43,066 bases of DNA from Candidatus Iainarchaeum sp. (GTDB taxonomy: Archaea > B1Sed10-29 > WALL01): NCBI GenBank assembly GCA_021162685.1, contig JAGGYF010000044.1, positions 1 to 43,066 on the forward strand, read 5' to 3'. The notes beneath the pieces were generated by a model. The model was not told the DNA's origin. It was given only the letters and a program-made list of their open reading frames with translations, and searched no databases. A program made the translations under genes and the position numbers. Positions 1 to 43,066 of this stretch are shown piece by piece; within the stretch, counting starts at the first letter, position 1, and each line of letters opens with the position of its first letter.

Positions 1-881
1 GAATTGTATCCCAAAACCTTATCAATAAATCCTTCGATAATCAGCTTAGTATTTGTGCTTCTCACCCACTTATTCTCACTCTTCAACACATTCAAAAAAT
101 CCTTCATCACATCCTTATCAAACGCCTTTGGATTATACTCTAAAATCTTATCAATAAATCCCTCTTTTATCAACTCAACGGTCCCCTCCCTCACTCTCCA
201 ATCATCACTCTTCAACCCATTCAAAAAACTTTCCACATGATCCTTAGTAATCATCTCTGGATCAAATGCATCTGGACTGTACTTTTTAACATTTTCTAGA
301 ACGCCCCTGTTTATTACACTAGCAATACTTATTCTTACCTCCCCATCCTCACTCTTCAACAAATCCAAAATACCTTTCATCACATCCTTATCAAACGCCT
401 TTGGATTATACTCTAAAATCTTATCAATAAATCCCTCTTTTATCAACCAAGCAGTTAGGTATCTTACATCCTCATTCTCACTCTTCAACAAATCCAAAAT
501 ACCTTTCATCACATCCTTATCAAACGCCTCTTTATTATATTTCAAAACCTTTTCAACAAACCCAAATCTCATCAACCAAGCAGTTTTCTTCCTTACATCC
601 CCATCCTCACTCTTCAACCCATTCAAAAAACTCTCCACATGCTTCTTTGTAATCATACTAGGATCAAACGCATTTGAATTGTATCCCAAAACCTTTTCAA
701 TAAATCCTTTATTTATCAACCAAGCAGTTTCCTTCCTTACATCCTCATCCTTACTCTTCAACAAATCCAAGATAGTTCCCACAACATCTTTTCTTGCATA
801 TTCTTCAGGATTTTCATCAACTAGTCGCAATACATCATCAGTTCTCCCTGCTTTTATCAACTCTTTTATATCTTTCATCAT
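1..881 (-). CDS. HEAT/armadillo-like helical repeat protein (3' end runs off the window)
   Basis: Not in the ORF track. Manual translation from ATG at 881 is open to the window edge: MMKDIKELIKAGRTDDVLRLVDENPEEYARKDVVGTILDLLKSKDEDVRKETAWLINKGFIEKVLGYN... It contains about six 43/48-aa repeats of LxxLKSEDxxVRxxxxxLIxxGFIDKILxYNPxAFD. Confidence 0.85.
   Translation of the reverse strand, partial: MMKDIKELIKAGRTDDVLRLVDENPEEYARKDVVGTILDLLKSKDEDVRKETAWLINKGFIEKVLGYNSNAFDPSMITKKHVESFLNGLKSEDGDVRKKTAWLMRFGFVEKVLKYNKEAFDKDVMKGILDLLKSENEDVRYLTAWLIKEGFIDKILEYNPKAFDKDVMKGILDLLKSEDGEVRISIASVINRGVLENVKKYSPDAFDPEMITKDHVESFLNGLKSDDWRVREGTVELIKEGFIDKILEYNPKAFDKDVMKDFLNVLKSENKWVRSTNTKLIIEGFIDKVLGYN
103..528. 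repeat. Intragenic DNA repeats of the HEAT-like gene
   Basis: 72 bp identical at 103-174 and 376-447 (offset 273 = 91 aa). About 50 bp identical at ~348-399 and ~477-528 (offset 129 = 43 aa). Confidence 0.85.
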
Positions 882-1028
882 GTAAATTAATATTATTGCA
901 AATATAAAAAGGTTTGGGCACTGGTTAAATCAAGTTAAATAGGTCCAAATAAAATAAACCATATCTTTTATTGATCTGACCAAGATAAATCGGCTTTCCG
1001 GAACCTGACTTTATCGGGCACTGTCAAC

Positions 1029-1931
1029 TTAACCCTTCTTCTCTCTCTTCTTAACAAGATCTATAATCTCATCAGCGCTCTCGGATTCATCAAGTTCTTT
1101 CTGTCTTATGACTGATACTCCCTTTATGTTATCTGGAACCTGCACTTTCTCTAGTATATAGATTGGATGCGTCTCAAAAAATGAGCCCGTTTTTTTCATA
1201 AAATCTGCTTTCATCCTTGCATACCTTGATGTTGTTTTATCCACAAGTAATGCTTCTTTCTCTTTTGCAATGGCATCAAATCCACGATAGACAGGCACAA
1301 CCTCAAAACCTATGTCTTGCATCTTTTTCAAATAAGGAGGAAGTTCTTCGCTTTCACAACTCGCCGGTGTTGTCAACAAATCAATATTCTTTATCACATT
1401 TGTATCCAGCACACTTTCAATATGTTTCGCTTTTTGGAACTCAATATTCATCTCGCCTCTCTGATAGTTGTATATTGTCTCCCTGCTTACACCTAATAAG
1501 TGTGCAAGTTGTGAGATGCTTATATTGAGTTCTCTCATCCGTTCTTGAAGCACATGGGGTTTTATCTCAGCAACAACCTTTCCTTTGAAAAAACGTTTTT
1601 CTGGAGCAATGTTATCCAAAAAATAATTTGAAAGTGTACCAACAGTTATTGCTTTTATGCCATATCTCTCATAAACAACTCCATCCTCTAATTCACGTAC
1701 CTTTGTTTTTTCGCCAACAATGAGAGGTGTTGCACATAAACTTGCACTAATAGCTTTCAATTCTTTTGCCTGGCTTTCCCTGATGGAATCTATGTTTGAA
1801 AGCACTTTAAAAAGAAGAAGTGTAGCCCCCTTTTTTGCAGCTAAGTCAAAACAACTTTTTCTCTCAAGCGGTGCAAAGCAGGCGAACCCCGCTTTTTCAA
1901 GCGTGGCCACCAGCTTATCTTTTATGTTCAT
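1029..1931 (-). CDS. Archaeal HTH transcriptional regulator (COG1395-like)
   Basis: N-terminal SCFDLAAKK..LLFKVLSNIDS, LEDGVVYERYGI and an Xre-type HTH (ISQLAHLLGVSRETIYNYQRG). Confidence 0.85.
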   Translation of the reverse strand: MNIKDKLVATLEKAGFACFAPLERKSCFDLAAKKGATLLLFKVLSNIDSIRESQAKELKAISASLCATPLIVGEKTKVRELEDGVVYERYGIKAITVGTLSNYFLDNIAPEKRFFKGKVVAEIKPHVLQERMRELNISISQLAHLLGVSRETIYNYQRGEMNIEFQKAKHIESVLDTNVIKNIDLLTTPASCESEELPPYLKKMQDIGFEVVPVYRGFDAIAKEKEALLVDKTTSRYARMKADFMKKTGSFFETHPIYILEKVQVPDNIKGVSVIRQKELDESESADEIIDLVKKREKKG

Positions 1932-1932
1932 G

Positions 1933-2073
1933 CTACTTCTTTGATTTCTTTGATTTATCTCTTAGGTGCTTGCTACCGCATTTTCTACATCTTGTCGCCT
2001 TTTTCGGATTTGTAGCATTACACCTAATACATACCTTTTTCTCTAAACGGACATCTGATAAATCCTTTGGCAT
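1933..2073 (-). CDS. rpl40e: 50S ribosomal protein L40e
   Basis: 46 aa, below the ORF-track cut-off: [46 protein letters not shown]. CxxC..CxxC zinc ribbon; GGTGAG RBS upstream. Confidence 0.95.
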
Positions 2074-2156
2074 TTTCTCACCTAAAATATGGTATGGATT
2101 TTTAAATAAAGATGAGGAAAATATTATGCTCCTTGGGGTTTTTAAACCTATTTAAT

Positions 2157-2231
2157 GCTCCGGTAGTCTAGTCCGGTTAAGGATACAGGCCTTTCGAGCC
2201 TGCGACCCGGGTTCAAATCCCGGCCGGAGCA
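2157..2231 (+). tRNA. tRNA-Glu (TTC)
   Basis: Acceptor GCTCCGG/CCGGAGC, anticodon arm CAGGC-CT-TTC-GA-GCCTG, T-arm CCGGG-TTCAAAT-CCCGG. No encoded CCA. Confidence 0.97.
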
Positions 2232-2256
2232 TTTTATATCAAGAGGAGGAGTAGAT

Positions 2257-2370
2257 ATGGGAACAAAAGGCAGCAAAAAAGGTGAAAAGTACAAGAAAAC
2301 AGGCCATATGAGATGGAAATGGAAGAAAAAGAAGATGCGAAGAAAGAAGAGAGCGATGAAGAAGAGCTGA
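2257..2370 (+). CDS. rpl41e: Ribosomal protein L41e (eS32)
   Basis: 37 aa, MGTKGSKKGEKYKKTGHMRWKWKKKKMRRKKRAMKKS, with the MRWKWxKK signature; GAGGAGG RBS. Confidence 0.9.
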   Translation: MGTKGSKKGEKYKKTGHMRWKWKKKKMRRKKRAMKKS

Positions 2371-2378
2371 TAGCGTAA

Positions 2379-2462
2379 GCAGGGGTGCCGGAGCGGACAA
2401 ACGGGCAGGGCTTAGGACTCTGTGGCTTAGTGCCTTCGGGGGTTCGAATCCCCTCCCCTGCA
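2379..2462 (+). tRNA. tRNA-Leu (TAG)
   Basis: Acceptor GCAGGGG/CCCCTGC, anticodon arm CAGGG-CT-TAG-GA-CTCTG, long variable arm, GGGGG-TTCGAAT-CCCCT. Confidence 0.96.
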
Positions 2463-2766
2463 TTCAGGGGCCTTGTGCCCCTGTTGATTCGGAGATTTTG
2501 ATGAAACTTTTGTAAAAAGTTTCTTCGAATCCCCTCCCCTGCACCAGCGTCTTGGGGGGAGCTGTGCTCCCCCCGAAACCCTGGGGTTCATCCCCCCTCC
2601 TAGTGGGCTGGTCGCCGAAGGCGAGCACCCACGCTCGTCGACGGAGCACCGTCGTTTGGATCCCCTCCCCTGCATTCACCAAATTATACATATGGTCGTT
2701 CGTAGTGGGATACAAGATCCCACTATTAGAAATCATTGGAGGAGGATAACAAACGCTCCCCTGCAT
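2443..2766 (+). repeat. Array of tRNA-Leu 3'-end copies separated by hairpin-rich spacers
   Basis: TTCGAATCCCCTCCCCTGCA at 2443-2462 and 2524-2543; ATCCCCTCCCCTGCATTCA at 2448-2466 and 2660-2678; CTCCCCTGCAT at 2756-2766. Confidence 0.9.
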
Positions 2767-2801
2767 GTAGTTACTTATACTTCTTTTCATAAAATTTGTT
2801 C

Positions 2802-3509
2802 ATGCCAATCAAAGCCATAATTTTTGATTTTGATGGACCCCTAGCAAACAGCTACAAGCACTTGCATAAAGGGATAATCAAAACACTGAAAGATGACCCA
2901 CGGATAAACAAAAACAAGCTGCGATTTCTTATTAAATCGCCAAGATTTTACTCCTTCTGGAAGAACGTGAACTGGAAGACATTTGTTAATGACATTTATA
3001 GGAGGTTTGGCATTTCTCTCTCAGAAAAGGAGGCTGCCAGAATAAAAGAAAAGATGATGGGGGTGATGGATAAGGAAATGGCAGACGCACCACTCTACAA
3101 AGATGTGCATAAAACAATAAAACAGCTCAAAAAGGACGGATATAAAATAATTATAGCATCGTACGCTCCAGAGGAGCGAATAAGACAGAAGCTTATGGAA
3201 GAAAACCTCTTAGATTATGTTGATGGAATTTTTGGCAGACAGGTATCTACTAATAGGATAGAACGAACAAAGCATGTAATCAACCATTTGTCAGGTTTGG
3301 GTATCAACCCAGAGGAGTGCCTTCTTGTTGGAGATATGCCAGATGATGTGCTGGCAAGTAGGAAAGTTGGAGCAATCAGTGCAGTTATTCTCAGAAAAAG
3401 ATTTGGGAAGACAATTGTCCCAAAACCACTGTTCAAGAAGCGCAATCTAGAACCTGACTACTATATAAAATCACTTTCTGAACTCAAGAAGCTGTTAACT
3501 ATATCCTAA
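2802..3509 (+). CDS. HAD-superfamily hydrolase (phosphoglycolate phosphatase-like)
   Basis: IIFDFDG motif I and LLVGDMPDDV motif IV. Start moved to the ATG at 2802. Confidence 0.85.
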   Translation: MPIKAIIFDFDGPLANSYKHLHKGIIKTLKDDPRINKNKLRFLIKSPRFYSFWKNVNWKTFVNDIYRRFGISLSEKEAARIKEKMMGVMDKEMADAPLYKDVHKTIKQLKKDGYKIIIASYAPEERIRQKLMEENLLDYVDGIFGRQVSTNRIERTKHVINHLSGLGINPEECLLVGDMPDDVLASRKVGAISAVILRKRFGKTIVPKPLFKKRNLEPDYYIKSLSELKKLLTIS

Positions 3510-3688
3510 AATGCTCGTTTAGTTCCCTGTACTTCCCCATATGCTTTTTGATGTACTCATTTGGATTTCTTAGATAGTTGTTGGTATGAGTTAGAAGTAC
3601 GCTTTCAAATCTTACATCTATGCAAAAATGTATTTATATTCATTATTCTACCAATTGAGTTAAATATCCCTTTGGATAAACTATAATC

Positions 3689-4291
3689 ATGCGAGGTAAA
3701 TTTATAGTTTTTGAAGGTGTAGATGCATCTGGAAAAGCGACCCAGCAGAGGCTATTGGCAGAACGTTTAAAGAAAGAGGGCTATGATGTTGAGATTATTG
3801 ATTTTCCAGATTATAATGCGCCCATAGGCAAGGCAATAAAGGAATTCCTCTTTGAGCGGTATGACATTGACAGAGAGACAGCATCCTTACTATATGCTGC
3901 AGATAGGAGACAACACTACAAGCAAATTACGAATTGGCTAAAAGAAGGAAAAATTGTTTTAAGTGACAGATACATCTATTCCAACATCGCATTCCAGCAC
4001 GCCGCAGGTGTCTCTCTGAAATGGCTTTTTGAGATTGATTCTGTGAATGTCCAGGCAGATTATGTTTTACTTCTGGATCTGGACCCAAAGATATCATATA
4101 TGAGAAAGAAACGGAGAGACAGAAACGAACGTGATTTGAAATACCTGACAAAGGTTAGGAAGATTTACCTAGATATGTGTGATGGTGTAATCCCTACTGA
4201 TCCAACATGGGTAAAAATAGACGCGTCAAAATCCATTGAGGAGGTACACAATCAGATATGGGAAGAGGTGAGTAAATGGATACGGAAGTAA
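3689..4291 (+). CDS. tmk: Thymidylate kinase
   Basis: FIVFEGVDASGKAT P-loop, LLYAADR, SDRYIYS. Confidence 0.95.
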   Translation: MRGKFIVFEGVDASGKATQQRLLAERLKKEGYDVEIIDFPDYNAPIGKAIKEFLFERYDIDRETASLLYAADRRQHYKQITNWLKEGKIVLSDRYIYSNIAFQHAAGVSLKWLFEIDSVNVQADYVLLLDLDPKISYMRKKRRDRNERDLKYLTKVRKIYLDMCDGVIPTDPTWVKIDASKSIEEVHNQIWEEVSKWIRK

Positions 4292-4761
4292 TTGACATAA
4301 AATTGGATAAAGGGCAAGAAGTAATTGTTGGCCAGGGAAACTTCAGTTTGAAAACTACTGATGATATTGCAAGGGTTATGTTAACAAGTGCCCCAAATAT
4401 CAAAGTCGGGGTTGCAATGAACGATGGCGGCATGAAGATAACACGAAGTAGTGGAAACGATGAAAAACTTGAAAAAAAGGCAGCTGAGATCTGTTATAGA
4501 ATTGGTGCAGGTCATGTTTTTGTTGTTATTTTAGAAGGTGCATTCCCAGTAAATGTTCTGAACGATCTACAACATGTGCATGGTGTTTGTAGCATATATG
4601 CTGCAACAGCAAACACATTACAACTCATTTTGGTAAAGACGGAGCAGGGCAAGGGCATCATTGGTGTAGTGGATGGAGCAAGCCCACAGTCCGTGGAGGA
4701 CGAGCCAACAAAGGAGGAGAGAAGAAAACTGCTGAGGAAGATAGGGTATAGGTTGGGTTAG
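4276..4761 (+). CDS. Adenosine-binding/adenosine-specific kinase family protein (DUF355/COG1839-like)
   Basis: IVGQGNF, IGAGHVFVV..FPVNVLN, ATAN, GIIGVVDG, ERRKLLRKIGY motifs. Confidence 0.85.
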   Translation: MDTEVIDIKLDKGQEVIVGQGNFSLKTTDDIARVMLTSAPNIKVGVAMNDGGMKITRSSGNDEKLEKKAAEICYRIGAGHVFVVILEGAFPVNVLNDLQHVHGVCSIYAATANTLQLILVKTEQGKGIIGVVDGASPQSVEDEPTKEERRKLLRKIGYRLG

Positions 4762-4763
4762 TT

Positions 4764-4901
4764 ATGTATATGTCAGAAGAAGAGGAAGTAAAATTAGTTA
4801 ACAGAGGAATTGAGATTGAGATGCAAGATATAAAATCCGGCAAAATAAAGACAAAACCATACAAGAGGATTAGAAAGAAGTATGGATTTAGCGAAAAGTA
4901 A
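4764..4901 (+). CDS. Small protein, possibly antitoxin-like
   Basis: 45-aa ORF that fills the gap between two co-oriented genes: MYMSEEEEVKLVNRGIEIEMQDIKSGKIKTKPYKRIRKKYGFSEK. Confidence 0.55.
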   Translation: MYMSEEEEVKLVNRGIEIEMQDIKSGKIKTKPYKRIRKKYGFSEK

Positions 4902-4909
4902 GGGAGAGC

Positions 4910-5554
4910 ATGAGTAAACTCGAAGATCTACTTTCAAAGTACGGAATGCTTTTCTCTGAAGAATTAGGGATAGATGTTTCAAGGAAGCCATTTCAGTGGC
5001 TTTTAGCTTCTGTCCTTTTTGGTATGAGAATCAATACAACAATTGCCAAAAACACCTTTCTGGCTTACAAACGCAATGGATTAACAACACCAGAAGCGAT
5101 ATTAAATGCAGGATGGTATAAGCTAGTTAGGGTGCATGGTGAAGGAGGCTATGTCCGCTATGATGGAATGACTGCTGATTACATGTTAGATATTGCCAAG
5201 AAGCTTTTGGACGATTATGATGGAAACGTAAGAAAACTTGATGAGTTGAGCAAAAGCCCAAAAGAATTAGAAGAGAGACTTCTAGAATTTAGGGGGATTG
5301 GTCCAGTAACTGTTAGCATATTCCTTAGGGAGCTGAGGGGCATTTGGAAGAACGCAGATCCATTACCAACAAATGTTGAGATAATAGCGGCAAGGAAGCT
5401 AGGCATAACAAAAGCAAAGACAAGGGAAAAGGCACTTGATGCCATGAAAAGATTCTGGAAGAAAAATAAGATTAAAGGTTATGATTTCAGAAACTTTGAG
5501 GCTATGCTTGTTAGGATAGGACTCAAACTGAGACGAACATTACGGGCCCCATAG
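4910..5554 (+). CDS. HhH-GPD / endonuclease III-like DNA repair family protein
   Basis: PFQWLLASVLFG..I, GGYVRYD and the HhH motif LLEFRGIGPVTVSIFLRE. Confidence 0.8.
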   Translation: MSKLEDLLSKYGMLFSEELGIDVSRKPFQWLLASVLFGMRINTTIAKNTFLAYKRNGLTTPEAILNAGWYKLVRVHGEGGYVRYDGMTADYMLDIAKKLLDDYDGNVRKLDELSKSPKELEERLLEFRGIGPVTVSIFLRELRGIWKNADPLPTNVEIIAARKLGITKAKTREKALDAMKRFWKKNKIKGYDFRNFEAMLVRIGLKLRRTLRAP

Positions 5555-6027
5555 CAGAATATGTTGCATACTCTAAGTCTTTCTCTGGATAAACTTTTGT
5601 CCCTCCATAGATTGCATGGGGGTCATTAACAATGATTTTTCCTCTTTTGAAGCCAACAGCAATGACATCAATTTTACTACCACTCTCTAAAAACGTTATG
5701 TAACTCCTCAAAGTTCTTTTTATATGAGTATCTTTCCCTCTTTTATTCTTCTTTTCATGTCCCTGATAATTTTATCATTGTTCATTGTCTTATATTCTGG
5801 AGCAAAATAATCTGGATTACATCCAACTATTTTACATTTTAGACCGTTTTTTATAAGAAATGTACCAAGATCTGCAATATATGTTCCTTCGCTTTTATAC
5901 ACTTTCATGTGTTTTAGAATTGTATCGTTAGCTCTCTTCCATAGTAATCCAAAATCATTTTCATACAATAAACACCACATAACATAGAGCCTTTTGGTTG
6001 TCTATAGATTGGCACATTCAGCTTCAT
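5523..6027 (-). pseudogene. Degraded peptidase C39-like gene
   Basis: Reassembled across frames: MKLNVPIYRQPK/GSMLCGVYCMKMILDYYG/..GTYIADLG../..IAVGFKRGKIIVNDP. Three frameshifts; the catalytic-His segment appears deleted. Confidence 0.75.
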
Positions 6028-6653
6028 CTTTGGCCATCCTTGTCAAAAATCCCCAACAATTCCTCCAAATCTTTAATAGTATAATCGGGTTTAACTCCTT
6101 TCATTCCCTTTGTATGTCTCCCTTTTAACAAAACAGTAAGCGCAATTCCAGCATCTTTTGGCCCTTTAATATCTTCCAAAACCATGTCCCCAACAAATGC
6201 TGTTTCCTTTGGCTTAACTCCAAGCTTCTTCATAGCAACCTGATAGATTTTTTTCTTTGGCTTTCTAACACCGACATCCCTTGAATATACTTCAACATCC
6301 ATATATCTACTTATACCAAATCGTTTGGCATCTATGGGATTTGCCTTGCTAGTACAATTACTTACTATGCCTAATTTGTAACCTCTTTTCTTCAACTCCC
6401 GCAGTACTTTTAGGGCATTCTTCTTTTTCCACATTTTAACATTCTTCCTGTTCAATCGCAGCAAAAATCTCTCTGGGTCTTTTACCTTAACCTTCAACCA
6501 TTTCCCACATACCTCTTTTGCACTTAATTCTATTCTCTTTGCATGCTTTACTTTACAGTACTCATTATATCTTTCTATGTACTTGTCTGTGTAATCAGTG
6601 TATTCATAGTCTGTCAATGTTCCCCCAAAGTCAAAAAGAATTGCTTTTATCAA
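6024..6653 (-). CDS. HAD-superfamily hydrolase
   Basis: IKAILFDFGGTL, IVSN, RKP, FVGD..EDI. Start placed at TTG 6653 after a GAGGTG RBS. Confidence 0.85.
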   Translation of the reverse strand: MIKAILFDFGGTLTDYEYTDYTDKYIERYNEYCKVKHAKRIELSAKEVCGKWLKVKVKDPERFLLRLNRKNVKMWKKKNALKVLRELKKRGYKLGIVSNCTSKANPIDAKRFGISRYMDVEVYSRDVGVRKPKKKIYQVAMKKLGVKPKETAFVGDMVLEDIKGPKDAGIALTVLLKGRHTKGMKGVKPDYTIKDLEELLGIFDKDGQR

Positions 6654-6655
6654 TG

Positions 6656-7204
6656 TTACACCTCTAGCACTGTATACTTTCCTCTTCCAAGTATGAAATG
6701 ATTTCTGGTTACATGATATAATGGATTTAGTTTTGTGCGCAGTTTCCATTTTTCCTTTGAAAAGACCTTTTTGTTTACATCTGCCTCAACAACTTCACCA
6801 ATGATCAAGATATGGTCGCCAGTTTTCTTTTTCCATCTGAAAACACATTCTAGATTAGTTTGACATTCCTTAATTCTGTATGGTTTAACTTTTTTTGGTT
6901 TTATGGGGGTTAATCCACTATGCTTGAATTCATCTTCAACCTTCTTCCCACAAGACCATACCTTATCAACAATGTCAGGAGAGGGAATACTAACAACAAA
7001 TTCTTTTGTTTTCATTATGTTTTTGTAGGTATCCGTTTCTTTTCTTGTGCCGAAGCACACCATGGGTGGTATATGTGAGCAAGTGGCAAAAAATGCGAAG
7101 GGAGCAACATTTTTCTTTTTCTTTTCGTCTATTGTTGAAACCAATACAACAGGTGCAGGCGGTGTCGCATATACAACAAGGTTTAATGGCAATTTCATGT
7201 TCAC
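6656..7204 (-). CDS. Flavin reductase-like (DIM6/NTAB family) protein
   Basis: PVVLVST..NVAPF..PP, DTYKNI..TKEFVV, LEC, GDHILIIGEV. Confidence 0.9.
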   Translation of the reverse strand: MNMKLPLNLVVYATPPAPVVLVSTIDEKKKKNVAPFAFFATCSHIPPMVCFGTRKETDTYKNIMKTKEFVVSIPSPDIVDKVWSCGKKVEDEFKHSGLTPIKPKKVKPYRIKECQTNLECVFRWKKKTGDHILIIGEVVEADVNKKVFSKEKWKLRTKLNPLYHVTRNHFILGRGKYTVLEV

Positions 7205-7467
7205 ACCAAGTATTCATCTGCTGGTTGATTTCCAGGTATTCTTATACAGATCATTGCCTTTTTCTTCTTCCCTTTGTTATCATACTCATGTACCTCTCCT
7301 TCTTTCCATATATCTATGTTCCCCTTCTCATCTATAATAATCTCCTTCACAATTCTGTGATAATGTTTTGGTATTGTCTTGTTTGCATATAACACAATCT
7401 TGCTAAGCTCAAATTCAGGATTTTGTTCAATTACTTCCACATAACCCCATGGTTTCTTTATCTTCAT
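7201..7467 (-). CDS. Small cupin-domain protein
   Basis: KKPWG, HYH..KE, GEVHEYDN. GGTGA RBS before ATG 7467. Confidence 0.7.
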   Translation of the reverse strand: MKIKKPWGYVEVIEQNPEFELSKIVLYANKTIPKHYHRIVKEIIIDEKGNIDIWKEGEVHEYDNKGKKKKAMICIRIPGNQPADEYLV

Positions 7468-7471
7468 GATA

Positions 7472-7954
7472 TCACCTGCACATACTTCCAAAACATTTGT
7501 TTTTCATCTTACATAGACAACATGCCTTTTTATGTACAACCATAAATATCAACACAAGCAATATATAACTCATAGTTAATCCGAAGATATATGCAGAAAA
7601 TCCAACAATATTCTCATAGATCATTGCGATTAACGGAACACCCATAATTACTGGCCAAGTTACTCCTGCAATTTTTGCCCCTAATTCGTAATTTCCAGAT
7701 TTTTTTCTAAAAAGCATTGCAGATAACTTACCCCATCCTGTTGAACACCATTTTCCATAATAGTAACAATGCGTGCATATCTCTTTCCTCAACACAATGT
7801 ACACTACCAGCAATGAGCCTAATAGGTACAAATATGCTAAAACAGAGTTGAAGAGAGATATGCCTATAAAACCTATACCTAGAACAACCAAAAGGTTTAC
7901 ATTTGTTATAAGTGCCCAGTATCTTTCATATTCATTTTTCATTTCTAACACCAT
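7472..7954 (-). CDS. Cys-rich membrane protein
   Basis: Four hydrophobic segments, CTHCYYYGKWCSTGWG and a C-terminal CCLC..C cluster. Confidence 0.75.
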   Translation of the reverse strand: MVLEMKNEYERYWALITNVNLLVVLGIGFIGISLFNSVLAYLYLLGSLLVVYIVLRKEICTHCYYYGKWCSTGWGKLSAMLFRKKSGNYELGAKIAGVTWPVIMGVPLIAMIYENIVGFSAYIFGLTMSYILLVLIFMVVHKKACCLCKMKNKCFGSMCR

Positions 7955-8366
7955 CTATAAATGTTTTCATCTCATCTGTGATTCTTTGGAGCTCTTCCTG
8001 TGGTATATGTTTTGTGGCATCTACACCATAGTACTCTCCCATAACCATATGCGTCATTGCTATCTCTTCTGGATACATCTGAAAGTGCAGGTGTTGCGGC
8101 TGTGTTCCGTTTTCCATCCCACAGAACAGAGTCACACCTCTTGTCCCATACTTCTTTTTCAATATCTTCCTCATGAATTCTATTTCGTCAATGAGGTACA
8201 ACTTTTCCTCATCTGTAAGGTCTTCTAGGTTTGGAACGCATTTTTTTGGAAGTATCAAGATATGCCCTGCTTTTACTGGGTTTATGGACATAATGGTATA
8301 TGCGTATTTATTCTCATGCACTACCCTGTTCCTTCTATGCTCCTTACACAGCACGCACTCACTCAT
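7932..8366 (-). CDS. HIT-family nucleotide hydrolase/transferase
   Basis: CVLC, PVKAGHILILPK, QPQHLHFQ (HxHxQ variant). Confidence 0.85.
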   Translation of the reverse strand: MSECVLCKEHRRNRVVHENKYAYTIMSINPVKAGHILILPKKCVPNLEDLTDEEKLYLIDEIEFMRKILKKKYGTRGVTLFCGMENGTQPQHLHFQMYPEEIAMTHMVMGEYYGVDATKHIPQEELQRITDEMKTFIDGVRNEK

Positions 8367-8778
8367 TTATCCACCTCTCTATACTCAACCTTGTTGCTAG
8401 TGATGTATTTTCTGGAAGATTATTTAATGAAAACCAACCCATCTTCTCGTGCTTTTCCGGCTCCATTATGTTCGGTGTGCCATTAATAGTACACACAAAT
8501 GGTGTTGTGACCCAGTGCTGATTATCTACTATATGATCAACTGCCTTTAGTTGTTTTATCGGTTTGCACGTTACTCCTAGTTCCTCTTCTACCTCTCTTG
8601 TGATAGCATCAGCCAGTCTCTCGTTAAATTCCACACGTCCACCGGGAATCATCCACTTACCTTTTTCTGGCGCTTTTTTTCTCAATAGCATGAGCAATTC
8701 GTTTTTGTCATTGAATATCAGGGCACCTACCCCTACTCCTATATAGTCAATCCCCGGTCTCATAGTTTTCACTTCCAT
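8359..8778 (-). CDS. NUDIX hydrolase
   Basis: Nudix box GGRVEFNERLADAITREVEEELG; EPEKHEKMGWF. Confidence 0.93.
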   Translation of the reverse strand: MEVKTMRPGIDYIGVGVGALIFNDKNELLMLLRKKAPEKGKWMIPGGRVEFNERLADAITREVEEELGVTCKPIKQLKAVDHIVDNQHWVTTPFVCTINGTPNIMEPEKHEKMGWFSLNNLPENTSLATRLSIERWINE

Positions 8779-8902
8779 ATCCGAACCCCTCTGCTAATGT
8801 TAATAGTTTGTCAATCTCGCTACCTTTTTCTATTGTAATCTCCTTTTCATCCTTGATGTATTTATCCATAAGCATGGCGATGAAGTCATAGATTGTTCCC
8901 AT
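8747..8902 (-). CDS. Small hypothetical protein (51 aa)
   Basis: MGTIYDFIAMLMDKYIKDEKEITIEKGSEIDKLLTLAEGFGYGSENYETGD; GGTGA RBS at 8907-8911. Confidence 0.55.
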   Translation of the reverse strand: MGTIYDFIAMLMDKYIKDEKEITIEKGSEIDKLLTLAEGFGYGSENYETGD

Positions 8903-8935
8903 GACATCACCCAATGTTTCTACTGAGGAGCATCG

Positions 8936-9105
8936 CGATGCGCCGGTCCATGCGCATTATGGACTAGTGGACCTGCCGGGATTTGAACCCGGGACCTCTC
9001 GCACGCCAAGCGAGCACTCTTCCAGCTGAGCTACAGGCCCTTGAGTGGTACCTTGTGTACCACGATGCGCCGGTCCATGCGCATTATGGACTGAGCTACA
9101 GGCCC
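8936..9105. repeat. 30-bp direct repeat flanking tRNA-Ala plus duplicated tRNA 5' end
   Basis: CGATGCGCCGGTCCATGCGCATTATGGACT at 8936-8965 and 9063-9092; CTGAGCTACAGGCCC at 9026-9040 and 9091-9105. Confidence 0.9.
8968..9040 (-). tRNA. tRNA-Ala (GGC)
   Basis: Acceptor GGGCCTG/CAGGTCC with G3:U70, anticodon arm CTCGC-TT-GGC-GT-GCGAG, TTCAAAT T-loop. Confidence 0.97.
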
Positions 9106-9159
9106 ATCCAATATTTTTACAAGCATATCTATATAAACTTGATTTTTCAAAAGAATAAC

Positions 9160-9540
9160 ATGGCACTTATTCTAAAAGGAAGGGTTGTTTCTGGCTCAAA
9201 AGAGGGGGCATATTTCATCAGTAAATATACTGATAAACTTGAAAAGATAACAAAGTTCCACCCCTTTCCAGGTACACTCAATATAGAGTGTAATGTTGCT
9301 CCAAATTACCCATCGCGGGGGCACTTCATATCAAGCTGGACAGAGGGGGGCAAGAGGTTTGGAGCAGTTTGGTTGTATCCATGCATACTGCTGAACACAA
9401 GGGGATACGTTATTGTGCCAGAGATGGCAAGGCACGCACCAAATATCATTGAGGTCATATCCCCCTATTGTCTAAGGCATAAATTTAATCTAAAGGATGG
9501 GGATTATCTGGAAGTTGAGGTTGAGGAAGTAAAAGCATAA
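9160..9540 (+). CDS. ribK: CTP-dependent riboflavin kinase
   Basis: GRVVSGSKEGAYF, PFPGTLN, IIEVISPYCLRHKFNLKDGD. Start at ATG 9160. Confidence 0.88.
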   Translation: MALILKGRVVSGSKEGAYFISKYTDKLEKITKFHPFPGTLNIECNVAPNYPSRGHFISSWTEGGKRFGAVWLYPCILLNTRGYVIVPEMARHAPNIIEVISPYCLRHKFNLKDGDYLEVEVEEVKA

Positions 9541-9547
9541 CTTTTTA

Positions 9548-10018
9548 TTGCATGACTCTCTATCTTTTATCATGAGCCACATAAGCGAACTCCCAGTTAC
9601 AAAACTCATGAAGAAGAAGTTTGTCAAACTAAAACCTAATGACTCCATAAAAAAGGTATTCAAGTTATTTTCTGAGAAGAGGGTAAATTCAATACCTGTG
9701 TTTGAAGGAAAAAAGTTCATTGGTGAAGTCCACAAACTAGACCTCCTAAAACTTGTTGTAAATCCAAGGAAGATGCCATTTGAGCAAGTTATAAAGTTCG
9801 GTGTAAAAGCGGATTTTGGTTATTATGCCAAGAAGGTTTCAGATATCCTGACAAGACATGAGACAACAATCAATGCTGATGCAACAGTTGGGGAGGCTGC
9901 GATGATGATGTTGGTTGAGGGCGATTCTCTGATCCCAGTTGTGAAGGACGGGAAGATAATAGGTGTGATAACAGAGCAGGACATAGTAAATGCAATATTC
10001 AGAAGAATGAAGAAGTGA
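9548..10018 (+). CDS. CBS-domain pair protein
   Basis: Two CBS motifs (SIPV..KFIG; LIPVVKDGKIIGVITEQDI). True start may be 9572. Confidence 0.88.
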   Translation: MHDSLSFIMSHISELPVTKLMKKKFVKLKPNDSIKKVFKLFSEKRVNSIPVFEGKKFIGEVHKLDLLKLVVNPRKMPFEQVIKFGVKADFGYYAKKVSDILTRHETTINADATVGEAAMMMLVEGDSLIPVVKDGKIIGVITEQDIVNAIFRRMKK

Positions 10019-10022
10019 TAAT

Positions 10023-11174
10023 ATGGAGTTCCTTTTGGATCTTGCGTTAATTCTCATTTTTACTAAACTATTCGGTGAATTTTTTGAACGCATTGGGATG
10101 CCTGAGCTTCTTGGAGCAATCCTAGCAGGATTTGTCTTTGGTCCTGTGCTTGGTATAGTTGACATAACAAACATAGAGGGATTTGGTCAGATAGGCCTTA
10201 TCCTCTTGCTTTTTGTTGCTGGTTTTTCTGAGGTTGATGTTGAACAGATGTTAAAAGACAAAAAAGCAGGCATACTCATTGGTGTATTTGACTCTATATT
10301 GCCCCTAGCTGTTGGGTTTTACTTTTCTAGTTACTTTGGATTGCCCTTTACAACCTCTCTTTTCATTGGTGTTGCATTGGCAGCAACATCCATCTCCATA
10401 TCGCTTGGGGCATTTATTGAGAAGGGAAAACTGAATACGCGAGTGGGTCGCTCTATATTAGGTGCTTCAGTTGTTGATGACATCATAGGCCTTCTACTGC
10501 TAGCGATTGTTGTTTCAATAGGCAAAAGAGGGACTCTACCTTCCATCTCTGATATTGGTGAAATAGTATTTGGCATTGGATTGTTTGCAGTCATATTTCT
10601 TGTTGCAGCAGTTGTCTTTCCCGTACTTGTGAAATACAGCAGAAAGTTTGAGGCAGATGAGGCCCAATTCTCCACTGTTATTGTGCTGGTTATTTTACTG
10701 GCATTTCTTGCAGAGAAACTCGGACTGTCAACCGTGCTGGGCGCATTTCTCGGTGGATTACTCCTCTCAAAGGTATCCCAACTTGCAACAAAGTCCTTCC
10801 TTGAAAAACTGCACGTCGTTTCTGAGGGAATCTTCATCCCCATGTTCTTTGCATGGGTTGGACTGAAGATTGTTTTAGACCCACAGGCAATCAGCTTTTT
10901 TACACTTGGTTTGATCATCCTGGCGATACTTAGCAAGTTTATAGCTGCATACATATCTGGAAAAATAAATAGGTTTAACAACGATGAATGTTTGGCATTA
11001 GGCGTAGGCATGATACCAAGGGGAGAGGTTGCATTAGTCGTTCTGATTTTGGGCATGCAGTTGGGGGTTATCCCAGACTATGTCTTCTCATCATTCATGC
11101 TCTTAATCTTTATTTCGGTATTCTTGACACCTCTTTTGCTCTCTCCGATTCTCAAAAGGAGATTGCCTAGATAA
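10023..11174 (+). CDS. Cation:proton antiporter (CPA2/NapA-Kef family)
   Basis: About 12 TM segments, ATSISI, ASVVDDI, GMIPRGEVAL. Confidence 0.93.
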   Translation: MEFLLDLALILIFTKLFGEFFERIGMPELLGAILAGFVFGPVLGIVDITNIEGFGQIGLILLLFVAGFSEVDVEQMLKDKKAGILIGVFDSILPLAVGFYFSSYFGLPFTTSLFIGVALAATSISISLGAFIEKGKLNTRVGRSILGASVVDDIIGLLLLAIVVSIGKRGTLPSISDIGEIVFGIGLFAVIFLVAAVVFPVLVKYSRKFEADEAQFSTVIVLVILLAFLAEKLGLSTVLGAFLGGLLLSKVSQLATKSFLEKLHVVSEGIFIPMFFAWVGLKIVLDPQAISFFTLGLIILAILSKFIAAYISGKINRFNNDECLALGVGMIPRGEVALVVLILGMQLGVIPDYVFSSFMLLIFISVFLTPLLLSPILKRRLPR

Positions 11175-11230
11175 GCTCTAATCCCATAAACTTTTTATTC
11201 TCCTATTTGTTCTATACCTATGGTGATATT

Positions 11231-11668
11231 GTGAGAATAGGCATTATTGAGGTTTTAGGGGCAGAAGAGGTAAATGACGTTCTGGAGAAAGAATTTGAGA
11301 AGGAGGTATCCACTGTAGAGATAAAGCGTTTACTTGTACCAACAATAGATGATGCAGCATTGGGTGCAAAGAAACTGTTTGAGGATGCAAACTGTGATTT
11401 TGTTGTCATTGGTTATGCTCTAGAAGAAGGAGAAAAGCTGTCACAGGCATTTCAATATTCTGTACTAAAGGCTCAATACGACTTTAAAAAGCACGTTTTT
11501 AGGGTGATAGTGCCTCATGACCAGGATATAGAACCATATGCGAAAGCAGCAGCAATGGAGATTATAAGATACTTCTATAAGCCTTCTGAGTTACAGAGAG
11601 AAAAGAGCACATTGGCAGAAAATCAACAAACAACGGAAACATTTAATCCATTTGCGATGTTTGGGTGA
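11231..11668 (+). CDS. Lumazine synthase / archaeal riboflavin synthase-fold protein, degenerate
   Basis: RIGII..., VPTIDDAALGAKKLFEDANCDFVVIG resembles the archaeal RibC pattern VPGIKDLPVACKKL..EGCDIV. GTG start after GGTGA. Confidence 0.6.
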   Translation: MRIGIIEVLGAEEVNDVLEKEFEKEVSTVEIKRLLVPTIDDAALGAKKLFEDANCDFVVIGYALEEGEKLSQAFQYSVLKAQYDFKKHVFRVIVPHDQDIEPYAKAAAMEIIRYFYKPSELQREKSTLAENQQTTETFNPFAMFG

Positions 11669-11672
11669 TTAG

Positions 11673-11990
11673 ATGCAGAAATGCGATGATGTTTCAGTAG
11701 TTTTTGTTACTGCTCCAACGTTGACAGAAGCCAGGTTAATAGCGAAGACTCTTATTGCAGAAAAAAAGGCAGCATGTGTTCAAATACAAAAGGTTGAATC
11801 GTTTTTCAAATGGGAAGAACAGTTGAAAGAAATTGAAGAGTACCTGATTATAATAAAGGCAAAAACATCAAGGCTTGATGAGATTGAAGACCATGTAAAG
11901 CAGTATAGTACGTATGATACACCAGAGATCATATCACTACCAGTGCAATACGGGAGTAAGGATTATCTGGATTGGGTTAGGAGTCATTGA
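11673..11990 (+). CDS. cutA: Divalent-cation tolerance protein CutA
   Basis: VTAP..EA..IAK.L..KKAACVQI, FKWE, YDTPEII, YLDW. Confidence 0.93.
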   Translation: MQKCDDVSVVFVTAPTLTEARLIAKTLIAEKKAACVQIQKVESFFKWEEQLKEIEEYLIIIKAKTSRLDEIEDHVKQYSTYDTPEIISLPVQYGSKDYLDWVRSH

Positions 11991-12642
11991 AATCATTCAG
12001 TTTTCTTTGGTACTTTTTATCCTCAATCCTCTTGGACGTATCCCAACTCTTTCTTACTTCAGGAGGCATCTTTCCATGCTCCTCAAAATAACTATTAAGG
12101 AATTTCTGAGTTAATGGGTCGCTTGGATATCCACTGCCGATCTCCCCATATCTTTTTTTCAGACGTTCAATTACTTTATCTCTTTCAACTTTAGCAATTA
12201 TAGATGCTGCTGAAACTATTGGATGATTAACATCTGCTTTGTGTTCAACAACCAACTCAAACTCTTTTCCTAAGTACTTATGTAATCTTCTGACAAATAC
12301 ACTCGTATCTGTGTCTGGGCAATCCACAATTATCCGTTTTGGTTTTTCCTTAAAACTTAAAACAAGTTCTGCAATCTTTTTTGCTTCAACCTCATTTAAG
12401 CTCATTATAGAACGTAGCCCATCTATTTCTTTTGCAGGGATTTCAACAAAATGTACCTCTTTCGCTACCTTTCGTATCTTATCAGCAAGTTCTTCTCTTC
12501 TGCTGGGGCTCAGCATCTTTGAATCCTTGCATCCCATCTCGGAGTAGGTAATGCTAGCATTTTCTGTGTCTAGTACGCCTGCGATAATCATGGGTCCTAT
12601 AACTGGACCCCGTCCTGCTTCATCAATGCCCAAGATAAGCAT
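11977..12642 (-). CDS. rnhB: Ribonuclease HII
   Basis: GIDEAGRGPVIGP, KDSK, HKAD..VSAASIIAKVERD, GSGYPSDP. Confidence 0.97.
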   Translation of the reverse strand: MLILGIDEAGRGPVIGPMIIAGVLDTENASITYSEMGCKDSKMLSPSRREELADKIRKVAKEVHFVEIPAKEIDGLRSIMSLNEVEAKKIAELVLSFKEKPKRIIVDCPDTDTSVFVRRLHKYLGKEFELVVEHKADVNHPIVSAASIIAKVERDKVIERLKKRYGEIGSGYPSDPLTQKFLNSYFEEHGKMPPEVRKSWDTSKRIEDKKYQRKLNDFNDS

Positions 12643-12863
12643 TACACCAACGCCTTTTCTGATTTTTTCATGTCAAATCTAATTTTAAAAAGAGCAATGA
12701 GTACAACTGCCAGCAATAGCATATATGTGTTCCAAAACAAGGAGAACGGCTTTACATTATAGAACATCAGAAAAGAATACAGCCAAGAAACAAAAACAAG
12801 TAGCATTACAACCATCTCAAACCTACAAACATTTTGTATATACCTACTTACTCTTTTTTCCAT
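12642..12863 (-). CDS. Small membrane protein
   Basis: Two TM segments; translationally coupled between nadM and rnhB. Confidence 0.65.
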   Translation of the reverse strand: MEKRVSRYIQNVCRFEMVVMLLVFVSWLYSFLMFYNVKPFSLFWNTYMLLLAVVLIALFKIRFDMKKSEKALV

Positions 12864-13252
12864 ATTTTTTTCCTCCTTATAATTGTCCCTCTATACTTAT
12901 GTGGATGATACCAATATGTGTCAACAACCTTTATGCCTGCTTTTTCAAAGCATCTTCTTGTCCAATCATTTCCAGTTATTGCCACATCTACATGAACTTT
13001 ATCCAAGATTTGCTTTACCCATTTTTCATCATCGTTTACGTCTGGGATAGGTATAACCTTAATTCTTGGAAATTTCTCTTTAATCATTCTTACTCGTTCT
13101 TCATAGGAGTATGGGTTACGCAAGGTCCCAGATTCCTGGCTGCTTCCTATGCCTATGATAACCTCGTCATAATCCTTCAATGCCTGTTTTATGGCATGTA
13201 TGTGTCCTTTGTGCAGTGGTTGGAACCTTCCTACAAAGATTGCAGTGGTCAT
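12848..13252 (-). CDS. nadM: Nicotinamide-nucleotide adenylyltransferase
   Basis: FVGRFQPLHKGH, GIGSSQES..RNPYSYEER, GTIIR. Confidence 0.92.
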   Translation of the reverse strand: MTTAIFVGRFQPLHKGHIHAIKQALKDYDEVIIGIGSSQESGTLRNPYSYEERVRMIKEKFPRIKVIPIPDVNDDEKWVKQILDKVHVDVAITGNDWTRRCFEKAGIKVVDTYWYHPHKYRGTIIRRKKIWKKE

Positions 13253-13331
13253 ACATTAATTTCTCGTTCTGTATTAAAAACCCCTTTCTCTTGGCAATAA
13301 GTTTTTAAACATTACAGTTAAAATATAACTG

Positions 13332-14240
13332 ATGTTATCCACCTCTTTTGCGGGGATAGAGCTAGAAAACCCCACAGTTTTAGCAGCAGGCATTCTCGGG
13401 ACAAGTGCTGCAATCCTAAAACGGGTTGCAGATTCTGGTGCTGGTGCAGTTACTATAAAGTCTATTGGGCCGAAAAAGAGGGAAGGCCATTCTAACCCCA
13501 CGGTGCTGTTTTTTGATTCATATCTTATGAATGCTGTTGGTCTTCCAACCCCTGGGTATAGAAATATGGAAAGAGAGTGGGAGGAATTAAAAGAAATTAA
13601 TGTACCAGTTATCGCTAGTATCTATGCCAGTTCCATAGAAGAGTTTGTAGAAGTCGCGCAATATGTAGCGTCAAGAAAACCAGATGCAATTGAGCTGAAT
13701 ATAAGTTGCCCCAACACAAAAGCGCACGGAATGTTGTTCGGAAAAGACCCAAGTATTGCACACGATGTTGTTTCTCAAGTAAAAGAAGTCACTAATAATA
13801 TTCCGATATTTGCAAAACTCACCCCAAACACTGACAGGGTTATAGAAGTTGCTAGGGCGTGTGAAGAAGCAGGAGCTGATGCTATAGTAGCATTTAATAC
13901 ATGGGGTCCTGGTATGTACATTGATATAAACACAAGAAGACCAGTACTCCACTACAGAACAGGAGGGGTCTCTGGCCCAGCGGTGAAACCACTTGTTGTC
14001 AAAGGCATTTACGAATTGTACGAACATGTATCACTACCCATCTTAGGAGTAGGAGGCATTACAAATGGTAATGATGCAATAGAGATGATTATGGCTGGCG
14101 CATCCGCTATTGGCATAGGCTCTGCTGTTTACTACAGAGGAATAGATGTGTTCAAGAGGATATGTGATGAGATGCAGGGGTGGATGTTAACCCATGACTA
14201 CAAGAGCATAAAGGAGTTAGTAGGGGTTGCACATGAATGA
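13332..14240 (+). CDS. pyrD: Dihydroorotate dehydrogenase B, catalytic subunit
   Basis: NPTVLAAG, NAVGL, ELNISCPN, KLTPN, GGVSG, GVGGI. Confidence 0.95.
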   Translation: MLSTSFAGIELENPTVLAAGILGTSAAILKRVADSGAGAVTIKSIGPKKREGHSNPTVLFFDSYLMNAVGLPTPGYRNMEREWEELKEINVPVIASIYASSIEEFVEVAQYVASRKPDAIELNISCPNTKAHGMLFGKDPSIAHDVVSQVKEVTNNIPIFAKLTPNTDRVIEVARACEEAGADAIVAFNTWGPGMYIDINTRRPVLHYRTGGVSGPAVKPLVVKGIYELYEHVSLPILGVGGITNGNDAIEMIMAGASAIGIGSAVYYRGIDVFKRICDEMQGWMLTHDYKSIKELVGVAHE

Positions 14241-15006
14241 TGTAACAAAAACCTACAAAATCTTGGAGATAAAACAGGAGACCCCAACAATAAAAACATT
14301 TACATTGGATACTGCTTTGGAGGGCACACCAGGACAATTTGTTATGGTATGGGTTCCAGGTGTTGATGAAATCCCCATAAGCATTTCTAATTTTGATCCA
14401 TTACAAATTACTGTCAAAGAGGTGGGGGAAGCAACAAAAGCATTACATAAGAAGAGGATAGGTGATTACATAGGCATAAGGGGGCCATACGGAAATGGAT
14501 TTGGGTTGGTTGGAGAACGAGTTTTAGTAGTTGGTGGTGGCGTAGGTATTGCTCCTTTACGAACCCTTATGAAAAATAAAAATAAACAGTTCACAGTTGT
14601 CTTAGGAGCACAGACGAAGTCGGAGATATTTTTTGAGGAAGATTTCAAAAGAAATGCCGATGTTTTTGTATGCACAGATGACGGAAGCTATGGAAAAAAG
14701 GCATTTGCAACCCAACTTGCTGAGGAGTTGATACAGAACAATAGATATGATATGGTTGTAGCATGCGGTCCAGAAATTATGTTGAAGTATCTATTCGGAA
14801 TAACTGAGAAACATAAAATCAATGCTCAGTTCTCCATGGAAAGATGGATGAAATGTGGTGTTGGTTTATGTGGCCATTGTAGCCTAGACCCTACTGGTTG
14901 GAGGGTATGTAAAGAAGGCCCTGTATTCAGTTCAGAACAACTGAGAAAAGTAACGGAGTTTTTCAGATATAAGAGAGACCAATCTGGTACAGAGGTAGAA
15001 CTATGA
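14233..15006 (+). CDS. pyrK: Dihydroorotate dehydrogenase electron transfer subunit
   Basis: PGQFVMVW, RGPYGNGF, GGGVGIAP, CGP, MKCGVGLCGHC..VCKEGPVF. Confidence 0.95.
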   Translation: MNDVTKTYKILEIKQETPTIKTFTLDTALEGTPGQFVMVWVPGVDEIPISISNFDPLQITVKEVGEATKALHKKRIGDYIGIRGPYGNGFGLVGERVLVVGGGVGIAPLRTLMKNKNKQFTVVLGAQTKSEIFFEEDFKRNADVFVCTDDGSYGKKAFATQLAEELIQNNRYDMVVACGPEIMLKYLFGITEKHKINAQFSMERWMKCGVGLCGHCSLDPTGWRVCKEGPVFSSEQLRKVTEFFRYKRDQSGTEVEL

Positions 15007-16325
15007 GTTTCGTGTTGAAGAATTGTAGGATTATAAAGAATGGAAGAGTGGTGGAAACCGACATAGAGATTGAAAACGGCAAAATAATTAAGGTTGCAAA
15101 AGGTCTGCATGCTGATGAAGAGAGGGACGCGAAAAGGAATATAGTTCTACCAGGTTTAATTGATTCACATGTGCATTTTAGGTATCCAGGACACGAATAT
15201 AAAGAGACGTGGGAAACAGGCTCTAGGGCTGCTGCAAAGGGAGGCGTAACAACTGTTTTAGATATGCCAAATAACGCCCCATCATGCAAGACATTATCTA
15301 TTTTAGAGATGAAACGAAAGAAAGCCAGCAAAGATTCAATTATTGATTTTGGATTCCATTTTGGCGCAGCGCCAGATAACTTTGATGAGATTAAAAACGC
15401 GGAGAACATAGCATCCGTGAAGGTATATATGGGCAGCACAACCGGAACTTTACTTTTAGATGATGACGGAAAACTTTTAGAGCTTTTTCAGATACTTTCT
15501 AGTAAAGACATCATAGCAACTGTCCATGCTGTAAATGACCAATTAATGAATCACTTTGTGAAAATCGCGAAAAGCATTGCAGAGGCAGACCCATCTATAC
15601 ATTGCTTTATAAGGCAAAACATATGTGTTGCAGAGCCAGCATCAAGAGCCGCTATCCTTGCAAAGCATGCAGGCGCGAGGTTACATATCACGCATATGAG
15701 CACAAGACAAGAACTTGAGGTTGTTAAGCTTGCAAAGCAGAATGGGTCCCCAGTGACTTGTGATGTTACTCCTCATCATCTCTTCTTCAATTCAGATAAG
15801 ATGCGAACCCTAAAAAACTTTGCGAAGATGAACCCATGCCTGAAAAGTGAAGCTGATAGGCAAGCAATGTGGTATGGCTTAAAAGCGGGACTTATTGATA
15901 TTGTTGCCACAGACCATGCTCCTCATACAATAGAAGAAAAAGAGAGGGATTATTGGTATGCCCCCTCTGGTGTCCCAGGCGTAGAATATAGATTGCCATT
16001 AATGCTTGATGCTGTAAACAAAGGCATCATTGACCTTGCTCTACTACAAAAGGTATGCTGTGAGAATCCTGCCAGGATATACAGAATAAACAACAAAGGG
16101 AAGATTGAACCAGGATACGATGCTGACCTTGTTGTTATTGACATGAACATGGAAAGAACAATAACGAAGGATGACATAGTATCAAAGTGTGGGTGGAGCC
16201 CATATGAAGGTATGACACTAAGAGGATGGCCCATACAAACATATCTACGCGGAAAGTTAATATATGATAATGGAGAATTCTATCATGCAGAAGGAAGAGA
16301 AGTTTCCTATTCGCGAGGTGTTTGA
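15003..16325 (+). CDS. pyrC: Dihydroorotase
   Basis: PGLIDSHVHFR, GGVTTVLDMPN, KMNP, ATDHAPH. Confidence 0.93.
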   Translation: MSFVLKNCRIIKNGRVVETDIEIENGKIIKVAKGLHADEERDAKRNIVLPGLIDSHVHFRYPGHEYKETWETGSRAAAKGGVTTVLDMPNNAPSCKTLSILEMKRKKASKDSIIDFGFHFGAAPDNFDEIKNAENIASVKVYMGSTTGTLLLDDDGKLLELFQILSSKDIIATVHAVNDQLMNHFVKIAKSIAEADPSIHCFIRQNICVAEPASRAAILAKHAGARLHITHMSTRQELEVVKLAKQNGSPVTCDVTPHHLFFNSDKMRTLKNFAKMNPCLKSEADRQAMWYGLKAGLIDIVATDHAPHTIEEKERDYWYAPSGVPGVEYRLPLMLDAVNKGIIDLALLQKVCCENPARIYRINNKGKIEPGYDADLVVIDMNMERTITKDDIVSKCGWSPYEGMTLRGWPIQTYLRGKLIYDNGEFYHAEGREVSYSRGV

Positions 16326-16326
16326 G

Positions 16327-17088
16327 ATGGAGGATTATAAAAAAGAATTCGCTAAGTTACTTGCAGATACAGGCGCGCTATTCTTTGATGAAGGTTTGAT
16401 CCTAAAAGACGGGAGACCAACGCCCTATTTTGTTAATATGGGGAAATTTAAAACAGGCAAATTAAACTTTCTTTTGGGTACGTACTATGCAGATATGCTC
16501 GTTAGTAAAGGCATTGCTGATAACATTGATGTTATCTTTGGACCATCTTACAAAGGAAGTGCAATAGCAAACGCAACTGTCGCAGCCCTATGGGTAAAAC
16601 ATAGCATAGACAAAGCATTTGAGTATGATAGAAAGGAGGCTAAGACCCATGGAGATGCAAGTAAGTCTGCAAAGCTTTTCGTAAATGGTGCATTTTTTGA
16701 CGGTTGCAAAGTATTTTTGGTTGATGATGTAGGTACTTCTATGAAAACAAAATACGAAGCAATTGAAAAGTTGAATGCAGAGAGCGAAAGAAAAGGTATA
16801 AAAATAAATTTGGTTGGCGTTGGCATAGGAGTAGACAGAGAGCAAACAACAGCGGTTTATGATGAAAACGGAAATGTCATACTAAATGCCAGAGGAGAAG
16901 ACGCCATAGGCGACTTTATGAAAAAGACAGGTATTCCTGTATACTCTGTTGTGGGTATAAGAGAGGTGATAGATTACCTATATGCAGAGAAGTATCCAGT
17001 CCTAGTTAACAAAAAGAAACAGCCAATCCCAGAGGAGATAAAGAAGGAATTTGATGAATATATGAAAATATATGGAGTAGAGAGGTGA
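16327..17088 (+). CDS. pyrE: Orotate phosphoribosyltransferase
   Basis: LKDGRPTPYFVN, FGPSYKG, DRKEAKTHG and the PRPP-binding LVDDVGT. Start at ATG 16327. Confidence 0.92.
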   Translation: MEDYKKEFAKLLADTGALFFDEGLILKDGRPTPYFVNMGKFKTGKLNFLLGTYYADMLVSKGIADNIDVIFGPSYKGSAIANATVAALWVKHSIDKAFEYDRKEAKTHGDASKSAKLFVNGAFFDGCKVFLVDDVGTSMKTKYEAIEKLNAESERKGIKINLVGVGIGVDREQTTAVYDENGNVILNARGEDAIGDFMKKTGIPVYSVVGIREVIDYLYAEKYPVLVNKKKQPIPEEIKKEFDEYMKIYGVER

Positions 17089-18026
17089 ATGATATGAACT
17101 TTGCGGATCTTCTAATACAAAAGATTGAGGAAAGGAACAATCCAAGTGTTGTTGGGTTAGACCCAAGGATTGAAAACATACCCTCTTCCATAAGGGAAGA
17201 AAAAGCCAACAAATATGGAGATACAGCACAGGCAGTTGCTGCAGCGTTTCTTGAATTTAATAGAGGAATCATAGATGCAGTTCACGATATTGTTCCAGCA
17301 GTCAAGCCACAAATGGCATTTTATGAGCAATATGGTCCTTATGGCGTTGAGGCATTTATTGAAACAGTAAAGTATGCCAAATCAAAAGGTTTGGTTGTGA
17401 TAGAGGATGCAAAAAGAAATGATATTGGGAGCACTGCTGTTGCATATGCAAACGGCCATCTTGGAGAAGTAGCAACATGTAAAGGGAATAAAATAGCAAT
17501 TTATGGCGTAGATGCCATTACAGTAAATGCCTATTTAGGTACAGATGGAATAAAACCATTTGTTGATAACATAAAAGAACACGGCAGAGGTTGTTTTATC
17601 CTCGTGAAAACATCAAACAAGAGTTCAGGAGAATTACAAGACCTAAAATTGCAAGATGGTAATACTGTTTATGAGAAGATGGCTCAGCTTGTGAACCAGT
17701 GGGGGGAAGGAACAGAAGGAACACTCGGATACTCATCTGTTGGAGCAGTTGTCGGTGCGACATATCCACAAGAAGCAAAGCGTTTAAGGGAAATCATGCC
17801 AAAGGCAATCTTTCTTGTTCCTGGTTATGGCGCACAGGGAGGAGGCGCTGATGATGTCTTGCCTTGTTTTAACCCAGACAAAAGAGGAGCGATAGTGAAC
17901 AGCTCAAGGGGCATAATTTTCGCATACCAGAGAAGAGAGGGATTTACAGAGGAGCAGTATAAAGAAGCAGCAAGGGCAGCAGCAGAGGATATGAGGGATG
18001 ATCTCAGGAGGGCATTAAATCTATGA
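17085..18026 (+). CDS. pyrF: Orotidine 5'-phosphate decarboxylase (long, subfamily-2 type)
   Basis: VGLDP, KPQMAFYE, DAKRNDIGST, GAVVGAT, LVPGYGAQGG, VNSSRGI. Confidence 0.95.
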   Translation: MNDMNFADLLIQKIEERNNPSVVGLDPRIENIPSSIREEKANKYGDTAQAVAAAFLEFNRGIIDAVHDIVPAVKPQMAFYEQYGPYGVEAFIETVKYAKSKGLVVIEDAKRNDIGSTAVAYANGHLGEVATCKGNKIAIYGVDAITVNAYLGTDGIKPFVDNIKEHGRGCFILVKTSNKSSGELQDLKLQDGNTVYEKMAQLVNQWGEGTEGTLGYSSVGAVVGATYPQEAKRLREIMPKAIFLVPGYGAQGGGADDVLPCFNPDKRGAIVNSSRGIIFAYQRREGFTEEQYKEAARAAAEDMRDDLRRALNL

Positions 18027-18383
18027 ATGTAATCAGAAAGGCAGGTAGACAGAGAGGTTTGGAATGTTTCTCAAAAAGTCCTTGCAGATGCAGTTAGAGG
18101 GTATAGGTTGATTATTGCTGAGGAGGATAAAGAGAACCCAGAGTTGATTGGATACCTTTTGTTACACAAGAAAGATGATGATGTGTGGCATATCCACACA
18201 TTAAATGTTTTGGATTCATATAGAAAAAAAGGAATAGGTTCAAAGCTTGTTGAAAAAGCGATACAGCATGTAAAAAACAGAAAAGGCAATACAATACTTG
18301 TACAGTCAGATATACTCGCACATGGATTTTGGCGGAAAAAGGGATTTGAGAAGAAAGGCAAATATTATGTATTAAGGCTCTAA
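18023..18383 (+). pseudogene. GNAT acetyltransferase (RimI-like) with a 5' frameshift
   Basis: ATG 18023 reads MNVIRKA.. and stops early. Another frame continues QVDREVWNVSQKVLADAVRGYRLIIAEE..YRKKGIGSKLV..FWRKKGF. Confidence 0.6.
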
Positions 18384-18568
18384 GGCGTTTTTCTTTCCCT
18401 GTATCTGGTTTTCTTAAACGCTGCCTGGACAGACTTTGCAATACTCATAGCAATGGTGTCTTTCTGATGGTCCGAGATACCTGGTATTGTGCTTTCTCCT
18501 CGGAGTTCCTTTGCCTTTTTCTTTACCCTCTTCCAGAGATGTGCAACACGTTCTGCCCATTCTCCCAT
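18380..18568 (-). CDS. Small basic hypothetical protein
   Basis: 62-aa ORF with a GGTGG RBS directly after the 605-aa gene. Confidence 0.6.
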   Translation of the reverse strand: MGEWAERVAHLWKRVKKKAKELRGESTIPGISDHQKDTIAMSIAKSVQAAFKKTRYRERKTP

Positions 18569-18576
18569 GCTACCAC

Positions 18577-20394
18577 CTATTTTAATTCCTCTGTCTTTAA
18601 ATGCCTTTTCACTAATGACACAATGTATTCTCCTTTTTGCGGAGCCCTCTCAAGTATCTTTTTTCTGGCAACATCAAAAAATGCATTAATGTTCTCCCTT
18701 CCTGTTACAATCCCCTCCTTTTCTGCGCTGTGAGATATTAGCTTTGCGATCTCTCTTGCCAATACATCAGCAGCTTCCTCTTTCTTTGGGCTGTATATGC
18801 TTTTGCTTACATAATATACCTCTGGCTTTTCCTTTTCTTCAACTGTGAAGTTAGACAAGTCCCCATCTAACACCCAACCCGTTTTTCCAAACGCAGTAAG
18901 CATATGGTCAATTGCCCTCCCCACATGTTGCCTTAGCTTTCCCTGTTTGATCTCCTCCTCTGTAAATATCTTCCTCCACAGGTCTTCACCTTTATATTCC
19001 TCCCTTGTTATAAGCCCTCCTCCAACAAACACAAAATCAATTATCCTTGAGATGGGTATATGCTTGGAAAGTGTTTCGTCTACCTTCATCCTTTTCTCAA
19101 TTTCAAGTGTTGGTTCACGCGGGTGTTTTATAACCACACCATCTATAGTTTTATGTACTGTATGTTTGTCTGTTGATGCTAGGTACTCTCCAGTTATGGC
19201 AACATCTTTTATCTTGTGCACCAATCCCAATTTATCAATCTTACCAAATATCTTGTCCAAGAGGGATGGTCTTCCTACAACATATAAGGGAACCTTTATG
19301 TCAGGTGGTGGCTCTACTGGTTTTAGTGTTGTGGATGATACCTTTGCCTCCCCTTTTTTTAAATCCTTTATCTTCCATTTTTCCTCATGTAGATTTATCC
19401 CAGCCTTTTCCAATTCCTTATATCTGTTGAGCAGGGACTCCATCTCGTTTATAATCTCCTTTGCAGTTGATTGTGGATACTCATCATATATCCTTCTTTT
19501 GACATATTCTTTTAACTTCTCATAAACATGTTCCTCACCAGTTACCTTTTTCTCCTTTATTCTTGCATGGTCAAGTTGTGTAGCAATCATCCCAGCAGTA
19601 AAAAAAGGGACTTGTTCTTTGTTTATGTGCTCGCCTGGTACAATTATGCCTCTGTCTATATAGACAACATCATACTTTCTGCCTGATCTTGATATGTTGT
19701 CCAGGAATGTTCTCAATGTGTTTATCCTGGTTTTGTACTCATTCTGTACGTAATCTGGAAGGTATTTGAAATCAATCTTTTCTGTTTCCCCCTCCAAATC
19801 CTCTAATGTCTTCTGGAGTTTCTCCCTTAGATATACATCAGCCTCTCTTACAACAAAATTCGTCTGCTTTCCATCAATCACATATCCCTTTTTGGATGCA
19901 ACATCAATGATTGCATCCAACTGTTTTTTTATAATCTCTTCAAAGTCTCCTCTTCTGATTGCATCCTCATCAAACTCAATCCTAGACAAGTCATATGGCC
20001 CCTCATACGTTTCTGTCACTATTGCACCGTGTTTCTTATCTATAAATGGGGTGTACACAGGAATAGATGTTAAGATGACACTCCCAACCTCCATAAAATG
20101 CTTTGCTTTCTTCATGGTTTTTCCTATATCCAATGATTCCTTGATAGTGTCAGAGGTAGGGAATTTTGCGACAATGGGCCCTCTTGCTTCTTCATAGTCC
20201 CTGAGTGCCATATCTTTTATGAAACCAATACCTTCTCTTCTAAGCCCATGCTTTGTTGTAAATACATGGTATTCATTGCCTGAACGTATGTATTTATCTA
20301 CCTGGATAAAAGTAGCAAAAGGTTCTGGAATCCTCTTTTCCTTTAAGGATTCTGGAATCTCCTTAAAAGGCTCTGCCTTCTTCTTAAATACCAC
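18577..20394 (-). CDS. Orphan protein with two tandem kinase-like domains
   Basis: Domain 1: IRSGNEYHVF, VAKF, IDGKQTNF, VYIDRG. Domain 2: VVIKHP, LDGDLSNF, VYYVSKS. Confidence 0.6.
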   Translation of the reverse strand: MVFKKKAEPFKEIPESLKEKRIPEPFATFIQVDKYIRSGNEYHVFTTKHGLRREGIGFIKDMALRDYEEARGPIVAKFPTSDTIKESLDIGKTMKKAKHFMEVGSVILTSIPVYTPFIDKKHGAIVTETYEGPYDLSRIEFDEDAIRRGDFEEIIKKQLDAIIDVASKKGYVIDGKQTNFVVREADVYLREKLQKTLEDLEGETEKIDFKYLPDYVQNEYKTRINTLRTFLDNISRSGRKYDVVYIDRGIIVPGEHINKEQVPFFTAGMIATQLDHARIKEKKVTGEEHVYEKLKEYVKRRIYDEYPQSTAKEIINEMESLLNRYKELEKAGINLHEEKWKIKDLKKGEAKVSSTTLKPVEPPPDIKVPLYVVGRPSLLDKIFGKIDKLGLVHKIKDVAITGEYLASTDKHTVHKTIDGVVIKHPREPTLEIEKRMKVDETLSKHIPISRIIDFVFVGGGLITREEYKGEDLWRKIFTEEEIKQGKLRQHVGRAIDHMLTAFGKTGWVLDGDLSNFTVEEKEKPEVYYVSKSIYSPKKEEAADVLAREIAKLISHSAEKEGIVTGRENINAFFDVARKKILERAPQKGEYIVSLVKRHLKTEELK

Positions 20395-20419
20395 AACAAT
20401 ATTATTGCAGAATTAGTTA

Positions 20420-20650
20420 TTAAATCTTCTGCAATTGCTCAATGAGGAACTTTTTTACGCCCTCATCATCTGGGATACCTATGCCCCCTTTATACCTCTT
20501 GTTTCCGTTTGGCATAAAGTAGCCCTTTGAGAGGCTTATAAATTCGTTGTCCTCAACCTTCTTTCTTGCGATTTCTATAAAGTTGTTGTTTCCATATCTA
20601 TATTCTTGTACAGATATTGTTGTGTATTCAACCATTCTAAACTCCTCCAT
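20420..20650 (-). CDS. Small conserved-looking protein, possibly PC4-like ssDNA-binding fold
   Basis: Beta-rich FIEIARKK..EFISLSKGYF..G.KRYKGGIGI followed by a C-terminal helix. The fold call is an inference. Confidence 0.55.
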   Translation of the reverse strand: MEEFRMVEYTTISVQEYRYGNNNFIEIARKKVEDNEFISLSKGYFMPNGNKRYKGGIGIPDDEGVKKFLIEQLQKI

Positions 20651-20749
20651 AATGCAGTGCTCTAATTGCTACATTTGGGGTTTAAAAAGCATGTGGTTTA
20701 TAAAGGATGGGATACATAATTAAAAGAGCTTTATAAAGAGGCGGTTTCT

Positions 20750-21022
20750 ATGGAGAACAAGTATAATATAAAAATAGTAAACATGGTTGCATCTGCAAAT
20801 TTTAATATAAATCTAGACCTCTTTGCGCTGGCAAGGGAGGTTGATACAGTAGAATACGAGCCAGAGCAGTTCCCAGGCGCTATTCTGAAGCTGAGCAACC
20901 CAAAAACAAGCCTCCTATTGTTCAAGAATGGAAAGGTTATATGCACTGGCGCCCGCTCTGAGAAGGATGTTGAGAAAGCGCTCAAGAAGACCATAGAAAT
21001 CATAAAGAAGTTTGCAGCATGA
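20750..21022 (+). CDS. tbp: TATA-box binding protein, single-repeat form (90 aa)
   Basis: KIVNMVAS, LDL, YEPEQFPG, LLFKNGKVICTGARS. Only one TBP repeat, then a stop and the next gene. Confidence 0.9.
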   Translation: MENKYNIKIVNMVASANFNINLDLFALAREVDTVEYEPEQFPGAILKLSNPKTSLLLFKNGKVICTGARSEKDVEKALKKTIEIIKKFAA

Positions 21023-21054
21023 TTTTTATACTGCTATTGCCTTCTATGTAGTCA

Positions 21055-21795
21055 ATGGTACGCAGATGGAAAACAGGCATAAAGGGGTTAGATGAGCTGT
21101 TGAGCGGGGGCATTCCAGAGTCATCTCTTATTGGTTTAGTTGGAAGCCCCGGCACTGGAAAAACAACATTTGTTATGCAGATGACCTATAACGCGCTCAA
21201 GGAAGATATGCCTGTAATCTATGTAGTAACTGGTTACCCTATAGATGAGTTCAAGGGGAGAATGAAGGAGGAGGGATATCTCCTAAAATCATTTAAAAAG
21301 AATATATGCTTCATAGATGCGTTCTCATGGAGGCTGCCAAATGCAAGAAAGGACGAGCACACACTCAGCTCATTAACTGCCTTGAACGATCTAAACGCAA
21401 TGATAAAAAATGCCATAGTTGATTTACAAATGGATACTAGTCCTGGGCTCATAGCAATTGATTCATTATCAGATTTCCTGTTGTATAATGACCCAACAAG
21501 TGTGTACAAGTTTCTCCAACTCCTTTCTGGTTTAGTGAAGGCATATACCTCTGTTGGTATCGTGGTTATTGAGCAAGGATTGCATGATGAGCAGGTACTA
21601 AAGACCATTGAATACATTACAGATGGAACCTTAGAGCTGAAGATGTTTGGCGATAAAAGAATGGGCAGAATAAAACGAATGAAGGACACTGCTCACCCGT
21701 TAGATTGGGTTGAGTTTGAACTCGGAAAGGAAATTATTATAAAAGTGAATGGCGATTTATTGTTTAAACATGGGATGATAAAAAAACCCAGGTGA
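21055..21795 (+). CDS. KaiC/RAD55-like RecA-superfamily ATPase
   Basis: TGIKGLDELLSGGIP, Walker A GSPGTGKT, IAIDSLS, EYITDG, KRMKDT.H. Confidence 0.92.
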   Translation: MVRRWKTGIKGLDELLSGGIPESSLIGLVGSPGTGKTTFVMQMTYNALKEDMPVIYVVTGYPIDEFKGRMKEEGYLLKSFKKNICFIDAFSWRLPNARKDEHTLSSLTALNDLNAMIKNAIVDLQMDTSPGLIAIDSLSDFLLYNDPTSVYKFLQLLSGLVKAYTSVGIVVIEQGLHDEQVLKTIEYITDGTLELKMFGDKRMGRIKRMKDTAHPLDWVEFELGKEIIIKVNGDLLFKHGMIKKPR

Positions 21796-21799
21796 TATT

Positions 21800-22216
21800 A
21801 TGAATGGCATATGTGATGTTGGAGCATTTGAGACATGTATATACGCCCTCTACTTTGTGAGCTTTGTACTGAACATTATAGCAGTATATTATGCATGGCA
21901 GTTCCGCAAATGGTATGCAGAGGAGGTTGGGAGGGCATTGAAGTTTATATGTTACTCATTCACGCTTCTTCTGGTTATCTACGTGACTATTGGGCTTTCT
22001 ATTATCTACAGTCAGGTAGAATATGGCGTTGTTTTGATGCCGCAGATAGATAATTCATGTGTTCCATGGTTATTAATACCATGGATCCTTATGTCACTAG
22101 TTGCAAGCGCACTCCTGTGGAAAGCGAGTACAATTATGAGAGACATGGCTGAACGTATTATTGAAAAGGAAAAACAGGATAGAAAACGAAAAGCCAGGAA
22201 ATCAAAGCCCAAGTGA
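21800..22216 (+). CDS. Membrane protein (3 TM)
   Basis: Three hydrophobic helices and a basic tail; GGTGA RBS. Confidence 0.75.
   Translation: MNGICDVGAFETCIYALYFVSFVLNIIAVYYAWQFRKWYAEEVGRALKFICYSFTLLLVIYVTIGLSIIYSQVEYGVVLMPQIDNSCVPWLLIPWILMSLVASALLWKASTIMRDMAERIIEKEKQDRKRKARKSKPK
22180..22192 (-). terminator. U-rich terminator of the candidate ncRNA
   Basis: TTTTCGTTTTCT immediately after the closing stem of domain 3. Confidence 0.5.
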
Positions 22217-22634
22217 GGTTGGGATTTGCCCTACCTCATTATCCTGCTTTTGACGGCAGGGTGAGAGATTTCCTCTCGCCTTAACCGCTTGACGCTTACG
22301 CGTCAATTGGTTTCCTGGTTTCGGACAAGCCTACACCAGGACCGTAACCTACTCGCAGGAACTTGAGTTGCTCTTCCCTGGCTCGTTTCCAGGCATCTGA
22401 GCTTAAGCCAAGCAGGATGTTTCTTCCTGCTTAGTCACCTCCGTTTGGGGGAACACATGGTTCCGACCTACTCCGGAGAGCTTAAGTTGCTCTGCCTGGA
22501 TCCCCGGATTTCAGAGCTCAGGCGTCGGAGCATTTTGCTCCAACACTTAGGCTTGGTTCGGTGTGAGATGAGGAGCCATGAAGGCCCTCTTCAGTGACCT
22601 ACTACAAGCACCTGAGTTGCTCAATCCGGGGGGC
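22192..22634 (-). ncRNA. Candidate novel structured ncRNA made of three tandem homologous domains
   Basis: GC-rich intergenic region. Three domains (22502-22631, 22388-22500, 22192-22383), each closed by its own stem and each containing GAGCAACT and AGTAGGT, with compensatory stem changes. Confidence 0.8.
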
Positions 22635-22653
22635 AATACTAGTGGAAATCTTA

Positions 22654-22662
22654 TTATAAAAA
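22654..22662 (-). promoter_or_regulatory. TATA box for the candidate ncRNA
   Basis: TTTTTATAA about 24 nt upstream of the G at 22634 that precedes domain 1. Confidence 0.6.
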
Positions 22663-22694
22663 TATATCGTGCAAAAAATATATCTACTCATTTT

Positions 22695-23273
22695 TTAGTT
22701 ATCTCTTCTGAGTGCATTTGTAAATACTTCTCTAACCCAACTCTTCTCTTTGAGAAAATCCCGTAGGAAATGCTCAAAATACTGTTTGTTTACAAAAAGC
22801 ACACCATTGTATAATGCCCACCGTGATGGAGTGTCTAGTACATCAATACTGTAATCAACAAGACCTATGGGCAGAACTGTATGGTCCATTCCTGTTGCAA
22901 TAGAGAATGCCTTTCCAAGGTATCCAGCACCACAGCATTGCAAAAACAGGTCATCAGCGCTATTAAGAACATTACTACCTGCAACCATGAGCATACCGTT
23001 ATTATCAAATCTCAGCTGCTTCTCTGTGCCTTTCTGTGTCTTTTCTTCTATGGAAAGCGCGGCCCAATGGTCTGGTTTCCACGCAAATATATCTACTTCA
23101 TAGGTATATGAGCGCCTCGGCAATGCCTTGTTCTTTTCAATCCATACCCTTGCCTCTGTGCTATTGTTGTTTTTTATAAAATCAGAGATTGTACTCTGCT
23201 TTAATCTGTGAATATAGTTCATCCCATACTTTTTTAGGATATTAACTATCCTCAATTCCTCTTCCAGTCCCAA
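22695..23273 (-). CDS. PD-(D/E)XK restriction-endonuclease-like protein
   Basis: N-terminal helix with EEE, then YEVDIFAWK..SIEEKT (D..ExK pattern). TTG start after GGTGA. Confidence 0.6.
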   Translation of the reverse strand: MGLEEELRIVNILKKYGMNYIHRLKQSTISDFIKNNNSTEARVWIEKNKALPRRSYTYEVDIFAWKPDHWAALSIEEKTQKGTEKQLRFDNNGMLMVAGSNVLNSADDLFLQCCGAGYLGKAFSIATGMDHTVLPIGLVDYSIDVLDTPSRWALYNGVLFVNKQYFEHFLRDFLKEKSWVREVFTNALRRDN

Positions 23274-23371
23274 ACACTCACCAGCGGCCCTTGTTACTTA
23301 AACACATCTTCTGTTTATAAATATTATGGACTTAGCCCACATTTAAATATATAAAACGCTTTTCTATACTT

Positions 23372-23971
23372 ATGAAGCGCATAAAGAAGAAATTAAGGAA
23401 TATACAATGGGCAGTTTTTATTATTGTGCTCTCTTTGATCATATTTGCTATTGCTGTTTATTGGATAAGCGGCAGCCCAACCACCTACAACCAGACATAT
23501 GAGAAACCAGAGGGCACCATTCATCAAGAAAATAAGTCTGAGCCACAGTCTGAAAATACAACATTTGCCAGGCAGGAGACCAAGGTTGAAAACGCCACCA
23601 GAGAGATTAGGTGTGTAGACCTGATCACTGGTATTGATAGCATCCCGGATGCAATGGAATGTTTTGGTGATAATTATCTTGCTTGTACATACTACTTCTT
23701 GTTGAAGGCAAGAGAAGTCCAGGGGAGTGAATATGAGGACGGATATTATAAGCAACAACTAATCGTTGCATATGCGAATAAGGCAATGGAATGTGCGCAG
23801 TTTGGGCGGTATGTTGATAATCGTTTCCCAGAGGATACTGGCAAAACAATTAGCGTGTATCTGAATACATACCAAACCTGCTACGAAAACCAGGAATGTT
23901 GGAAGAGCATAGGAACAGAAGCATTGAAGGATGTTGATGCATTGATAGCTGAACTCAGTGGTTATATCTAA
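23372..23971 (+). CDS. Membrane-anchored extracellular protein
   Basis: Basic N-terminus, one TM segment, polar linker with NxT/S sequons and a Cys-containing helical domain. Confidence 0.75.
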   Translation: MKRIKKKLRNIQWAVFIIVLSLIIFAIAVYWISGSPTTYNQTYEKPEGTIHQENKSEPQSENTTFARQETKVENATREIRCVDLITGIDSIPDAMECFGDNYLACTYYFLLKAREVQGSEYEDGYYKQQLIVAYANKAMECAQFGRYVDNRFPEDTGKTISVYLNTYQTCYENQECWKSIGTEALKDVDALIAELSGYI

Positions 23972-24004
23972 ACATTTATATACTCCTGTTTGCAAAAAAG
24001 AATC

Positions 24005-25081
24005 ATGCCAATACCACCAACAACACCAGAGGAAGTTTTTAAACAATTCAGGCGTTTCAGAAACAAGGTCAAGTCATTTGAGAGAAGGAGTAAGTACCTG
24101 AGTTGCTTAAAGAGATTGACTGTCATTACTGACATTGTCAAATCAGAACCAAAGGCAAGTTTAGTGTTTGACCTTACAGATGAGAACCTTAGGCCTTTAA
24201 CTATGAAAGAGGCAGCCAAGACAGTTCGCATAGATATCTCACCTTTATTTAGGGATGAAACACAAGAGTTACTGAAAAGGCATTTTCTTAGAGGGAAGAA
24301 GGACATTGATGAGGTATTTGCAGAAGCATTGATGAACAATGCTGAATTAAATCCAGGTCATCGTTCAAATAGAGAGATGAAAGAACAACTGGTTAGTATC
24401 ATAAAGGATATGGAGATGAACGAAAAAGAAAAGATCGTAGGGATTCTCCTGGCACGTCCAGAAAAAGCACGACTTCCTGAGGGGGCTGATGAACAACTAA
24501 TATCTCTACTGGACGAATTCGCAGAGAATAGCGATATACTCAACCCTCGACTCATATATGTTCCGACATATGTGCCGCGAAACCATATTTTAGCAAGAAT
24601 ACCTGATGAACAAAAAAGGTTGATGGAAGAACAAAAGATATTAGAAGCAGAGGGAAGAATGTTTTTAGAGCCAATAAAGAATATGTTAAGATCCATAAGC
24701 AATTCAGATATAAAAGAGAAACACCTTGAAAATCTTGATGCATTTCTATTTGATTTGAGAGAGAGGCACACACATATCCTTGAAACGAAGATCAATGATA
24801 TCCCATTTAGGATGCACTACAACCCATTTACTGGTGAGTTTGGGATTAGTTCAAACAATCTTCATAAATTATTGGAGCATTTGGGCGACCCCCTCATAAA
24901 ATATAAGGAGAACATAAGACCATACTCCTTAGAATTTGAAATAGACAAGGAGGGAAATATAACAATACCAAAAAAGCGAAAAACAGAAAACACGTTCTCC
25001 TATGTCTATGTTCCATACACTGCGCTATTCCAAGCACTACACAAAAGGTATAAAGAAAAGATTGCGGAAGAGTGGAAATAA
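24005..25081 (+). CDS. Hypothetical charged protein
   Basis: Long open frame; ATG at 24005 (MPIPPTTPEE). No recognised motif. Confidence 0.75.
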   Translation: MPIPPTTPEEVFKQFRRFRNKVKSFERRSKYLSCLKRLTVITDIVKSEPKASLVFDLTDENLRPLTMKEAAKTVRIDISPLFRDETQELLKRHFLRGKKDIDEVFAEALMNNAELNPGHRSNREMKEQLVSIIKDMEMNEKEKIVGILLARPEKARLPEGADEQLISLLDEFAENSDILNPRLIYVPTYVPRNHILARIPDEQKRLMEEQKILEAEGRMFLEPIKNMLRSISNSDIKEKHLENLDAFLFDLRERHTHILETKINDIPFRMHYNPFTGEFGISSNNLHKLLEHLGDPLIKYKENIRPYSLEFEIDKEGNITIPKKRKTENTFSYVYVPYTALFQALHKRYKEKIAEEWK

Positions 25082-25084
25082 AGT

Positions 25085-25588
25085 TTACCCAATCGCCGTT
25101 TTCACATGCTCTTCTTTCTTCCTTTTCTTCACGTGTGTTGCTGCCTTTTTTATGTGTTCTTTTACTGATATCTTCTTTTTACCTTTCTTTGGTGCTTTTA
25201 GGTATAATTGAGCAGCAACAAACCCAACTGCAAAGTTATATAATGCACTCCACTGTGTTTCAACCAAACCAGCAAGTTTTTGTTTTGTGTAGAAAAGGAA
25301 TTCATACCATTTCCCAGGTGTTGAGCCAATAAATGTTACCAAATAACCATCCTTTTCTGGTGCAACCAACCATTTAAATCTGTATTCATATGGGATAAAC
25401 CTTACAACGCAAAATATAAGGCCTTTATTTGGATTTACTTCAAGTGTTGCATCAAATCCTGGCTCTTTGCCATAATTAAATCTAGCATCATCAATTAATC
25501 CTTCTGATATGGACTCAATGGCCCTTACGATAACCTCTTTTGGGATATGCCTGAAATGTGCCTGTTCCTTTATTATAGCCATATACAC
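25085..25588 (-). CDS. Hypothetical protein with basic C-terminal tail
   Basis: 167-aa ORF with a GGTGG RBS. Confidence 0.7.
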   Translation of the reverse strand: MYMAIIKEQAHFRHIPKEVIVRAIESISEGLIDDARFNYGKEPGFDATLEVNPNKGLIFCVVRFIPYEYRFKWLVAPEKDGYLVTFIGSTPGKWYEFLFYTKQKLAGLVETQWSALYNFAVGFVAAQLYLKAPKKGKKKISVKEHIKKAATHVKKRKKEEHVKTAIG

Positions 25589-25627
25589 ACCACCTTTTTG
25601 AAATACTGCATATGTATTTAAAAAGAT

Positions 25628-26614
25628 TTACCAATCTGTTAGCTTTCTCTGTGTGCTTTCTGATAAGGGCTTGGCTTTGAACCCTCTCCTACGCAGTTGC
25701 CTGGCGAATTCTTTTGCATAGCCGTGTACTGTATATACCTCTCTTGGGTTGCTCTGCTCTACATACTCAATAAGCTGGTTGAAATCTGCATGGTCACTGA
25801 GTTGAAATGCTCTATCAACTCCCCTATTTCTAAATGAATACATCTTTGCCCAGCCCGTCGCAATGCCAGTTACTACAGGATACGAGAATTGTGCTTCAAT
25901 AGCGTCAACAAATTTTCTGTTCAACATATGTGTTGGGACAATAGCAACAAAGTTATCCCGCATGATCTCTTTTGCTTCATCACTATCAAATGACAGGTAT
26001 TTTCCAAGTTTTACTCCATTTTTCTCATAGATTTTGTTGATAGCCGCAATCTTTGGATGGACAAGAACAACATCACACACTTCACTCAATATCTTTGTCA
26101 ATTCCTGCGCTTTTCCGAATGAGTATCCTCCCATCAAGATAATCCTGCCTGCATCCATGTTTTTTTTAGCCCATGCTGCTATCTCATGGCACACCTCTTC
26201 ATGTTTTGGAAATTCAAAATGATTCAATCCAAACGTTGATTCAATAATCAAGATGTCTGCGTGCAGGATGTCTGCTCCTGGAAATAAGATTGAGTCCTCC
26301 ACCCTTATGTCTCCTGTGTATACTATGCCAGAATCCAACATAAATTGAGAAGAGCCCAATACATGTCCAGCATTGTAAGATGTTATAAAATCATCTCCAA
26401 TCTGCACCTTTTTGTTATATTCTATTACTTCGCCATCTATACCCGAAATCTGTAATGTCTGCCTTGTCATCAACATCTTTGTTTTGTGAGGTACTGCATG
26501 ATCTGAATGCGCGTGTGAGATACATACTATACCCTCACTTACGCTCTTATGCGGATCAAAAAGTATTTTAGTATCCTTTCTTACATATGTTATACCGTTG
26601 TTCATGTAGAGCAT
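25628..26614 (-). CDS. Metallo-beta-lactamase/beta-CASP nuclease (COG1236-like)
   Basis: ISHAHSDH, AGHVLGS, YTGD, ESTFG, LSDHADF, TVHG; C-terminal QRKLTDW. Confidence 0.92.
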   Translation of the reverse strand: MLYMNNGITYVRKDTKILFDPHKSVSEGIVCISHAHSDHAVPHKTKMLMTRQTLQISGIDGEVIEYNKKVQIGDDFITSYNAGHVLGSSQFMLDSGIVYTGDIRVEDSILFPGADILHADILIIESTFGLNHFEFPKHEEVCHEIAAWAKKNMDAGRIILMGGYSFGKAQELTKILSEVCDVVLVHPKIAAINKIYEKNGVKLGKYLSFDSDEAKEIMRDNFVAIVPTHMLNRKFVDAIEAQFSYPVVTGIATGWAKMYSFRNRGVDRAFQLSDHADFNQLIEYVEQSNPREVYTVHGYAKEFARQLRRRGFKAKPLSESTQRKLTDW

Positions 26615-26656
26615 AAGAAATAAAACTCAAGTATGATATTAAAGGGTTGTGGTATC

Positions 26657-26896
26657 ATGAAAAAGCAGGCAATTCTCTTCTATGCTGTTCTCTTCGTTCT
26701 TACGCAGATCCTTATGTATTTTAATAGGGCCTTTGCCCTCATCCTATTAGGTTCTGCCTTTATACTAATTGCTCCATTTATCATTATTGAGAGACATAGC
26801 ATAAAATACCTCAGGAATGAGTATGCTGCAGTGACTGTTGCCCTCATCTTAATGTTCCTTGGTGGAGTCTGTTGGTACATTGCCTTTTCTATCTGA
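26657..26896 (+). CDS. Small membrane protein
   Basis: Three hydrophobic segments. Confidence 0.6.
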   Translation: MKKQAILFYAVLFVLTQILMYFNRAFALILLGSAFILIAPFIIIERHSIKYLRNEYAAVTVALILMFLGGVCWYIAFSI

Positions 26897-27604
26897 CAAA
26901 ATCTCCTTTATGATGTTTTTGCTTATAGGGTCAAGCTCTCCATAATACCTATTGTACTGCTTCTCAAACCAGGTTAAGTCCCCAAGATAATTCATTATTG
27001 GAGTATGGCCAACACCAGCAAGCACAAGCACCTTGTACCTTTTCTTCTTCTTCGCGAGTTCATGTATCACCCTTAGGATTTTCCTTGTCCATTGGAGGTT
27101 TCGTATATTATCCCATATGCATTCAATACCATGACAAACAGGTATCTCATCCCTAAGCTTTTTCAGCGCAGTATAATCCCCATCCAATGCCTTTAATAAT
27201 AGCTTCTTTTTTTCAGTTTCTTCTTCTGTATACTCCTTTATCATCTCCTTTGCAACTTCTTTTGGGGCATCCTTTATTCTGTTGAAAAACTCAATGGCTT
27301 TCTCTGCACCTATCTCCTCAACTAACTCATCTATCTCTCTGTTTGAATCAAGTGGTATCCATCTCATTTTTGGGTTTGGAAATGAATATCCAACACTCTT
27401 CTCAAAATTTGATTTACTGAATGATTCAGCAAGAACAATATCAGCACTCTTTATCTCTTTATCAAGTTCCTTCTTGAATTTTTTTGATATCATATAATGG
27501 GGAGGAACACCATGCACAAAACCAAGGAAATAAACGTCAACATTTTTGTATCTAAACAAAAGCATTGGTGGTCTGCCCTTCTCATTTACTCTTGCAATTA
27601 ACAT
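26849..27604 (-). CDS. Hypothetical protein, TraB/PrgY-like fold possible
   Basis: YFLGFVH, DIVLAE, RN..W and VLAGVGH resemble TraB/Tiki-family motifs. Confidence 0.55.
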   Translation of the reverse strand: MLIARVNEKGRPPMLLFRYKNVDVYFLGFVHGVPPHYMISKKFKKELDKEIKSADIVLAESFSKSNFEKSVGYSFPNPKMRWIPLDSNREIDELVEEIGAEKAIEFFNRIKDAPKEVAKEMIKEYTEEETEKKKLLLKALDGDYTALKKLRDEIPVCHGIECIWDNIRNLQWTRKILRVIHELAKKKKRYKVLVLAGVGHTPIMNYLGDLTWFEKQYNRYYGELDPISKNIIKEILSDRKGNVPTDSTKEH

Positions 27605-28546
27605 CTATACCCCCATAACCTTCAAAAACAGAGCTACAGCCAATGGAATAGTGATATTATCATCTACTTTTGGGATTGTTTCTACAATGGCAGTAAGCAA
27701 TGAGACAAATATTGCAAGCTCTCTTCCTATCAAGAAGAATAGGAAGAGATACACGGCAAAGAAACTGAATAGTGTGCCTTCCCATTGCTTTTTTGGATTA
27801 TACCACACTTTATGTGATCCTAAATACATACCAACAATTGTACTAACAGAGTCACCAACACATAATGCTATAATGGAACAAGCACTTACTTTCCAGTCAA
27901 ATAATAGAATGACAATCGCAATTACTCCGAGGAATATTCCTGCCTTTAAATAACTTCTTTCTCCATTTCTCTCAAATACTGCTGTCAATCTCCTTACCTC
28001 TGGAACTTTGTATGCTATAAACACTAATAATACACAGATAGCGATGAAGAGTAAAGCATACATCTTCCCAAAAAAGTATGAGAGAGGGACAACAAGTACA
28101 GCAAGGAAATGTATTGTCTGGCGTGCTATCTCTTTCATACTTATCTTCTTTGTTTTTGTGCTGTACATCCACAACCCAAACAGCAGACCAAATAATGCGC
28201 CAGCCATTACCTCAACTGGTGTGTGTAATCCTTTCTCAACACGTGCTATCCCAAGTAAGCCAGCAAGTACAAACAAGATAACGCTTCCTTTTGGATATCG
28301 CTGGCTCATCATCGTGGCAATAAAGAATGCTGTCTGTGTATGAAAAGAGGGGAATGCTGGGCCAAAGCCCACATTTCTTGGCACTAGAAACAGATATTTC
28401 AATGAGAACCCAAGAACCGTGTTAAGAACAACACCCGCAACAAGGTGCATGAAGAATCTGTAATGCCTTTTAATAACTGGATACAGGGGCGCAAGAGATA
28501 GAAAAAATACTACAACTATAGCATTTATAAGAGCCCAGGTGTCCAT
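27605..28546 (-). CDS. PAP2 phosphatase fused to a dolichol/phytol kinase-like domain
   Basis: N-half: K..F..PR, FPSFHT, ARVEKGLH..EV.AG. C-half: RQTIH, VGDSVSTIVG..G..K, KKQWEGT, DDNITIP. Confidence 0.85.
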   Translation of the reverse strand: MDTWALINAIVVVFFLSLAPLYPVIKRHYRFFMHLVAGVVLNTVLGFSLKYLFLVPRNVGFGPAFPSFHTQTAFFIATMMSQRYPKGSVILFVLAGLLGIARVEKGLHTPVEVMAGALFGLLFGLWMYSTKTKKISMKEIARQTIHFLAVLVVPLSYFFGKMYALLFIAICVLLVFIAYKVPEVRRLTAVFERNGERSYLKAGIFLGVIAIVILLFDWKVSACSIIALCVGDSVSTIVGMYLGSHKVWYNPKKQWEGTLFSFFAVYLFLFFLIGRELAIFVSLLTAIVETIPKVDDNITIPLAVALFLKVMGV

Positions 28547-28618
28547 AGGTGACTATATACCATGAAGATTTATAAACTTTCTGAGCCATAAAAACTAAGC
28601 TTGTTCTAGGTGATCAGT

Positions 28619-28915
28619 ATGAAAGGAGTAATTGTTAACTACAGAAGAGGCAGAAGGACAATGCATGGCAACCAGATGATCGTGACGTTTGAGGGCGTGG
28701 ATACAAAGGAAAAGGCAGCGCCACTCCTCGGAAAGACGGTTGTTTGGGAGACGCCAGCAAAGAAAAGGATTTTTGGGAAAGTATCAAAAGTGCATGGAAA
28801 CAAGGGAGCAGTAATTGTTAGGTTTAGAAAAGGAATGCCCGGCCAATCTATCGGAAGCAATGTTGAGATCGTAGAAAAAGAGGAGAGCAAGAAAAAGACA
28901 ACTAAAAAGAAGTGA
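28619..28915 (+). CDS. rpl35Ae: 50S ribosomal protein L35Ae
   Basis: KGVIVNYRRG, GKVSKVHGNKGAVIVRF.KGMPGQSIG. Confidence 0.95.
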   Translation: MKGVIVNYRRGRRTMHGNQMIVTFEGVDTKEKAAPLLGKTVVWETPAKKRIFGKVSKVHGNKGAVIVRFRKGMPGQSIGSNVEIVEKEESKKKTTKKK

Positions 28916-29985
28916 GGCCCTTGATTATAACTGAGGGCAAAACAAAGCTCAGTGTTCCAGAACATAATGAAGTTTTTTTCAATCCCCAGATGAAATTAAA
29001 TAGAGATATAACTATCTCCATAGTAAATGCCTGGCCAAAGAAAGGAGCATTCTGTGATACTCTCTCAGGGATTGGAGCAAAGGGTATACGTGTTGCAAAT
29101 GAGACAGATATTGAACATGTCCTCTTAAACGACCTCAACCCTCATGCACAGCGTTTCATGAAAAAAAGTATCACGTTAAACAATCTAGATAATGTTTCAA
29201 TAGAAAAAAAAGATGCCAACATACTCCTTTCTGAACATAAATATGATAAATTTGATATCATTGACATAGATCCCTTTGGTTCTCCTGCACAGTTCATTGA
29301 TTCAGCAATAAGGGCAATACTCCCTAAGAATGGTTTATTATGTGTTACAGCAACAGATACGGGTGCACTATGTGGCTCTTTTCAAAATGCTGCGCTGAGG
29401 AAATATGGAATAAAAGCAAAGAAAACGACATTCTACAATGAGTTTGGCGTGAGGGCATTGGTAGGGTTTTGCGTCAGAGAAGCAGCAAAGTACGATATTG
29501 CCTTAATTCCTGTTTTTTCACATGCAACAAGGCATTATTACCGTGTATTCTTGAAAACAGAGCGCGGAAGAACAGCTGCAACAAAAGCCATGAAAATGGT
29601 TGGGCATATTGGCTATTGCTATACATGCGATATGAGGAAATACAACCATACTGGAAAGTGTTGCAATAGAGATGTGGAAGTGCTTGGACCAATATGGCAG
29701 GGAAAAATCTATGACAAAAAACTTGTAAGAAAGATGGAACCAGTGAGCTCAGAGGCAGAAAAGCTCATTATGTTATGTACAGAAGAAAGTGAGTTTGTCA
29801 CCCCATACTATAACATCCATGCCATTGAGAAGAAACATAAGATAAAAGCAGGGTCATTTAAGAAAATAATCGCATCTCTAGGCAAGGCGTCACGAACACA
29901 TTTCAGCAATTTTGGTATAAAGACAGATGCCCCGTTTAGAACATTCATAAGAACGCTCTTCCAACAGCAACAGCAACAACGATGA
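28912..29985 (+). CDS. trm1: tRNA (guanine26-N2)-dimethyltransferase
   Basis: VFFNPQMKLNRD, GIGAKGIR, DIDPFGSP, VTATD, HYYRVF, GPIW.G, RTHF...GIKTDAP. Confidence 0.95.
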   Translation: MRPLIITEGKTKLSVPEHNEVFFNPQMKLNRDITISIVNAWPKKGAFCDTLSGIGAKGIRVANETDIEHVLLNDLNPHAQRFMKKSITLNNLDNVSIEKKDANILLSEHKYDKFDIIDIDPFGSPAQFIDSAIRAILPKNGLLCVTATDTGALCGSFQNAALRKYGIKAKKTTFYNEFGVRALVGFCVREAAKYDIALIPVFSHATRHYYRVFLKTERGRTAATKAMKMVGHIGYCYTCDMRKYNHTGKCCNRDVEVLGPIWQGKIYDKKLVRKMEPVSSEAEKLIMLCTEESEFVTPYYNIHAIEKKHKIKAGSFKKIIASLGKASRTHFSNFGIKTDAPFRTFIRTLFQQQQQQR

Positions 29986-31639
29986 CTCCGGCGATAATTG
30001 CTATAAGGACAACATCCTGATCACTAAGCTTATATGGCTTTTCTATATCCACATAGAAACCATATATCTTTTCAGCACTTACATATCCTATCTTTGATGC
30101 TACTACTTTTATGGAATACTCGCCCGGATCCGAAAATGTATATCTTGCTTCATAATATCCAGTTCTCGGATTCCTCAACAGCGTTGCAGTATGATGTCCT
30201 GTTTTTGGTGTTGAGATAATGGCTCTTACATTTGCGTTTGTCACAATGTCTTTATTCTCGTCAACTACTTCCATCGCAAGTGTTATGAAATTATCCGTAA
30301 CATTCGTGTTGGGTACAGGATACACAGGATTTATGAATAACTTATGTGATGATATATGCAATGTAGTATTTTGAGTGATTTCCTTTCCATTGTACAATAT
30401 CCTAAATGAGACATCATATGTTCCCTCATCTAGTGGTGGGACCGTTGTATAGTACTCACCGTTTCTATCATACACTAATTCTTTAGTTTCCTCACCATAC
30501 CTCACAGTTACATTTGCATCTCTTACAGGGTAACTCTCATTGTCCAAGATCTGTATCCTGAACTCTATACCTTGGTCCACAGAATATGTCTTCTCCTCTT
30601 CTGGGTACACGATTGATATCCATAACCCATATGTCTCAACCATGCCCTCTGGGGGCTTTTTTGGCTCCTCCCCTACTCTTATTGCTGGGAAAATACTTCT
30701 TGCTTCCTTGTACCCTTCTCTCTCAGCAATAACCTCTATCTCATACCAAGCATTTTTATCTGCTTTGAACGCTCCAACATATTTCGGTGTGACCAAACTA
30801 TCAACAAATTTCAGGGTTATGTTCTCCTCTTCGCTTCCTGATTTTATAATTGCCATAACATTCGCACTTGGATCCCTCACTCTATTCCCATTTTCATCTA
30901 TAAGCATGACTTCTATGGGTATATTGCTCATTAATGGATATTTTCCAAGAGAAGGTTGAACCCTAACGATCTCCATATCCTTTGTTGGTATAGTTGCACC
31001 AGCAATGGTGAAAGACACACTCTTTGTCTCTTCTTCCTCCCCCTTTCTTGCATTCAATATCAATGTGTAATATCCTGGGTCCAAACCAATATATGTTCTG
31101 TAATAGTTCTGCCCTTCTGGAACATCCTGTTCTAAAACCATGCCAGACCCATTTTCCACAACAGCTTTAACATCTACATCATGCGCAAATGCGTTATCCT
31201 GCTCTATATACACCTTTACCTCAATACCTTCTTCATACGTTTCATTTTTTGGCTCAATGATTGACACAAAAAGCCTTGATGATACAACTGAGAATTCCGT
31301 ACTATTCTTATATTCAACTCCATCATATGTTGTCTCAAATAGAATCCTATACTCCCCCTTATTATCTATCTGAAATGATACATCATAATACTCTCCATCA
31401 AATACCATTGTTTTTGATTCAATAAGTACGCCTGTTTTGTATGTCAGAGTTGCTTTTATAACAGCATCCTGGATTGTTATGTTTTCCTCATCTGTTTGAT
31501 TGACAAAGTATACTTTTGCAAGGACTAATCCATGCCCTAACTCTGCACCATTTGTCGGCTCAATAACATTAAAATTTAGGGCACTAACTCCAAAAAGCAA
31601 TATGATAAACCAAAACAATCGTTTCATACTTCCCACCAA
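29945..31639 (-). CDS. Secreted, C-terminally anchored beta-sandwich repeat surface protein
   Basis: Signal peptide, about five Ig-like units (IxP..Y..DANV..G.Y), many NxT sequons, C-terminal TM segment. Confidence 0.8.
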   Translation of the reverse strand: MVGSMKRLFWFIILLFGVSALNFNVIEPTNGAELGHGLVLAKVYFVNQTDEENITIQDAVIKATLTYKTGVLIESKTMVFDGEYYDVSFQIDNKGEYRILFETTYDGVEYKNSTEFSVVSSRLFVSIIEPKNETYEEGIEVKVYIEQDNAFAHDVDVKAVVENGSGMVLEQDVPEGQNYYRTYIGLDPGYYTLILNARKGEEEETKSVSFTIAGATIPTKDMEIVRVQPSLGKYPLMSNIPIEVMLIDENGNRVRDPSANVMAIIKSGSEEENITLKFVDSLVTPKYVGAFKADKNAWYEIEVIAEREGYKEARSIFPAIRVGEEPKKPPEGMVETYGLWISIVYPEEEKTYSVDQGIEFRIQILDNESYPVRDANVTVRYGEETKELVYDRNGEYYTTVPPLDEGTYDVSFRILYNGKEITQNTTLHISSHKLFINPVYPVPNTNVTDNFITLAMEVVDENKDIVTNANVRAIISTPKTGHHTATLLRNPRTGYYEARYTFSDPGEYSIKVVASKIGYVSAEKIYGFYVDIEKPYKLSDQDVVLIAIIAGVIVVAVAVGRAFL

Positions 31640-31662
31640 TACATTATTGCAAATGTATCTAT

Positions 31663-32274
31663 TTAAAGTTTCCTACAAACAACAAGGACATGGTCCTTCT
31701 CAAATGGCTCTAAATTAACAATTTCCATGACTTGCAAAGCCTTTTCCAATTCTTTTATCTGCTCCTCAAATACTTTCTTTGGCTGCTTTGCAACATCCAC
31801 AGACCTGGCTTTTATGCATAGTAGCGCGTATCTTCCCTTCTTCAAATACTTAGTATTTTTCAGCAATATCCTGGCTTGGTTTGGTTGAGCAACATCCTGG
31901 TATATCACATCAATATCTTCCAAATACTCTGAATATCCCTCTGGTTTATTTGCATCCCCCAACACAGGAACCATGTTCTCTCTTCTTTCACATAATGGTA
32001 TAAGCTCTTCCATTGCCTTTTCTGAGATCTCTACACAGATCACATAACCCTGTTTTCCAACAATATCAGAAACAAACGAAGGTGTGTTTCCCTGTGCTGC
32101 TCCCAAATACAAGACATGAGACCCTTTTTTTATGGGCATAGTTTTCAGACCATTTAGAATAGCAGCAGCAAGTTTTGAGTGATATGGGTTCCACTCTCTA
32201 TACTCCCCATTTTCAAACGAAATAGTGAACAATCTATTCTTATCCCTAAAAACTCCATCAAAAACCCTTTTCAT
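31663..32274 (-). CDS. flpA: Fibrillarin-like rRNA 2'-O-methyltransferase
   Basis: YREWNPYHSKLAAAI, VLYLGAA, DVIYQDVAQPNQ, IKARSVD, LEPFEKDH. Confidence 0.95.
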   Translation of the reverse strand: MKRVFDGVFRDKNRLFTISFENGEYREWNPYHSKLAAAILNGLKTMPIKKGSHVLYLGAAQGNTPSFVSDIVGKQGYVICVEISEKAMEELIPLCERRENMVPVLGDANKPEGYSEYLEDIDVIYQDVAQPNQARILLKNTKYLKKGRYALLCIKARSVDVAKQPKKVFEEQIKELEKALQVMEIVNLEPFEKDHVLVVCRKL

Positions 32275-32825
32275 TGTGCACCTATCCTCTCTAAAATCCG
32301 TCTCATTTTTAGTGTCACTGCATCCTTATCATCGTCAGTTATATGGCCAACATCTCCAACTCGCTCAATTAGTTGCTCAATGTTCTCAGGAGCATCTAGG
32401 AACGACCTATGCGCGTCTATAATTCTCCTCAATACTCTCCTGCTTAACTCGTGCCCCTTTATTAACGTTGCAACTGTTTTCATGTTTCCTGTAATCTCTT
32501 CAATCTCCTGCTTCAGCCTTCTGTATTCCTCTTCATCACCTTCCAATGCATTTGCCTTTTGTATGATTTCTTCTCTTTTCTGCACATACCCCTCAAATCT
32601 TTCATTTAACTTCCTTATCTCCTTCTCCAACCTTTCATGCTCTTTAAGTAACTCTGCAAATATGGTATGTTGGTGTGTGCTGCGTTTCTCTGGTTCTAAA
32701 TTCCTCAGATGTTCTATCATGACATTAGTAACCTCTCTAGCAAATGTATGTGGTGGAGCAGTCTCTGATATCTTTTCACGTGCCCTTCTTAATATCATCT
32801 TTCCAAGCGGCTTTTCCACAGGCAT
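32271..32825 (-). CDS. Orphan coiled-coil protein between nop5 and flpA
   Basis: 184-aa E/K/R-rich helical ORF; its stop overlaps the flpA start. Confidence 0.75.
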   Translation of the reverse strand: MPVEKPLGKMILRRAREKISETAPPHTFAREVTNVMIEHLRNLEPEKRSTHQHTIFAELLKEHERLEKEIRKLNERFEGYVQKREEIIQKANALEGDEEEYRRLKQEIEEITGNMKTVATLIKGHELSRRVLRRIIDAHRSFLDAPENIEQLIERVGDVGHITDDDKDAVTLKMRRILERIGAQ

Positions 32826-32848
32826 AAAATCACTAAATAATTATTGCA

Positions 32849-33658
32849 TTACTTCTTTTTAAGGATTTCTACCAACTTCTCCTCAAATTCCTTTTTCAAT
32901 TCTTTTCCTCTGTCCTCATGCCCAAAATAGTCCATTTTTGCTGCTATTGATAATTTACTTGCAAGCAGTCGTGCAACCTTTCCACGCTTCTTTTTTGGTG
33001 CTCCCCTGACAGCAGGATGTTGGAATATCACACCATGTTTTGGTGGTTTAACCCCTTTTCTTATATGAGCGAACAATGCTTTTTCAGCACCAAGCAGCTG
33101 TATGGTAGATGCAGGAAATTCTGCCAGCCTTTCCAAAGAGCCAGCCAAAGCCATCAGTCTCGCAACCAACATACCTCCTGCAAGTGCATACATATTTGGC
33201 GCAATCTCTTTTATGGTCTTGTCAACATAATCTGCCAACTCCTCCCTTTCCCTTCTTGCGTGTACTGCCAATGTTGCATATTTTGCAATTGCGTCTAAAT
33301 CTTCATCACTCACCTCTGCACCCATTGACTCTTTAGCAATTCTCTCTACCTTTTCTGCTTGGTCAGGTCTAAGGTATTTTTCAAGTGCTTTCCTTGTCAT
33401 TTCCTTCCTATGTTTCAGTTCAGTTAGTATAGCAAGGTATGTTTCAGTGTTCTTTACTAATTTTTCAAGTTCTGGATAGTGTAGTGCATACCAGTGCCTC
33501 ACCCTTTCATTCATCAGGTTTACAATTTCATCAAGCTCGTCTATTGTTTCAACTGCTTGTATCACCAACTTGTCTTTTCCAAACTTCTTTTCTGCCACTC
33601 TTCTTTTTGTCTCTTTTAATGCCTTTCTCCTCAGCTCTTTAATGTTCATCTGATTCAC
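32849..33658 (-). CDS. nop5: C/D box RNP protein Nop5 (Nop56/58), short form
   Basis: WY..HYPEL, SMG, APN, PASTIQLLGAEKALF, PPKHGVIFQHP, RGKVAR. Confidence 0.95.
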   Translation of the reverse strand: MNQMNIKELRRKALKETKRRVAEKKFGKDKLVIQAVETIDELDEIVNLMNERVRHWYALHYPELEKLVKNTETYLAILTELKHRKEMTRKALEKYLRPDQAEKVERIAKESMGAEVSDEDLDAIAKYATLAVHARREREELADYVDKTIKEIAPNMYALAGGMLVARLMALAGSLERLAEFPASTIQLLGAEKALFAHIRKGVKPPKHGVIFQHPAVRGAPKKKRGKVARLLASKLSIAAKMDYFGHEDRGKELKKEFEEKLVEILKKK

Positions 33659-33668
33659 CTTTTTCTTT

Positions 33669-34517
33669 CTACCATCTCTCTATAAGTTCTTCTGGCGCTC
33701 GCCGCCAGTCAATACCTTCTATATGTGTTGATCTTAATTTTGAGAATATATTCATAACTTTGGTCTTTCCGTCTGTTATCCCTAATTCGTACGCTATTCT
33801 TCCCATTTCTTTTGGACCCATAATTACTCCCTTTTCATCAATAACAGGTATCCCTTTATTATATAATGCCTCTACAATCTCTAACAGCTCTTTGGCATAA
33901 TCTTCCCCTCTCTTGGGCCTGTTAGACAAACTCTTTCTTGATGCTTCTACAATATTATAATATGCCTTTTTTGCTTCTGCAAATACAGGTTTCTCAATAA
34001 GATACAATGCGCTTTTTCTAAACTTATCTTTGCTCATACCTTCTGGTACAATCTCAGTCAAACTCTTTGCTGTTGGATTACTCATAAGTGCTTGATGCAC
34101 TTTCGCCAATAACAGGTCCCTCTCCAAAATAACAGTAAAAAGCCGAGTTGAATAAATGTCCTTCTCTTCCTCTATACCTGCCACATCAGCACGTATCTGA
34201 TTAGGAATCAGTCTGTTTTCTCCCCTATCCACTAATTCAGTAACATGTTTGAGGAATGATTCGCAAAGTTCAGTCGGTGTTACACCAACTGCCGTCGCAT
34301 GCTTCAAGAAAATATCATGTATCTTCCTCTTATGTGCTAGCGAGCCTCCATGAAAGAATGATGAGAGATCCTTTTTCAGCTGTTCCATAACATTGCCTTT
34401 TGGTTTAACTGCGCTCTCCCTAATTGCTTTAGCATATGTTGATCCTCTAAGCCATTCCTTCTTTTCAGCTGTTGTCGGCATCAGTTCACCTCTCTCCCTC
34501 TTCACAGGATTTACCAA
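33669..34517 (-). CDS. Hypothetical protein
   Basis: 282-aa ORF with no recognised motif. Confidence 0.72.
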   Translation of the reverse strand: MVNPVKRERGELMPTTAEKKEWLRGSTYAKAIRESAVKPKGNVMEQLKKDLSSFFHGGSLAHKRKIHDIFLKHATAVGVTPTELCESFLKHVTELVDRGENRLIPNQIRADVAGIEEEKDIYSTRLFTVILERDLLLAKVHQALMSNPTAKSLTEIVPEGMSKDKFRKSALYLIEKPVFAEAKKAYYNIVEASRKSLSNRPKRGEDYAKELLEIVEALYNKGIPVIDEKGVIMGPKEMGRIAYELGITDGKTKVMNIFSKLRSTHIEGIDWRRAPEELIERW

Positions 34518-34578
34518 CCATTAACATCTAATATTTAACCATTATGTATTTATATAGTGATTTGCTTATTTTTCAGGT

Positions 34579-36024
34579 ATGAGCCATTTTGATACTCTTG
34601 TTGATATCTGCCTAAAGAGAGGGATAATCTATCCTGACTCAGAGATTCACGGAAGCCTATCTGGTTTCTATGACTATGGTAGCATTGGCTATGAAATAAA
34701 AAGGAGATGGGAAGAAGCGTGGAGAAAGCATTTCCTTAAACTACACCCCAATTTTCATGAAATACAAACAACAACCATTATGCCAATGAATGTTTTCAAA
34801 GCATCTGGCCACCTTGAGCATTTTTATGACCCAATAGCAGAATGCCCTCACTGTGGAACAAAGGTAAGGGCAGACCACTTATTAGAGGATTACCTAGGTG
34901 AAAAGTTTGAGGGATTAACAACAAAAGAACTCAATGAATTGATGAAAAAACATAATATTGTATGCCCCAAATGCAAGAAACCATTTAAAGAGATTGAAAA
35001 CTTCACACTTATGTTCTCTGTTGACGTTGGTGCAGGTGATGACAAAAAAGTTGCATATCTAAGGCCAGAAACAGCACAGGGTCCTTACACAGCATTCAAA
35101 AGAGAGTTCAGAGCGAACAGAGAAAAATTACCATTGGGATTAGCAATCATAGGAAAAGCGTTCAGAAATGAGATCTCCCCCAGGCAATTTGTTATAAGAA
35201 CTAGAGAATTTACACAGGCAGAACTTCAGATATTTTTTGACCCAGAGAGCCTACCAGAAGTACCGTTTGATAAAATCAAGGCATATAAGTTGAGGTTGCT
35301 TCCCCAGGGAGAAAAAGGGATTATAGAACTAACATGCGAAGAAGCAGTAAAACGTACGGGAATGGAGCCATTCTTCATATACTTTATGGCAATGAGCCAA
35401 CTCTTTATGGAAAAAATGGGATTACTAGAGCATTTCAGATTCAAACAGCTTTCTGACGAGGAGAAAGCATTTTACAACAAATATCATTGGGATCTTGAAA
35501 TAAACATGCCGAGTTTTGGAAAATGGATTGAGGTTGCAGGTTTTCACTACAGAACAGACCATGACTTGAGGGGGCACGCAGAGGTTTCAAAGCAGAAGTT
35601 GAATATACCAGGCAAAAACTACGTTCCCCATGTTCTTGAACTAAGTTTTGGCGTTGATAGGAACATCTTTGCTTTACTTGACTGTAATCTAAAACAGAAA
35701 AAGGACCAGTGGTATTTTGCTCTGCCACCAATAGTGGCTCCGTATGATGTTGCTGTTTTCCCACTGGTAAACAAGGACAGGCTTCCAGAGAGGGCAAGAG
35801 AGATCTATTACTCCTTAAACACAACATTCAAGGTATTCTATGATGACTCTGGTTCTATAGGAAGGCGCTATGCAAGAGTTGATGAGATAGGTGTTCCCCT
35901 AGCAGTGACTGTGGATTTCCAGACATTAGAGGACGATACTGTTACATTAAGAGATAGAGATACTGGCAACCAGATAAGAGTAGAAATAAACAAACTAAAT
36001 GATAAGATAGCTGGTGTTTTTTGA
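34579..36024 (+). CDS. glyS: Glycine--tRNA ligase (archaeal/eukaryotic alpha2 type)
   Basis: LRPETAQG, FRNEISPR..RTREFTQAE, ELSFGVDR and the anticodon domain SGSIGRRYARVDEIG. Confidence 0.97.
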   Translation: MSHFDTLVDICLKRGIIYPDSEIHGSLSGFYDYGSIGYEIKRRWEEAWRKHFLKLHPNFHEIQTTTIMPMNVFKASGHLEHFYDPIAECPHCGTKVRADHLLEDYLGEKFEGLTTKELNELMKKHNIVCPKCKKPFKEIENFTLMFSVDVGAGDDKKVAYLRPETAQGPYTAFKREFRANREKLPLGLAIIGKAFRNEISPRQFVIRTREFTQAELQIFFDPESLPEVPFDKIKAYKLRLLPQGEKGIIELTCEEAVKRTGMEPFFIYFMAMSQLFMEKMGLLEHFRFKQLSDEEKAFYNKYHWDLEINMPSFGKWIEVAGFHYRTDHDLRGHAEVSKQKLNIPGKNYVPHVLELSFGVDRNIFALLDCNLKQKKDQWYFALPPIVAPYDVAVFPLVNKDRLPERAREIYYSLNTTFKVFYDDSGSIGRRYARVDEIGVPLAVTVDFQTLEDDTVTLRDRDTGNQIRVEINKLNDKIAGVF

Positions 36025-36566
36025 TGGAGTTCGTTCTAAAGGATGGTAGGATAGTTGAGATAAGACCCTTACAGCCAACAGACGATGTTTTTGATCTATG
36101 CAGATTCATAAACGAATTAATTGAAGAGAAAAGCTATATAGCGATGAACGAAAAGATAACACCAGAAAGTGAAGCAAAATGGCTTGAGAACCAAATAGAT
36201 AAGATGAGACATGATGAACTAATTGATTTCCGCGCGTTTCTAGATGGAAGGTGTGTAGGAGGGGCAGAGGCCCGAAGGGGAAAATGGAAGGAGAGAGATA
36301 ATGTTGAGTTGGGTATTGCTCTCTCTAAGGAAGTTAGAGGGCAGGGCTTAGGAAGGAAGCTCCTGATGGAACTAATAAAAGAAGTAAAGAAGAAATGGAA
36401 ACCAAAACACATCTACCTATCGGTCACAGAAGGAAACGAACCTGCAAAGAAGCTATATGAAGGCCTTGGTTTTAAGGAGTTTGCTAGGTTCCCAGAGTGG
36501 GTCAACCACTATGGCGTATACAAAGATAGGATATGGATGGAATTTGCTATTCAGAAAAACTTTTAA
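36024..36566 (+). CDS. GNAT-family acetyltransferase
   Basis: LKDGRIVEIRPL, VRGQGLG, N.PAKKLYEGLGF. Confidence 0.9.
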   Translation: MEFVLKDGRIVEIRPLQPTDDVFDLCRFINELIEEKSYIAMNEKITPESEAKWLENQIDKMRHDELIDFRAFLDGRCVGGAEARRGKWKERDNVELGIALSKEVRGQGLGRKLLMELIKEVKKKWKPKHIYLSVTEGNEPAKKLYEGLGFKEFARFPEWVNHYGVYKDRIWMEFAIQKNF

Positions 36567-36589
36567 ATTCTGCAGGTTTATTCTTAATC

Positions 36590-37396
36590 ATGATAAAAGT
36601 AGGAACAGCAGGAGCACCAATAAGCTCAAAGAAGCAGACAACATTTGATGGAATAGAAAGAATTAAAGAGCTTGGATTAGATGCAATGGAAATTGAGTTC
36701 ACACATGGCGTTAGGATGGGCAAGGAAACCGCGAAAAAGCTTGGTGAGCATAACAAGTCGTTGGGCATTGCACTTTCAGTTCATGGCCCATATTATATTA
36801 ACCTCAACTCCAAAGAAGCGAAGAAGATAAAGGATTCAGAACAACGGATTCTTGATTCAGCAGAGAGAGGTCACCTTATGGGTGCGAGGAACATTGTTTT
36901 CCATCCTGGATTTTATTCTGGGAAGAAGCCAGAAGAAGCATATGATATAATGAGACAAGAGATGGAGGACCTTGTGCAAGTAGTAGAAGAAAGAGGATGG
37001 AATGTGAGGTTATGTCCAGAAACCACAGGCAAGCTCAGGCAATTTGGCAACTGGAAGGAATTAATAAATCTTTGTAAGGACGTTGATGGTTTGGGTATGA
37101 CATTTGACTGGGCACACGTATGGGCAAGAGAAAAAGGAAAAGTAAACTTTGATGATGTGTTTAAGACAATAAAAAAGGAGTTGGGGTCAAAATTCTTGAA
37201 GGACATGCACATGCATTTCTCAGGAATAGAGTGGAATAAAGGAGGGGAATGGCATCATCTTAATCTGAACGAGTCAAAGGTGCCTGTGAAAGAGTGGGTA
37301 AGGGTGATGAAGAAGTACAAGATAGCAGGGACATTGATATGTGAAAGCCCAAACCTAGAAACCGATGCATTAAAAATGAAAAAGCTACTCTCCTGA
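36590..37396 (+). CDS. nfo: Endonuclease IV-like TIM-barrel protein (archaeal type)
   Basis: GTAG.P, SVHGPYYINL, FHPG, PETTGK, DWAH, HMHFSGIE, ICESP. Start at ATG 36590. Confidence 0.88.
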   Translation: MIKVGTAGAPISSKKQTTFDGIERIKELGLDAMEIEFTHGVRMGKETAKKLGEHNKSLGIALSVHGPYYINLNSKEAKKIKDSEQRILDSAERGHLMGARNIVFHPGFYSGKKPEEAYDIMRQEMEDLVQVVEERGWNVRLCPETTGKLRQFGNWKELINLCKDVDGLGMTFDWAHVWAREKGKVNFDDVFKTIKKELGSKFLKDMHMHFSGIEWNKGGEWHHLNLNESKVPVKEWVRVMKKYKIAGTLICESPNLETDALKMKKLLS

Positions 37397-38692
37397 TTCT
37401 TCGGTTATATCCTTTATTCTTGACGTGAGCAGATTATTCACTTCTTTTATGATTTCCTCTGCCTTTTCTGGTGGGAGTTGTTTTTCAAGTTCGTCCATTG
37501 TTGTCTCATATAAATCATTAAAATGCTCTTTGTATTCTCCTCCAAATTTCTTTATGAAATTAAACACACTGTTTACCAATGAGTGTGTTCCATATAATTC
37601 AGAAGTGTCTACATAGACCAACCTATTGTTCTCTGTATCAATGCCAAAGTTTCCTGGGTGAACATCTATAGGTATGCACTTAGATTCTGCTTGAATAAAC
37701 ATCTTTACGAATTCTGGTATAAACTCCTTAACTTTGGGATATGGCAATCTCTCCTCTGCTGATTTAACCCATCTATATTTTTTCATTACTTTTGGGCGTT
37801 GCTTTGGCCTAGATATCACTTCTATGGCTTTACCGTCAAGGGTCAGCTGTTTCCATTTTTTTGCCCTCATACCCTCAAAGGGTTTTTCACCCTCTCTCTT
37901 AAAGTATTCTTGTACCACAATATTCGGGACAAATTCAAATACTTGAACAGGACCAGCATCAAAGGTCATTTGTATACCATATAATCGCGGAACTTGATAT
38001 TCAACTTCCTTCTGGGCTATGTTCTTCAACTCTTTTCGTAATTCTGGCCGTTCTTTTTTGATGTTCTTGAGTATATTTCTGAACTCGTCAAATCTCGCTT
38101 TTGCCTTTTTGCTAATGTTTAGGTATTTATTGATCTCCCTTTCTATATACATTAAGTCCTCTTCCTTCTTTATTCTCTCTTCTTCATCTTCTGTCTCACT
38201 AATCTCCCTCAGTTTCTCAGCATATTCCCTTCCTAGCGCACGGAGTTCTTTCATCTGTTCATCCATCTTGTGCAATTCCTCAGATATTGTTTCTAGGTCT
38301 GATGTATCTACTCCTTTCTCTTTGAGAAAGTTTATCGTCTTGTTTACAACATAGGAGTCAGGCACTGTACCAAGCGCTGTTTTTATTTTGTTGTGGGCTC
38401 TCAACTGTTTTCTTGCTTCTTCAAGTGCCCTTTTGTACGATTCGTTATCTACAATAGGTATTCCTCTACCCAGTTTTTTTATTACAAGTGGATGTTTCAA
38501 ATCAGCAAGCAGGTATACATCAAATGTTTTTCCCCTTCCTATAAGGAAGACCTTTTCAGGTTCCTCATTAACCATCCTACTTGCTTTTATAAGGTCAGCA
38601 ATAATGCTTTTTTTCTCCTTTTCCTCTTTCCGTGCTCTCTCCAACTTCTTTTTTCTATACTTTGTTGGCTCTCTAACCTCAAAAAATCCCAT
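37385..38692 (-). CDS. Orphan kinase-like protein with a large coiled-coil insertion
   Basis: IGRGKTFDVY, LVIKK, VPRLYG, FEFVP, IDVHPGNFG, LVYVD. Confidence 0.65.
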   Translation of the reverse strand: MGFFEVREPTKYRKKKLERARKEEKEKKSIIADLIKASRMVNEEPEKVFLIGRGKTFDVYLLADLKHPLVIKKLGRGIPIVDNESYKRALEEARKQLRAHNKIKTALGTVPDSYVVNKTINFLKEKGVDTSDLETISEELHKMDEQMKELRALGREYAEKLREISETEDEEERIKKEEDLMYIEREINKYLNISKKAKARFDEFRNILKNIKKERPELRKELKNIAQKEVEYQVPRLYGIQMTFDAGPVQVFEFVPNIVVQEYFKREGEKPFEGMRAKKWKQLTLDGKAIEVISRPKQRPKVMKKYRWVKSAEERLPYPKVKEFIPEFVKMFIQAESKCIPIDVHPGNFGIDTENNRLVYVDTSELYGTHSLVNSVFNFIKKFGGEYKEHFNDLYETTMDELEKQLPPEKAEEIIKEVNNLLTSRIKDITEESGE

Positions 38693-38725
38693 ACATTTCT
38701 TTTTAGAAGAAGGATGTATAAAAGC

Positions 38726-38947
38726 TCACACTGTTTCCAGTTTAAAGAGGACACCACATCCCTTCAGTGTTTCTTGTACCTTCTCGCCTAAGGCGAGTGC
38801 GTCCTCTACATTTGCGTGTTTCCCCCAATCATACACAAAGTCGTAGTTGCCTTTCACTGGTCTGAAACCCATTGACATAAGGCGTTCTGTTACTTCAGAG
38901 ACTGTTTCCCCTTCACTGTTGAACCAGATTACAAGATGGGTTTTCAT
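38726..38947 (-). CDS. Small conserved-looking archaeal protein
   Basis: MKTHLVIWFNSEG..MGFRPVKGNYDFVYDW..LKGCGVLFKLETV; alpha/beta pattern. Confidence 0.75.
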   Translation of the reverse strand: MKTHLVIWFNSEGETVSEVTERLMSMGFRPVKGNYDFVYDWGKHANVEDALALGEKVQETLKGCGVLFKLETV

Positions 38948-39107
38948 AGGTTTAGTTATGTTAGCCATCTATTTTAAATAGTATGTAATATTGCAAATAT
39001 CATTTAGACCATTTGTAAAGACAATTTTGGAATATATTTACAATAATATGAACAAATGTTCAATTATATGCCGATAAGTATATATATTTGTTCATCTATA
39101 ATAATAT

Positions 39108-39306
39108 GTGCCCACCCTGAACCCGATTTCATTGTGGGCACCAACGGCTATGCCGGAGGTGTTCCCATGGAAAGAGATAACCCCCTAAATGAATATATGA
39201 AGCGAGGTGATCGCCAAAGAATCTCTGAAAACACCCGTCGCTCTATCATTTTTAGAGGGCAGTATTTTAGATACCCTCAACACGGAAGCAGGACTGCGTA
39301 TTGGTG
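39108..39306 (+). ncRNA. Candidate structured ncRNA
   Basis: TATATATA at 39079-39086; hairpin GTGCCCAC/GTGGGCAC; nested GGTGTT/AACACC and AGAGAT/ATCTCT pairs; pyrimidine tract 39308-39329. Confidence 0.5.
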
Positions 39307-39366
39307 ATTCCTCCTTCCCTTCTCTTTCTGTATCCTATTTATATGTGCTGTGAATAACCTATATAC

Positions 39367-40509
39367 ATGAGAATAGCATTCTTCACAGAGACATTTTTCC
39401 CCCAGATTAATGGCGTTTCAACAAGCATTGCTAGTTTTGCAAAGGAACTTGTTAAACAGGGACATGAGGTTGAACTATTCGCTCCAGCACCAGGTCCATC
39501 ATCGTTTGAGGACATACCTGTACATAGATTCCGTTCGTTCACATTTAAACCCTATCCTGAATTTAGAGCGACATTGCCAGTCTTGCGTGTGAGCAAGATT
39601 ATGAAAGGAAAAACATTTGATATTGTTCATACCCATGGGCCATTTGCTATGGGGTGGTTAGGGCAGAAGATTGCGAAGAAGTATGACATCCCTTCTGTGT
39701 CAACGTTTCATACTCCCATATCAGACTACGTACAATACCTCTTTGGTAAAAGAAAACGTTTGGTTCTATTTGGCAAGCATATTGCATGGAAGTACACAGT
39801 ATTCCATTATAACTCATATGACATGGTTTTGACACCAAGTTATGCTATAAAACATCTGCTTATGGAAAAAGGAGTTAAAGCGCCAATTGAGGTTATCCGG
39901 ACAGGTATTGACCTCAGACAATTTGATTCTGTCAAGAAATCAGATAAGATAAAGGAAGCATATGGCCTAGACCAATACATCCTCCATACTGGGCGCCTTA
40001 GCTATGAAAAGAATATAAGCGATGTGATAAGGGCAATGCCTTCTATAATAAAAGAAAAACCCTCTGTGAAGTTGGTTATTACAAGCAAAGGGCCAATATT
40101 TAACGAACTGAAAGCATTGGTTTCAGAGTTGAATCTGAAATCAAACATTATATTCACAGGATATGTTGAGAATGATGATCTTATAAGGCTATACAAATCA
40201 GCTGAGTGCGCGGTTATAGCATCTGAGGCAGAGACACAGGGCATAGTAATTCTTGAGGAGATGGCATGCTCACTTCCTGTTGTTGGTGCGAATTACTTAG
40301 CAATACCAGAAACAATTGAAGATGGGAAGAATGGATTTTTGTTTGAGTTACATGATGAAAAGCAGATGGCAGAGAAAATACTAACCATTCTGGATAGCAA
40401 ACGAACAAGGAATAAGCTCTCAAAGAATGCCAGAAAAACAGCAGAGCAAAACACCATAGAAAAATGGACAAAAAAACTTGTGCAGATATATGAAAAATTA
40501 AATGAGTGA
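39367..40509 (+). CDS. GT4-family glycosyltransferase
   Basis: TETFFPQINGVSTS, GRLSYEKN, SEAETQGIVILEEMA. Confidence 0.93.
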   Translation: MRIAFFTETFFPQINGVSTSIASFAKELVKQGHEVELFAPAPGPSSFEDIPVHRFRSFTFKPYPEFRATLPVLRVSKIMKGKTFDIVHTHGPFAMGWLGQKIAKKYDIPSVSTFHTPISDYVQYLFGKRKRLVLFGKHIAWKYTVFHYNSYDMVLTPSYAIKHLLMEKGVKAPIEVIRTGIDLRQFDSVKKSDKIKEAYGLDQYILHTGRLSYEKNISDVIRAMPSIIKEKPSVKLVITSKGPIFNELKALVSELNLKSNIIFTGYVENDDLIRLYKSAECAVIASEAETQGIVILEEMACSLPVVGANYLAIPETIEDGKNGFLFELHDEKQMAEKILTILDSKRTRNKLSKNARKTAEQNTIEKWTKKLVQIYEKLNE

Positions 40510-40512
40510 GGC

Positions 40513-40734
40513 CTAGAACACGGCCTCTTCATCTATTCCTGAACCAAATTCTGATGTATCATTCAACTCTTCGCCAGTTCCTACGTCCTCTACTTGGGGG
40601 ATGTCTGCTTCAGATATCCCTATGTCCTCTGATACGCTTTGCTCTTGTTCCTGTTCTATGTTTTGTTTCTGTGTCCCTACACATCCCAGTGTTAGGATCA
40701 AAAGAACAATTGGCAGCAATACAATCAGTTTCAT
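40513..40734 (-). CDS. Small putative lipoprotein with acidic tail
   Basis: MKLIVLLPIVLLILTLGC lipobox-like signal followed by an acidic tail. Confidence 0.7.
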   Translation of the reverse strand: MKLIVLLPIVLLILTLGCVGTQKQNIEQEQEQSVSEDIGISEADIPQVEDVGTGEELNDTSEFGSGIDEEAVF

Positions 40735-40736
40735 TG

Positions 40737-42227
40737 TTACACCTCCTGTGTCCTAATCCTTCCAATTGGTTCTTCTGGCATTTTCTCTCCCTCATGTTCT
40801 CTGGTTCTAAAGGTGTTCCTTATCTCTCTGAGTCTTTGTAGTTCTTCTGGTTTCACCCCTATAAGGTTGCTTTCATTAAGCCTTCTGATCCTTTTTATCC
40901 TTATGGCTTCTATCGGTGTAGGCTTTTTCAGATTCATCTCTTTCAGTTTCCTGAGTTCTCTCCTCTGCTTTATCTGCTTCACTAGTTTTCTTGCTTCTTC
41001 TTCTGATAATTTTATTGGTTTTCCTGGTTTCTTAATGGTGATATTTTTGTACCTTTCCCTGACGTTTCTGATAACTTTGGGCAATGCAACTACCCTCTTC
41101 TTTGCTCGCTCAACTCTTCCAACTGAAAGGTCTCTCTCCATTCCTGTCATCAATGTTCGCATCCTTTCTGCCTTGTCCATAACATCTATTACTTCATCTT
41201 CAGAAGCGCCCCTCTTTCTTAGTAGTGCAATCCTTCTCTCAACAGCCTTTAGCTTTTTGGCCATGAGTCTATGTATTCTGACCCTTTCTTTTGCTAGGTA
41301 TGCTCTTCTTAACCTTACCCATTTCTTCATCGCTTCTCTTCTAATCTGCCTTGCTTTTGTCCAGTTCCCTTCTTCAATTGCCTGTGCATATTCGTCTCTC
41401 AATGCCTTGTACTCTTCAAGGATTGCATCCAATTTTGTTGTGTTGAATCCTAGGTTGTAAAGCCTTGCAATCTTCTGCTCTGCTAAGCATAGATGTAAGT
41501 CAAATACCGCAAGTGCAACCTCGTTAACTTTTGTTTTGTATTCGTCTTCATCCTCTTTTAATTCCTCCCTCTTTTCCTTTATCTTATCTTTTACATATGT
41601 TGCAACTTCTTCCCTGTTTTCTTCAAGTTCTGCGATCTCATGTGCCTTTTCTCTGAATTCCCTTATCTTTTGCCTTATCTCCCTCACTTTTTCATTGTAG
41701 TCTCCCTTGTCTTCTATTGTGTTAAGTTCATCCAACATTGATTTCACACTATCCCTTATCTCTTCCAATTCTGCTGTATCAGCGCCATACTCCTCTGCTT
41801 TTTCTATTATTGCATCCATACCTGCAATCTTTATCTCAATGTCAATTCTATCCTTTGTTTTTCTGATTGAGAACCTTATTGGTTCTCCAATCTCCTGTCG
41901 TATCTCATCTATTCCTTTTTTGAACTCAAGTCTACACTGATTTACTGGTCTCTGTACGATTGGTGGTGTCAGTTCCTTCTCTGCATCTGGGTCGCATTCG
42001 CCTCCATATGCCACTTCTACCCCTGCTTGTGCTGCGAGACATTCGTTGCTGTACGTTTTTCCATCCTCTCCACACACTGGCTCGTATTCTGTTGTACACA
42101 TACCTGTTTCCGCATCCACACCTAACTCCTCTGCTGTAGCAGTTGTTACTTCTGTGGTCACTTGCTCCTCAGCAACAACCAGTGGCGCGAATACGAGTAG
42201 TATTCCTATAAGCATCCAGATCCTCAT
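40737..42227 (-). CDS. Secreted Kazal-domain protein with long coiled-coil region
   Basis: Signal peptide from ATG 42227 (GGTGA RBS); Kazal motif CTTEYEPVCGEDGKTYSNEC..GEC; then about 400 aa of helical E/K/R sequence. Confidence 0.85.
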   Translation of the reverse strand: MRIWMLIGILLVFAPLVVAEEQVTTEVTTATAEELGVDAETGMCTTEYEPVCGEDGKTYSNECLAAQAGVEVAYGGECDPDAEKELTPPIVQRPVNQCRLEFKKGIDEIRQEIGEPIRFSIRKTKDRIDIEIKIAGMDAIIEKAEEYGADTAELEEIRDSVKSMLDELNTIEDKGDYNEKVREIRQKIREFREKAHEIAELEENREEVATYVKDKIKEKREELKEDEDEYKTKVNEVALAVFDLHLCLAEQKIARLYNLGFNTTKLDAILEEYKALRDEYAQAIEEGNWTKARQIRREAMKKWVRLRRAYLAKERVRIHRLMAKKLKAVERRIALLRKRGASEDEVIDVMDKAERMRTLMTGMERDLSVGRVERAKKRVVALPKVIRNVRERYKNITIKKPGKPIKLSEEEARKLVKQIKQRRELRKLKEMNLKKPTPIEAIRIKRIRRLNESNLIGVKPEELQRLREIRNTFRTREHEGEKMPEEPIGRIRTQEV

Positions 42228-42300
42228 GTAATCACCCCATACCTTATTCTTCTTTACATAGATATATACCTTTTTATTTTCTGGATGCAAAAATAGAACC

Positions 42301-42486
42301 ATGGACAACTTTGTTGTACTCATAGGTGCAATTGCATTCCTTAGGGGCTTGCAGTATGTTATATCCCCACAGTATATACGTATGACAATTGAGAAATGGC
42401 AGAAGATGGATAATACTACCTACCGCCTTTTCGGTGCATTTGCTATCGCAGTTGGTGCTTTCATTGTCTATTTGGGTGTGGCCTAG
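42301..42486 (+). CDS. Small two-TM protein (DUF2065-like)
   Basis: G...ISP..R..IEKW..YRLFG....G pattern. Confidence 0.65.
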   Translation: MDNFVVLIGAIAFLRGLQYVISPQYIRMTIEKWQKMDNTTYRLFGAFAIAVGAFIVYLGVA

Positions 42487-42944
42487 TGTTGCTCAGCAAA
42501 GCAATTGAGATTGCCTCTAAAGAAGATTCAGAACTTCTTGCTAGAGGGTTCTATCTGACATCAGCAATCACAACACTAGATAGTTTTGATGAGAAACCAA
42601 CATGGAGTTTGATCTATTTCAAACCAGAAACAGGAAAAGTGTTAAGCGTAGCAGTGAGTAAAGATAGGGTGGGAGTAGGAGAGGTTTCAGAACCATTAGT
42701 TAGAAATCATTACGAGAGACTTGACGTATCTGGAAACCTATCATCAGACAAGATCATAGACATCATGAAGAAGAAGTTGTCAGAAAAGCAGATAAAACCT
42801 GTTAAGATTGTGATCACATTGAGAAGTAACAAATGGCGAACAATTATCGTTACGTCAAATCTAAAATTTGTGAACATAGATATTGATCCAAAAACAGGAA
42901 ACATAACGCTTTTTGAGATTTCAAGTGTGACAAAAAGGGTATAG
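42486..42944 (+). CDS. Hypothetical protein, PepSY-like repeats possible
   Basis: WSLIYF.PETGK and IDIDPKTGNI motifs. Confidence 0.65.
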   Translation: MLLSKAIEIASKEDSELLARGFYLTSAITTLDSFDEKPTWSLIYFKPETGKVLSVAVSKDRVGVGEVSEPLVRNHYERLDVSGNLSSDKIIDIMKKKLSEKQIKPVKIVITLRSNKWRTIIVTSNLKFVNIDIDPKTGNITLFEISSVTKRV

Positions 42945-42954
42945 GGGGAGTTAA

Positions 42955-43066
42955 GCAGCAATCTTTATCCCTAGTTCTCTTTTCAGTTCTCTATCAACCT
43001 TTTTCCTTTCGCTTTGCTCAAGCAAAAAGCTTGACCAAAAAGTGCTGCTACGCAGCAATCTTTATC
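42955..43066 (-). repeat. Hairpin cassette bracketed by a direct repeat of a probable gene 3' end
   Basis: GCAGCAATCTTTATC at 42955-42969 and 43052-43066 (may extend past the window). The interval contains TTTTTGGTCAAGCTTTTT..AAAAAGGTTGAT on the minus strand. Confidence 0.65.

Follow-up and report, generated by a model that had tools for sequence, protein, structure and literature searches.

The nuclease-type gene and the multi-domain structured RNA that adjoin each other in the window (the whole stretch analysed, 43,066 nt, which is contig C20 of an archaeal genome of 1.11 Mb, 98% complete) each occur alone in related genomes, and this makes them look like long-standing neighbours, not like the two halves of a toxin-antitoxin or RNA-guided system. 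The explanation that we favour is that an independent nuclease probably lies beside an independent RNA by inherited synteny. The RNA-protein system that a preliminary description of this DNA had proposed for the two is weakly supported. Coordinates are collected in Table 1.

Table 1. Features of the window and of related loci. Positions are those of the window unless another contig or locus is named.
Feature	Position	Strand	Remark
PD-(D/E)XK-type nuclease gene, 192 aa	22695..23273	-	TTG start; GGTGA before start
Candidate archaeal-type RNA promoter, TTTTTTGCACGATA..TTTTTATAATA	22652..22678	-	between ORF stop and RNA
RNA, total 437 nt	22194-22630	-	three homologous domains
RNA domain 1	22503..22630	-	covariance model E 2.3e-12, outside training set
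RNA domain 2	22388..22500	-	architecture as domain 1
RNA domain 3	22194..22381	-	core as domains 1-2 plus extra inserted hairpins; E 2.5e-14, outside training set
5S-like letters in RNA domain 1, CACACCGAACC...CUAAG	22536-22557	-	
T-rich tail, CTTTTCGTTTTCTATCCTGTTTTTCCTTTTC	22163..22193	-	directly after RNA domain 3
Flanking ORF, 138 aa	21800-22216	+	predicted membrane protein
Flanking ORF	23372-23971	+	
ORF, 605 aa	18577-20394	-	
ORF, 363 aa	23990-25081	+	
Lys-rich-tail protein, 167 aa	25085-25588	-	
Metallo-beta-lactamase/RMMBL protein	25628-26614	-	
Single-repeat TBP, first copy	20750-21022	+	
Single-repeat TBP, second copy	G000:C14:13306-13548		another contig than window
5S rRNA gene	C14:13600-13721		
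PF18894 neighbour genes	L043 1681-2100; L037 3113-3484	-; +	also L008, L009, L040, L042
RelA/SpoT-domain gene	L006 719-1807	-	genome G001

The 192-aa ORF is a real, conserved gene. Its putative catalytic residues are E6, D61, E76 and K78. In the family alignment L51, R53, D61, W65, W70, A72, E76, K78 and K85 are invariant; D61, E76 and K78 are unchanged in all nine members aligned, and E6, the Glu of the first helix, is retained in all eight that have their N-terminus. The D61...E76-x-K78 signature is conserved as strictly in relatives without the RNA as in the others. Fold prediction from the single sequence was uninformative (pLDDT 37.8). AlphaFold2 with the family alignment gave a pLDDT of 87.8 and a pTM of 0.86, and the predicted fold contains the alpha-beta-beta-beta-alpha-beta core of the PD-(D/E)XK superfamily together with an upstream Glu, the Asp on strand 2 (D61, strand 59-65) and the (D/E)-x-K on strand 3 (E76-x-K78, strand 72-78). 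Structure matches of this fold were almost only PD-(D/E)XK nucleases. The predicted fold and the invariant signature thus bear out the restriction-endonuclease-like pattern recognised earlier in this ORF.

The protein matched no profile in Pfam (E<=0.1), NCBIfam, PADLOC or PHROGs, and nine family members gave no Pfam match even at E<=1. PDB sequence searches found no relative, a word-index search with the protein alone returned only the self-match, and the protein atlas leads, at or below 0.90, were NERD and Mrr_cat, which we treat as hints only. Eight relatives were found in a full scan of 1.84 billion representatives, and a profile search of 5.8 billion clusters gave 17 clusters of the family, all labelled 'hypothetical' and free of Pfam domains. 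The relatives are deeply diverged (35-50% identity), the gene is single-copy per genome, and the family is confined to one class of DPANN archaea, its members being labelled Iainarchaeum or Diapherotrites. These results define a new, tiny, lineage-restricted PD-(D/E)XK family with a predicted active site that is intact, for which none of the four profile collections holds an entry. The closest known proteins are the archaeal PD-(D/E)XK nucleases (Hjc Holliday-junction resolvase, AF1548, NucS and the nuclease domains of Can2/Card1), from which the predicted structure departs by additional helices between strands 1 and 2, by a beta insertion that follows strand 3 and by an extended C-terminus. 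Unlike Hjc it has no profile match to PF01870, and because a canonical PF01870 gene is present on another contig of the same genome, the nuclease is not the cell's Hjc.

The RNA begins 64 nt past the nuclease stop codon. Its GC content is 52-54%, against about 39% in the surroundings, and folding compared with shuffled sequence gave a z of -7.5 on either strand. Three copies of a common motif (..GAGCAACU.. ..GUAGGU..) are present, and an 18-nt core is 72-83% alike among the three domains; Tandem Repeats Finder returned 0 rows for these repeats. Domain 1 is built of helix P1, a 3-nt bulge on the 3' side, a 4-bp GAGC/GCUC helix, an AAC bulge and helix P2, past which a three-way junction bears an AGUA..GAA arm and a hairpin. 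The domain consensus has a closing helix P1, a WGA bulge (3 nt) on the 3' strand, a 4-bp GRGC/GCYC helix, an AAC bulge (3 nt) on the 5' strand, helix P2 and a three-way junction. The first arm of this junction is AGUA...(G/A)AA, which by inspection we take to be a loop-E or sarcin-ricin-like motif, and the second is a hairpin whose loop is of the GAGAAAUAC type. We considered a k-turn at the P1/P1b bulge and rejected it, since inspection found no tandem G-A there.

A blastn search with the RNA against 60 relatives found nothing outside the window, and a covariance model was therefore needed. The first model, made from seven short domains with a hand-set structure, recovered three held-out long domains (E 1e-12 to 1e-14) as well as new copies in locus L006. 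The same RNA is located downstream of nuclease relatives in L004 (four domains), L005 (two) and L007 (three), and the mean column identity among the RNA domains of four loci is 57-64%. A second model (R2) recovered 22 domains from 11 loci; unit length ranges from 99 to 188 nt. Of the cells in the 22-domain alignment 89.8% are paired, compared with 63.2% for shuffled controls, and 30 of 32 pairs are compensatory with both sides changed, all slid controls being far lower; the alignment was fitted to the model, which favours structure, and the margin is nonetheless large. G-U pairs account for 66 of 696 paired cells. This count, together with the upstream TATA-type element and the downstream T-runs described below, places the RNA on the minus strand. 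The locus is single-copy in the genome. No Rfam 15 family reached the gathering threshold for the RNA (only three tRNAs in the window did), and at E<=10 the rows over the region were at chance level; the RT-2 row (RF03077; E 3.1, 9 bits) was rejected as such. Among viral contigs 99 stretches fit a loose RNA pattern, and none of the 80 examined passed model R2. Our full-text literature searches brought up no publication that describes an RNA or a gene of this kind from these archaea. The compensatory pairs and the recovery of held-out domains confirm that the triple-domain RNA is real, and we are confident that it represents a genuine, undescribed structured RNA family with a variable number of tandem domains.

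The RNA appears to have transcription signals of its own. In the window the centre of the TATA box in the candidate promoter lies about 26 nt ahead of the first paired base of the RNA. A conserved upstream element, TTTTTGCA(C)GAWA-NN-TTTATAWA, has its end about 25-35 nt ahead of P1 in loci with the nuclease gene (G000, G004, G006, G009 and G016) and also in loci without it (G002, G003, G005 and G014); its archaeal BRE/TATA appearance suggests a promoter. The T-rich tail, also present after the last RNA domain in L004, L005, L006 and L007, is likely an archaeal oligo-T termination signal. A search of sequencing runs matched no RNA run and six DNA runs, the latter with 10-36% of words. A cis-regulatory leader was rejected because the next downstream gene is convergent. 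That gene, the 138-aa ORF, has a Lys-rich C-terminus; its 3' end runs over the final 23 nt of RNA domain 3 and over the T-rich tail on the opposite strand, and this end may be mis-called or truly overlapping.

Modular RNAs with a varying number of units include the archaeal H/ACA sRNAs (1-3 hairpins) and the CsrB-type protein sponges. Like these, the present RNA consists of 1-4 tandem structural units whose number varies among genomes. Unlike H/ACA sRNAs, its units are 99-188-nt three-way junctions without an Rfam match, and an H/ACA identity was rejected since no ACA box was seen after the units. SRP RNA, RNase P RNA and 5S rRNA were likewise rejected as identities, all three having been found elsewhere in the genome. 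A short stretch of domain 1 is similar to loop C/helix III/loop B of the 5S rRNA of this genome (CAUACCGAACCCGGAAGUUAAG), and the domain consensus retains aUaCc.AA...UAA. RF00001 gave no row for the RNA region at E<=10, and an nhmmer search of the genome's own 5S, with the domain profile as query, found no match. In view of the missing profile and covariance-model matches a 5S ancestry of the domain was rejected, and the 5S-like letters are unexplained or coincidental.

We surveyed co-occurrence in 31 genomes of one archaeal class. The RNA was detected in 11 (strongly in nine; weakly in G014 and G024, where the conserved letters are kept), the gene in eight and both in six (G000, G001, G004, G006, G009 and G016). 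Wherever both are present, gene and RNA share a strand and the gene lies upstream, with a gap of only 57-70 nt in five of the six. This agrees with the arrangement first described for the window, a gene about 60 nt before the RNA on one strand between two genes on the other. The adjacency is kept across families f1, f2 and f8 with differing outer neighbours, and its regularity would be expected of a facultative functional pair, in which the nuclease would process the multi-domain transcript or be bound or regulated by the loop-E-bearing domains. The domain counts point the same way (3, 3, 4, 2, 3 and 1 in gene-bearing genomes; 1-2 in RNA-only genomes). We nevertheless consider such a pair unlikely, since either partner stands alone in several genomes or contigs, the RNA seems to have its own promoter, and the catalytic residues are conserved equally in RNA-less relatives. 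Furthermore, in G001 a RelA/SpoT-domain gene on the opposite strand separates the two. This segment has 30-42% GC within a contig of 52% GC, and the RelA/SpoT-domain gene is probably a recent acquisition.

A more specific form of such a partnership is an ancient, dispensable ribonucleoprotein pair, in which the enzyme docks on the loop-E domains or cuts the 2-4-domain transcript into single domains. In the docking version one enzyme would be bound per domain, with the RNA as scaffold or regulator. We regard this as quite unlikely; if true, it would be a nuclease-RNA partnership of a kind not described in archaea.

The RNA is without the gene in five of the 11 RNA-bearing genomes, so that to the question whether RNA homologs mostly lack the gene the answer is about even, six with and five without. 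The next gene upstream of the gene-less RNA is lipoprotein-like in G002, isochorismatase-like in G005 and a PF18894 metallopeptidase gene in G014; in G003 the contig ends after 242 nt, which show no trace of the nuclease gene. As G002, G004 and G005 belong to one genus, the gene slot is variable at short evolutionary range. Conversely, the gene was found with no RNA within reach, with filters off, in two of eight genomes (G022 and G026) and in all five informative metagenome contigs (L037-L040 and L042); a sixth contig, L041, ends inside the nuclease gene and is uninformative. The absences come from MAGs of 77-92% completeness, and the locus-level absences were seen directly. RNA-less gene loci have pyrG or Nop5-fibrillarin after the gene and PF18894 before it. 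L040 and G016 have a common order of nuclease, 207/232-aa gene and HTH gene, with 36 nt at the place of the RNA in L040. As to whether the adjacency might be coincidental, it is non-random, and each element is also found alone.

In the RNA-less loci a PF18894 'putative phage metallopeptidase' gene is conserved as a neighbour on the upstream side of the nuclease gene, and a site-2-protease-like gene often lies farther upstream. The gap of about 390 nt upstream of the gene in these loci appears, by eye, to be a short reverse-strand ORF rather than an RNA.

The separability of gene and RNA makes a toxin-antitoxin or guide-RNA mechanism unlikely. Type III toxin-antitoxin loci (ToxIN, AbiQ/AntiQ and CptIN) have toxins of the ToxN/AbiQ endoribonuclease fold, and their antitoxins are arrays of short direct repeats, nearly identical to one another, that precede the toxin gene; to our knowledge the toxin is never found without the antitoxin. 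Only the general outline is shared, a nuclease gene with a repeated structured RNA next to it and both on one strand, and it had led to the suggestion that a toxic nuclease is neutralised by the tandem RNA domains. None of the defining features that we tested (fold, repeat type, gene order and obligate pairing) was found. The fold is PD-(D/E)XK, the RNA lies downstream with what appears to be its own promoter, its units are long and diverged, the host is archaeal, and the gene persists without the RNA. There is also no PADLOC match, and the locus is single, syntenic and apparently inherited vertically. The RNA is thus almost certainly not an antitoxin of this nuclease.

The second suggestion, a guiding role of the RNA, which would make it a guide or scaffold in the manner of CRISPR or IscB/TnpB, likewise started from a structured RNA adjoining a nuclease gene on the same strand. 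HEARO/omega RNA and IscB are a mobile pair in which RNA and protein are obligately linked. The present locus resembles it in the combination of a nuclease gene with a large structured RNA next to it, and differs in being single-copy and syntenic, in its facultative linkage and in the missing Rfam match. RNA-guided nucleases are linked obligately to their RNA and have a nuclease of RuvC/HNH type; here the fold is PD-(D/E)XK, and we found no repeat-spacer array, transposon end, RuvC domain or HNH domain. The protein has just 192 aa, and searches found no fused or longer forms, which is weak evidence. Together with the separate occurrence of the two and the conserved element likely to be the RNA's own promoter, these findings make a guide function highly improbable.

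The history of the locus is consistent with inherited synteny. The nuclease protein tree groups f1 with f2 (support 98/97) and puts G016 weakly with the RNA-less G022, both of family f8. It broadly follows taxonomy, from which the gene seems to have been vertically inherited. Gene and RNA seem to have been adjacent already in the ancestor of the class, and one partner or the other seems to have been lost singly on repeated occasions. Compared with L004 and L007, the lipoprotein gene, the nuclease gene and the RNA are inverted as one piece in the window, and an inversion of this three-element segment does not single out the gene-RNA pair. Gene and RNA are set in a wider conserved block that includes the PF18894 metallopeptidase gene, pyrG and Nop5-fibrillarin. 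That the slot is filled in G004 and empty in G002 and G005, all of one genus, is what would be expected of a selfish or accessory gene, a homing-type or mobile endonuclease lodged beside an RNA gene. The tree and the deep divergence argue against this, as do the single copy per genome, the failure to find a relative in viral contigs and the lack of visible flanking repeats, and we hold it to be very unlikely.

The gene-RNA neighbourhood is old, persistent and not obligate. Under the favoured explanation of two independent genes, the ORF product would be a stand-alone metal-dependent PD-(D/E)XK endonuclease that cleaves DNA or structure-specific nucleic acid independently of the RNA. The RNA would be a separate gene, single-copy and independently transcribed, with 1-4 tandem copies of a domain of about 100 nt. 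Each domain may bind a protein or ligand as a unit complete in itself. The variable number of such domains and their loop-E-like module lead us to suggest that the RNA could act as a scaffold or decoy, with one partner bound per domain. Candidate protein partners are the nearby 167-aa protein with its Lys-rich tail and those ribosomal proteins that bind loop E. The two would be neighbours because their order was inherited from the class ancestor, and the loss of one would not entail that of its neighbour.

Many genes in the very small genomes of DPANN archaea are of unknown function. A covariance model and a distribution are now given for a structured RNA that Rfam 15 lacks and whose domain number varies between genomes. 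What stays constant at the locus is the RNA, which is worth study by itself. The comparative data also turn the account of a nuclease with its RNA into a specific, testable and probably negative statement.

Several other genes nearby were noted. The 605-aa and 363-aa ORFs have no Pfam match, and the latter likewise has none in NCBIfam, PADLOC or PHROGs. The 167-aa Lys-rich-tail protein, for which Pfam has no family, forms a conserved pair with the metallo-beta-lactamase/RMMBL protein. This pair, or the part within reach of the locus, adjoins the RNA in convergent orientation in L004, L006, L007, L014 and L016, and the 167-aa family occurs in 14 of the 31 genomes of the class, RNA-less ones included. 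The genome encodes two single-repeat TBP proteins of about 90-100 aa, and a PF00352 search found no two-repeat TBP in it. The second copy is located immediately upstream of the 5S rRNA gene, and the TBP homolog of L015 has 223 aa with a Lys-rich N-terminal extension.
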